From NCBI GenBank assembly GCA_030691585.1, contig JAUYEC010000145.1, forward strand, positions 1 through 44,496: a stretch of DNA of 44,496 bases, given 5' to 3'. The translations under genes and the position numbers were made by a program. The DNA is from Candidatus Omnitrophota bacterium. Its GTDB lineage: Bacteria > Omnitrophota > Gorgyraeia > Gygaellales > Profunditerraquicolaceae. Position 1 is the stretch's first letter. Every line of letters begins with the position of its first letter. Shown in pieces: positions 1 to 44,496 of the stretch. The notes below the pieces were generated by a model. That model was not told where the DNA came from and made no database searches. It saw only the letters and a program-made list of their open reading frames with translations.

Positions 1-1
1 C

Positions 2-814
2 CCGGACACGCTGGTTATCGCCGTCAGCCAGTCCGGAGAGACAGCCGATACTTTGGCGGGTGTGCGCGAGGCCAAGGTTTATGGCGCTAGCGTGCTCTCT
101 ATTTGCAACGTCCTGGGCTCGACGCTTGCCAGAGAGTCGGATGGCGTTATCTATACTCACGCCGGGCCGGAAATTGGCGTTGCTTCCACTAAAGCCTATA
201 CAGCGCAGCTGGCCGCGTTTTATTTATTCGCTTTGTCTCTTGTCCAGATCCGGAATATCTTGCCTGCGGCCCAGGTCAATAAATATCTGGAACAGTTAGT
301 GAGCGTCCCCCGGAAGCAGAGCGCGGTCTTAAAGAAGCAAGACGTTATTGCCCGGCTTGCGCGCCGGCATTCGCATTTCGGTTCGTTTCTATTCTTAGGC
401 AGGAACGTTAATTATCCGTCCGCGCTGGAGGGTGCCTTAAAACTTAAAGAAATATCCTATATTCCTGCCGAAGGCTACGCTGCCGGCGAGATGAAACACG
501 GCCCCATTGCTCTTATTGATGAGTACCGGGGAGTGGTCTGCATCGCTCCGCAGTCCAAAATTTATGAAAAGATGGTCTCTAATATTCAGGAGATCCGCAG
601 CCGCCGCGGCAAGATCATTGCTATCGCCACAGAAGGTGATACTAAGATCAAAGAACTGACCCGGGAAGTAATATATGTGCCTGAAATCGAAGAACTTTTT
701 TCTCCTTTGATCGTGGCACTTCCTTTGCAATTGCTGGCCTATCACATCGCGGTCAAGCGCGGATGCGACGTGGACCAGCCGCGCAATCTGGCGAAGTCGG
801 TTACTGTAGAATAA
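2..814 (+). CDS. glmS: glutamine--fructose-6-phosphate aminotransferase (isomerising), C-terminal SIS-domain portion; 5' end outside window
   Basis: Frame 2 is open from base 2 (PDTLVIAVSQSGETADTLAGVREA...), containing the SIS-domain S-x-S-G-E-T motif. It ends with the family-typical C-terminus ...CDVDQPRNLAKSVTVE*. Track ORF 53..814 is the same frame. Confidence 0.93.
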   Translation, partial: PDTLVIAVSQSGETADTLAGVREAKVYGASVLSICNVLGSTLARESDGVIYTHAGPEIGVASTKAYTAQLAAFYLFALSLVQIRNILPAAQVNKYLEQLVSVPRKQSAVLKKQDVIARLARRHSHFGSFLFLGRNVNYPSALEGALKLKEISYIPAEGYAAGEMKHGPIALIDEYRGVVCIAPQSKIYEKMVSNIQEIRSRRGKIIAIATEGDTKIKELTREVIYVPEIEELFSPLIVALPLQLLAYHIAVKRGCDVDQPRNLAKSVTVE

Positions 815-823
815 AATAAATTC

Positions 824-854
824 TGTAGGGGCGGGTTTCAAACCCGCCCCTACA
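824..854. repeat. family-A REP-like palindrome (A1 subtype): TGTAGGGGCGGGTTTCAAACCCGCCCCTACA
   Basis: Read directly: 14-bp arms GTAGGGGCGGGTTT/AAACCCGCCCCTAC around a central C. It starts 10 nt after the glmS stop. Confidence 0.95.
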
Positions 855-874
855 ATTGAATGCATGGCAGATTT

Positions 875-932
875 TGTAGGGACAGGATAATATGCTGTCC
901 CTCGATGGACAGCATATTATGCTGTCCCTACA
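875..932. repeat. doublet of family-A palindromes (A4/A3 hybrid followed by a 5'-truncated A3)
   Basis: TGTAGGGACAGGATAATATGCTGTCCCTCGA followed by TGGACAGCATATTATGCTGTCCCTACA. The central base is A in the first and T in the second, so the two copies are in opposite orientation (REPIN-like pair). Confidence 0.9.
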
Positions 933-960
933 GTGAATCCGTATCGGGTACCATCAAAAA

Positions 961-1614
961 ATGCTTTATATCGTAGCTACCCCTATCGGCAACTTAAAAG
1001 ATATAACTCTGCGGGCGATAGAAACTCTTAAGTCCGTTGATCTGATCGCCTGCGAAGACACCCGCCACACAAAGATCCTCTTAGATGAATACGGCATCAA
1101 GACTTCCACCACCAGCTATTTTCAGCACAACCGTTTCGCTAAGGGCGAATATCTTTTGGGCCTGCTGAAGCAGGGTAAAAATATCGCCCTGGTTTCTGAT
1201 GCCGGCACGCCCGGCATACTTGACCCCGGATACCACTTGATCAACCTTGCGATAGAGCAAGATATCCCGGTTACCGCCATCCCCGGGCCAACCGCTTTTA
1301 TTGACGCGCTGGTTTTATCCGGCAAGCCCACGCATGATTTTATCTTTGCCGGTTTTCTGCCTAACCGCACCCTCGCACGGCAAAACTGCCTTAAAGAGTT
1401 GAGCAAGCAAAAGCGCACCATTGTCTTCTACGAATCCTACCACCGCATCCTTGCCACCCTGGAAGATATCCACAAGGTTTTTGCAGGCCGCGAAATCGTT
1501 GTTGCCAGGGAACTTACCAAGAAATTTGAAGAAATAAAGCGCGGCCCAGCCGAAGAAATCCTCTCTTCTTTCCAGCGCCAAAGCCCTCGCGGCGAGTTCG
1601 TAATCGTAATATAA
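961..1614 (+). CDS. rsmI: 16S rRNA (cytidine1402-2'-O)-methyltransferase
   Basis: The N-terminus MLYIVATPIGNLKDITLRAIETLKSVDLIACEDTRHT... and the later SDAGTPGILDPG are the tetrapyrrole-methylase-fold RsmI signature. The 217-aa length fits the short form. Confidence 0.85.
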   Translation: MLYIVATPIGNLKDITLRAIETLKSVDLIACEDTRHTKILLDEYGIKTSTTSYFQHNRFAKGEYLLGLLKQGKNIALVSDAGTPGILDPGYHLINLAIEQDIPVTAIPGPTAFIDALVLSGKPTHDFIFAGFLPNRTLARQNCLKELSKQKRTIVFYESYHRILATLEDIHKVFAGREIVVARELTKKFEEIKRGPAEEILSSFQRQSPRGEFVIVI

Positions 1615-1742
1615 AATCGTTTTAAAATGTCCAATTTGTATTAATTGGCTTTTATTGCCCAATTTTCATGCCCTGTCGGCATAATCGTACGGAATAAGCA
1701 ACCTCTGCCCCACAAAATGCAACCGCTTTCCCGAAACCCCTC

Positions 1743-1772
1743 TTAACCCCTTGAATTACCTTTATATATAAT
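1743..1772 (+). promoter_or_regulatory. candidate sigma70-type promoter upstream of the giant ORF
   Basis: TTAACC (1743-1748), an 18-nt spacer, then TATAAT (1767-1772), in an AT-rich tract containing two copies of TTTATATATAA (1761 and 1778). The -35 is weak, so the call is tentative. Confidence 0.25.
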
Positions 1773-1829
1773 GTAAATTTTATATATAACGGCTGATAAG
1801 CTAAAACGACTTTTAATGCGCAATTATCT

Positions 1830-1860
1830 TGTAGGGACAGGTTTGAAACCTGTCCCTACA
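1830..1860. repeat. family-A palindrome (A2 subtype): TGTAGGGACAGGTTTGAAACCTGTCCCTACA
   Basis: Perfect 14-bp arms around a central G. It ends 17 nt upstream of the giant ORF start codon. Confidence 0.95.
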
Positions 1861-1877
1861 GAAGAATCCAAAGTAAA

Positions 1878-1964
1878 ATGATTAAAATAACCGTCAGAAA
1901 AATCTATAAAATATTAACCATTCTACTCTGCTTTCTGCTTTGCTTTGAACAATCCGGTTTCGCC
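1878..1964 (+). other. Sec-type signal peptide of the giant protein (aa 1-29)
   Basis: MIKITVRKIYK (basic n-region), ILTILLCFLLCF (hydrophobic core), EQSGFA|QVAG (small-x-small cleavage context). Confidence 0.75.
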
Positions 1965-4900
1965 CAGGTTGCCGGGCAATTGGATATTTCCGGCTACCTC
2001 ACCCAGCTGCGGCAGTCCTGGACTACCGACAAATTCCGCCCCTTGCACCTGCGTTACCTTTCCTACGATAATCTGAATAATACTTTTAAGCTCCTTTTGG
2101 ATAAAGGAGATCAATCGAAAGATTCTGTAGGGACAGGTTTGAAACCTGTCCCTACAACAAACGGTGATAGCGCTCCTGTAGGGACAGAACATCGTTCTGT
2201 CCCTAACATCGAAACAGAGACCAAAACTCTGCTCAATTATTTCTTCATCGGCGTTTCCCTGCCCAACGACACATTCTGGGTCAATCTGCGGCCCGACTCG
2301 CCGGACAACATGATCGATCCGCTCCTTGCGTCAACTGACGTCGGTAAGATACTCTTGGAAGCCGACGTCCAGCTAAAGAAAGACACCGCTAAATGGACTT
2401 CTCCTGATTCCCCCGAAGGCAGAGAATACTGGGATAAATTATACCAAAAAGCCGGTGAAATCTTCGGCTCTGAAAATATCACTATTCCTACTCTTACCCG
2501 TCCCTGGATCGTGCCCGATGAAATCATTATCCGTGAATCAGATACCAATGCCTATATTTACAAAGCCACGCTCAAGGTAATGCTGGAGGAAGATTATCTC
2601 AACAACAACGGTAGGGACGGGTTTGAAACCCGCCCCTACAATTTTGATGATCCGCGTCTTAAAGAACTAAACGTCTATTCCTCCCAGCTTATTCGCGAAC
2701 TGATCATCCCCAAACTTACCAAAGAAATCAACATCTCCAAGCGTTACGCTCCCCTAAGGCAGGTTTATTATTCCCTGATCATGGCCCAGTGGTTCAAACA
2801 GAAATTCTATGGTTTGGGAGGATTATATTCCTCGCTGATTGACAAAAGAGACCTTTCCGGATTAACCTCTAAAGAACAATGGTCAAAAGACACCTACTTT
2901 GCTGCCTACCAGAAGTCCTTTAAAGACGGTGAATATAATTTTAAAGAGCCGGTGCGTACCCTTTTTGGCCAGAGTATCAGGAGTTATTTTTCCGGGGGGT
3001 GTGCTATAACCGGTGATTCTGTGGCTGCAGCTTATGCGACAGGAGGCAGGATAACGGCTGGCGCAAACAGAAGATTGCCGCCGGAATTAGCAAAGAACGG
3101 CCGGTTCGTTGATGGCAAGGGAGGAACGCCGGACGATCTTGCTCTAAGCGGGGCAAGCCCGTCCCAATCTGTCGCCGCGCCAAGCGCGCAGACGGCAATT
3201 AAGACGGCAACGCAGAATAAAGATGTCCGCTATTTTAAGTTAGGGGACGTGATTTGCGGCGCGTATGACCCGGTGGATGGCCAAATGTATTTTGATTTTG
3301 ACGCGATTAAAAAGGCATTACCTGATATAACAAAAGCCCAGGCAGTAAATTTACTCTATTTGCATGAAGCTTTTCATGAGGTAATCGACAGGGTAGGTAT
3401 TGTAATTGAAAACGAAGAAGCGCTGGTTAATGCTTTAGCTAAGGAGAAATTAAATATAACGTTGACGACGGAAGAAAACGGCGCATTAGCGGCCTGCCGC
3501 GGAGGAGAAGCATATAAACATTTACAAGGCGATGCTAAAGGCCTGCTTGATTATAAACCTTTCGCTGCAGAAAAGATCGGGACGTTTGAGGATCCGATCG
3601 GGGATTTTATGCTTAATCTGCAACGTATTCTGCCGGGCGCAGCTTTTAACAAAGTCCAGGCAGCTGTCTTTACGCAGGAATTTATTAAGAAGCTCGAAGG
3701 GCATGGAGCACGATTTAGGACGGCAACAATGGAGGCACCTGCCGATGAGGCAACATCAATAACCGGTACGGCCGCTGAGGAGATCGATGTTACTTCTTAC
3801 GCGGAATCCGCTAACGGCGCCAATGGTCAAGAGCCGCGTGATGGCGGAAGGCTAAAATTGCGCCCGCTTCGCGAAGACTTGTCAAAAATGAAATTGGAGG
3901 CAGATGACCTGCTGCCTGTCGGGCTAGGCGACTCAGGCGCAGATATTGCCATGCGTCAAAAGATAGCAAAAATAATGAACGGCCTGACGGTTAATATTGT
4001 GTTTGACCAGGCACGGGAAGAAGAAAAGTATGTATATGCGCAAGATGTGGGATCTGAATGGGTCAATAGCCAGGTTAAATCATTAGCCGCCCGGGATGAG
4101 GATATGTATAAGGTCGGGCGTGCCTTAGAAAGCGCGCTTGAACAAAATATACAATTTCAGATTGAAAAGAAAATTTTGAGCTATTGTCAGCAAAACAGCA
4201 GATTTTTGTCCCGCCAGCATCCATTGGTAGAGGCATTGCAGGCCTATTTGGACCGCACGGCTGATCCCGGCAAGCCAAAGGCCCGTTTATTTGTGGCAAT
4301 AGACGGAACCGAAGCCATGGGTTTTTCTTTCGGCAACAGCATTGTCGTGAATTTAGCCCTTATTGCAGCATTGGATACTATAGATGAAGCCGTAAGTGTG
4401 CTTTATCATGAACAGCAGCATCATGAAAGATATTGGGATCGCGGGTCCTTGGGCCGCGGTGGCGTGTTCGCCTTTATCAACGACATATCCAAGAGTAGGC
4501 TTCAGGAACATGAGGCTGACCTTGTCACGCCCGAAAAATTAGCCAGGGTCGGGCTTAATACTTCCGCTTTGTCAGATGCGTTGCTTAAAATAGCCGGGGT
4601 TCGTTCTCAACAGGATATGACGCACGGAAACGTCTCAAGAAGGGTCCTTGCGAACCTGATTTGGCACAAAAAAATAGATTTGGAAGGCGGGGTCACTGAC
4701 GGCAGGGCCCAAGTAAATATTCCCATGCCTTCTGACTGGAGGCCTGCCGAGATACTGCCAAATGTAAACGAAAGGCTATTGGCTGACGGTATGTCCGATT
4801 TCCGCCGCGCGGTTGCCGAGGCGCCGGTAGATATGCTGCTCGGTGTATTAAAAAGTTTGGTTGAAAAAACAGGCGCTGACAATATAGATAAACTTCTCTT

Positions 4901-7900
4901 TGTCATTTCTCATCTTGGTAAACAAGTATCTTCTGATGCAAGGAGAGCCGGATATTCACCGCGCCAGGCGGAATTAATGGCCCTGGCCTTATTAACAAAA
5001 GCCGGGGGAACGGATGATTGGCTGAAGCTCTATTTAGTCACTTTGGGCCGCGCGTCAGAAAGGATCAAGGAAATATTACGCAGGGCGGCTGTGTCTGCCT
5101 TGCAAGAAGTAAATGGCGATCCCCTGCTTGATAACCGCGGGGCGATGGCGGCAGGCCGCCAATTATTTAATGCCGACCTGAACCGCGCGGCCGATATTGC
5201 TGCCAGGGCATTTATTTATGATAGGAAAGTAAGACAGGGCCTGTTCGCGGACAGCCTTGAGGTGGCAGATGACGGTTATTTAATACCGGCCGCCTCAGAA
5301 CTATGGCAGCTTGCAAATCGCAGAAAGGCCGGGCAAAAAGAATTTTTTATGCAATACGCGCCTCTAATGACAGGTTGGTATGTGGATAATTTCTGGAACA
5401 ATCATCCTAATGACCATGCAAATTTTCTAGTTCTCGTCGCGCAGTTAAAAGCTGCGCACGCGCATTATCGGCAATTGGCCGATGTCAGCCAGCAGGAACT
5501 TATAGGCATGTATGATGTGGAAGTCAAGCTGAAAAGCAAGTTGCTAAACGACCCCAGTGCGTACGCTTATTCAATGAGGCTCGTCGAAATGGCCATACCA
5601 AACCATATAATAAGCGCGCAAGAGGCGATTGAAACGCTCTTTGAGATAAAAAATGAGGCTCTGGATATTTTGATAACTGCCCTGCGTGATAAAAACGAAG
5701 CGGCCTTTCTGCAATTATTGGCAAAACATCCCGATGCGCTGCTGAATAGTTTAGAGAATTGGCACCGTGAACGCAGGCTTGTCGAGCTTGGAGAGAATTC
5801 GCCTGAAATATGGAGCTGGCTGTATGAAACAGTGAAGAGCAATTGGCATAAGGATTCATTTGTGTTTCCTTCATCCATTCCGGATCCGGGCAAGAAGGGG
5901 CTCGATTTAGCGGATTCATTAGGCATACGTTACGCAATGGAGGGAAGAGATGACCCGATAACGCCCGATGCAAAAGTGCAGCCCGGATTAAGCAGGCTGT
6001 ATTATGCCATAGAGATAATCTGCTGGCTCAAGGTGCGCAGCTCGACAGAAAGGGCGCGCATGATAGAAGAATTTCTGGGGGGCCAAGAAGCCGTATCAGT
6101 CGTGAATTCCGCGCCCTGGATAGCCTTAGAATCTATTTTGAGATCGCTGGGCTCGGGCGGCTTCTCCAATGTCAATGCGCCTGATGATGAAACAAACGAA
6201 ATTCAAAAAGCATGCCGGGATAGAGTATTAAATACTTTGCCTTTTCTCCGCGTGAGAGATGGTTTATTGGTTTACCTGGCCGCGGCAGAAGATTTGAGAC
6301 AGGGTGGAAAAATATTCGGGAAGCTTTCGGAATCGTGGGATCTTTACGGACGAAGTTGGGGGAAAATTAAGGCGCAAGGCTTCTCGGAAGCCCATAATCG
6401 CTGGCTCGCGCCTGCCAACCGCGGTTACTGCGAATTGCTAAAAAGGGCATTATCTTCGCTGGATATTGCAAGCGAACCCGAGGAAGCAAGGAATTTTTAT
6501 TTTAAGCTAGCGGAATTCCTTCCCCCCGGCGCGGAAAGATCCGGTGTCTTGCGAGCCTATGCGATGCGTTTGGTAGAGCAGCTTCCTAGAGGCGAGCTGC
6601 ATTGGTTTTTGAACGAACTATCGCGTCAGGGCCAGATGGACAGGCAGATCTATGAACATTTTGTGCAGGTCAGGGTAAAAACATACAGGGAAGATTTCAG
6701 GGAATTTAAAAATTTCCTCAAACAGAACATAAATGAACTTGTTACAAGCGGCGACCTGAAGTTAAGCGGGTTAACCGCCCTAGACACGGTACTTGATCAA
6801 ATACTGAATGAAAATCTCGCCCGAGAGGTATTTGTTGCCATGCTCGGTTCCGGAAAGAATGATGCCGCTTTGCAGGCCCTGCTTGTGCCATATTGGTATC
6901 AGGCTATGGCCCACACGGAAGGTTTGGGATATTACATCATTAATAATAACGGGCGATTGGAGGTGGCCGGGGTAAACAAACCCAGGTTTGTCTCGTTTCC
7001 CCAATTCATGGATACGCTCTACAACATAAGCCCGGTTGTAAAGCTGATGATTTTGGAGAAATTACTCTTAAGCCCTAATGGATTATTACATCAATCTAAA
7101 GAGGCAGATGCCAATTATGGCAAAAAAGAGTTTGCCGCGGCTTTAGCCCAAAACTTGCCGCAAGATGGAGAATTGTCTGGATTGATAAGGGATGTTCTTT
7201 TTGCCTCAGGGGAATCACTGGAGGCAGAAGTGATGTTTTTGGCGTTAGCCAACCCTTTGCTTTCACAGTTTTTGCAAAGGCCCCCATCCGGGATTCGAAC
7301 GAACAACACCGAGTTAGCAGAAGCGATAAAAAATAACTTGAACAAGCACCATTCTTTTTCAGATAAAGTGCTGGCTGCGGTGGGGAGGCATGATATCAGC
7401 GCTTATGCGGATTTCCTGGACCGCTATAATAGCATTACTGCAACAAATGTTAAGGCAGGTTGGGAAACAGAAGCAGGTATAAGCTCGCTATATGATTCGC
7501 TAACGCAATCATTTGGCTTTCGGCCCACAGAAGCATCTTCCAAAGGCCCACAGGTATCCGCGGCAAGCGGCCCAATGAATATAATTGTTGAAGCCTGCCA
7601 AAGCTTAGGCCCTGTCGGCGTTAGGTTCTTGCAGGTTTTAGGGCAATATATGGACATACCTGAAGAATACCAGGAAAAATTCCGGGATATCTACGATTCT
7701 ACCAAGGGGCAGGATAAATTGATTGCCTTTAATACGCTAGACGCTTTATATTACGCTGCCATAGATCACCCGGAGAACCAGGAATTAGCGGAAATAAAAA
7801 AGTTTATAGATGAAGATCTTGTTTCTTTGGACAGCCAGATTGGAGGCGGTTCTATTGTGACCGTATTCTTAGTGACAGTGCGCGATCGTGATGCGTCCGG

Positions 7901-10900
7901 ACACATTTGCGAAACCACGCACCAGGAGGTTTTAAAAATAAGAAATCCCAACGCCGAGATGTGGGTGCGCCAGACGCAGGAACGGGCGTTGAAGATTGTT
8001 GATGTTCTGGAAAGACAGGCGCGCCAAAGAGGAGATTCGAAATCAAAGATTAAGCAATTTACGGTTGCAAGGAGAGTCTTGCGTGATATCGGAGAATGGG
8101 TTATCCAGGATATAAGAGACACAAGCTTTATGGAGTTGGACGCCCATTACAGCAAAGCGCATGAAGGTGCCGTCGCAACTAACGGTATGAAGGTAAGAGT
8201 ATCGCAAGCCAAACGGCCGAATAACAAAGATGTCAAGCGGGAATCTCTGGTTCCGGGTATAACCTTGAACAAGCTCTTAAAGTTGGCTTCATCGCCTAAG
8301 CCTATCGAGGAACTTATCAGGGAAGCGGACGACGCTTATACGTTAGAATTATTGCAGCAGGCAAAAAAAGAGGGGTTGGCCCCAGCTGAAATTTTAAAGC
8401 GCGCAACAGCCGCCGTAATAGAAGATTTTTCCCGCGGCCTGGCAGAACCAGCCTTTACGGAAAACGGCAGGGGAGTTTATTTGTTGCATTCAGACGTACA
8501 CTTTGGTAACGCTATTATCACGCCTGATCTTAAGGCGGTTTATTTAATTGACCGCAATCTTTATCTAAGGATGGATAAAGCAGATGTGGATTTTGTCCGT
8601 AAGATAGCCACGGGTAAGGCCTCGGATAAATTTGCTACACTGAGGGCGATCGTAGACTATTTCCTGGGTTTGCCGGAAAACAGGGGTTCGGTCCTTTTAT
8701 CAGGGTGGGGTTTTCTGCGCAGGTTTGGATTAGCAAGGGAAATAGGATTAAAAGTGCGGGCATCCGGATCGAGCAGCCCCTTTGTGACAATGATGATGGT
8801 CCTCCAGGAATTAGAATCGCGTAACGTAGTCATACCTTTACGGATGAGGATCATGTTTAAGAACCTCGCATCCATAAATGCGATGCTGGCTAAGACTGGA
8901 GCCGGTAATTTCAGTGATTATGTGAAGGCCGCTGAAAGAAATGCCCATGAGCCTCTGGCAGCAGGTAGTAGGATGCCCGAGAGGCTCTCCGCAGAGAGCG
9001 TTATTACCGACAAGCAGGAGCTTAGTCTTTTTGTTGTTCAACATGATATTAGCTGGACTCTCCGGCCCGATGAAGGCACACTGGGCATACAGGATATTAA
9101 AGATAGCAGATTGACTGCTTTATCCATGGCAGAAGACGGCGAAAGCGGGGACATTACCTATGACGGGAAAAGGCTCCATTTTTATAGGGTGAATAAAGAT
9201 GGGAAAGAGTTTTATCTTATTGTGACCGGTGGTATTGCCGAGCCGGATCCGCGACGCGTCCCCGGCGCGGCGGCGCAGGAGAGTAGAACACAAAGGGAGC
9301 AGCAACCGGATAAGCAGTTAGATCAAGATCCAAAGCCACAAATGACACGCCGGGCATTCTTACTAGGTGCGGCCGGCGCGACAACGGCCGCAGCATTAAT
9401 AGTGGCCGCGGGAAGATTGATTAAAGAAAAGAGATTGCCAGTTCCCCAGGACCAGGAATTATTAGATATTTTTAAACAAGGTGAGTCTTATTGGCGGACT
9501 ATTTCTGATGATCCCGAAAATGTCCCTCTTCCAGACCGGTTGGCCTTAGGAAAATTAATGTGGGAAATAGGGGAAACAGTCGATATCGGCTTCCGTCAGG
9601 AAACCGCGACGGGGGCTTATGACGGCGCAAGAAGGTTGTATTCTTCGCAGGAATTGCTAGATGCTGTTTTCGGTGTGCAGAGAGAGGCGTTGGATAGAGG
9701 GGATTTCGACAATGAGAAAAGAAAGATAAAGGAGCTGATTTTGTACCTGGCAGAACAAGTTTTTAGAAAGGAATTAAGGAATCCGCAAGGCTCGGGATCC
9801 GTTGCAAGTTCTATTGAAAGGGTTTTGGAGAAACTTGTGGAAATAGGAACTAATCCCGGTTCCTTTTTCCCGAGTCCAAATAGGGAGGTAATTAAAGAAG
9901 AAGTTAAGGGATTTTCTTTCTATCTGGAAGTTAAAAAGCGGTCTTATATTACCGGTCAATCCAAGACAGAAGAGGTAGTATCGGAAAAAGAGCAGCAAGA
10001 ACAAATCTTCCTAATGAAGGCCAGGCTTGCTTTTCAGTTGTATTATTATTTCCCTGCATTTAAAGAAGAAATATTGGGCAAAAGATTGATAAAAGTTAAT
10101 ATTCATTTAGCCGATAATATGGCGGATTTTGAGAGGATGGGCGCGGCAATGAATGGGGTAACTAATCCTTACGCATTTGAGGTAATAGAGGCGCCTGTCC
10201 ATGGGAGTTATTCAAAAGCCATGCGTAGTTTGAGTTTCCCTTTACGGTCCCTGTATTTAAGGCAATCCTTAGGGGATGACATCTCCTTACACGAGATGGG
10301 GCATTTGATAAGCTATATTTTAGGATGGGGGGATGAGAGGCAAGCGGAGAAGATAGCCAGGGCTATCTTGAAATTAAACAGTTCCGCATACAGAAAAGTA
10401 TTCCCCATTAAAAAAGGAAAGATTATCTTGCCAAAAGCGGATGATTACGGAAGCAGGGATTATTCTAAAAAAGATATAGAAATGGTCTATGCTCCTTATT
10501 CCCCCGACAAGGAAACTTTTGCTAATTTGTTTATGCTTTGCGAGATCGGCACGGATTTCCCCGAAATAGTTAATAGCGGCATTACCGAAAACGAGAGAGA
10601 CGGCGAAGAGGCAAAGGCAATATATTCAATTTTGTCCGCTTGGCGGCAATTCCTTTTAGAGCACGGGTACAAGGGAAATCCTCCATGGTTTAAAAAAGGA
10701 AAATCTTTGTCGGCTGAGGCTAATACAGCGGCTACTGCCGCTCGAATAACCTATGATGCACAGCAATTAAGGCAATCCTTGCAGGATGGCTCACTTGACT
10801 TGAGAGGAGTGGAAGGCAGCGGTATATCGGAAAAAGACCTGGAAGCATGGCGGGCACGCCAGGCACAAGGACAGCCTGCGGCGCAGACGCAAAACGTCCC

Positions 10901-13900
10901 CAGCGCGGCGGCTAAAATTGCAGAAGAACAATGGGGGGATGAAGGGGAAGATGTAAGCGCAGGTAGTGCACGAGATGCCGTTGATCTGAGTAAGTTAACC
11001 CGTATCAATTCTATCAGCGAAATACTGGTATCGCCAAGATTTATTGAATATGGACAAGCGATACGCACAGGGAGCAAGCCCAAAGACAATCTATATGGAG
11101 AGATTGTAATATTGGACGCGGATCCGACAACGGCTGAATTAGAAGAGATTGCGAATCTGCCCTATGAAATGGCGCTTTTCAAAATTAAAGATGGTAGATG
11201 GGTAGTGGGTGTCGGCAACGGCCATAGTCCGCCGTTAAGAATGTATAAAGACAACCAGTTAAAGGCAATGGTGATAATAGCTATACATAATCACCCCGGC
11301 GAAGGCTTAGTGCCTTCTCCTGAAGATATTGGCGCAGTTGAAGGAATGGAGCGCGCCACGCATGTTATTTTAGCAGGAAAAATCGCAATGATTTATCGCG
11401 GACTAGATGCCGCGCAGAAACGGAAACTAGAAGCAGGTTTTGCCGAACGGATGGGTATGCCGGAGGCCGCTTCCGCGCCCATGCCTAACGCGGCCACCAT
11501 TGAATTAAAAGCGCGTTGGGAGGAAATAAAGGCGCAGATGGCGGCAGAGATTAGGCAAACAGGCGTGACCATAAGCGTGGATGAGCAGTGCAGGAGAATT
11601 TTGAAAGTATATCAGGATATAGGAATGGACTTTAGGACTTTGTCTATTCCAGGATTGGTTGCGAGGCTTGATCTATCGTCTGCGGATACTTTTGTTGTGC
11701 CCGGAGCGTTGATTACCGCGTTGGAAAAAGAAGGATTGGTTGGGCGCAGTTTTGAGCAGGCGCTGTTGGGCATGCATAGAGGCTATAAGGCAGAAATCGA
11801 AAACGAGTATCCGGCTTTCGCCAACCTGCTTGCACAACCCGGCAATAGATTGGATTGGCACCATATCATACAGGCAGTTGCCGATCACAAGTACGTCCGT
11901 TGGCTTGCGCGTCAGCTTGGTGCCTCTTACGAAGATGTTTTTCTGCGCTTTAACGCTTCAAGTATCGGCCCGCAAGATCAGCTTTCTTTTGCCGATAAGC
12001 AGAAGGTTATCAACGCCCTTTTGGCTTCTGTGCATAGCGTGTATTTTGATTCTAAGGGCAGAAGTGTCAATATGCAGGGCTACCTCGAGGATTATTACGG
12101 GCCCTTGGGAGTTAAGGTCTCTGTTCGTTTTGAAGAAGCCACAGGGGCTTTGCGCGAAGACGTTATTAAGAAGGCGCTATGGGGCAGGATGAAGACTGAT
12201 AAAGCCCTGGGAATTCTTAATATTCTCAGGGAAGGAGGTATGCCGGCATTAAAACAGCGGCCCGAGTTTCTGGATATCGCAAAAGCTATTGAGCCAATAT
12301 GGAATGCAGAGGTGCCCATTCCTATTGTTTTAATAAATTCTCAAGGTAGAACATTTGAGACTATCATTGTGGCCGCTAAGATTACAAAAGAGGGGGTGTC
12401 CGGCCCGGCTACGGCAGCGGTTGTCCTTCCTTTAAAAAATATTCAAGGGGAGATCATCTTGATGGATGTCATCAAAGATATAGAGACTACCCAGGGGGTA
12501 TTTGATCTTTTGGGCAAACTGATTCATGAATTAGATCACGCGGTATTGATGACTGTGACCGGACGGCAAATTTATCACGCCAGTATATTTGCGGAAGGCG
12601 CCGCCGAAGAATCCTTTGCCGCCTTTATGGCAGCGCAGGATGGGCCGATGAGCCGCAACGGCGTTGACGGCCTTGATTATGATTCCGCTATCAGGTTATT
12701 TGACCGGCAAGCCGATCCGGACAGAGGGGCCGTTCCTTATACTGCCGGATGGCTCATGGCCCATGCTTATCGCGGCGTAATGGGTGAGCAGGCATACTTT
12801 GACTTATTCTATAATCCGGATAAATACGCGCAGGCTCAGCCTGTAGCTGATGCTTTTATAGGCGACTTGGAGCAGGTTTTAGCACCCCGTCGGCCGATCT
12901 ATAGAACATTATTTAGCCCTGTTTCAGCCCCAGCCGTTACTTCCGCCGCCGTCGGCGAAAGGCGCTATGCCGCACCAGAAATAAGGCAGATGATGCAAGG
13001 TAAAACACTTGACCTGCGATCGATGACAGGGGCCCCCGCAGACATAACCGATGACACCATCTTAGTTCTGACTCCTGATAGCGAATACATAATTCGAAAC
13101 GGCGCCCATATGGCAGTTCACAAAAGAGATAATTATTATTGGATTGAAGGCGGCGGCATGCCGGAGGAGCTTATTCGGGCAAGGCAAGAGCGCGAGCGCC
13201 AGGCGCAGGTCGGACAAGGCCAAACAAGCGGCCCCGGCGCGGCGGAGCGAGGTGATCGGGAGACTGTTAAGCGAAATTTACGCGCTGCTATTCAGTTAGC
13301 TGATGCCCGGGCGAAGACCGCCAGCGATTCTTACTACAAGCACAGCCAGATATTAGCAACAGCAAAAGAAGACCTTGCCAATTTCGAAAGGGGTATTTCT
13401 TCGCTGAAGGCACAGCTGGGTTATGCAGACAACAATATTAAGTCTAAGCAGCAAATACTGAACACTTTGCTGGGCAACCAAAATCAAGATTTTGCCAATA
13501 TGGGTTTTTGGGAGAGACGAAAAAACAAAGGCGCAAATGCTCCATACGCAGCGCCTATTGCAAGCGCGCAGGAAAAATTGCGGGAATTGAATGCGAAAAA
13601 ACAGGAATTGCAGTATTCCTTAACAGAAAAAACCGTTGCCCTTGAGGAACAAAAACAAAAAGTTGTTTCTTTGCAGGCCGAAAATGACCAGTTGGCCAAA
13701 ACAAACGATGAGGCAAAACAAGTTTCGTTGGCCCTCGCAATTATTGATGACATGGGGACTAAACAAATGCTGACTCCAGAGGACCAAATGCACATTGTTG
13801 CTCCCGAACGCCTTTCGGCTATTGCCCGGACAGCACCAGCAGGGTATATCCGGCAAACCATTTATCTTGCTGCCAAGGGAAAAATTGAAACCGGAGATCA

Positions 13901-16900
13901 GGCCAAGCCCTGGCTTTTGGAACGGTTAAAAAATGATTTTAATAATACAAGCCCATTAGTCAATTCTTATTCTTTAGAAACATTATCTATGGAAACGGTT
14001 GATCGGACCAAGAAGTTCCTCTCCCAGGCCGATTTTGATAATAAATCCACCGATGCGCAGTATGTCTTTTCGGAAATGCAAAAACAAGGAATCGATTTGG
14101 CCTCGGCCGATTTGCCGGAAACATTTGCCCGTATCCTGGCTGAGCGGGATATCAGGTCAGCGCAAGGCGAAGGCCAGGGGACCGGCAAGGTTTCTCTTGT
14201 GTCAGTTCAACGGGATCACTTTATGGCCCGATATAATCGGGAAAATATTTCCCGCATGAGCATGGAAAGATATCTCGCCTTGTACGGGCAGACCGCGGCC
14301 AAGGATTATGTGATCCATGGTTTTAGCTGGGCAAGTCCGAAATTCCCGCAGGTTTTGGCAGAAGGTAAACTTAAGCCTTCTGCTCCATATCAGAAAACAA
14401 CTTTTGGCACAGGGGCGCAAACGCATTCAGTACATTTCTCTGTTAATGAATCGGCTTACAATAATCCGATCGGTCTTTTTGCGCCAATCGGTGCGGTGAT
14501 CCAAAACGTGCCGTTTCAGATGATGACAAACTCCGAAATGGCCAGCTTGGCTAATGACTGGCCGGTGGCCGGGGACCAAGAGGTGACGCTGGACATCGGC
14601 ATCTTGCTGGTGCCAGACATATTGGATCCTGCGAAAAGTTTTGATGGTCAGAGGTTAGCGGAGATAGATTTACGGTGGCAGAGTGCCAGTAAAGCGCAAC
14701 AGTTAAGCATGCTTGCAGAAGCCCGAAGAAATATCCAGTCTTTGATACAGCAAGGTCAGCGGGTTTATTTTTATAAAGCGAATCTGGATCACATCTATTA
14801 CATGAGCAGCGGTGTCGAGCAGCTACTGAGAGATAAAGCGGAATTTGTTAAGAGGGGCGGGACTGTTGATGAAACGTTTTTGAATAAAATTGTGAATCCC
14901 GACAAACACACTCCCCAAGAGATAAGGATTGCAGGAGATTTGGAATATTCGCACAATGTCGCCTTAACCGATTCGCAGGAGGACACATACAAGTTCTCTC
15001 ATAGCCAACCGGGCTATACAAATACTAAAGGTCAAGGTTTGTTTGTGAAAGTAACAGCATTCAGGCAGGGAGGTGTAAAAGAGACAAATTTTGGTGCATC
15101 AGAAACCGTTCAGTCATCTTTAAATGCCCGGCAAATCAGGGATGCCTTGGATAACGGCAAACTTGATTTAAGGGGTGCGGCCGGCGGAGTAATTACGGAG
15201 GCGATAATTGACGATAGCGCCGTATTGGATTTAACTCCACGCGCTGAATATATCATATTAAACGGCGCCCGGCGAGCAGTTCACAAAGTTGGAGATCATT
15301 ATGAAATCGGCGCTGAAAGCGGCGGAATGCCGGAAGAGCTTATCCGGGCAAGGCAAGAACGCCAGCGCCAGGCGCAAGGACAGCCTGCGTCGCAGCCGCC
15401 AAGCGGCCCTTCCGCGGCGGAGGACGGAACAAGGGGTGTTGTGTATTATCATCAGAGCGATGTTGAGATCGATGGATCGCTAGGGCCATCTAAAACAGAT
15501 GTCTTAGCGGGTGTTTGGTTAAAACGCGAACCAGCTGATCTGAGGTTGCAGGGTAAATCTTTGGGGCGGTATCAATACGTAGTTCAAGTCAGCGATAAAA
15601 CAGAAAAAAACACATTGACCGTTACAAAGATAACCCGATGGGTTGGAAAAGCAGGAGAGCCTAGAGATAAGACTCAAGGCACATTGCAAGATTTTCTGAT
15701 TGAAAACGGGAGGCAGGATTTAGCCGAAAGACTACAGAGGGGATATACTAAGTTGCCTGGTGCAGAATTTTTAACAGCCTTGCGCCATGATCTCACTGAA
15801 TTTTTGTTGCTTAGAGGGTATAAATATATTGAATTTACAGATGCCGGTGATATCGTTGGCCGCGGTTTTGTTGAATTTCCAGCGGTGATTGCCCTTGAGA
15901 CAGCTAGTTTATCAATTTCCGGAAGGGAATTTACTCCAGTCGCCGTCGCGGCGGGAGAAGAGAACCGGACGATTGGCAACGGTATAGCCGTTGGCTTCAA
16001 GACTTCGCAAGGCAGCGCATATACCTTAAATGGGACTAGTACGCAACGCAATAAAACAAGTCATGCTTTTCACGATCCAAAGGATGTTGGTGTTAAGCCC
16101 ACAAGCGAGCGTACTTACTATGTAGCTCCCGAAGCGGCAAAGTGGATAGGAGCGTTCCAGGGGTTAGAAGGAGGTATCGAACACAGAAGGATATATATAA
16201 ATAATGAAGGCGTTTCCACAATCGCTTTTCACAAAACGAAAAATCGATGGGTTAGATTCGATGGCCCATTTAAAATTTCCAATACGCCGCAAATTGGTTT
16301 GTGCCCGCTGGAATTATGGGGAGAGGATTCCCAAGCAGGGAATGCGTACTCATATAACGAATGGCATCCGGGTAATCAAATTGTTGAAATAGTTTATGGA
16401 GATACTCAAATAGCACAAAAAGAGGAGCAGCCGCCAAGCGTCCCCGGCGCGGCGGCAACCTCCGTTACTTTGATCAAGGCAGATATATTCCAGGATATAG
16501 CGGATCGATATGAGGGGGCCTCTTGGGATCCGTCGCTGTTTGATGATGAAGATTATCTGAATGCCGAAGGTAAATATAACCAAGAGCCGGCATATAGATT
16601 CCGCAATAGAATACCGCATTATCTTGCGGCCGTAGAAAGATTAGGCCAAATACGTGCCACAGTTGCTGAAGGCAAACAATTAACGCAGGAACAGTTAATA
16701 TTAATAAAAACGATAGAAGTGCATTTTCGTTTACGTGGTTACTTGTGGTATTGGGAAGAGACGGGAAAGAGCAGGGTAACATTTCCGGCGAAAGTGACAT
16801 TGAGCCGCGCGCTCAACATGTTGTTCGGTCAGGTCAACGATTTGGATCATATGTTGGATTTCTTCGAACTTATGCTGCTTAGGCATGTGAATAGTTTCGC

Positions 16901-19115
16901 TCACCACATGAAGGGAATTGATCTCGGCGCAAAACAAGAAATGATTACAACGCGGATCAAGGATATTACCGAAAAATACCGTGATCCGTGGTTGACCGAG
17001 CGGCTGGATTTTTCCCAGATTGGCAGTGAATGGAAGGAAACGCGTAAAAAAACAGATGATGAAAAAACGCAAGAATTCAGAGAACAAGACGAGATATTCG
17101 CTATCGGGGAGAGACATAACATTATGGCTCACGGGGTCGAGGAGGCCAAGGGTGGATTAAGAAATTTATTAAATATAATTCTGGAAGGTAGATTACGTAG
17201 TAACGCGGCGGGAGAATGGTTCATCGGCGAGTTAAGCGGCGGTAATTCGGAATATAAATCCGGGCCGCATGGGCCCTTTTATGCCGTTATAAATGCCGGG
17301 ATGGAACCTAATACGAATGGTGCGTTTTTATGGTATTTGGTGCCCAACACTAAAGATCAAACCGCCTTACGGGTTGCGATTGCCCAGGCGAGCAGGCAAG
17401 GATTAATTAACTCTGAGCTTGTGGCAAACGAAGGTCAAAAAGTCATTACCTATTCCGAATTCATTGCTAAATATGCTGTGGTTGATGTTTCTTCGGCTGC
17501 CGCTTCTGCGGCCGGCGGGGCAGCCGCTGTCGGCGGAAGAATCTATGATGCGGATCAATTAAGGGATGCGCTGGAAAAGAGAACACTTGTTTTTCTTTGG
17601 ATGACAGGCAAGGAGATGACAGCCGCGGAAGTCGATGATCGAGCGCAATTAGTCATGACAGACGATCAGGGTGGCTCTCTGCGTTTGTTCGGCGTTGGTG
17701 GCCCCGTAGACGTGGTCGCAAAAGTAGGTGATCATTATCAGATAAATCGCGGCGGCATGCCGGAAGAGCTTATCCGGCAAAGGCAGGAGCGAGAGCATCA
17801 GGCACGGGAAGCACAAGGCCAAGCAAGCGGCCCCGGCGCGGTGGCGCAGGCCCGGCCTGGCGAATCGACCGCATCCGTCAAAACCGCCGATTGGGAAAAC
17901 ACAATGACTGCTCCCGCTACTCTGCCGGCTAAGCCTGCTCGGTTCCGTTTTATTGTCCATGCTTTAAAATTATCAGACGATCCGGCCCACCTGGGATTGA
18001 TAGAGCGTGTCCGAGCAACAGGCAGACATGATCCTTCGCTAGAAATAAATCTGCTGAAAGAACCAAAGAGAATATCCGAGAAGCCGATAATCTCTACATC
18101 TGTGATTGATGAAACGCATATTTCTACGTGGGGGTATGGAGGGTATATTTTAGGTGTACCCGCCGATAATATATTAAGAACAGGCTCTCAGTTTGCCGCG
18201 ATGATTTTTGGAGGCGGCCAGGAACAGGCAGACAAGTTATATGCCGAGCGGGACAGTAAAGGGGTGCTTAGCCCGGGCGAGATATTAAAAAAGACCAAAG
18301 ATCAATGCAATGAAGTGGTTATTACGGGAAGAGGTAGAAGCGGAGAATTGGTCGAGATCGAAGGGGTATTTATTAAGATTGATTCGCAAGGTAAACCCCT
18401 TGAGGAAGAATTAGCCAGTAAATTAGTTGCTCTTGCCCGTCAAAATAACTGGCCGATAATTTTAATCAATGGGCCCCTTATAAAATACACAACCCCCGGC
18501 TTAGGGTGGCAAGATCGTAGCCAAAACGTTCAAGATATCTCCCCTCAAGATGTAGCTACTCATGTTAATCCCGGAGATCCCGCTGTTACAACTAATGAAA
18601 GCGGTCAATTGGTTTTTGATCTTGCTAAAGCGGGACAAGGTATTGCTCTGGCGCAGGCCCAACTCGTCACGGAGAAGGCGCAGAAAGATAAAGGCACAGG
18701 CGGTATAAATTTTACCGGCATGCCGATTGTGACGCAGCCGATGATTAGTCAGGGACGGTTCTCTGGGGGCGGCGCTGTAAACGCTTTGCCGAGAACCGTC
18801 CCTGTAGAGCTGATTAAGAAATGGCAAGAGATAGAGCGGCTGGTGAAAGCGGATATTATGCCGTCTCCGGAGAGGCTAAGGGAATATTTACAGGATTGTT
18901 ATGCCGGCGGATGTATGGATACGGAGATAGACAAGGTTTTGGGTTGCATTGCCGATATATTGAGAAAAGAAGAGGAGCGTGGCTGTTTGACTGAAGCGTC
19001 ATTAAAGGAAATTCTGGTTGCGTTGGAGCAGGAAAGTTCAGCCGCGAATTTGGCCGCGGCGTTGAATAAGATCAGCGTTTCACCGGGAGAGCCGCAATTA
19101 ATTCCCGGGGCATAG
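1878..19115 (+). CDS. giant secreted multidomain protein, 5,745 aa (peptidase, JAMM and ABC1-kinase signatures; mostly unknown function)
   Basis: There is no stop codon for 5,745 codons from ATG 1878 to TAG 19115. It has an N-terminal signal peptide and several catalytic motifs (listed as sub-features), and a hairpin plus T-tract follows downstream. An ORF this long cannot arise by chance. Confidence 0.9.
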   Translation: MIKITVRKIYKILTILLCFLLCFEQSGFAQVAGQLDISGYLTQLRQSWTTDKFRPLHLRYLSYDNLNNTFKLLLDKGDQSKDSVGTGLKPVPTTNGDSAPVGTEHRSVPNIETETKTLLNYFFIGVSLPNDTFWVNLRPDSPDNMIDPLLASTDVGKILLEADVQLKKDTAKWTSPDSPEGREYWDKLYQKAGEIFGSENITIPTLTRPWIVPDEIIIRESDTNAYIYKATLKVMLEEDYLNNNGRDGFETRPYNFDDPRLKELNVYSSQLIRELIIPKLTKEINISKRYAPLRQVYYSLIMAQWFKQKFYGLGGLYSSLIDKRDLSGLTSKEQWSKDTYFAAYQKSFKDGEYNFKEPVRTLFGQSIRSYFSGGCAITGDSVAAAYATGGRITAGANRRLPPELAKNGRFVDGKGGTPDDLALSGASPSQSVAAPSAQTAIKTATQNKDVRYFKLGDVICGAYDPVDGQMYFDFDAIKKALPDITKAQAVNLLYLHEAFHEVIDRVGIVIENEEALVNALAKEKLNITLTTEENGALAACRGGEAYKHLQGDAKGLLDYKPFAAEKIGTFEDPIGDFMLNLQRILPGAAFNKVQAAVFTQEFIKKLEGHGARFRTATMEAPADEATSITGTAAEEIDVTSYAESANGANGQEPRDGGRLKLRPLREDLSKMKLEADDLLPVGLGDSGADIAMRQKIAKIMNGLTVNIVFDQAREEEKYVYAQDVGSEWVNSQVKSLAARDEDMYKVGRALESALEQNIQFQIEKKILSYCQQNSRFLSRQHPLVEALQAYLDRTADPGKPKARLFVAIDGTEAMGFSFGNSIVVNLALIAALDTIDEAVSVLYHEQQHHERYWDRGSLGRGGVFAFINDISKSRLQEHEADLVTPEKLARVGLNTSALSDALLKIAGVRSQQDMTHGNVSRRVLANLIWHKKIDLEGGVTDGRAQVNIPMPSDWRPAEILPNVNERLLADGMSDFRRAVAEAPVDMLLGVLKSLVEKTGADNIDKLLFVISHLGKQVSSDARRAGYSPRQAELMALALLTKAGGTDDWLKLYLVTLGRASERIKEILRRAAVSALQEVNGDPLLDNRGAMAAGRQLFNADLNRAADIAARAFIYDRKVRQGLFADSLEVADDGYLIPAASELWQLANRRKAGQKEFFMQYAPLMTGWYVDNFWNNHPNDHANFLVLVAQLKAAHAHYRQLADVSQQELIGMYDVEVKLKSKLLNDPSAYAYSMRLVEMAIPNHIISAQEAIETLFEIKNEALDILITALRDKNEAAFLQLLAKHPDALLNSLENWHRERRLVELGENSPEIWSWLYETVKSNWHKDSFVFPSSIPDPGKKGLDLADSLGIRYAMEGRDDPITPDAKVQPGLSRLYYAIEIICWLKVRSSTERARMIEEFLGGQEAVSVVNSAPWIALESILRSLGSGGFSNVNAPDDETNEIQKACRDRVLNTLPFLRVRDGLLVYLAAAEDLRQGGKIFGKLSESWDLYGRSWGKIKAQGFSEAHNRWLAPANRGYCELLKRALSSLDIASEPEEARNFYFKLAEFLPPGAERSGVLRAYAMRLVEQLPRGELHWFLNELSRQGQMDRQIYEHFVQVRVKTYREDFREFKNFLKQNINELVTSGDLKLSGLTALDTVLDQILNENLAREVFVAMLGSGKNDAALQALLVPYWYQAMAHTEGLGYYIINNNGRLEVAGVNKPRFVSFPQFMDTLYNISPVVKLMILEKLLLSPNGLLHQSKEADANYGKKEFAAALAQNLPQDGELSGLIRDVLFASGESLEAEVMFLALANPLLSQFLQRPPSGIRTNNTELAEAIKNNLNKHHSFSDKVLAAVGRHDISAYADFLDRYNSITATNVKAGWETEAGISSLYDSLTQSFGFRPTEASSKGPQVSAASGPMNIIVEACQSLGPVGVRFLQVLGQYMDIPEEYQEKFRDIYDSTKGQDKLIAFNTLDALYYAAIDHPENQELAEIKKFIDEDLVSLDSQIGGGSIVTVFLVTVRDRDASGHICETTHQEVLKIRNPNAEMWVRQTQERALKIVDVLERQARQRGDSKSKIKQFTVARRVLRDIGEWVIQDIRDTSFMELDAHYSKAHEGAVATNGMKVRVSQAKRPNNKDVKRESLVPGITLNKLLKLASSPKPIEELIREADDAYTLELLQQAKKEGLAPAEILKRATAAVIEDFSRGLAEPAFTENGRGVYLLHSDVHFGNAIITPDLKAVYLIDRNLYLRMDKADVDFVRKIATGKASDKFATLRAIVDYFLGLPENRGSVLLSGWGFLRRFGLAREIGLKVRASGSSSPFVTMMMVLQELESRNVVIPLRMRIMFKNLASINAMLAKTGAGNFSDYVKAAERNAHEPLAAGSRMPERLSAESVITDKQELSLFVVQHDISWTLRPDEGTLGIQDIKDSRLTALSMAEDGESGDITYDGKRLHFYRVNKDGKEFYLIVTGGIAEPDPRRVPGAAAQESRTQREQQPDKQLDQDPKPQMTRRAFLLGAAGATTAAALIVAAGRLIKEKRLPVPQDQELLDIFKQGESYWRTISDDPENVPLPDRLALGKLMWEIGETVDIGFRQETATGAYDGARRLYSSQELLDAVFGVQREALDRGDFDNEKRKIKELILYLAEQVFRKELRNPQGSGSVASSIERVLEKLVEIGTNPGSFFPSPNREVIKEEVKGFSFYLEVKKRSYITGQSKTEEVVSEKEQQEQIFLMKARLAFQLYYYFPAFKEEILGKRLIKVNIHLADNMADFERMGAAMNGVTNPYAFEVIEAPVHGSYSKAMRSLSFPLRSLYLRQSLGDDISLHEMGHLISYILGWGDERQAEKIARAILKLNSSAYRKVFPIKKGKIILPKADDYGSRDYSKKDIEMVYAPYSPDKETFANLFMLCEIGTDFPEIVNSGITENERDGEEAKAIYSILSAWRQFLLEHGYKGNPPWFKKGKSLSAEANTAATAARITYDAQQLRQSLQDGSLDLRGVEGSGISEKDLEAWRARQAQGQPAAQTQNVPSAAAKIAEEQWGDEGEDVSAGSARDAVDLSKLTRINSISEILVSPRFIEYGQAIRTGSKPKDNLYGEIVILDADPTTAELEEIANLPYEMALFKIKDGRWVVGVGNGHSPPLRMYKDNQLKAMVIIAIHNHPGEGLVPSPEDIGAVEGMERATHVILAGKIAMIYRGLDAAQKRKLEAGFAERMGMPEAASAPMPNAATIELKARWEEIKAQMAAEIRQTGVTISVDEQCRRILKVYQDIGMDFRTLSIPGLVARLDLSSADTFVVPGALITALEKEGLVGRSFEQALLGMHRGYKAEIENEYPAFANLLAQPGNRLDWHHIIQAVADHKYVRWLARQLGASYEDVFLRFNASSIGPQDQLSFADKQKVINALLASVHSVYFDSKGRSVNMQGYLEDYYGPLGVKVSVRFEEATGALREDVIKKALWGRMKTDKALGILNILREGGMPALKQRPEFLDIAKAIEPIWNAEVPIPIVLINSQGRTFETIIVAAKITKEGVSGPATAAVVLPLKNIQGEIILMDVIKDIETTQGVFDLLGKLIHELDHAVLMTVTGRQIYHASIFAEGAAEESFAAFMAAQDGPMSRNGVDGLDYDSAIRLFDRQADPDRGAVPYTAGWLMAHAYRGVMGEQAYFDLFYNPDKYAQAQPVADAFIGDLEQVLAPRRPIYRTLFSPVSAPAVTSAAVGERRYAAPEIRQMMQGKTLDLRSMTGAPADITDDTILVLTPDSEYIIRNGAHMAVHKRDNYYWIEGGGMPEELIRARQERERQAQVGQGQTSGPGAAERGDRETVKRNLRAAIQLADARAKTASDSYYKHSQILATAKEDLANFERGISSLKAQLGYADNNIKSKQQILNTLLGNQNQDFANMGFWERRKNKGANAPYAAPIASAQEKLRELNAKKQELQYSLTEKTVALEEQKQKVVSLQAENDQLAKTNDEAKQVSLALAIIDDMGTKQMLTPEDQMHIVAPERLSAIARTAPAGYIRQTIYLAAKGKIETGDQAKPWLLERLKNDFNNTSPLVNSYSLETLSMETVDRTKKFLSQADFDNKSTDAQYVFSEMQKQGIDLASADLPETFARILAERDIRSAQGEGQGTGKVSLVSVQRDHFMARYNRENISRMSMERYLALYGQTAAKDYVIHGFSWASPKFPQVLAEGKLKPSAPYQKTTFGTGAQTHSVHFSVNESAYNNPIGLFAPIGAVIQNVPFQMMTNSEMASLANDWPVAGDQEVTLDIGILLVPDILDPAKSFDGQRLAEIDLRWQSASKAQQLSMLAEARRNIQSLIQQGQRVYFYKANLDHIYYMSSGVEQLLRDKAEFVKRGGTVDETFLNKIVNPDKHTPQEIRIAGDLEYSHNVALTDSQEDTYKFSHSQPGYTNTKGQGLFVKVTAFRQGGVKETNFGASETVQSSLNARQIRDALDNGKLDLRGAAGGVITEAIIDDSAVLDLTPRAEYIILNGARRAVHKVGDHYEIGAESGGMPEELIRARQERQRQAQGQPASQPPSGPSAAEDGTRGVVYYHQSDVEIDGSLGPSKTDVLAGVWLKREPADLRLQGKSLGRYQYVVQVSDKTEKNTLTVTKITRWVGKAGEPRDKTQGTLQDFLIENGRQDLAERLQRGYTKLPGAEFLTALRHDLTEFLLLRGYKYIEFTDAGDIVGRGFVEFPAVIALETASLSISGREFTPVAVAAGEENRTIGNGIAVGFKTSQGSAYTLNGTSTQRNKTSHAFHDPKDVGVKPTSERTYYVAPEAAKWIGAFQGLEGGIEHRRIYINNEGVSTIAFHKTKNRWVRFDGPFKISNTPQIGLCPLELWGEDSQAGNAYSYNEWHPGNQIVEIVYGDTQIAQKEEQPPSVPGAAATSVTLIKADIFQDIADRYEGASWDPSLFDDEDYLNAEGKYNQEPAYRFRNRIPHYLAAVERLGQIRATVAEGKQLTQEQLILIKTIEVHFRLRGYLWYWEETGKSRVTFPAKVTLSRALNMLFGQVNDLDHMLDFFELMLLRHVNSFAHHMKGIDLGAKQEMITTRIKDITEKYRDPWLTERLDFSQIGSEWKETRKKTDDEKTQEFREQDEIFAIGERHNIMAHGVEEAKGGLRNLLNIILEGRLRSNAAGEWFIGELSGGNSEYKSGPHGPFYAVINAGMEPNTNGAFLWYLVPNTKDQTALRVAIAQASRQGLINSELVANEGQKVITYSEFIAKYAVVDVSSAAASAAGGAAAVGGRIYDADQLRDALEKRTLVFLWMTGKEMTAAEVDDRAQLVMTDDQGGSLRLFGVGGPVDVVAKVGDHYQINRGGMPEELIRQRQEREHQAREAQGQASGPGAVAQARPGESTASVKTADWENTMTAPATLPAKPARFRFIVHALKLSDDPAHLGLIERVRATGRHDPSLEINLLKEPKRISEKPIISTSVIDETHISTWGYGGYILGVPADNILRTGSQFAAMIFGGGQEQADKLYAERDSKGVLSPGEILKKTKDQCNEVVITGRGRSGELVEIEGVFIKIDSQGKPLEEELASKLVALARQNNWPIILINGPLIKYTTPGLGWQDRSQNVQDISPQDVATHVNPGDPAVTTNESGQLVFDLAKAGQGIALAQAQLVTEKAQKDKGTGGINFTGMPIVTQPMISQGRFSGGGAVNALPRTVPVELIKKWQEIERLVKADIMPSPERLREYLQDCYAGGCMDTEIDKVLGCIADILRKEEERGCLTEASLKEILVALEQESSAANLAAALNKISVSPGEPQLIPGA
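2126..2156. repeat. family-A palindrome (A2) inside the giant ORF, in frame
   Basis: TGTAGGGACAGGTTTGAAACCTGTCCCTACA, identical to the intergenic copy at 1830. It is translated as S-VGTGLKPVPT-T. Confidence 0.95.
2177..2208. repeat. family-A palindrome variant inside the giant ORF, in frame
   Basis: TGTAGGGACAGAAC-ATC-GTTCTGTCCCTAACA. The outer GTAGGGACAG/CTGTCCCTA(A)C clamp is kept and the inner stem differs but stays complementary. It is translated as PVGTEHRSVPNI. Confidence 0.85.
2610..2640. repeat. family-A palindrome (A1/A2 hybrid) inside the giant ORF, in frame
   Basis: GGTAGGGACGGGTTTGAAACCCGCCCCTACA with one arm mismatch. It is translated as NGRDGFETRPYN. Confidence 0.9.
3363..3377 (+). 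other. HExxH motif 1 of the giant protein (HEAFH, aa 496-500)
   Basis: LLYLHEAFHEVIDRV read in frame. Only the pentapeptide is recognisable and no family can be assigned. Confidence 0.35.
4281..4661 (+). other. M48 (HtpX/Ste24/BepA)-like zinc metallopeptidase core in the giant protein (aa ~802-928)
   Basis: ARLFVAIDGTEAMGFSFGNSIVVNLALIAALDTIDEAVSVLYHEQQHHE ... SRLQEHEADLVTPEKLARVGLNTSALSDALLKI ... THGNVSRRV. This matches the M48 layout: NAFA-like strand, HExxH, downstream E-x-x-AD, and a terminal H-P/G-x-x-x-R. Confidence 0.6.
7575..8610 (+). other. ABC1/UbiB (ADCK)-type atypical protein-kinase-like core in the giant protein (aa ~1900-2245)
   Basis: Three family-order elements are present. 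GPVGVRFLQVLGQYMDIPEEYQEKFRDIYD matches the K-x-GQ...P-x-E-x-x-x-L-x-x-L-x-D helix. SQIGGGSIVTVFLVTV...EVLKIRNPN matches the nucleotide-binding strands. LLHSDVHFGNAII...VYLIDRN matches the H-x-D-x-H-x-G-N catalytic loop. Confidence 0.7.
9342..9434 (+). other. internal Met followed by a twin-arginine-signal-like / transmembrane segment (aa 2489-2519)
   Basis: ...QDPKPQ-M-TRRAFLLGAAGATTAAALIVAAG-RLIKEKR. T-R-R-x-F-L matches the Tat consensus and is followed by an Ala/Gly-rich hydrophobic stretch and a basic c-region. A Q/P/D/K-rich low-complexity linker precedes it. Confidence 0.6.
10290..10304 (+). other. HExxH motif 3 of the giant protein (HEMGH, aa 2805-2809)
   Basis: DDISLHEMGHLISYILGWGDE read in frame. 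No family could be assigned. Confidence 0.4.
10746..10912 (+). repeat. giant-ORF spacer module, short form (a)
   Basis: ITYDAQQLRQSLQDGSLDLRGVEG...WRARQAQGQPAAQTQNVPSAAA. It shares the head (x-Y-D-A-x-Q-L-R-x-x-L-x-x-G-x-L-D-L-R-G) and the tail (QAQGQPA...VP-x-AAA) with modules b-d. The nucleotides CAAGGACAGCCTGCG are identical to module c. Confidence 0.8.
11088..11405 (+). other. JAB/MPN+ (JAMM) metalloisopeptidase-like domain in the giant protein (aa ~3071-3176)
   Basis: MVIIAIHNHPGEGLVPSPEDI gives H3137-x-H3139-x7-S3147-x2-D3150, which is exactly the JAMM H-x-H-x7-S-x2-D zinc-site signature. Confidence 0.7.
12312..12791 (+). other. gluzincin-type metallopeptidase-like domain in the giant protein (HELDH-x18-E, aa ~3479-3638)
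   Basis: LGKLIHELDHAVLMTVTGRQIYHASIFAEGAAEESFA. This is HExxH (aa 3550-3554) followed after 18 residues by E in an F-A-E-G context, the spacing seen in M1/MA-clan gluzincins. Confidence 0.55.
12958..13250 (+). repeat. giant-ORF spacer module, full form (b)
   Basis: RRYAAPEIRQMMQGKTLDLRS...ILVLTPDSEYIIRNGAHMAVHKRDNYYWIEGGGMPEELIRARQERERQAQVGQGQTSGPGAAE. ATGCCGGAGGAGCTTATTCGGGCAAGGCAAGAGCG is nearly identical at nucleotide level to modules c and d. Confidence 0.85.
13260..13748 (+). other. long coiled-coil segment of the giant protein (aa ~3795-3957)
   Basis: Heptad-like, K/E/Q/L-rich sequence without Pro/Gly over long runs: ...ILATAKEDLANFERGISSLKAQL...QEKLRELNAKKQELQYSLTEKTVALEEQKQKVVSLQAENDQLAKTNDEAKQ. 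Confidence 0.6.
15121..15422 (+). repeat. giant-ORF spacer module, full form (c)
   Basis: LNARQIRDALDNGKLDLRGAAG...AVLDLTPRAEYIILNGARRAVHKVGDHYEIGAESGGMPEELIRARQERQRQAQGQPASQPPSGPSAAE. Confidence 0.85.
17538..17850 (+). repeat. giant-ORF spacer module, full form (d)
   Basis: RIYDADQLRDALEKRTL...AQLVMTDDQGGSLRLFGVGGPVDVVAKVGDHYQINRGGMPEELIRQRQEREHQAREAQGQASGPGAVAQ. Confidence 0.85.
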
Positions 19116-19123
19116 TATTGCGA

Positions 19124-19154
19124 TGTAGGGACAGCATAATATGCTGTCCCGACA
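19124..19154. repeat. family-A palindrome (A3 subtype): TGTAGGGACAGCATAATATGCTGTCCCGACA
   Basis: It starts 9 nt after the giant-ORF stop. The inner stem ACAGCATA/TATGCTGT surrounds a central A, and the 3' clamp has one change (CCCGAC instead of CCCTAC). Confidence 0.9.
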
Positions 19155-19166
19155 AAAAATTGAGAC

Positions 19167-19237
19167 AAAAAGGGGCGCCCCTGCCTTAAAGGTTTATCAG
19201 CCGAAAAAGGCCCATCATCAGGCGCCCCTTTATTTTG
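19167..19237 (+). terminator. candidate intrinsic terminator of the giant ORF
   Basis: The 11-bp stem AAAGGGGCGCC (19169-19179) / GGCGCCCCTTT (19221-19231) is followed by ATTTTG. The 41-nt loop has a small inner stem (GCCTT/AAGGC). This long loop lowers confidence. Confidence 0.5.
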
Positions 19238-19247
19238 CAAAAATGCA

Positions 19248-19276
19248 TTGACAAATTAAATATTATTGGTAATAAT
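19248..19276 (+). promoter_or_regulatory. sigma70-type promoter of the wHTH-NTase/HEPN pair
   Basis: Consensus TTGACA (19248-19253), a 16-17-nt spacer, then TAATAAT (19270-19276). Confidence 0.6.
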
Positions 19277-19306
19277 AGTTACCAATTGGTAACTATTATT
19301 ACCAAT
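19265..19306. promoter_or_regulatory. 42-bp perfect palindrome (putative operator) spanning the -10 box to the ATG
   Basis: ATTGGTAATAATAGTTACCAA|TTGGTAACTATTATTACCAAT, checked base by base. It consists of two abutting TTGGTAA-n6-TTACCAA inverted repeats. It overlaps the -10 element and the annotated ATG at 19305. Confidence 0.7.
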
Positions 19307-19955
19307 GGAGGAGGTAGGATTGTTATTGGATAGGCCGCTTGATAATATCTTAGGACAGTATTCCAAGGTAAAAATACTGCGGTTCCTGGTTAAAAGCCAG
19401 GCGCAGTTGAACGGACGGGAGATCGCCAAGAATGTCGGCTTATCCCATGTAAAAGTCCACACTGCCTTGAAAGATCTAACTAATCAAGGCGTAGTGAATA
19501 TGCGTTCAGTGGGCAGTTCCCTGATTTACTGGCTTAATGAAGAACATTTCTTAGTCAGGGAAATTATAAGGCCCGCGTTTGAGAAAGAAGAGTCTCTTTT
19601 AAAATATGCCGCTAAAATTATCTTGGGAGAAATTTCTCCCCCGCGGCCTTTAAGCATTATTCTTTTCGGAAGTTTTGCCAAAGGCAGCGCATCGGCTGAT
19701 AGCGATATAGATGCCGCCATTGTGTATCCATGCGGCAAGAATAAATCGCTTATTGCGAAAGAATTATCAGAGGCGGAGAAGAAGATAACCTCGCTTTTTG
19801 GGAATCACTTGGCAAGCGTGCCGTTTTCGATACTTGAATTTCAAAAGAAATTAAAGAAAAAAAGCGCCTTTATTAACGAAATTATCCGCACCGGCAAGGT
19901 CATCTACGGGAAAGATATATCCGAATTAATCAGCGCAAATGACAAAAGAGATTAG
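19305..19955 (+). CDS. winged-helix DNA-binding domain fused to a minimal nucleotidyltransferase (MNT/MntA-like antitoxin candidate)
   Basis: The N-terminal half, GREIAKNVGLSHVKVHTALKDLTNQGVV, is a MarR/ArsR-like wHTH. The C-terminal half, IILFGSFAKGSASADSDIDAAIV, is the G-S-x9-10-D-x-D NTase motif. An alternative in-frame TTG at 19320 lies 5 nt after GGAGGAGG. Confidence 0.75.
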   Translation: MEEVGLLLDRPLDNILGQYSKVKILRFLVKSQAQLNGREIAKNVGLSHVKVHTALKDLTNQGVVNMRSVGSSLIYWLNEEHFLVREIIRPAFEKEESLLKYAAKIILGEISPPRPLSIILFGSFAKGSASADSDIDAAIVYPCGKNKSLIAKELSEAEKKITSLFGNHLASVPFSILEFQKKLKKKSAFINEIIRTGKVIYGKDISELISANDKRD

Positions 19956-20349
19956 AACCAGCCAGGTTTCCAAGTCGGAGTACATAAATTACCTTAAAAA
20001 AGCCGAAGAATTTTTCTCAAGCGCGCAAGACAGCATCATAAAAGGGAAATGGAATTCTGCCGGGTTGAATGCCATACATAGCGGCATATCTTCGGCAGAC
20101 GCCTTGTTGGTTTCTTTGCATGGCATAAAAAGCTCAAGCCCGAAACACGACGACATACTTAAGCTCCTTAACAGTTTGGTAAAACACAAGGGGCTTGAAG
20201 AAAATATCGGCCATTTACGCAATTTAATTTCTATGAAAAATGTTGTCGAATATGATCAAAGGTTAATCACTCAAAATGAGGCTATAAATCTGGCAAAGCA
20301 CGCCGAAAGATTTCTTGCGTGGGTGAAATCCATGTTGTTCAAAGGATAG
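19939..20349 (+). CDS. HEPN-domain protein (COG2250-like), partner of the upstream NTase
   Basis: All-helical, 136 aa, with ...KWNSAGLNAIHSGISSADALL...KHDDILKLL...HLRNLISMKNVVEYD, a layout typical of HEPN domains paired with MNTs. It overlaps the upstream gene by 17 nt. I do not see a canonical R-x4-6-H RNase motif. Confidence 0.65.
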   Translation: MTKEIRTSQVSKSEYINYLKKAEEFFSSAQDSIIKGKWNSAGLNAIHSGISSADALLVSLHGIKSSSPKHDDILKLLNSLVKHKGLEENIGHLRNLISMKNVVEYDQRLITQNEAINLAKHAERFLAWVKSMLFKG

Positions 20350-20374
20350 CGGGGGAAGATTTTTCCATCTATCC

Positions 20375-20403
20375 TTGACAAAAGACGATTTGGATGGTAT
20401 CTT
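20375..20403 (+). promoter_or_regulatory. sigma70-type promoter of the pyr operon
   Basis: Consensus TTGACA (20375-20380), a 17-nt spacer, then TATCTT (20398-20403). Confidence 0.55.
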
Positions 20404-20422
20404 TATTCAGAATATAAAACAA

Positions 20423-20454
20423 CCTTTAAGCCGACTCTTGAGAAGCCGGTAAGG
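20423..20454 (+). promoter_or_regulatory. candidate PyrR-binding (anti-antiterminator) hairpin in the pyr leader
   Basis: CCTT-TAA-GCCG-ACTCTTGAGAAGC-CGGT-AAGG folds as lower stem, 5' bulge, upper stem and loop. The loop UCUUGAGAAGC resembles, but does not equal, the Bacillus PyrR box UCCAGAGAGGC. The 3' arm GCCGGTAAGG could alternatively pair with the terminator 5' arm CCCTTGGC. Confidence 0.35.
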
Positions 20455-20475
20455 TGGAAAAAATGAAAATAATGA

Positions 20476-21066
<591 letters not shown>

Positions 21067-21073
21067 AGTTTAA

Positions 21074-21104
21074 TGTAGGGGCGGGTTTTAAACCCGCCCC
21101 TACA
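21074..21104. repeat. family-A palindrome (A1, TTTTAAA centre)
   Basis: TGTAGGGGCGGGTTTTAAACCCGCCCCTACA, a perfect palindrome between pyrR and pyrB. Confidence 0.95.
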
Positions 21105-21116
21105 GTGGATATGTGT

Positions 21117-22061
21117 ATGAATTGGACAAGGAAGGATTTATTAGGCCTGGAAGAATTAAGCAAAGTCGAGATCGAGTTGATCTTGGCAACGGCGGAGTCT
21201 TTTAAAGAAGTGTCCAGCCGCGAAATAAAAAAAGTCCCTGCTTTGCGCGGCAAGACAGTGGTGAATTTATTTTATGAGCCCTCCACGCGCACCCGCGTTT
21301 CCTTTGAAGTGGCAGCTAAGAGATTATCGGCGGATGTGATCAATATCGCCGCTCAGGAATCCAGTGTGCGCAAGGGCGAGACCTTGGTCGATACCGGTAA
21401 AAACATCGAGGCCCTGAAGGCAGACATCATCGTGGTGCGCCACGGCGCATCGGGGGCGCCGGCATTATTGGCCCGCCATGTCGGCCTGAACGTAGTCAAT
21501 GCCGGTGACGGTTGGCACGAGCACCCCACTCAGGCACTGTTGGATATATTTACGCTGAAAGAAAAATTAGGCCGCGTAGAAGGATTAAAAGTCGTTATTG
21601 TCGGTGATATCGCGCATTCACGCGTGGCGCGTTCCAATATCTGGGGCCTGAGCAAATTGGGCGCTAAGGTCTGCGTTTGCGCGCCGGGTATGCTCATCCC
21701 GCCGGCAATAGAAGAAATGGGCGCGTCTATTTCATCCGATATAGACGAGGCTTTAAAAGGGGCGGATGCGGTGAATGTTTTGCGCATGCAGTTTGAGCGC
21801 GACGAAGAAGCGGCTTTCCCGGAGAAATTGGAATATTTTAAGAACTTCGGTATCACCAAAGAGCGGTTGCTCCGGGCCAAAAAAGATATTATCGTGATGC
21901 ACCCCGGCCCGATCAACCGCGGTATAGAAATATCCAGCGAGGTAGCTGACGGAGCTAATTCCGTTATATTAGAACAAGTGACCAACGGCATTGCCGTCCG
22001 AATGGCGGTGCTGTTTCTGGTGGCGCAGGCAAGAGATGAAAAACAGCCGCATACTGATTAA
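21117..22061 (+). CDS. pyrB: aspartate carbamoyltransferase catalytic subunit
   Basis: ...LFYEPSTRTRVSFEVAAKRL..., HEHPTQALLD and ...MHPGPINRG are ATCase carbamoyl-phosphate and aspartate site motifs. The start is uncertain (GTG 21105, ATG 21111 or ATG 21117). Confidence 0.92.
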   Translation: MNWTRKDLLGLEELSKVEIELILATAESFKEVSSREIKKVPALRGKTVVNLFYEPSTRTRVSFEVAAKRLSADVINIAAQESSVRKGETLVDTGKNIEALKADIIVVRHGASGAPALLARHVGLNVVNAGDGWHEHPTQALLDIFTLKEKLGRVEGLKVVIVGDIAHSRVARSNIWGLSKLGAKVCVCAPGMLIPPAIEEMGASISSDIDEALKGADAVNVLRMQFERDEEAAFPEKLEYFKNFGITKERLLRAKKDIIVMHPGPINRGIEISSEVADGANSVILEQVTNGIAVRMAVLFLVAQARDEKQPHTD

Positions 22062-23328
22062 AAACGGGCGCGTAATTGACCCGGCCGCAAACAAAGACGA
22101 GATCTCGGATATCCTTATAGACGGCGGCAAGATTATAAGCGTTGCCAGGGATATTAAGAATGGATGCCGGCAGGTCCTTGACGCCGCGGGAAAAATTGTG
22201 CTGCCGGGCCTGGTGGATATGCATGTGCATCTGCGCCAGCCGGGCAGGGAAGACAAAGAAACTATCGCTTCCGGCACTGCCGCGGCCTTAAAAGGCGGAG
22301 TGACCAGCGTCTTGGCTATGCCCAATACCCTACCTGCGATAGACAGCCTGAAAAATGTCAGTTTATTGCAGGGTATAATAAAAAAGGATGCCCAGGCAAA
22401 TGTTTTTATCTGCGGCGCTATAAGCCTGGGCCGCCAGGGTAAAGAATTAGTTGACCTGGCCCGGATGAGGAAAGCAGGTGTTTTAGCTTTTAGCGATGAC
22501 GGCTCATCCGTTGATGACGCGGAGTTGTTGTTAAAGGCTTTTAAAAAAGCCAGAGAGTATAAAGCGCTTATTATTTGCCACTGCGAAGATAAAATCCTGT
22601 CCGCAGGCGGAGTAGTGAACCTGGGTTTTACCTCCACGCGGCTGGGCTTGCGGGGAATCTCCCGGGAATCGGAGTATAAAAGGATCGAGCGCGATATCGC
22701 CTTGTCTGTCCGCGCAAAAGCCGCCTTGCATATCGCCCATGTCAGCTGCCGGGAATCAGTGGAGATCATCGCACTTGCCAAAAAGAAAGGCGCTGACTTG
22801 ACTTGTGAGACCGCCCCGCATTATTTTTGCTTGACCGAAGAGGCAGTGCTCGGTTACGATACTAATATGAAAATAAACCCGCCGTTAAGAAGCAAGGATG
22901 ATGTTTTGGCCATTAAGCAGGGCCTGGGTGACGGCACCATTGATGCGATCGCTTCGGACCACGCTGGGCATACGGAAAACGAAAAAGACATTGAATTCGA
23001 ACGGGCGGAATTCGGCACAACCGGCCTGGAAACGGAATTGGCAGCGGCCGCGACGGAGTTGGTGCATACGGGGATACTGGATTGGCGGCAATTAGCCGCA
23101 AAGATGTCGTTAAATCCTTCCCGGATACTGGGAATAAATAAAGGGGCCCTTATCGTCGGAAGAGACGCGGATATAGTTATTGTGGATCCGGATAAAGAAT
23201 GGGTAGTGCGTAAAGAGGATTTTATTTCCGGATCCAAGAATTCCGCTTTTACCGGAAGAAAATTTAAAGGGGTAGTGGAATATACCATTTGTAACGGGAA
23301 AATCGCGTATAAGACGGAGACCGGATAA
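22036..23328 (+). CDS. pyrC: dihydroorotase
   Basis: MKNSRILIKNGRVIDP...LPGLVDMHVHLRQPG... (amidohydrolase H-x-H) and ...DHAGH.... The start at ATG 22036 overlaps the pyrB 3' end by 26 nt. The track ORF extends 15 codons further upstream. Confidence 0.92.
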   Translation: MKNSRILIKNGRVIDPAANKDEISDILIDGGKIISVARDIKNGCRQVLDAAGKIVLPGLVDMHVHLRQPGREDKETIASGTAAALKGGVTSVLAMPNTLPAIDSLKNVSLLQGIIKKDAQANVFICGAISLGRQGKELVDLARMRKAGVLAFSDDGSSVDDAELLLKAFKKAREYKALIICHCEDKILSAGGVVNLGFTSTRLGLRGISRESEYKRIERDIALSVRAKAALHIAHVSCRESVEIIALAKKKGADLTCETAPHYFCLTEEAVLGYDTNMKINPPLRSKDDVLAIKQGLGDGTIDAIASDHAGHTENEKDIEFERAEFGTTGLETELAAAATELVHTGILDWRQLAAKMSLNPSRILGINKGALIVGRDADIVIVDPDKEWVVRKEDFISGSKNSAFTGRKFKGVVEYTICNGKIAYKTETG

Positions 23329-24566
23329 TGGAATTTATCGCCGATTTTCATATCCATTCCAAATACTCGCGCGCCACGAGCCGCGATATGGATGTTGCGC
23401 ATATCGCAGAGTGGGCAAAGCTTAAAGGCATTACGCTTATGGGCACGGGAGATTTTACCCATCACCTCTGGCTGGAAGAATTAAAACGCACCCTTGAAGA
23501 CCTGGGCAATGGTTTGTTTAAGCATAAAGATATTTACTATATTCTTACCAGCGAGATCAGTAGTATTTATTCCAAGGGTGGGCGGTGTTATCGAATTCAC
23601 AATATGGTTATTGCCCCGTCCTTTAAAACGGTAGATAAGATTAATGAAACTTTGTCTAGGTATGGAAATTTGGCCAGTGACGGCCGGCCGATACTGGGAA
23701 TGGATGCCGAGGATTTGGCGCGCATTGTTTTTGATATTGATGAAAACTGTATAATTATTTGTGGTCATATCTGGACACCGTGGTTTTCTTTATTCGGATC
23801 AATGTCTGGCTTTGACCGGATAGAAGATTGTTTTGGGAAACAGACAGAAAAACTATTTGCACTGGAGACGGGCCTGTCCTCGGATCCTGCAATGAACTGG
23901 AGACTTTCCGCGCTGGACAGGTTCACCTTAGTCAGTAATTCCGATAGTCATAGCCCCTCAAAGATCGGACGCGAAGCTAATGTTTTTAACTGCGAGTTGG
24001 ATTATAAAACGATCAGGGAAGTATTAAAGACAAAGGACAAGAAAAGATTTTTATACACCATTGAATTTTTCCCCGAAGAAGGGAAGTACCATTACGACGG
24101 GCACCGTTTGTGCGGAGTGAGGCTTTCTCCCAAAGAGACCAAGGAGCATAACGGACGTTGCCCAAAATGCGGGAAGCCGGTGACTGTGGGGGTAATGAAC
24201 CGCGTGGACCAGCTGGCTGACCGGCCCGAAGGGGCGAAGCCCGATAATGCTATACCTTTTAAGAACCTGATCTCTTTTGATGAGATCATTGCCGAGACTA
24301 AAGGTGTGGGCAAGGGGTCAGTGGCAGTAGAAAGAGAATACCGAAGTTTGGTCTCTAAATTTGGAACAGAATTCAACATACTGCTGAAGGCTTCAAAAGA
24401 AGAATTGCTTAAAGGCCTGCCTCCGCGTGTGGCTGAAGGAGTCTTGCGAGTGCGCGAAGGCAAGGTCAATATTAAGGCCGGCTATGACGGCGAATACGGA
24501 ATAATCTCAATTTTCGGCGACGAAGATAAACCCGCCGCGCAAGAGCAGCAATTAAGCCTATTTTAA
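23328..24566 (+). CDS. endonuclease Q-like PHP-domain protein with Cys4-type zinc finger
   Basis: MEFIADFHIHSKYSRATSRDMD...GTGDFTHHLW is the PHP metal site, laid out like archaeal and Bacillus EndoQ. A central CGVRLSPKETKEHNGRCPKCGKPV zinc ribbon is present and the 412-aa length fits. The TAATG overlap with pyrC is 1 nt. Confidence 0.65.
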   Translation: MEFIADFHIHSKYSRATSRDMDVAHIAEWAKLKGITLMGTGDFTHHLWLEELKRTLEDLGNGLFKHKDIYYILTSEISSIYSKGGRCYRIHNMVIAPSFKTVDKINETLSRYGNLASDGRPILGMDAEDLARIVFDIDENCIIICGHIWTPWFSLFGSMSGFDRIEDCFGKQTEKLFALETGLSSDPAMNWRLSALDRFTLVSNSDSHSPSKIGREANVFNCELDYKTIREVLKTKDKKRFLYTIEFFPEEGKYHYDGHRLCGVRLSPKETKEHNGRCPKCGKPVTVGVMNRVDQLADRPEGAKPDNAIPFKNLISFDEIIAETKGVGKGSVAVEREYRSLVSKFGTEFNILLKASKEELLKGLPPRVAEGVLRVREGKVNIKAGYDGEYGIISIFGDEDKPAAQEQQLSLF

Positions 24567-24571
24567 ATTAC

Positions 24572-24643
24572 GCGCCTGTAGCTCAACGGATAGAGCATTG
24601 GCCTCCGAAGCCAGTTGTGCAGGTTCGATTCCCGCCAGGCGCA
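24572..24643 (+). tRNA. tRNA-Arg (anticodon CCG)
   Basis: Cloverleaf by hand: acceptor GCGCCTG/CAGGCGC, D-arm GCTC-AACGGATA-GAGC, anticodon arm TTGGC-CTCCGAA-GCCAG, T-arm GCAGG-TTCGATT-CCCGC (one A-C mismatch), discriminator A. No CCA is encoded. It starts 5 nt after the upstream stop. Confidence 0.85.
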
Positions 24644-24668
24644 ATTTTATTGTGGTACAGGTTCCCTG

Positions 24669-24688
24669 CCTGCCTGCCGGCAGGCAGG
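24669..24688. repeat. family-B palindrome CCTGCCTGCCGGCAGGCAGG
   Basis: A perfect 20-bp palindrome, flanked by a further ACAGG...CCTGT pairing (24656-24697). A second copy with one change lies at 40410-40429. Confidence 0.85.
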
Positions 24689-24800
24689 GACTCCTGTCAG
24701 GGGCATTTATTACAAAGTGGAGTATAAATCCATAAAATTAGGTAAAAATCCAGATAAAGTGGCGTATATTCATTATTCAGGCGGTTTAGGTGGAGCAGTA

Positions 24801-24818
24801 ATGGCGTTATTAGCATGA
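24801..24818 (+). other. possible 5-codon upstream ORF (MALLA*) coupled to carA
   Basis: AGGTGGAG (24788-24795), 5 nt, then ATG GCG TTA TTA GCA TGA. The TGA overlaps the carA ATG (ATGA). carA has no Shine-Dalgarno of its own. Confidence 0.25.
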
Positions 24819-25903
24819 AAGCAATACTTTTATTAGAAGACGGTACAGTTTTCCAGGGTAAAGGCTTTGGCCGCCAAGGCGAGGCCTTTGGCGAGGTGGT
24901 TTTTAATACCTCAATTACCGGTTATCAGGAGATCATTACCGATCCTTCTTATAAAGGCCAGATCGTGGCTATGACTTATCCGTTGATCGGTAACTATGGG
25001 GTCAACGATGAAGATGTGGAATCGGCTCGGCCGTGGCTTGAAGGACTTGTGGTCAAAGAGCTCAGCGCTGTTCGTTCTAACTGGCGTTCGACCATGGACC
25101 TGGGTGAGTATTTAAAGATCAACAATATTGTCGGCATCCAGGGCATAGACACGCGCGCCTTAACCCGGCATATCCGTTTGCAGGGAGCAATGCAGGCAGT
25201 GCTTTCAACAGGCGAGCAAGACGAAAAAAAATTGCTGGAAAAATTAAAGGCAGCGCCCCGGTTGGCAGGCGCGGATCTGGTAAAAGAAGTCAGCTGTCGG
25301 GCGCCTTATGAATGGATTGAGAATCCTAAGAAGGCGCGTTTTAAAGTGGTGGCCCTGGATTGCGGGATAAAATTTAATATACTGCGGCATTTAGCTGCGG
25401 CAGGTTGTAAAGTCAAAATTGTTCCCGCCTATACCGGCGCAGAAGAAATACTGAAATCAAAACCCGACGGTGTGCTGCTTTCTAACGGCCCGGGAGATCC
25501 GGCGGCTGTTACCTATGTAGTGGAAACTGCCCGTCAATTGATCGGCAAGGTCCCGATCTTCGGGATCTGCCTCGGCCATCAGATGCTCGGCCTGGCCCTG
25601 GGTGGTAAAACTTATAAATTAAAATTCGGCCACCACGGCGCAAACCATCCGGTAAAAGACCTGAAAACCGGCAAAGTCGCCATCACCAGTCAGAACCACG
25701 GTTTTTGTGTGGATATTAAAAGCATCCCAAATAAAAACACCGTAATGACGCACCTGAATTTATACGATAATACCGCCGAGGGCCTGGAAAACAAGCGCTT
25801 GAAATTATTCAGCGTGCAGTATCATCCGGAAGCAGGGCCCGGACCGCACGATGCCGGGTATTTATTTAACAAATTCACGCAGTTGATGGAGAAACATGCC
25901 TAA
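24815..25903 (+). CDS. carA: carbamoyl-phosphate synthase small (glutaminase) subunit
   Basis: [19 protein letters not shown]...[10 protein letters not shown]...[13 protein letters not shown]...YHPE is the class-I amidotransferase Cys-His-Glu layout. Confidence 0.95.
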
Positions 25904-28900
25904 GCGCACTGATATCAAAAAAATCCTGATTATCGGTTCCGGCCCGATCATTATCGGCCAGGCCTGTGAGTTTGATTATTCCGGCACACAGGCCTGCAAG
26001 GCCTTAAGAGAAGAAGGCTTTAAAGTGATCTTGGCTAATTCCAATCCGGCGACGATCATGACCGATCCCCAAACCGCTGACCGCACCTACATCGAGCCGC
26101 TCACCGTGGAAATGTTGGAAAAAATTATCCGCAAAGAGCGGCCGGACGCGCTTTTGCCGACGCTGGGCGGCCAGACCGGGTTAAACTTGAGCATCCAGCT
26201 TGCCGATAAGGGCATCCTCAAAAAATACGGGGTGCAGATGATCGGCGCGGACCGTAAGGCCATCAAAAAAGCCGAGGACCGCAAGCTCTTCAAAGCGGCA
26301 ATGCAAAAGATCGGCCTGGACCTGCCCAAAAGCGGCCTGGCCTATAATATGCGCGAGGCCAGAATTATAGCCAAGCGTATCGGATACCCGGTGATCATCC
26401 GGCCGTCGTTTACTTTGGGCGGCAGCGGAGGCGGCACTGCCTATAACGCTGAAGATTTTGATATTTATGCCCAGCGCGGCCTTGAGTCGAGCATGATCTC
26501 CGAGATCCTGGTCGAGGAATCGATCATCGGCTGGAAGGAATTTGAACTGGAAGTGATGCGCGACAAAAAAGACAACGTGGTGATTATCTGCTCAATTGAA
26601 AATTTTGACCCCATGGGTGTACACACCGGAGATTCCATTACCGTTGCTCCGGCCCAGACGCTTACTGATAGAGAATATCAGTTGATGCGTGACGCGGCCA
26701 TCGCCTGCATCAGGGAGATCGGAGTAGATACCGGTGGTTCAAATATCCAGTTTGCAGTCAATCCGGATAACGGCCGGATGGTGGTCATTGAAATGAACCC
26801 GCGGGTTTCGCGTTCATCGGCGTTGGCTTCTAAAGCCACGGGCTTTCCTATTGCCAAGATCGCGGCAAAACTGGCGGTCGGCTACACTTTGGACGAAATA
26901 CCGAATGATATTACCAAGGGCACGCCTGCTTCTTTTGAACCGGTGATCGATTATTGCGTGGTGAAGATCCCGCGTTTTGCCTTTGAGAAATTTCCTGCCG
27001 CGGATTCCACTCTTACCATTCAGATGAAATCCGTCGGAGAGGTGATGGCTATCGGCAGGACCTTTAAAGAAGCGCTGCAAAAGGGCATCCGCGGCCTGGA
27101 GATAAAGCGCTGGGGCCTTGAGGGCATAGAATATAAGGACAAACAGGAATTAGAAGGAGAGCTCAGGCGGCCAAACGAGAAACGCCTCTTTTATTTATGC
27201 CAGGCGCTTAAAGAAGAATATTCCATAGAAAAATTATATGAGCTAACCAAGATCGACCGCTGGTTTTTGCAAAACCTTAAAGAGATCGTCGAATTTGAAG
27301 AAAAAATAACACCGGATAATCTCCTGGAAGCAAAACAGATGGGTTTTAGCGACCGGCAGCTGGCCAGGATCTTAGGCAGTGACGAAGACAAGGTCAGGGC
27401 TACGCGCATTAAGCAGGGCATTGAGCCGGTCTATAAACTGGTGGATACCTGTGCCGCTGAATTCCAGGCGCCGACGCCGTATTACTATTCTACTTATGAA
27501 ACGCCTTTTAAGCGAAATGGCAAGATCGAAACGGAGAATGAAACGCGCAATGATGCAAAACCTAAAATCGTCATCTTAGGCGGCGGGCCCAACCGCATTG
27601 GCCAGGGGATTGAATTTGATTATTGCTGCTGCCATGCCGCTTACGCCCTTAAAGAAATGGGGTTTGAGACGATCATGGTCAATTCCAACCCGGAAACAGT
27701 TTCCACCGACTATGATACTTCGGATAAGTTATACTTTGAGCCGCTGACTAAAGAGGATGTTCTCAACATTATCGACAAGGAAAAACCCGAGGGGGTGATC
27801 GTGCAATTAGGCGGGCAGACGCCGTTGAACCTGGCTCTACCTCTTGAGAAGGCCGGGGCCAAGATCATCGGGACTTCTCCTGATGCCATTGACCGCGCCG
27901 AAGACAGGAAGCGCTTCAATCAACTGGTGGATAAATTAGGATTAACCCAGCCTGCCGGCGGCACAGCAGTGACTGTTAAAGAAGCGCTGGCAGTGGCGCA
28001 TAAAATCGGCTACCCGGTATTAGTGCGGCCGTCCTACGTTTTAGGGGGCAGGGCTATGGAGATCGTTTATGACGATAAGGCGCTGGAATATTATATGCAG
28101 CATGCTGTCTGGGTTTCTGATGCCCGGCCGGTGCTGGTGGATAAGTTTATTGAAGATGCCATAGAAGTGGACGTGGATATGGTCGCCGACGGAGAGACCT
28201 TTGTTATCGGCGGAATTTTAGAACATATTGAAGAGGCAGGTGTGCATTCGGGTGACGCGGCCATGGCCTTGCCGCCGCACACCCTGCCGCAGGAAATATT
28301 AGAGAAGATCCGCAAATACACTCACGAACTGGCCAGGGAACTGCATGTTGTGGGTTTAATGAATGTGCAATACGCGGTGAGAGGTGATACGGTCTATATC
28401 CTGGAAGTCAATCCCCGCGCCAGCCGCACCGTGCCGTTTGTTTCCAAGGCCATCGGTGTGCCGCTGGCAAAGTTGGCGGCCAAAGTCATGGCCGGGGCTA
28501 AACTCAAAGACCTGGGATTCACTGAAGAGGTTATTCCCAAACACATAGCGGTAAAAGAATCTGTGCTGCCTTTTGTAAAATTTCCCGGTATAGATATAAC
28601 CTTGGGCCCGGAAATGAGATCAACCGGCGAGGTCATGGGCATAGATATGGATTTTAACAAGGCCTTTGCCAAGAGCCAGCTTGGCGCCTATCAAAACTTG
28701 CCGCTTGCCGGGACTGTTTTCCTAAGCGTCAAAGACAGCGATAAAAAGCCCGCTCTTGCCGAGGTCGCCGCGAAATTGGAAGAGCTGGGGTTCAAGATCA
28801 TTTCCACGGTGGGCACGGCCGCGTTCCTGGAAAAGAACAAGGTATATGCCCGCACCATCCAGCGCGTAAACCAGAGTAAGCCCAATCTCCTGGATCTGAT

Positions 28901-29105
28901 CCGGGAAAATAAGGTGCAGTTGATCATCAATACCGCTTCGGGAAAAATTCCGCGCCGGGATGAGGTGAGGATACGCTCTGCCGCGGTCAGTTCAGGTGTC
29001 CCGACGGTAACCACGCTGCCCGGGGCGCAGGCTTGTATCAAGGGTATCGAGGCCCTGATTAAACATAAATTGGATGTCAAGCCGCTGCAGAAGTATTATG
29101 TCTAG
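25896..29105 (+). CDS. carB: carbamoyl-phosphate synthase large subunit
   Basis: [33 protein letters not shown]... with a second ATP-grasp half ...[22 protein letters not shown].... It is 1,069 aa and overlaps carA by 8 nt. Confidence 0.97.
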
Positions 29106-29109
29106 GCCC

Positions 29110-29138
29110 GTAGGGGCGGGTTTTAAACCCGCCCCTAC
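29110..29138. repeat. family-A palindrome (A1, TTTTAAA centre)
   Basis: GTAGGGGCGGGTTTTAAACCCGCCCCTAC, starting 5 nt after the carB stop. Confidence 0.95.
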
Positions 29139-29158
29139 AAAAATGGCAAAGGAGATAT

Positions 29159-29962
29159 ATGCCCGAATTGCCTGAAGTAGAGACTGTAAAGCGTGAACTT
29201 GAGGCTGCGGTCCTGGGGAAAAAGATCGTGGAGGTGCGCGTATTTGACTCCAGGGTGATCCGTTTTCCGTCCGCGGCTGAATTCAAAAAAGGGTTAACCG
29301 GCGCCGTCATAAAAAATATCTTACGCAAGGCAAAAGTTTTGATCCTGGAGCTGACAAATTCAAAATCATTGGTGGTCCATTTAAAGATGACCGGCCAGCT
29401 GGTCTATCCCGGAGCAGCCGGCAAGGCAAGCAGGGTGAGTTTTTATTTTTCCGACGGCAAGATCCTGGATTTTAACGACCAGAGGTTATTTGCGGAGTTG
29501 CGCCTGATGGAGCGCTGGCAGGACCTGGAATTTATCCGGAATCTCGGGCCGGAGCCGTTTGAGATCGGCCCAGAGCAATTCAGAGAGATGCTGGGTAAGA
29601 AAAAGACTAAGATCAAACCGTTGTTAATGGATCAGGCTTTTATCTCCGGCGTCGGCAATCTTTATGCGGCAGAAGCGCTTTTTGGCGCGGGCATCGATCC
29701 GCGCCGGCCGGCGGATAGCCTGACCGCCAAAGAGAGCGCGGTTCTTCTTAAGGAGATAAAGGATATTCTGAATAAGGCCATCGAGCATAAAGGTTCGTCG
29801 GTGGACCAGTATGTGCAATTGTCCGGGGAACCCGGAGGATATGCGAAATACCATAAGGTTTATGACAGAGTGGGTAAGCCGTGTTTAGTCTGTAAAACGC
29901 CCATTCAGAGGATCGCGCTCGGGGGCAGGGGCACCTATTTTTGCCCGAAGTGCCAGAGGTAG
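29159..29962 (+). CDS. mutM: formamidopyrimidine-DNA glycosylase (Fpg)
   Basis: The canonical N-terminus MPELPEVETV, the H2TH region, and the C-terminal zinc finger CLVCKTPIQRIALGGRGTYFCPKCQ. The RBS is AAAGGAG. Confidence 0.93.
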   Translation: MPELPEVETVKRELEAAVLGKKIVEVRVFDSRVIRFPSAAEFKKGLTGAVIKNILRKAKVLILELTNSKSLVVHLKMTGQLVYPGAAGKASRVSFYFSDGKILDFNDQRLFAELRLMERWQDLEFIRNLGPEPFEIGPEQFREMLGKKKTKIKPLLMDQAFISGVGNLYAAEALFGAGIDPRRPADSLTAKESAVLLKEIKDILNKAIEHKGSSVDQYVQLSGEPGGYAKYHKVYDRVGKPCLVCKTPIQRIALGGRGTYFCPKCQR

Positions 29963-29965
29963 AAT

Positions 29966-30652
29966 ATGAAGAAACGCATCAAGACTAACGGTTTCATAAT
30001 TTTTTTTAGCGTTGTGCTGATCGCGTTGTTCCCGGATAAGTTCCTGCGTTTTGCTCCGGGCCGGCTGGATAGCTTGTTAAGCTTATTGGGCTTGGCACTT
30101 TTGTTTTGCGGGATGCTCTTGAGGATCTCCGGCCGCGGGTATAAATCGGAACAGTCCGCGGGCGGTATCTTTTTAGTGCGGGGCGGGCCTTACGCCTTAG
30201 TCAGAAACCCGATGTACCTGGGTATTCTTTTGATCGGCGCCGGAGTTATATTGAGTTGTTTTAAATGGTGGCTGTTGTTGATCTTTCTGATCGTGCTGGT
30301 CGCACGCTACCTTACCCTGGTTTTTAAGGAAGAAAAATTATTGCTCTCGGCGTTTGGACAGGAGTATGCCAAGTATTGCATTAAGACTCCGCGGCTTTTC
30401 CCGCGGCCGCAAGACCTGCTTAAAAAGGACATAAGCTTTTACCTACCCCTGAAATTAAAATGGGTCAAAAAAGAGGCGAACAGCATGATCCCGATCATTT
30501 CGGTAGTGTTTGCCTTAAGGCTCTGGGCGGGATTTAAGTCCGGGGAGTGGGTCATTTTTATCCCGCAGCTTATCGGCATGCTCGGGATGGTTATATTTTT
30601 TGCCGTCTTGACAATGTCCCTGTCTAAAAAAGAAACTGTAGGGACAGCATAA
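29966..30652 (+). CDS. isoprenylcysteine carboxyl methyltransferase (ICMT)/phospholipid methyltransferase family membrane protein
   Basis: Polytopic hydrophobic protein with LVRGGPYALVRNPMYLGILLIG...FKEEKLLLSAFGQEYAKYCIKTPRLFP, the ICMT/PEMT-family C-terminal signature. The last 5 codons and the stop lie inside the palindrome at 30637. Confidence 0.75.
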   Translation: MKKRIKTNGFIIFFSVVLIALFPDKFLRFAPGRLDSLLSLLGLALLFCGMLLRISGRGYKSEQSAGGIFLVRGGPYALVRNPMYLGILLIGAGVILSCFKWWLLLIFLIVLVARYLTLVFKEEKLLLSAFGQEYAKYCIKTPRLFPRPQDLLKKDISFYLPLKLKWVKKEANSMIPIISVVFALRLWAGFKSGEWVIFIPQLIGMLGMVIFFAVLTMSLSKKETVGTA

Positions 30653-30667
30653 TATGCTGTCCCTACA
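30637..30667. repeat. family-A palindrome (A3) overlapping the 3' end of the ICMT-like CDS
   Basis: TGTAGGGACAGCATAATATGCTGTCCCTACA. It reads ...E-T-V-G-T-A-stop, with the TAA stop in the central CATAATATG. Confidence 0.95.
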
Positions 30668-30682
30668 TATTTGATTGAATAT

Positions 30683-31606
30683 ATGAAGATACTGCAGTGT
30701 AAAGCAAAGATTGTCAGCAGCCGCCGCATCCAGGGCGATTATTACAAAATCGTCCTGGCTTCCCCGGAGATCGCAGCTGGCGCTTTGCCCGGGCAATTTA
30801 TCAGCGTAAAAATTGACGGAGATTATCAGCCGTTATTAAGAAGGCCGTTTAGTATCCATCGCGCCAACAAAAGGGAGTTAGAGATCCTTTATGCCGTTGT
30901 GGGCGAGGGCACGCGGCTCCTGTCGCAGAAAAAACCCGGGAAGCATCTGGATGTTATCGGCCCGCTGGGGAATGGTTTTGATTACGAACGACCCCTCGAC
31001 GTTGCTCGGGGCAGGCGATCGACCCCTCGACGTTGCTCGGGGCAGGCGAATGACGGCCGACTGATTTTAGTCGCCGGGGGAATGGGTGTTGCGCCGCTTT
31101 TATTCTTGGCGGAGCAGTTGGTTTGTCGTCCGTCGTCCGTCGTCCGTAAAAATATCTTAGTTTTATTGGGCGCGAAAAATAAAAAAGAAGTTTTATGCGT
31201 AAAAGAATTTAAGAAATTGGGTTGCGAAGTCAAAATCTCTACTGACAACGGCTCAATGGGTTTCAAGGGTAAGGTTACGGATTTATTAAAGATTTTACTA
31301 ACGACGAACGACCCCTCGACTTGGTTCGACTTTGCTCACCACGGGTCGCTCGGGGCAGGCGAACGACCCCTCGACGTTACTCGGGGCAGGCGAACGACGA
31401 TTTACGCCTGCGGCCCGCGCCCGATGCTTCGCGCGATCAGCCATATTTCTTTAAAATACAATATTCCCGCGCAGATTTCCTTAGAAGAACATATGAGTTG
31501 CGCCATCGGAGCCTGCATGGGCTGCGTAGTGGGTACATTACAAGGGTTTAAGCGGGTCTGTAAAGAAGGGCCGGTTTTTGCGGCAGATGAAATTATATTT
31601 TGGTAG
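30683..31606 (+). CDS. pyrK: dihydroorotate dehydrogenase (class 1B) electron-transfer subunit, carrying repeat-derived in-frame insertions
   Basis: RRPFSIH (FAD site), GPLGNGF, LVAGGMGVAPL (NAD fold), and the C-terminal 2Fe-2S motif MSCAIGACMGCVV...CKEGPVF. ATG 30683 is preferred over the track's TTG 30671. The protein is about 50 aa longer than typical PyrK because of the inserts listed separately. Confidence 0.85.
   Translation: MKILQCKAKIVSSRRIQGDYYKIVLASPEIAAGALPGQFISVKIDGDYQPLLRRPFSIHRANKRELEILYAVVGEGTRLLSQKKPGKHLDVIGPLGNGFDYERPLDVARGRRSTPRRCSGQANDGRLILVAGGMGVAPLLFLAEQLVCRPSSVVRKNILVLLGAKNKKEVLCVKEFKKLGCEVKISTDNGSMGFKGKVTDLLKILLTTNDPSTWFDFAHHGSLGAGERPLDVTRGRRTTIYACGPRPMLRAISHISLKYNIPAQISLEEHMSCAIGACMGCVVGTLQGFKRVCKEGPVFAADEIIFW
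30986..31056 (+). repeat. family-C element, two tandem short-form copies, in frame within pyrK
   Basis: CGACCCCTCGACGTTGCTCGGGGCAGGCGA occurs at 30989-31018 and again at 31020-31049 (31-nt period). It is translated in two different frames as ERPLDVARGRR-STPRRCSGQAND, between GPLGNGFDY and RLILVAGG. Confidence 0.9.
31125..31147 (+). repeat. heptamer tandem repeat (GTCGTCC)x3 inside pyrK
   Basis: GTCGTCCGTCGTCCGTCGTCCGT is translated as CRPSSVV. Its reverse complement (ACGGACGAC)n resembles the ACGAACGAC flanks of family-C elements. Confidence 0.8.
31301..31399 (+). repeat. family-C element, long form plus short form, exactly 99 nt (33 codons) in frame within pyrK
   Basis: ACGACGAACGAC-CCCTCGACTTGGTTCGACTTTGCTCACCACGGGTCGCTCGGGGCAGGCGAACGAC-CCCTCGACGTTACTCGGGGCAGGCGAACGACG is translated as TTNDPSTWFDFAHHGSLGAGERPLDVTRGRRTT. 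It sits between LLKILL and IYACGPRPM. Confidence 0.9.
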
Positions 31607-31657
31607 CACCCGGCCATATCGGATTGGCCGGTGTGCCCTTGTGGGCTAGGAGGGACG

Positions 31658-32017
31658 ATGAACCCATTAATCTTTATCGGCATTGGTTTAGCGGCAGGGG
31701 TCCTCGGCGGAATGTTCGGCATCGGGGGCGCATCGATCAGTATCCCGGCGTTGATATATGTGGCTGGCTTTAGCCAGCACATGGCGCAGGGTACGCTTTT
31801 GGCTGCGATGGTCCCGCCTATCGGCTTATTGGCGGCTTTGCGCTACTGGCAGGCAGGCAATGTAAATATCAAGGTAGCCTTGATGATCTGCCTGGGTTTT
31901 TTTGTCGGCGGTTATTTCGGAGCCAGCCTGGCACAACAGATTTCGGAGCCGGTCATGAAAAAGATGTTTGGCGGGCTGCTTTTTCTGGTATCATTATATA
32001 TGATCTTCGGCAAATAG
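31658..32017 (+). CDS. half-size (4-TM) TauE/SafE (TSUP) family membrane protein
   Basis: MNPLIFIGIGLAAGVLGGMFGIGGASISIPAL...GGYFGASLAQ... has the Gly-rich TM1 typical of TSUP permeases. At 119 aa it is about half the usual 8-TM length. The RBS GGAGGG precedes ATG 31658. Confidence 0.65.
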   Translation: MNPLIFIGIGLAAGVLGGMFGIGGASISIPALIYVAGFSQHMAQGTLLAAMVPPIGLLAALRYWQAGNVNIKVALMICLGFFVGGYFGASLAQQISEPVMKKMFGGLLFLVSLYMIFGK

Positions 32018-32024
32018 AGGATAG

Positions 32025-32954
32025 ATGAGTCCAAGACTGAACATAAAAATAGGAAGATTAGAATTAAAAAATCCGGTGATGGTGGCCTCCGGGACTTTTG
32101 GCTACGGCGAGGAATTCAAGGGCCTTCTGGATTTAAAAAAGTTGGGCGCTATAGTCACCAAGACGATTACTCTAAATCCCCGCCAAGGAAATCCTGCGCC
32201 CCGCACCTGTGAAACGCCCGCCGGCATGCTTAATTCCATCGGCCTGGAAAATCCCGGCTTAGAAAAATTTATTACGGAAAAACTTCCGGTATTAAATAAA
32301 ACCGGCGTGCCGGTCATTGTCAGTATTGCCTCGGAAGGCGGCAGGGAGGAATTTGTGGAATTGGCTGCCGGGCTTGATCGCCTAAAAGAAGTGGCGGCAG
32401 TGGAATTGAATATATCCTGTCCTAACATTATCCATGGCAATAAAGCGCGGGCAAAGCTGATCGCGCAGGACGCCCAAGCGACTTATGAAACAGTAAAGGC
32501 AGTGCGCAAGGTCACGCGGAAAACCTTGATCACCAAGCTTTCTCCGAATGTTACGGACATTAGCGAGATCGCCCTTGCTGCTGAGCGCGGCGGCAGTGAC
32601 GCGCTTTCTTTGATCAATACCCTGGTGGGGATGAGTATTGATGTGAAAACCAGAAAGCCGAAGATCGCGGTAGCCACCGGCGGATTAAGCGGCCCGGCAG
32701 TGCGGCCGATTGCGGTCCGGATGGTCTGGGAAGTCTATAAACAAGTTAAAATTCCCATTATCGGCATGGGTGGTATAATGGATACAGCTTCTGCTCTGGA
32801 GTTTATCCTGGCCGGAGCAAGTGCTATCAGCGTGGGCACGGCTAATTTTGTCAACCCTAAAGCGGCCATAGAAATCATTGCCGGTATCAAAGAATATTTG
32901 ATCAAAAATAAGATTAGCGACATCCGCAGGCTTATCGGTAGCCTTAAAATATGA
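32025..32954 (+). CDS. pyrD: dihydroorotate dehydrogenase catalytic subunit (class 1B)
   Basis: LELKNPVMVASGTFGYGEEF...NSIGLENPG...ELNISCPN...GGLSGPAVRP...IIGMGGI are class-1 DHODH motifs with the active-site Cys. Confidence 0.95.
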   Translation: MSPRLNIKIGRLELKNPVMVASGTFGYGEEFKGLLDLKKLGAIVTKTITLNPRQGNPAPRTCETPAGMLNSIGLENPGLEKFITEKLPVLNKTGVPVIVSIASEGGREEFVELAAGLDRLKEVAAVELNISCPNIIHGNKARAKLIAQDAQATYETVKAVRKVTRKTLITKLSPNVTDISEIALAAERGGSDALSLINTLVGMSIDVKTRKPKIAVATGGLSGPAVRPIAVRMVWEVYKQVKIPIIGMGGIMDTASALEFILAGASAISVGTANFVNPKAAIEIIAGIKEYLIKNKISDIRRLIGSLKI

Positions 32955-33742
32955 AACGAACGACGAACGACCCCTCGACTTGGTTCGACTCCGCTCACCA
33001 CAGGTCGCTCGGGGTAAACGCACGACGAACGACGGAGCTTATTCTCGCCCTGGACGTGCCTACTCATGCGCAGGCAATGCGCCTGGTCAAACTGCTCTAT
33101 CCTAAGGTAAGGATTTTTAAGGTTGGCCTGCAGCTTTATACTGCCTGCGGGCCGAAGATCGTCGCGGATATCCGCAGGGCCGGCGCCGAGGTTTTTCTGG
33201 ACCTGAAGTTTAATGATATTCCTAATACCATGGCTAGCGCTGCTATCGAAGCGGTTAAACATAAAGCGGCGATGTTTACCGTGCATACGCTCTCCGGGCC
33301 GGAGGCACTTAAAGAGGTGGCAAAGGTCACCAAAGGTACCGGGACAAAAGCTTTGGGTGTGACCATCTTGACCAGCATCTGCGCGCATTTTTTAAAAGAC
33401 CTGAAGATCCAGCGCTCGCTTTCTCAGGAGGTCCTGTATTTAGCGCAGATGGCTAAGCGCTGCGGCTTAGACGGCGTGGTCTGTTCTGTCAATGAAGCGG
33501 CGCTGTTACGGCGCAAGATCAAAGGCAAATTTATTATCGTGACCCCCGGCATAAGGCCGGATGCGGCGGCGTGCGACGACCAGAAGAGGGCCGCTACTAT
33601 AAGCCAGGCCCTGGAAGCCGGAAGTGATTATCTCGTTGTTGGCCGGCCGATATTGGACGCGTCCGATCCCCTGAAAGCGGCGCAGAATTTTATTCGTCTT
33701 TGTAGGGGCGGGTTTGAAACCCGCCCCTACAGAAGATATTGA
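32951..33742 (+). CDS. pyrF: orotidine-5'-phosphate decarboxylase with repeat-derived N- and C-terminal extensions
   Basis: The core is LILALDV...DLKFNDIPNT...VHTLSG...VTPGIR...VVGRPI. The ATGA overlap with pyrD fixes the start, so aa 2-28 (KRTTNDPSTWFDSAHHRSLGVNARRTT) come from a family-C element. The last 14 aa (LCRGGFETRPYRRY) come from the family-A palindrome at 33701. Confidence 0.88.
   Translation: MKRTTNDPSTWFDSAHHRSLGVNARRTTELILALDVPTHAQAMRLVKLLYPKVRIFKVGLQLYTACGPKIVADIRRAGAEVFLDLKFNDIPNTMASAAIEAVKHKAAMFTVHTLSGPEALKEVAKVTKGTGTKALGVTILTSICAHFLKDLKIQRSLSQEVLYLAQMAKRCGLDGVVCSVNEAALLRRKIKGKFIIVTPGIRPDAAACDDQKRAATISQALEAGSDYLVVGRPILDASDPLKAAQNFIRLCRGGFETRPYRRY
32955..33034 (+). repeat. 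family-C element, long form, forming the 5' end of pyrF
   Basis: AACGAACGACGAACGAC-CCCTCGACTTGGTTCGACTCCGCTCACCACAGGTCGCTCGGGGTAAACGC-ACGACGAACGACG. It is about 90% identical to the long form in pyrK (31301). ACGACGAACGAC is present on both flanks. Confidence 0.9.
33701..33731. repeat. family-A palindrome (A1) read through by the pyrF 3' end
   Basis: TGTAGGGGCGGGTTTGAAACCCGCCCCTACA. The pyrF stop TGA lies at 33740-33742. Confidence 0.95.
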
Positions 33743-33756
33743 TACAGGAGAGTAAG

Positions 33757-34365
33757 ATGACACAGGATATCAAAGAGCTGATCGAAAAAATAAACCGGGA
33801 AGGCTTACAGGCGGCCGAAGAGAATGCCCGCGGCATCGAGCAGGCGGCAAAAGAAGAAGCAGCGCTCATCCTGGAAAAGGCAAAAAAAGAAACGGAAAAA
33901 TTGATCGCTGAAGCCAGGGAAAGTATCCGCTTGATGGAAGAAAAGCAGCAGGCGCTTCTGGCCCAGGCCGGCCGCGACCTTTTGCTTTCTTTGCGCGCCT
34001 CAATAAATGCCATGCTTAATAAAATCGTTGTTGAACGGATCCGGGATGCCCTTACTCCGCAGGAGCTGGCAACTTTAATCGTGAAGCTGGCCAAGCACGT
34101 CTGCGCCGACCATAAAGATGAAGTGGAAATTACTTTAAAAAAAGAAGATTACCAGGCGCTGGAGCATCATTTTCTCTCCGCGCTTAAAGAAGAAATAAAG
34201 AAGGGCATAACTTTAAAGCCGTCCCCTTATGTCCTGGGAGGTTTTTACATCAGCTTTGACGCCGGAAAGTCGCAGTTTGATTTTAGCGACAGCGCCCTGG
34301 CTGAATATATCGGGACTTATCTTAAGCCGAAACTTGCTGAAATACTAAATCCGGAGTCAAAATAA
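33757..34365 (+). CDS. atpE: V-type ATP synthase subunit E
   Basis: MTQDIKELIEKINREGLQAAEENARGIEQAAKEEAALILEKAKKETEKLIAEARE is the long charged N-terminal helix typical of V/A-type subunit E. The RBS AGGAGAG precedes it and it is first in the operon. Confidence 0.8.
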   Translation: MTQDIKELIEKINREGLQAAEENARGIEQAAKEEAALILEKAKKETEKLIAEARESIRLMEEKQQALLAQAGRDLLLSLRASINAMLNKIVVERIRDALTPQELATLIVKLAKHVCADHKDEVEITLKKEDYQALEHHFLSALKEEIKKGITLKPSPYVLGGFYISFDAGKSQFDFSDSALAEYIGTYLKPKLAEILNPESK

Positions 34366-34371
34366 TATATT

Positions 34372-34398
34372 GTTCGAGCGGGGTCGTCGTTTAGCCCC
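34372..34398. repeat. family-C fragment in inverted orientation
   Basis: GTTCGAGCGGGGTCGTCGTTTAGCCCC. Its reverse complement GGGGCTAAACGACGACCCCGCTCGAAC resembles a tail-head junction of family C. Confidence 0.55.
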
Positions 34399-34403
34399 TT
34401 GTT

Positions 34404-34434
34404 TGTAGGGGCGGGTTTGAAACCCGCCCCTACA
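34404..34434. repeat. family-A palindrome (A1)
   Basis: TGTAGGGGCGGGTTTGAAACCCGCCCCTACA, identical to the copy at 33701. Confidence 0.95.
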
Positions 34435-34451
34435 TAGCTGAGGTAAGAACT

Positions 34452-34985
34452 ATGGCGCAATTCTACGTTTACTTTATCTCCAGCTTGCCGATGTTGCATT
34501 ACGGCATGCGCCCGCCTTTTACTTTTGAGAGATTTCTGGAGAGCGCGGGAACCTTGATCGGCGAGAAGGACCGCGTTTTTTTAGAAAATCTTCCGGCGCA
34601 TATTGACGAATACGGCCCGAAGGTTGCCAACAGCACCGTAAAGGCGTGGCTTGATTTTGATACTGCCTTACGCAATGAGCTGGCAAGAATTCGCGGCCAC
34701 AGCAAAAAAATAGAAGCGGTGAAATTCCTGCGGCCTGTTACGGTGCATGCCGCGGACATCGCCTTTGTTGCCGCCTCCGCGCACCGCCATCCGCATATCC
34801 TTGAGGCTGAGGGCATATTGGATGCGGCGCGCTGGGCAAAGCTTGATGAATTAAATTTCGGTCATTACTTTGACCTGGACGCCCTGATCATATACGCCTA
34901 TAAATTGAAGATTTTGGAACGTTGGGACAAGATCAACACAGCGGACAAAGAAGGGCTTTTAGAAAATGCAGAAGCGCACGGGTAA
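34452..34985 (+). CDS. DUF2764-like protein (second gene of Bacteroidota/Chlamydia-type V-ATPase operons; possible C/d-subunit surrogate)
   Basis: MAQFYVYFISSLPMLHYGMRPPFTFERFLE... has the N-terminal Y-x-Y-L/F-x-S-x-L-P-x-L motif recalled from DUF2764 proteins. It lies between E and A and overlaps atpA by 20 nt. Confidence 0.55.
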   Translation: MAQFYVYFISSLPMLHYGMRPPFTFERFLESAGTLIGEKDRVFLENLPAHIDEYGPKVANSTVKAWLDFDTALRNELARIRGHSKKIEAVKFLRPVTVHAADIAFVAASAHRHPHILEAEGILDAARWAKLDELNFGHYFDLDALIIYAYKLKILERWDKINTADKEGLLENAEAHG

Positions 34986-36699
34986 GATCGTTAAAATAAT
35001 CGGCAATATGGTCACGGCGAGTTTTGATACTTACGTGATCCAGAATGAGGTGGGTTTTATTGTCCGGGGCGGCCTGCGCCTTAAGGCGGAGGTTATCCGC
35101 GTGCGCGGAGGGTGCGCCGAGCTGCAGGTTTTTGAAACCACCCGCGGCCTCAAAATCGCAGATGAAATAGAATTTACCGGCGAGCTCCTTTGCGCCGAAC
35201 TTGGGCCGGGGCTCCTGGGGCAGATCTTTGACGGCCTGCAGAACCCGCTTCCTGTTATGGCCCAGAAATGCGGTTTTTTCCTCAAGCCCGGAGAATACTT
35301 TAAACCTCTTGATGAAAACGCTCATTGGGGATTCACCCCTTTGGTTAAAATCGGGGATCAGCTGAAGCCGGGAGGGAGATTGGGTTTTGTTCCGGAAAAG
35401 ATCTTCAGGCATTTTATTATGGCCCCGTTCGGATTGAGCGGAGTTCTTGAAGTGGTAAATATTGCCGCCCCCGGAAATTATACCTTAAAAGACAGGATCG
35501 CCCAGCTTAAAGACGATCAGGGCAGGATCCACGATGCCTTCATGAGCCAGGCCTGGCCGGTAAAAATTCCGATCGGATGTTACGAAGAAAAATTGATGCC
35601 GCATGAGCCGCTGGTGACTAAGATGCGGCTTATGGATTCGCTTTTTCCGGTGGCCCTGGGCGGGACCTATTGCATACCCGGGCCGTTTGGCGCGGGGAAA
35701 ACGGTCTTGCAGCAATTGACCTCGCGCCACGCGCAGGTGGATGTGGTGGTCATTGCCGCCTGCGGCGAGCGCGCCGGAGAAGTAGTAGAGACTTTAAAAA
35801 CCTTTCCTCATATTAACGATCCGCGCACCGGCAGGCCGTTAAGCGACCGCACGGTGATCATCTGTAATACCAGTTCCATGCCTGTGGCGGCCAGGGAATC
35901 CAGCGTCTATACGGCGGTGACCATCGCCGAATATTACCGCCAGATGGGCTTGCATGTTTTGCTCCTGGCGGATTCCACCAGCCGTTGGGCGCAGGCAATG
36001 CGCGAGATGTCCGGCAGGCTCGAGGAGATCCCCGGGGAAGAGGCGTTTCCCGCGTACCTCGAGAGCCGCATTGCTTCTTTCTATGAAAGGGCCGGGGTGG
36101 TGCGTTTATATGACGGGATGTTCGGCTCGGTGACTATCGGCGGAGCAGTCAGCCCCGCCGGAGGAAATTTTGACGAGCCGGTCACCCAGGCGACTTTAAA
36201 AGTGGTGGGGGCATTTCACGGGCTCTCGCGCGAGCGCTCGGACGCCAGGCGTTACCCGGCCATAGACCCGTTGATCAGTTGGAGCAAATACCGCGGCATT
36301 ATTGAGCCGGAGAAGATGTCTACGGCACATGCATATCTGCGCAAAAGTTTTGAAGTCTCGCAGATGATGAAAGTAGTCGGCGAAGAGGGGACGCCGCTTG
36401 CGGATTACCTGGACTATCTCAAGGGAGAGTTTTTTGATTCTGTTTATCTGCAGCAAAACGCCTTTGATGAGGTGGATGAGGCAACCGCCAGCGACAGGCA
36501 GGTCTATGTGTTTGATCTTATACACCGGATAATGGAGGCAGAATTTATTTTTAAGGACAGAGAAGAAGCCTTGCATTTTTTTCAGAGGCTCAGGCAGTTG
36601 TTCCGCGGCCTGAATTCCAATACCTGGGGATCGGAAGAATTCCGGCGCAGCGAATCCGAGATAAAAAAGGCCGCGGCAGAAAAAATAGGCGTAAGTTAA
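34966..36699 (+). CDS. atpA: V-type ATP synthase catalytic subunit A
   Basis: Walker A in [14 protein letters not shown], with ...[33 protein letters not shown]..., 577 aa. Confidence 0.95.
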
Positions 36700-36710
36700 A
36701 GAAAGATCTT

Positions 36711-38006
36711 ATGCATAAAGTCTATACAAATATAATCGAGATATCCGGAGACGTGATCACGGTGGAAGCTGAGGGCATAGGTTATAATGAGATCGCCGAA
36801 GTCACAACCAGCCGCGGTACCTCTCTGGCGCAGGTCATCCGCCTGGACGGAAAAAAAGTGTTCCTGCAGGTCTTTGCCGGCAGTAAAGGCATTTCTACCG
36901 GGGACAAGGTGCGCTTTTTGTCGCATCCGATGCGCGTCTCTTGCGGAGAAGATCTCTTGGGGCGTATCTTTAACGGAAGCGGCCTTCCGCTTGACCGCGG
37001 GCCGGTGCTTTCTCAAAATCCCATTGATATCGGCGGGCCGTCGGTGAACCCGGTAAAAAGGATCATCCCGAATAAAATGATCCGTACCGGTGTGCCGATG
37101 ATAGATGTTTTTAATTCGCTGGTGGAGTCGCAGAAACTGCCTATTTTTTCTATCGCAGGCGAACCTTATAACGAACTGTTGGCGCGTATCGCCATCCAAG
37201 CGGAAGTGGACGTGATAATCTTAGGCGGTATGGGCTTGAAATACGATGACTATCTTTTTTTCAGGGATACGCTTGAAAAGCACGGAGCTTTGCCGCGTTC
37301 AATATTTTTTGTGCATACCGCCTCTGACCCGACCGTAGAATGCCTGCTTGTGCCGGATATCAGCCTGGCTGTGGCTGAGCAGTTCGCGCTTTCCGGTAAA
37401 CGCGTGCTCGTACTTTTAAGCGATATGACTAATTTCTGCGACGCGCTTAAAGAGATCAGTATTACTATGGAACAAGTGCCTTCTAACAGGGGATACCCGG
37501 GAGACCTTTATAGCCAGTTGGCCGCCAGGTATGAAAAGGCGGTGGATTTTGAAACCGCGGGGTCCATCACAATTCTTGCGGTCACCACAATGCCCGGCGA
37601 CGACGTGACCCATCCTGTGCCGGATAACACCGGTTATATCACCGAAGGGCAATTCTATCTGAAAAACGGGGTGATCGAGCCGTTCGGTTCGCTCTCCCGC
37701 CTTAAACAGCAGGTCAACGGCAAGACCCGCGATGACCACCGCCTGATTATGGATACGATGATCCAGCTTTTTGCCAGCGCCCGCGAGACAAAAGAAAAAC
37801 AGGCTATGGGTTTTCAAATGAGTGGCTGGGACAACAAACTCCTTAAATACGGCCTGGCCTTTGAGCAGAGGATGATGTCGCTTGCCGTGAATATTCCCCT
37901 TGAAAAAGCCCTGGACCTGGGCTGGGAGATCCTGGCTGATTGTTTTGAGCCGGAGGAGACCGGGATCAGGAAAGCTTTGATCGAGAAGTTCTGGCCGAAG
38001 AAATAA
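36711..38006 (+). CDS. atpB: V-type ATP synthase subunit B
   Basis: ...[14 protein letters not shown]...[44 protein letters not shown].... This is the non-catalytic B-subunit pattern, which lacks a canonical P-loop. 431 aa. Confidence 0.93.
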
Positions 38007-38007
38007 T

Positions 38008-38625
38008 ATGGCAAAAATTAAGCTGACTAAAGGCGAATTAAAAAAACAAAGAGACACCCTGAGGCAATATGAACGTTATCTGCCGACGCTGCAGCTGAAG
38101 AAACAGCAATTGCAGGCGGAGATACTGCACCAGCATAATCTGCTTTCGGAAAAGAAAACACTGTTGGAAAAGAAAAGGAATGCCGTTTTGGCCTGGGCAG
38201 GCCTTTTAGGCGAAGGGAACGTTATTCAAAAAGAATGGCTTATTTCAGAGAAGACCGTTGCTTCGGCAAGGAACATCGCCGGAGTTGAACTGCCGGTTTT
38301 TTCTGAAATGGCCTTTGCCCAGCCGGACTACGACCTTTTTCTTCTGCCCCTGTGGGTGGATAACGGGTTGGAAGCTTTGAGGGCAATAGTGGCGCTTGAG
38401 GCGGAGATTGTTTTCATTGAAAGAGGCATAGAGGCCCTCAAGCGCGAATTACGTATTACGACACAGCGTGTGAATCTTTTTGAAAAAATAAAGATACCCG
38501 AAGCCCAAGAGGCCATTCGCGTGATCAAGATCTATATCGGAGACCAGATGGCCAATGCCGTAGGCCGCTGTAAGATCGCCAAGCGCAAGATCGAGCAGGC
38601 ACAAATGCTGGAGGTTGCCGCGTGA
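38008..38625 (+). CDS. atpD: V-type ATP synthase subunit D
   Basis: MAKIKLTKGELKKQRDTLRQYERYLPTLQLKKQQL... and C-terminal ...TTQRVNLFEKIKIPEAQEAIRVIK..., typical of the central-stalk D subunit. Confidence 0.88.
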   Translation: MAKIKLTKGELKKQRDTLRQYERYLPTLQLKKQQLQAEILHQHNLLSEKKTLLEKKRNAVLAWAGLLGEGNVIQKEWLISEKTVASARNIAGVELPVFSEMAFAQPDYDLFLLPLWVDNGLEALRAIVALEAEIVFIERGIEALKRELRITTQRVNLFEKIKIPEAQEAIRVIKIYIGDQMANAVGRCKIAKRKIEQAQMLEVAA

Positions 38626-38633
38626 TCGTAGCG

Positions 38634-40400
38634 ATGAAGAAAACCGCGATAATCGTGCAATCAAAAGACGCGCAAGGTGCGGTTTTAAAATTGCGTTCTT
38701 TAGGCACTCTGCATGTGGAATACAACCGGCCCCCGGCAAGCACAAATATTAATGCTTTAAAAGAGGATATAAGCACGGTAGAGTCGGCGATAAATATTGT
38801 TTCCGGCCCCGCCGTTAATAAAATGCCTGTTGCCGGGCAGTTAAAACTTACGGACTGGAAAAGCGTTGCCGGCCATATCGTGGATCTCGCCAAGCGCCTT
38901 GAGCAGTTGTCGGCGTATTCCCTGGTCATTGCAGGGCTCATCCGGGAATGGGAGCGTTGGGGTGATTTTGACCCGCAGGAAATAGAAATACTTCAAGGCA
39001 AGGGTATTTATACCGGATTTTTTCAGGTCCCGCTCAAAGAGATAAGTCTAATTCCCGCCGGCGTCGTGGCAAAGGAAGTATTCAGGCGTTCCGGATTCGC
39101 ACATTATATTATAATTTCGCAAGGCAAGCCTGAATTGTCTTTTCAGCAAATACCTCCCCCGAAGATGGGGCTTATGAAGATGCGTGCCAGGGCTTATGAA
39201 GATCAGCGCGCCAGTGAAAAGATCGCGGAAGAAATATGCGGGCATTTAGTCCATCTGCAGGCCTTAGCTGAAGCCAAGAAGGATCTTGAAGGGCAGCTTG
39301 AGTTTCATCAAGCCCTTGAAGGGATGGGCAGCCAGGACAATATAGCTTATTTAAGCGGATACATCCCAATTGAACAGGTGGGGAATTTAGAAAAGGCCGC
39401 GCAACAGGAACAATGGGGCTTGTTGGTCCGGGATCCCTCCGACGAGGAAACGCCCCCGGTGTTGCTGCGTAATCCTCACTGGGTCCGCCTGATCGATCCG
39501 GTGCTCAAGATGCTGGGGATCTCGCCCGGTTACCGCGAGTTGGATGCCAGCCCGGTTTTATTGGTGTTCTTCAGCGTTTTTTTTGGAATTCTCATCGGCG
39601 ATGCCGGCTATGGCCTGGCCTATTTATTATTGACCGCCTGGTTTCAGAAGAAGAAGGGGATCAACCCCCGCAATGCCGATGTTTTTTATCTCTTTTATAC
39701 TTTAAGTTCATGCGCGATCATCTGGGGTGCGCTCACCGCAACATTTTTTGGGCAGAGTTGGTTGGTTGGCTGCGGGATAAAGCCGCTTGTGCCTGCCTTA
39801 AATGAGCCGGCGATTATGCAAAAGTTTTGTTTTTTTATCGGCGCCTTGCATTTGAGTATCGCCCATGCCTGGCGCGGGATATTAAAATTCCCGCATCCGT
39901 CTTGCCTTGCTGACATAGGATGGATCGCGGTTTTATGGGTTTCATTTTATATGGCTGGCGCGCTGATTTTGGGCCAGGCCTTTCCCGCTTTTGGCTTGCC
40001 GGCCGCGCTCTGCGGAATTGCATTGGTCCTGTTTTTCAGCGAACCGCGCAGGAATCCGCTCAAAGGCTTGGTCGCCGGTTTTGTTTCTGTTACTTTTGGC
40101 TTGAGTTTTATGAGCGCTTTTACCGACGTGGTATCGTATGTCAGGCTCTTTGCCGTGGGTTTGGCGGCAGTGGCCATTGCCGATACCACTAATGCGATGG
40201 CTGCCGGCCTTGGCGCCGGGGTTACTGGATTTAGCGCCGGCGTTTTGGTCAGGATAGTGGGCCATGCCTTAAATATCGTGCTCGGCCCCATTGCCATTTT
40301 GGTGCACGGGGTGCGGCTTAACGTATTGGAATTTGGCCTGAATCATACGGGCCTGACCTGGAGCGGCGAGCGTTATAAGCCGCTGCAGGAATCTGCGTAA
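38634..40400 (+). CDS. atpI: V-type ATP synthase subunit I (a-subunit)
   Basis: It has a soluble N-terminal half and a polytopic C-terminal half containing YVRLFAVGLA, which carries the essential stator Arg context. ATG 38634 is preferred. GTG 38622 (a GTGA overlap with atpD) is the alternative start. Confidence 0.88.
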   Translation: MKKTAIIVQSKDAQGAVLKLRSLGTLHVEYNRPPASTNINALKEDISTVESAINIVSGPAVNKMPVAGQLKLTDWKSVAGHIVDLAKRLEQLSAYSLVIAGLIREWERWGDFDPQEIEILQGKGIYTGFFQVPLKEISLIPAGVVAKEVFRRSGFAHYIIISQGKPELSFQQIPPPKMGLMKMRARAYEDQRASEKIAEEICGHLVHLQALAEAKKDLEGQLEFHQALEGMGSQDNIAYLSGYIPIEQVGNLEKAAQQEQWGLLVRDPSDEETPPVLLRNPHWVRLIDPVLKMLGISPGYRELDASPVLLVFFSVFFGILIGDAGYGLAYLLLTAWFQKKKGINPRNADVFYLFYTLSSCAIIWGALTATFFGQSWLVGCGIKPLVPALNEPAIMQKFCFFIGALHLSIAHAWRGILKFPHPSCLADIGWIAVLWVSFYMAGALILGQAFPAFGLPAALCGIALVLFFSEPRRNPLKGLVAGFVSVTFGLSFMSAFTDVVSYVRLFAVGLAAVAIADTTNAMAAGLGAGVTGFSAGVLVRIVGHALNIVLGPIAILVHGVRLNVLEFGLNHTGLTWSGERYKPLQESA

Positions 40401-40409
40401 AAGATTTTG

Positions 40410-40429
40410 CCTGCCTGCCGGTAGGCAGG
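40410..40429. repeat. family-B palindrome, second copy (CCTGCCTGCCGGTAGGCAGG)
   Basis: One substitution relative to the copy at 24669. It abuts the next family-A element, sharing one G. Confidence 0.8.
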
Positions 40430-40458
40430 TAGGGACAGGTTTTAAACCTGTCCCTACA
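40429..40458. repeat. family-A palindrome (A2, TTTTAAA centre)
   Basis: GTAGGGACAGGTTTTAAACCTGTCCCTACA. Confidence 0.95.
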
Positions 40459-40477
40459 GCGGATATCCAAAAGGTTT

Positions 40478-40508
40478 TGTAGGGACAGCATATTATGCTG
40501 TCCCTACA
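40478..40508. repeat. family-A palindrome (A3, central T, i.e. opposite orientation to 19124/30637)
   Basis: TGTAGGGACAGCATATTATGCTGTCCCTACA. Confidence 0.95.
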
Positions 40509-40551
40509 GGATGTAATCATAAATCAATATAGAAAAAGGAGGAGTGATATC

Positions 40552-41034
40552 ATGGAGCCAGCAATTATGAGTCAATTCAAAGATCTGGGTTTGAGTATGG
40601 TCCTGGCGCTTGCTGCTTGTGGGTCGGCAATCGGAGCCGGGACAGCCGGGATGAGTGCTATCGGGGCCTGGAAGAAAAATTACAGCCAGAATAAAGCGGC
40701 GTCGTTTATGCTGGTAGCTTTTGTCGGCGCCCCGCTTACCCAGACCATCTATGGGATGATCGTAATGAATAAACTCTTTGAGCTGGCGGCAAAAGGGTTA
40801 TACTGTTGGGGTATCGGCGCGTTTGCCGGCCTGGCAATAGGATTGTCGGCGTATTGGCAGGGTAAGTGCGCGGCCTGCGCCTGCGACGCCATGGGCGAAA
40901 CAAATAAGGGTTTCGGCAATTACCTCGTCGTGCTGGGCATGACTGAAACCGTAGCACTCTTTGTCATGGCCTTTACGCTGGGCATACTCGGTAAATTAGC
41001 AGCGACAATTCCCGTACCAATCGTGGGCGGTTAG
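40552..41034 (+). CDS. atpK: V-type ATP synthase proteolipid subunit K (double-hairpin, 4 TM)
   Basis: The RBS AGGAGGAG precedes ATG 40552. The 160-aa protein has GAPLTQTIYGMIV, SAYWQGKCAA and GMTETVALFVMAF, which align by eye with the Enterococcus hirae NtpK helices carrying T64/Q65, Q110 and E139. The stop TAG 41032-41034 lies inside tRNA-Val. Confidence 0.88.
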   Translation: MEPAIMSQFKDLGLSMVLALAACGSAIGAGTAGMSAIGAWKKNYSQNKAASFMLVAFVGAPLTQTIYGMIVMNKLFELAAKGLYCWGIGAFAGLAIGLSAYWQGKCAACACDAMGETNKGFGNYLVVLGMTETVALFVMAFTLGILGKLAATIPVPIVGG

Positions 41035-41101
41035 TTCAGCTGGTTAGAACGTCTCTCTTACACAGAGAAGGTCAGGGGTCCGAATCCTCTACCGCCCACC
41101 A
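41025..41101 (+). tRNA. tRNA-Val (anticodon UAC), CCA encoded
   Basis: Acceptor GGGCGGT/ACCGCCC (7/7), D-arm GTTC-AGCTGGTTA-GAAC, anticodon arm TCTCT-CTTACAC-AGAGA, T-arm AGGGG-TCCGAAT-CCTCT, discriminator A, then CCA. The T-loop reads TCC instead of TTC. Confidence 0.85.
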
Positions 41102-41286
41102 CTCGACTCGGCGCTTCGCGCCTCGCTCGTGGTAAACCATACATCCGAGTGACTCCGAGCAAGCGAAGCGCGTCGAGGAGCCACTCGACTCGGCGCTTCG
41201 CGCCTCGCTCGTGGTTTACCCTTCGATATACTCAGGGTAAACCAGGCATGCGAGTGATCCCGAGTGAACGAAGTGAATCGAGGGAC
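41099..41286 (+). repeat. family-D (C-related) repeat array filling the tRNA-Val/tRNA-Asp spacer
   Basis: CCACTCGACTCGGCGCTTCGCGCCTCGCTCGTGGT occurs at 41099-41133 and 41181-41215. Each copy is followed by an imperfect inverted partner (CGAGTGACTCCGAGCAAGCGAAGCGCGTCGAGGAG at 41146-41180; CGAGTGATCCCGAGTGAACGAAGTGAATCGAGGGAC at 41251-41286). There is also a GGTTTACCCT/AGGGTAAACC hairpin at 41213-41243. The element shares CCNCTCGACT...CGCTCGNGGTAAAC with family C. Confidence 0.85.
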
Positions 41287-41345
41287 CATTAAAAACTCTT
41301 GAAAACAGAGCATTTTTGGTCTACAATTAACATCTATGTCATTTT

Positions 41346-41424
41346 GGGGCTGTAGCCTAGTCTGGTTCATGGCGCCACCCTGTCACGGTGGAGACCACGG
41401 GTCCAAATCCCGTCAGCCCCGCCA
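41346..41424 (+). tRNA. tRNA-Asp (anticodon GUC), CCA encoded
   Basis: Acceptor GGGGCTG/CAGCCCC, anticodon arm CCACC-CTGTCAC-GGTGG, T-arm ACGGG-TCCAAAT-CCCGT, discriminator G, then CCA. The T-loop again reads TCC. Confidence 0.85.
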
Positions 41425-41426
41425 TT

Positions 41427-41476
41427 AAAAGAGCCTTTTGATTACGTAAATAGATCAAAAGGCTCTTTTGTGTTTT
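41427..41476 (+). terminator. strong intrinsic terminator after tRNA-Asp
   Basis: A perfect 16-bp stem AAAAGAGCCTTTTGAT / ATCAAAAGGCTCTTTT with an 11-nt loop, followed by GTGTTTT. Confidence 0.85.
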
Positions 41477-41497
41477 CACAGCCAAAAACCTTTTTAT

Positions 41498-42454
41498 ATG
41501 GTAAAACTTGAGCTTTGCCGTAGAACCCAAGATATAGAAAGCCGTTTTAATGCGCGCGTAGAAGATCTGCTTTATCAAATGCACTGGCCTGAAGAGATGA
41601 AACATAGCGATATAAGCGCAGAGATAGATATTCCAAGAGCGACAGTGACTAAATGGTTTCATCATTACGATATACCCACGCAGACTTGCCGCAGGTTTAC
41701 TGACATGAATCTTACGAGCTGGCTTTATAAGACCGGGCAGTTAAAAAAGAAGCCCGAATATAAAAAACCCGTAAAAGAACCGCAAGCCAATGTCAATTTC
41801 TTTAAGAAATGGTCTACAGAAATGGCGTATGTTTTAGGCTATTTTGCCGCCGACGGCAGTATGTACGCTAACCCGCGAGGGGCAAAATATATTACCTTCA
41901 GTTCGATCGACCGCGAAATGCTGGAGAAAGTCAAGCGATGCTTAAATTCTAAACATAAAATCGCCTTAAGAAAGAGATATAATGATAACTGGCAAGATTC
42001 ATATACGTTTCAAATCGGTTCTAAAGAAATGTATAGCGATATGATTAAGCTGGGTTTTATGCAAAATAAAGCCCGGAGATTTCATCTGCCAAAAGTGCCC
42101 AAGAAATATATGAACCACTTTATTAGAGGCCATTTTGACGGCGACGGCAGCATTAGCTGCGGGTATACAAAAATAAAAGCTAGGAATTATAAAATGGTTC
42201 CATATGTCTCAAGTTGTTTTGCTTCGGCAAATTTAAGTTTTTTAAGAGAAATCTATAAGGTTTTGAAAGAAAACGCGGGCCTTGCAGGGGGACATATAGA
42301 TAAAAAAGGCGGCCACCTTGCATATTCTAAATCCGACAGTATCAAGTTGTTCTATTATATGTATCGGAATGCCACTAAAGACCAATATTTAGAAAGAAAA
42401 TATACTAAATTTTTGCAAGCGGTTAATCCGGAGGGAGGTAGTTTAGCAAATTAG
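41498..42454 (+). CDS. free-standing LAGLIDADG homing-endonuclease-like protein (two motifs) with N-terminal HTH
   Basis: YVLGYFAADGS (motif 1) and NHFIRGHFDGDGS (motif 2) lie about 105 aa apart. The N-terminal DISAEIDIPRATVTKWFHHYDIP is HTH-like. The start is uncertain: ATG 41498 has no clear RBS, and the track's start lies inside the terminator. Confidence 0.75.
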   Translation: MVKLELCRRTQDIESRFNARVEDLLYQMHWPEEMKHSDISAEIDIPRATVTKWFHHYDIPTQTCRRFTDMNLTSWLYKTGQLKKKPEYKKPVKEPQANVNFFKKWSTEMAYVLGYFAADGSMYANPRGAKYITFSSIDREMLEKVKRCLNSKHKIALRKRYNDNWQDSYTFQIGSKEMYSDMIKLGFMQNKARRFHLPKVPKKYMNHFIRGHFDGDGSISCGYTKIKARNYKMVPYVSSCFASANLSFLREIYKVLKENAGLAGGHIDKKGGHLAYSKSDSIKLFYYMYRNATKDQYLERKYTKFLQAVNPEGGSLAN

Positions 42455-42514
42455 AATACATGTTTGAGGTTATTTAGTTTCTATTTTTTATCTTTCTTGG
42501 GGCGGTTCGGCTTT

Positions 42515-42545
42515 AAAGGCGGAATCGCCTTTTTGCTTTGTTTTT
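42515..42545 (+). terminator. intrinsic terminator after the LAGLIDADG gene
   Basis: AAAGGCG-GAAT-CGCCTTT followed by TTGCTTTGTTTTT. Confidence 0.7.
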
Positions 42546-42570
42546 GCCCGGTGGCGTGGTATTATACATA

Positions 42571-42600
42571 CGAGGGACAGGATAATATCCTGTCCCTACA
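42571..42600. repeat. family-A palindrome (A4 subtype)
   Basis: CGAGGGACAGGATAATATCCTGTCCCTACA. The 5' clamp is degenerate (GAGGG instead of GTAGGG). Confidence 0.9.
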
Positions 42601-42634
42601 GTTGAATACGTTAAGGTAATTATATGGAGGAAAT

Positions 42635-42955
42635 ATGGCTACAATAGAGGATTTTCACAAGTTAGAGTTTAAAGTCGCTGTGATTAAAGAAGTTACGGAA
42701 CATCCCAATGCCGACCGGCTTTATGTGGTCACTTTGGACGTGGGGGACAAAACCAAGCAGGTGGTAGCCGGGATCCGCGGCAGTTATCAGAAGGAAGAAT
42801 TGATCGGCAGACAGGTGGTGCTGGTGGATAATCTGGATCCGGCAATCCTGCGCGGAGTGGAAAGCCAGGGCATGATCCTGGCAGCTTCCGATGAAAACGG
42901 CATCGTGGTGGTAAGCCCGGAGAAACCCGTGAAATTAGGAAGCGTTGTAAAGTGA
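42635..42955 (+). CDS. tRNA-binding domain protein (Trbp111/CsaA/MetRS-C-terminal-like OB fold)
   Basis: FHKLEFKVAVIKEVTEHPNADRLYVVTLDVGDKTKQVVAGIRGSYQKEELIGRQVVLVDNLDPAILRGVESQGMILAA is the classic EMAP/Trbp111 pattern. The RBS is GGAGGAAAT. Confidence 0.88.
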   Translation: MATIEDFHKLEFKVAVIKEVTEHPNADRLYVVTLDVGDKTKQVVAGIRGSYQKEELIGRQVVLVDNLDPAILRGVESQGMILAASDENGIVVVSPEKPVKLGSVVK

Positions 42956-43464
42956 TCGAGCAATTTGTGCCAAGCGAGGTTTGTCTGAAATGTATTGGAT
43001 GCTGTCGTTTCAGCGAGGCGAATTCCGTTTGGCTGCCCTGTCTCTTGGATGAGGAAATACAGGACCTGCTGGACAAAAAAATACCGCCGGTCTCCATATC
43101 CATAGATAAAAAGATCCAACCCATTCCTAATCCGCGCCTTGTGGAGAGCGCTTTTATCTGCGCCTTTTTGGATGCGTCGGCCAATAAATGCGCGATCTAT
43201 GATTTCCGTCCGCTGGAATGCCAACTCTATCCGTTCTTAATCGCGATACGGGATAAAAAAGTCCTGCTTACGGTGGATTTAAATTGTCCTTATATCAAGG
43301 ATAAAATGAGCAGCCGGGAATTTGAGGAATACGTGCGCTATCTGACCGATTTCTTAAACGCCCCGGCGCGGATTCGGCTGCTGCGGGATAATCCGCATAT
43401 TATCCAGGCCTACAAGGACGCGCTGGACGTAGTAGAATTAAAGATGCCCGATGAAACTAAATGA
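42952..43464 (+). CDS. YkgJ-family (CxxCxxCC) cysteine-cluster protein
   Basis: CLKCIGCCRF ... CAFLDASANKCAIYDFRPLECQLYPF is the putative Zn/Fe-chelating domain signature. It has a GTGA overlap with the upstream gene. Confidence 0.75.
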   Translation: MIEQFVPSEVCLKCIGCCRFSEANSVWLPCLLDEEIQDLLDKKIPPVSISIDKKIQPIPNPRLVESAFICAFLDASANKCAIYDFRPLECQLYPFLIAIRDKKVLLTVDLNCPYIKDKMSSREFEEYVRYLTDFLNAPARIRLLRDNPHIIQAYKDALDVVELKMPDETK

Positions 43465-44350
43465 TCTATCTCTTCGCGACAAGGAAATCTTTTCGAAATA
43501 CCTGAGTTTATCCAGCCACGAATTATCCGTCTATAACTTTATTAATATCTACATATGGATTGGGCTCTTTGAAATTAAATGGGCCCTGATCAATAAGAGC
43601 CTCTGCGTATTTTTTCAGGATAGAATCGGCGCGTTTCTCTATCTGCCGCCGCTGGCGCAAACCCATGATCCTGAAACAGTAGAGAAGGTATTTTCGATAT
43701 TGGACTCGATCAACGCCAACAAAGAAATTTCCCGCATCGAGAATGTGGAAGCCGGGGATCTGGAATTCTACCGCGGCCTGGGCCTGAAGTGCGCGCAAAA
43801 ATCTTGGGATTATCTTTGTTCACGCCAGAGCCTGGCGGAGTTAAAAGGCGATAAGTTGAAATCAAAGCGCGCCGCCTATAATTATTTTGTCAAAAACTAT
43901 TCCTTCGAGTTCCTGCCGTTTACAAAAAAGGATTTAGGCGGCTGCCTGAAGCTCTATCAGACCTGGGCCGAGGACCGCCGGGGCGATAATCCGGATATGA
44001 TGTATCGTGCGATGCTGGAAGATAGCTGTAACGCGGTCGAGATATTGTTAAAGCATTACGATAAATTGAATTGTGTGGGCCGGATAGTCAAAGTGAACTC
44101 TAAGATCAAAGGTTTTACCTTTGGTTACAAGCTGAACGCTGATACATTTTGCGTTTTATATGAGATCACGGATCTGTCCATCAAAGGCCTGGCGCAATTT
44201 ATCTTCCGTGCCTTATCACAGGAGATGACGGATTACAAATATATCAACATCATGGACGATTCGGGCTTAGAAAACCTGAAAAAAGTAAAATTGTCGTACC
44301 GGCCGGTAAAGCTAGTCCCGGCGTATATTGTGAAGAGAAAATTACCGTAG
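43451..44350 (+). CDS. DUF2156 (MprF C-terminal / aminoacyl-phosphatidylglycerol-synthase-like, GNAT-fold) domain protein
   Basis: ...LSSHELSVYNFINIYIW..., ...DYLCSRQSLAELKGDKLKSKRAAYNYFVKNY..., ...LYQTWAEDR... and the C-terminal ...LKKVKLSYRPVKLVPAY match my recollection of stand-alone DUF2156 proteins. It overlaps the upstream gene by 14 nt. The stop TAG is the GTAG of the palindrome at 44347. Confidence 0.65.
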   Translation: MKLNDLSLRDKEIFSKYLSLSSHELSVYNFINIYIWIGLFEIKWALINKSLCVFFQDRIGAFLYLPPLAQTHDPETVEKVFSILDSINANKEISRIENVEAGDLEFYRGLGLKCAQKSWDYLCSRQSLAELKGDKLKSKRAAYNYFVKNYSFEFLPFTKKDLGGCLKLYQTWAEDRRGDNPDMMYRAMLEDSCNAVEILLKHYDKLNCVGRIVKVNSKIKGFTFGYKLNADTFCVLYEITDLSIKGLAQFIFRALSQEMTDYKYINIMDDSGLENLKKVKLSYRPVKLVPAYIVKRKLP

Positions 44351-44374
44351 GGACAGGATAGCATCCTGTCCGCC
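44347..44374. repeat. family-A palindrome (A4 variant) supplying the stop codon of the DUF2156 gene
   Basis: GTAGGGACAGGATAGCATCCTGTCCGCC. The 3' clamp is degenerate. Confidence 0.85.
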
Positions 44375-44403
44375 GAGGGACAGCATAATATGCTGTCCCT
44401 ACA
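44375..44403. repeat. family-A palindrome (A3)
   Basis: GAGGGACAGCATAATATGCTGTCCCTACA, directly abutting the previous copy. Confidence 0.9.
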
Positions 44404-44424
44404 AAATTCTGCCGAACGTTTACC

Positions 44425-44455
44425 GTAGGGGCACGGCATGGCGCATGCGTGTCCC
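44425..44455. repeat. degenerate family-A-like palindrome
   Basis: GTAGGGGCACG-GCATGGCGCATG-CGTGTCCC, an 8-bp stem with one G-T pair. It keeps the GTAGGGG head but lacks the CCCTAC tail. Confidence 0.6.
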
Positions 44456-44496
44456 AATATAACCTACGTTATTTCAATCGGTTATAGATTCGCCCC

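What the first reader, a model, noticed from the sequence alone, without database searches (positions are those of the whole stretch)
42635..44350. Overlapping three-gene unit: stand-alone tRNA-binding domain, YkgJ Cys-cluster protein and DUF2156 (aminoacyl-tRNA transferase-like) protein
Seen: three genes with 4-nt and 14-nt overlaps follow a terminator and a good RBS.
- A 106-aa Trbp111/CsaA-type OB-fold tRNA-binding protein.
- A 170-aa CxxCxxCC YkgJ-family protein.
- A 299-aa DUF2156-like protein.

Established: DUF2156 is the catalytic C-terminal domain of MprF-type aminoacyl-phosphatidylglycerol synthases, which take the amino acid from aminoacyl-tRNA. Trbp111-like domains bind the tRNA elbow in trans.

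Inference: this may be a split, soluble aminoacyl-tRNA-dependent transferase system. In it, tRNA capture would be delegated to a separate subunit and a metal or redox cluster protein would take part. No flippase or membrane domain is present, so the acceptor substrate (lipid, peptidoglycan precursor or small molecule) is unknown.
Basis: partly seen in the sequence, partly recalled or inferred. Interest (0 to 1): 0.6.

Follow-up and report, generated by a model that had tools for sequence, protein, structure and literature searches.

The report
Split cysteine-cluster plus aminoacyl-tRNA transferase enzyme
Two of the three genes encode the halves of a widespread but unstudied enzyme, a metal-binding cysteine-rich part joined to a part that probably moves an amino acid from charged tRNA onto an unknown target, while the third gene is an ordinary tRNA-binding housekeeping protein that sits beside them only in this phylum.

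Summary

The real unit is the pair of genes 2 and 3:
- The pair is adjacent in all 29 close Omnitrophota loci.
- It is one fused polypeptide (434-538 aa) in 19 of 20 distant Omnitrophota orthologs.
- The fused form also occurs at 560 or more loci in Nitrospirota, Poribacteria, Planctomycetia and TA06.
- A tree places the window's two-gene form as a derived fission at the inter-domain linker.

The DUF2156 model (pLDDT 97) is a tandem GNAT. Its nearest structure is the uncharacterised 2HQY (Z 34.9), followed by MprF, FemX and Sbb17, and the basic tRNA-binding helix is conserved. The partner domain has eight invariant cysteines.

Gene 1 is not a dedicated subunit:
- It passes the MetRS beta-subunit model.
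- It occurs in 289 of 301 Omnitrophota genomes, against 114 for DUF2156.
- It is the only tRNA_bind gene in relatives whose MetRS lacks that domain.
- It is never next to the fusion outside Omnitrophota.

Donor amino acid, acceptor and metal are unknown. I found no description of this architecture in the literature.

The parts
42515..42545 (+). Terminator-like hairpin (AAAGGCGGAATCGCCTTT) with T-run, ending the upstream LAGLIDADG gene region
   Evidence: the number of such sites is not above shuffles, so this is weak evidence
42574..42596 (.). Copy of the dispersed palindrome GGGACAG-N8-CTGTCC, just upstream of the unit
   Evidence: 12 sites in the window against 0 expected
42626..42630 (+). 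GGAGG ribosome-binding site, 4 nt before the ATG of gene 1
   Evidence: read directly from the sequence
42635..42955 (+). Gene 1: 106-aa stand-alone tRNA-binding OB-fold protein of the MetRS beta-subunit / Trbp111 type. It is a phylum-wide housekeeping gene.
   Evidence: PF01588 100.3 bits. TIGR00399 metG_C_term 118.4 bits, cut-off 116.65. Ortholog in 289/301 Omnitrophota genomes. Sole PF01588 match in G000 and in 5 relatives whose MetRS frame is about 500 aa.
42952..43464 (+). Gene 2: 170-aa CxxCxxCC (YkgJ-type) protein with eight invariant Cys (C11, C14, C17, C18, C70, C80, C90, C112). It corresponds to the N-terminal module of the fused enzyme.
   Evidence: PF03692 34.1 bits. Cys conservation across 56 and 19 sequences. 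Aligns to residues 5-160 of fused protein P0121. Fused to DUF2156 in 19/20 distant orthologs.
43451..44350 (+). Gene 3: 299-aa free-standing DUF2156 tandem-GNAT protein, a probable aminoacyl-tRNA transferase. It corresponds to the C-terminal module of the fused enzyme.
   Evidence: PF09924 92.4 bits. AF2 pLDDT 97.3. 2HQY Z 34.9, L-PGS 4V36 Z 20.4, MprF Z 19-20, FemX Z 17.5. Basic helix 132-148 with R140 at 100%. Aligns to residues 181-473 of P0121.
44350..44399 (.). Two further copies of the palindrome family. The first abuts the TAG stop of gene 3. The contig ends at 44496.

Best explanation
Genes 2 and 3 encode the two halves of one conserved bipartite enzyme. In most lineages it is a single polypeptide: an N-terminal eight-cysteine CxxCxxCC module followed by a C-terminal DUF2156 tandem-GNAT module. 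In the window's family the gene was split at the inter-domain linker. The two ORFs overlap by 14 nt, are probably translationally coupled, and the products presumably reassemble as a heterodimer.

Inferred mechanism:
- The DUF2156 module binds the acceptor stem of an aminoacyl-tRNA with its conserved basic helix (K132, K135, K137, K139, R140, K148).
- It transfers the aminoacyl group to a hydroxyl or amino group of an acceptor held by the first GNAT lobe.
- The Cys module binds metal, either a [4Fe-4S] cluster by analogy with FliB, or zinc.
- It sits N-terminal to GNAT-I, where MprF has its membrane domain. It therefore most likely helps to bind or present the acceptor, or gates activity by redox state.

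The acceptor (lipid or small molecule) and the donor amino acid are unknown.

Gene 1 is the phylum's general trans-acting tRNA-binding protein, the counterpart of the C-terminal domain that MetRS lacks here. It is co-transcribed with the pair in Omnitrophota by inherited synteny. It may help tRNA handling but is not a specific subunit.
For: Shown:
- The pair is adjacent in 29/29 close loci.
- It is fused in 19/20 distant Omnitrophota orthologs. Both Pfam domains were confirmed in two of these fusions.
- An exhaustive search with a fused protein gave 3228 relatives, 188 at E<=1e-30. About 80 of the top 150 representatives are full-length fusions.
- At least 560 loci occur in named genomes of Nitrospirota, Poribacteria, Planctomycetia, TA06 and Omnitrophota.
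- The fused protein folds as one compact body: pLDDT 92.9, pTM 0.90.
- The split maps to the linker.
- In the tree the root state is fused, with about 5 changes. The window lies in a 31-member split clade with support 0.90. Independent splits were verified in Poribacteria and Nitrospirales.
- Eight Cys are invariant.
- Fold of the window protein: 2HQY Z 34.9; then only aminoacyl-tRNA transferases (4V36 20.4, MprF 19-20, FemX 17.5, Sbb17 16.9, FemA 15.8); acyl-CoA tandem GNATs score 14.1 or less.
- The family profile hits 4V36 at E 4.8e-5 through the basic helix.
- The basic helix is conserved and is the hallmark of these transferases (PMC6103681, PMC8913301).
- FliB's Cys motif binds [4Fe-4S] (PMC8598068).

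Gene 1.
Against: - No biochemical data exist for any member, including 2HQY.
- The catalytic Arg of aaPGS could not be mapped because model coordinates and the Hebecker papers were not available.
- The role of the Cys module is pure inference. No solved relative was found, and zinc versus Fe-S is undecided.
- No neighbour recurs across phyla, so nothing hints at the acceptor.
- The Trbp gene is tightly linked to the pair in Omnitrophota (26/29 close and 10/20 distant loci, often with a 4-nt overlap). This leaves room for a real functional link in this phylum.
Confidence: 0.6

Rival explanations
1. One reading: a three-subunit soluble transferase in which the Trbp111-like protein is the dedicated tRNA-capture subunit for the DUF2156 enzyme.
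For: - Same order and tight overlaps in 26/29 close loci.
- Trbp lies within 3-4 kb upstream in 10/20 distant Omnitrophota loci and across many families. By a hand reading of coordinates, this is roughly four in five genomes where both genes could be placed.
- A tRNA-binding protein beside a presumed tRNA-dependent enzyme is functionally plausible.
Against: - Trbp is present in 289/301 genomes against 114/301 for DUF2156. Family f8, for example, has Trbp at 73-75% identity with DUF2156 in 0/15 genomes.
- It passes the MetRS beta-subunit model.
- It is the only tRNA_bind gene where MetRS lacks that domain.
- UPF0047 is inserted between Trbp and the pair in several families.
- None of about 60 non-Omnitrophota fusion loci has Trbp within 3 kb.
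Confidence: 0.15
2. The DUF2156 module is not tRNA-dependent. It would be a tandem GNAT that uses an acyl-CoA or another donor (or is non-catalytic), working with an Fe-S partner in an unrelated reaction.
For: - The nearest structure, 2HQY, has no known function.
- Tandem GNATs that use acyl-CoA also match, for example MshD at Z 14.1.
- Identity to MprF domains is only 12-15%.
Against: - The basic helix typical of aminoacyl-tRNA transferases is conserved, with R140 at 100%.
- Every match between 2HQY and Z 15.7 is an aminoacyl-tRNA transferase.
- The Pfam profile matches end to end.
- All characterised PF09924 members use aminoacyl-tRNA (PMC6103681, PMC8913301, PMC9379638).
Confidence: 0.15
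3. An MprF-like lipid aminoacylation system split over the genome: the pair makes an aminoacyl-lipid at the inner leaflet, and the stand-alone LPG_synthase_TM protein encoded elsewhere (contig C60) flips it.
For: - A PF03706 gene exists in this genome at 136.8 bits.
- MprF domains are the best characterised structural relatives.
- FliB, a Cys-motif relative, is membrane-associated (PMC8598068).
Against: - PF03706 is present in 279/301 genomes regardless of DUF2156, for example f8 15/15 and f9 17/17.
- It is never linked to the pair in the loci examined.
- Free-standing PF09924 enzymes can also use small-molecule acceptors, as VlmA does (PMC9379638).
Confidence: 0.25

Closest known systems
MprF / aminoacyl-phosphatidylglycerol synthase catalytic domain (PF09924; PDB 4V34, 4V36, 6LV0, 7DUW)
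   Same: Tandem GNAT fold (Z 19-20.4). Pfam profile matched end to end. Conserved basic helix between the two GNAT lobes. The C-terminal K-x-x-Y/F-x-P motif aligns with 4V36.
   Different: No N-terminal membrane flippase domain. Only 12-15% identity. Preceded instead by, or partnered with, an eight-Cys CxxCxxCC module. Acceptor unknown.
2HQY, a free-standing DUF2156 protein of Bacteroides thetaiotaomicron (function unknown)
   Same: Closest relative: E 1.6e-25 by sequence, 1e-63 by profile, Z 34.9 with rmsd 2.1 over 288 residues. Same size and stand-alone form.
   Different: The B. thetaiotaomicron control genome gave no PF03692 match, so that protein works without a CxxCxxCC partner.
Fungal ErgS (free-standing DUF2156, Gly-tRNA to ergosterol) and ErdS (AspRS-DUF2156)
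   Same: DUF2156 enzymes without a membrane domain that depend on the basic helix and draw aminoacyl-tRNA from the cellular pool (PMC8913301, PMC7334510).
   Different: Eukaryotic, with sterol acceptors. The partner domain is an aaRS or an unrelated N-terminal extension, not a Cys cluster.
VlmA / Ady7 (free-standing PF09924 enzymes of azoxy antibiotic pathways)
   Same: Soluble PF09924 enzymes that use aminoacyl-tRNA with a small-molecule acceptor (PMC9379638). They are a precedent for a non-lipid acceptor.
   Different: Actinobacterial biosynthetic clusters with VlmH/B/O/R partners. None of these were seen near the pair.
FliB flagellin lysine methyltransferase (Cys motif related to PF03692)
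   Same: An N-terminal Cys-rich motif ending in CC, and eight conserved cysteines. The motif binds an oxygen-sensitive [4Fe-4S] cluster (PMC8598068).
   Different: The motif spacing is CX4CX3CC, not CX2CX2CC. It is a SAM-dependent methyltransferase with no GNAT partner. Homology to gene 2 was not tested here.
Aquifex aeolicus Trbp111 and the separately encoded MetRS beta subunit (from my own knowledge, not checked in a paper here)
   Same: A stand-alone tRNA_bind protein of about 110 aa in a genome whose MetRS lacks the C-terminal domain. Gene 1 passes TIGR00399.
   Different: In Omnitrophota it lies upstream of the CxxCxxCC-DUF2156 pair.

Membership tests
PF09924 / DUF2156 aminoacyl-tRNA transferases | Profile match above the curated threshold over the whole domain | tested here: met
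   92.4 bits against 27.5, profile positions 9-297 of 298
PF09924 / DUF2156 aminoacyl-tRNA transferases | Tandem GNAT fold | tested here: met
   AF2 pLDDT 97.3. 2HQY Z 34.9, 4V36 Z 20.4, FemX Z 17.5 over the whole chain.
PF09924 / DUF2156 aminoacyl-tRNA transferases | Positively charged helix between GNAT I and II that binds the tRNA acceptor stem | tested here: met
   Helix 134-149 in the model. K/R conserved at positions 132, 135, 137, 139, 140 (100%) and 148. Feature as defined in PMC6103681 and PMC8913301.
PF09924 / DUF2156 aminoacyl-tRNA transferases | Catalytic Arg contacting the alpha-carbonyl of the aminoacyl group at the tunnel bottleneck | tested here: inconclusive
   Nearly invariant R95 and R140 and invariant K280 exist. 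They could not be mapped because there were no model coordinates and the source papers were not held.
PF09924 / DUF2156 aminoacyl-tRNA transferases | RNase-sensitive aminoacyl transfer from aminoacyl-tRNA | not testable with these tools
   Needs biochemistry
MprF (bifunctional aaPGS) | N-terminal integral-membrane flippase domain fused to the synthase | tested here: not met
   The 299-aa protein is entirely tandem GNAT. The only PF03706 gene is on another contig and does not co-vary with DUF2156.
PF03692 CxxCxxCC / YkgJ family | Profile above threshold, with the CxxCxxCC motif plus further conserved Cys | tested here: met
   34.1 bits against 23. C11-x2-C14-x2-C17-C18 plus C70, C80, C90 and C112 are invariant.
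PF03692 CxxCxxCC / YkgJ family | Binds zinc or an iron-sulfur cluster | not testable with these tools
   Analogy with FliB only (PMC8598068)
MetRS beta subunit / Trbp111 (TIGR00399, PF01588) | Curated equivalog-domain threshold | tested here: met
   118.4 bits against 116.65, a narrow pass. PF01588 100.3 bits.
MetRS beta subunit / Trbp111 (TIGR00399, PF01588) | The genome's MetRS lacks its own C-terminal tRNA-binding domain | tested here: inconclusive
   In G000 the MetRS gene runs off the contig end at 493 aa. In five relatives the frame is 500-519 aa and the small gene is the only PF01588 match.
CsaA export chaperone (TIGR02222) | Curated subfamily threshold | tested here: not met
   55.6 bits against 119.65

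The most novel reading that the evidence does not exclude
The CxxCxxCC-DUF2156 protein, fused or split, is a distinct and widespread class of aminoacyl-tRNA transferase found in Nitrospira, Poribacteria, Planctomycetia and Omnitrophota. In it an iron-sulfur or zinc module replaces the membrane domain of MprF and either selects a new kind of acceptor or makes aminoacylation responsive to redox state or oxygen. It would be the first metal-cluster-dependent member of the family.
Probability: 0.3. Interest if true: 0.75.

Novelty: new variant of a known kind. Interest (0 to 1): 0.55.

Why it matters
Every characterised DUF2156 enzyme diverts aminoacyl-tRNA from translation to modify lipids, sterols or antibiotic precursors. 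All of them carry a membrane domain or an aaRS, or stand alone.

Here the same catalytic fold is bound to an eight-cysteine metal module. The link has been kept through repeated fusion and fission over several phyla. These include environmentally important nitrite oxidisers (Nitrospira) and sponge symbionts (Poribacteria).

Working out the acceptor and the role of the metal site would add a branch to tRNA-dependent, non-ribosomal chemistry. It would also give a first function to part of the very large, uncharacterised CxxCxxCC family and to the 2HQY-type proteins. The natural fusions give a ready single-chain form for expression.

The finding also corrects an attractive but misleading guilt-by-association: the tRNA-binding gene is a housekeeping neighbour.

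Tried and rejected
Neighbourhoods were surveyed with the genome search and the fetch from genomes instead.
- The search for related loci with the 70-sequence alignment failed for lack of a conserved stretch. It worked with 12 sequences.
- The Hebecker 2015 and 2011 papers on aaPGS catalytic residues are not held. Model coordinates are not exposed. So I could not map catalytic residues or analyse the domain interface in the fused model.
- A profile of the Cys domain found no solved relative in the PDB at E<=10. The atlas returned only CxxCxxCC/YkgJ clusters and held no structure.
- Sequencing runs: no RNA holder was listed, so co-transcription could not be tested.
- I looked for a conserved neighbour that might reveal the acceptor, and none recurs across phyla. 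Omnitrophota has UPF0047, an RNase T-type exonuclease and TrpE-like genes. Nitrospira has a hybrid histidine kinase. Poribacteria has DegT aminotransferase, dehydroquinase and thiamin pyrophosphokinase genes.
- Rejected: that the upstream 723-aa ORF in L042 is a full MprF- or MetRS-type fusion. It carries only a weak PGI match plus tRNA_bind.
- Rejected: that the stand-alone LPG_synthase_TM gene is a specific partner. It shows no co-variation with DUF2156.
- Literature searches for DUF2156, PF03692, PF09924 and YkgJ found no description of the fused or paired architecture.
Full report
**Observation.** The + strand carries three ORFs at 42635-42955 (106 aa), 42952-43464 (170 aa, GTG start) and 43451-44350 (299 aa), with overlaps of 4 and 14 nt.
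- All three match Pfam above the gathering thresholds: tRNA_bind 100.3 bits, CxxCxxCC 34.1 bits, and LPG_synthase_C 92.4 bits over profile positions 9-297 of 298.
- A GGAGG lies 4 nt before the first ATG.
- A hairpin with a T-run lies at 42515-42545, although such sites are not enriched over shuffles.
- The window is a whole contig (C94) of a 1.64-Mb Omnitrophota MAG, 84% complete. That genome holds exactly one match to each of the three families.

**Genes 2 and 3 form the real unit.**
- The DUF2156 protein has about 1,400 close relatives, and those that carry a name are from Omnitrophota.
- Among 301 sampled Omnitrophota genomes, 114 have an ortholog, including 41 of 41 in the window's own family.
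- In 29 close loci the CxxCxxCC gene lies immediately upstream every time.
- In 19 of 20 more distant Omnitrophota orthologs the two are one ORF of 434-538 aa, with CxxCxxCC at the N-terminus and DUF2156 at the C-terminus. Pfam confirmed both domains in two of them.
- An exhaustive search with one such fusion (P0121, 475 aa) gave 3228 relatives, 188 at E<=1e-30. About 80 of the top 150 representatives at 50% identity are full-length fusions.
- A scan of species-representative genomes found at least 560 loci in Nitrospirota (many Nitrospira), Poribacteria, Planctomycetia, TA06 and Omnitrophota.
- Divergent DUF2156 paralogs (22-27% identity) in some Omnitrophota have no CxxCxxCC neighbour.
- The B. 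thetaiotaomicron control genome has DUF2156 but no CxxCxxCC match. The partnership is therefore specific to this clade.

**Fusion versus fission.**
- The window's two proteins align to residues 5-160 and 181-473 of the fusion, so the break is at the linker.
- I built a FastTree tree of 94 DUF2156 domains rooted on the paralogs. The window lies in a clade of 31 two-gene Omnitrophota sequences (support 0.90) nested among fused forms.
- Parsimony gives a fused root and about five changes.
- I verified that a Poribacteria locus and a Nitrospirales locus are independently split into two adjacent ORFs.
- Repeated fission with adjacency retained is strong evidence that the parts act together as subunits.

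**Structure and family.**
- The window's DUF2156 protein folds with pLDDT 97.3 as a tandem GNAT.
- Its best structural match is 2HQY, an uncharacterised free-standing DUF2156 protein (Z 34.9, rmsd 2.1, 288 residues).
- Next come only aminoacyl-tRNA transferases: L-PGS 4V36 (20.4), MprF (19-20), FemX (17.5), Sbb17 (16.9), FemA (15.8) and FemX of Weissella (15.7).
- These rank ahead of the acyl-CoA tandem GNATs, which score 14.1 or less.
- By sequence, 2HQY matches at E 1.6e-25, or 1e-63 with a profile. The profile also reaches 4V36 at 4.8e-5 through GNAT-I and the basic helix.
- The helix LKGDKLKSKRAAYNYFVK has K/R conserved at six positions, with R140 at 100%. The literature treats this helix as the tRNA acceptor-stem binding element common to these transferases (PMC6103681, PMC8913301).
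- The fused ortholog folds as one compact body (pLDDT 92.9, pTM 0.90).

**The Cys module.**
- Eight cysteines (C11, C14, C17, C18, C70, C80, C90, C112) are invariant or nearly so in 56 stand-alone and fused sequences.
- There is no solved relative by profile.
- The only characterised protein with a related motif that I found is FliB. Its CX4CX3CC motif binds an oxygen-sensitive [4Fe-4S] cluster, and it also has eight conserved Cys and associates with the membrane (PMC8598068).
- Whether gene 2 binds Fe-S or Zn, and what the module does, is inference.

**Gene 1.**
- It passes NCBIfam TIGR00399, the MetRS beta subunit / C-terminal domain model, at 118.4 bits against a cut-off of 116.65. It fails the CsaA model.
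- A stand-alone ortholog is present in 289 of 301 Omnitrophota genomes, far more than have DUF2156.
- Family f8 has it at 73-75% identity, yet has no DUF2156 ortholog in 15 genomes. There it sits beside a TadA-like deaminase with no CxxCxxCC gene nearby.
- In five relatives, one of them a single-contig genome, MetRS occupies a 500-519 aa frame without tRNA_bind, and the small gene is the only PF01588 match. In the window's own genome the MetRS gene is cut by a contig end.
- Within Omnitrophota the gene is upstream of the pair in 26/29 close and 10/20 distant loci, sometimes with UPF0047 in between.
- Of 80 fusion loci from named genomes, only three have Trbp within 3 kb. All three are Omnitrophota, and none of the roughly 60 from other phyla has it.
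- I therefore read gene 1 as the phylum's general trans-acting tRNA-binding factor, linked to the pair by lineage-specific synteny. A supporting role in tRNA delivery in this phylum is not excluded.

**Acceptor.**
- No neighbour recurs across phyla.
- A stand-alone LPG_synthase_TM gene exists on another contig. It is in 279/301 genomes regardless of DUF2156, so it gives no signal.
- Characterised free-standing PF09924 enzymes use sterols (ErgS, PMC8913301) or a small hydroxylamine (VlmA, PMC9379638). Both lipid and soluble acceptors therefore remain open.

**Verdict.** This is a new variant of a known kind: a DUF2156 aminoacyl-tRNA-transferase-like enzyme with an obligate eight-Cys metal module, here in a secondarily split form, next to a housekeeping tRNA-binding gene. 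I found no description of this architecture in the searchable literature. Expression data were not obtainable.

Noticed in passing
window 42574-42596, 44350-44399, and 9 further sites: The palindrome family GGGACAG-N8-CTGTCC occurs at 12 sites in the window (0 expected). Copies flank this unit, and one abuts the TAG stop of the DUF2156 gene.
   Followed up: partly
L042:3586-5757 (-): In one Omnitrophota genome the Trbp domain is the C-terminus of a 723-aa ORF with a weak phosphoglucose-isomerase match. This is either a real fusion or a lost stop codon.
   Followed up: no
L075-L078 (family f8 genomes): Where the CxxCxxCC-DUF2156 pair is missing, the Trbp gene sits next to a TadA-like tRNA/cytidine deaminase gene. 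That fits a general tRNA-related role.
   Followed up: partly
L042, L049, L052, L057, L060, L061, L091-L093: An RNase T-type DEDD exonuclease gene, sometimes with a WYL domain, lies immediately downstream of the DUF2156 gene in nine Omnitrophota loci. The window's contig ends before this position.
   Followed up: partly
L085-L089: A second, divergent free-standing DUF2156 paralog (22-27% identity) exists in some Omnitrophota, without a CxxCxxCC or Trbp neighbour. Its function is unknown.
   Followed up: partly
G000 contig C60:5182-6060 (-): A stand-alone LPG_synthase_TM (PF03706) gene, present in 279/301 Omnitrophota genomes irrespective of DUF2156.
   Followed up: yes
window 41468-42454: A LAGLIDADG-type endonuclease ORF (PF14528, 52.7 bits) lies directly upstream of the unit. 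The V-ATPase K subunit is at 40495-41034.
   Followed up: no
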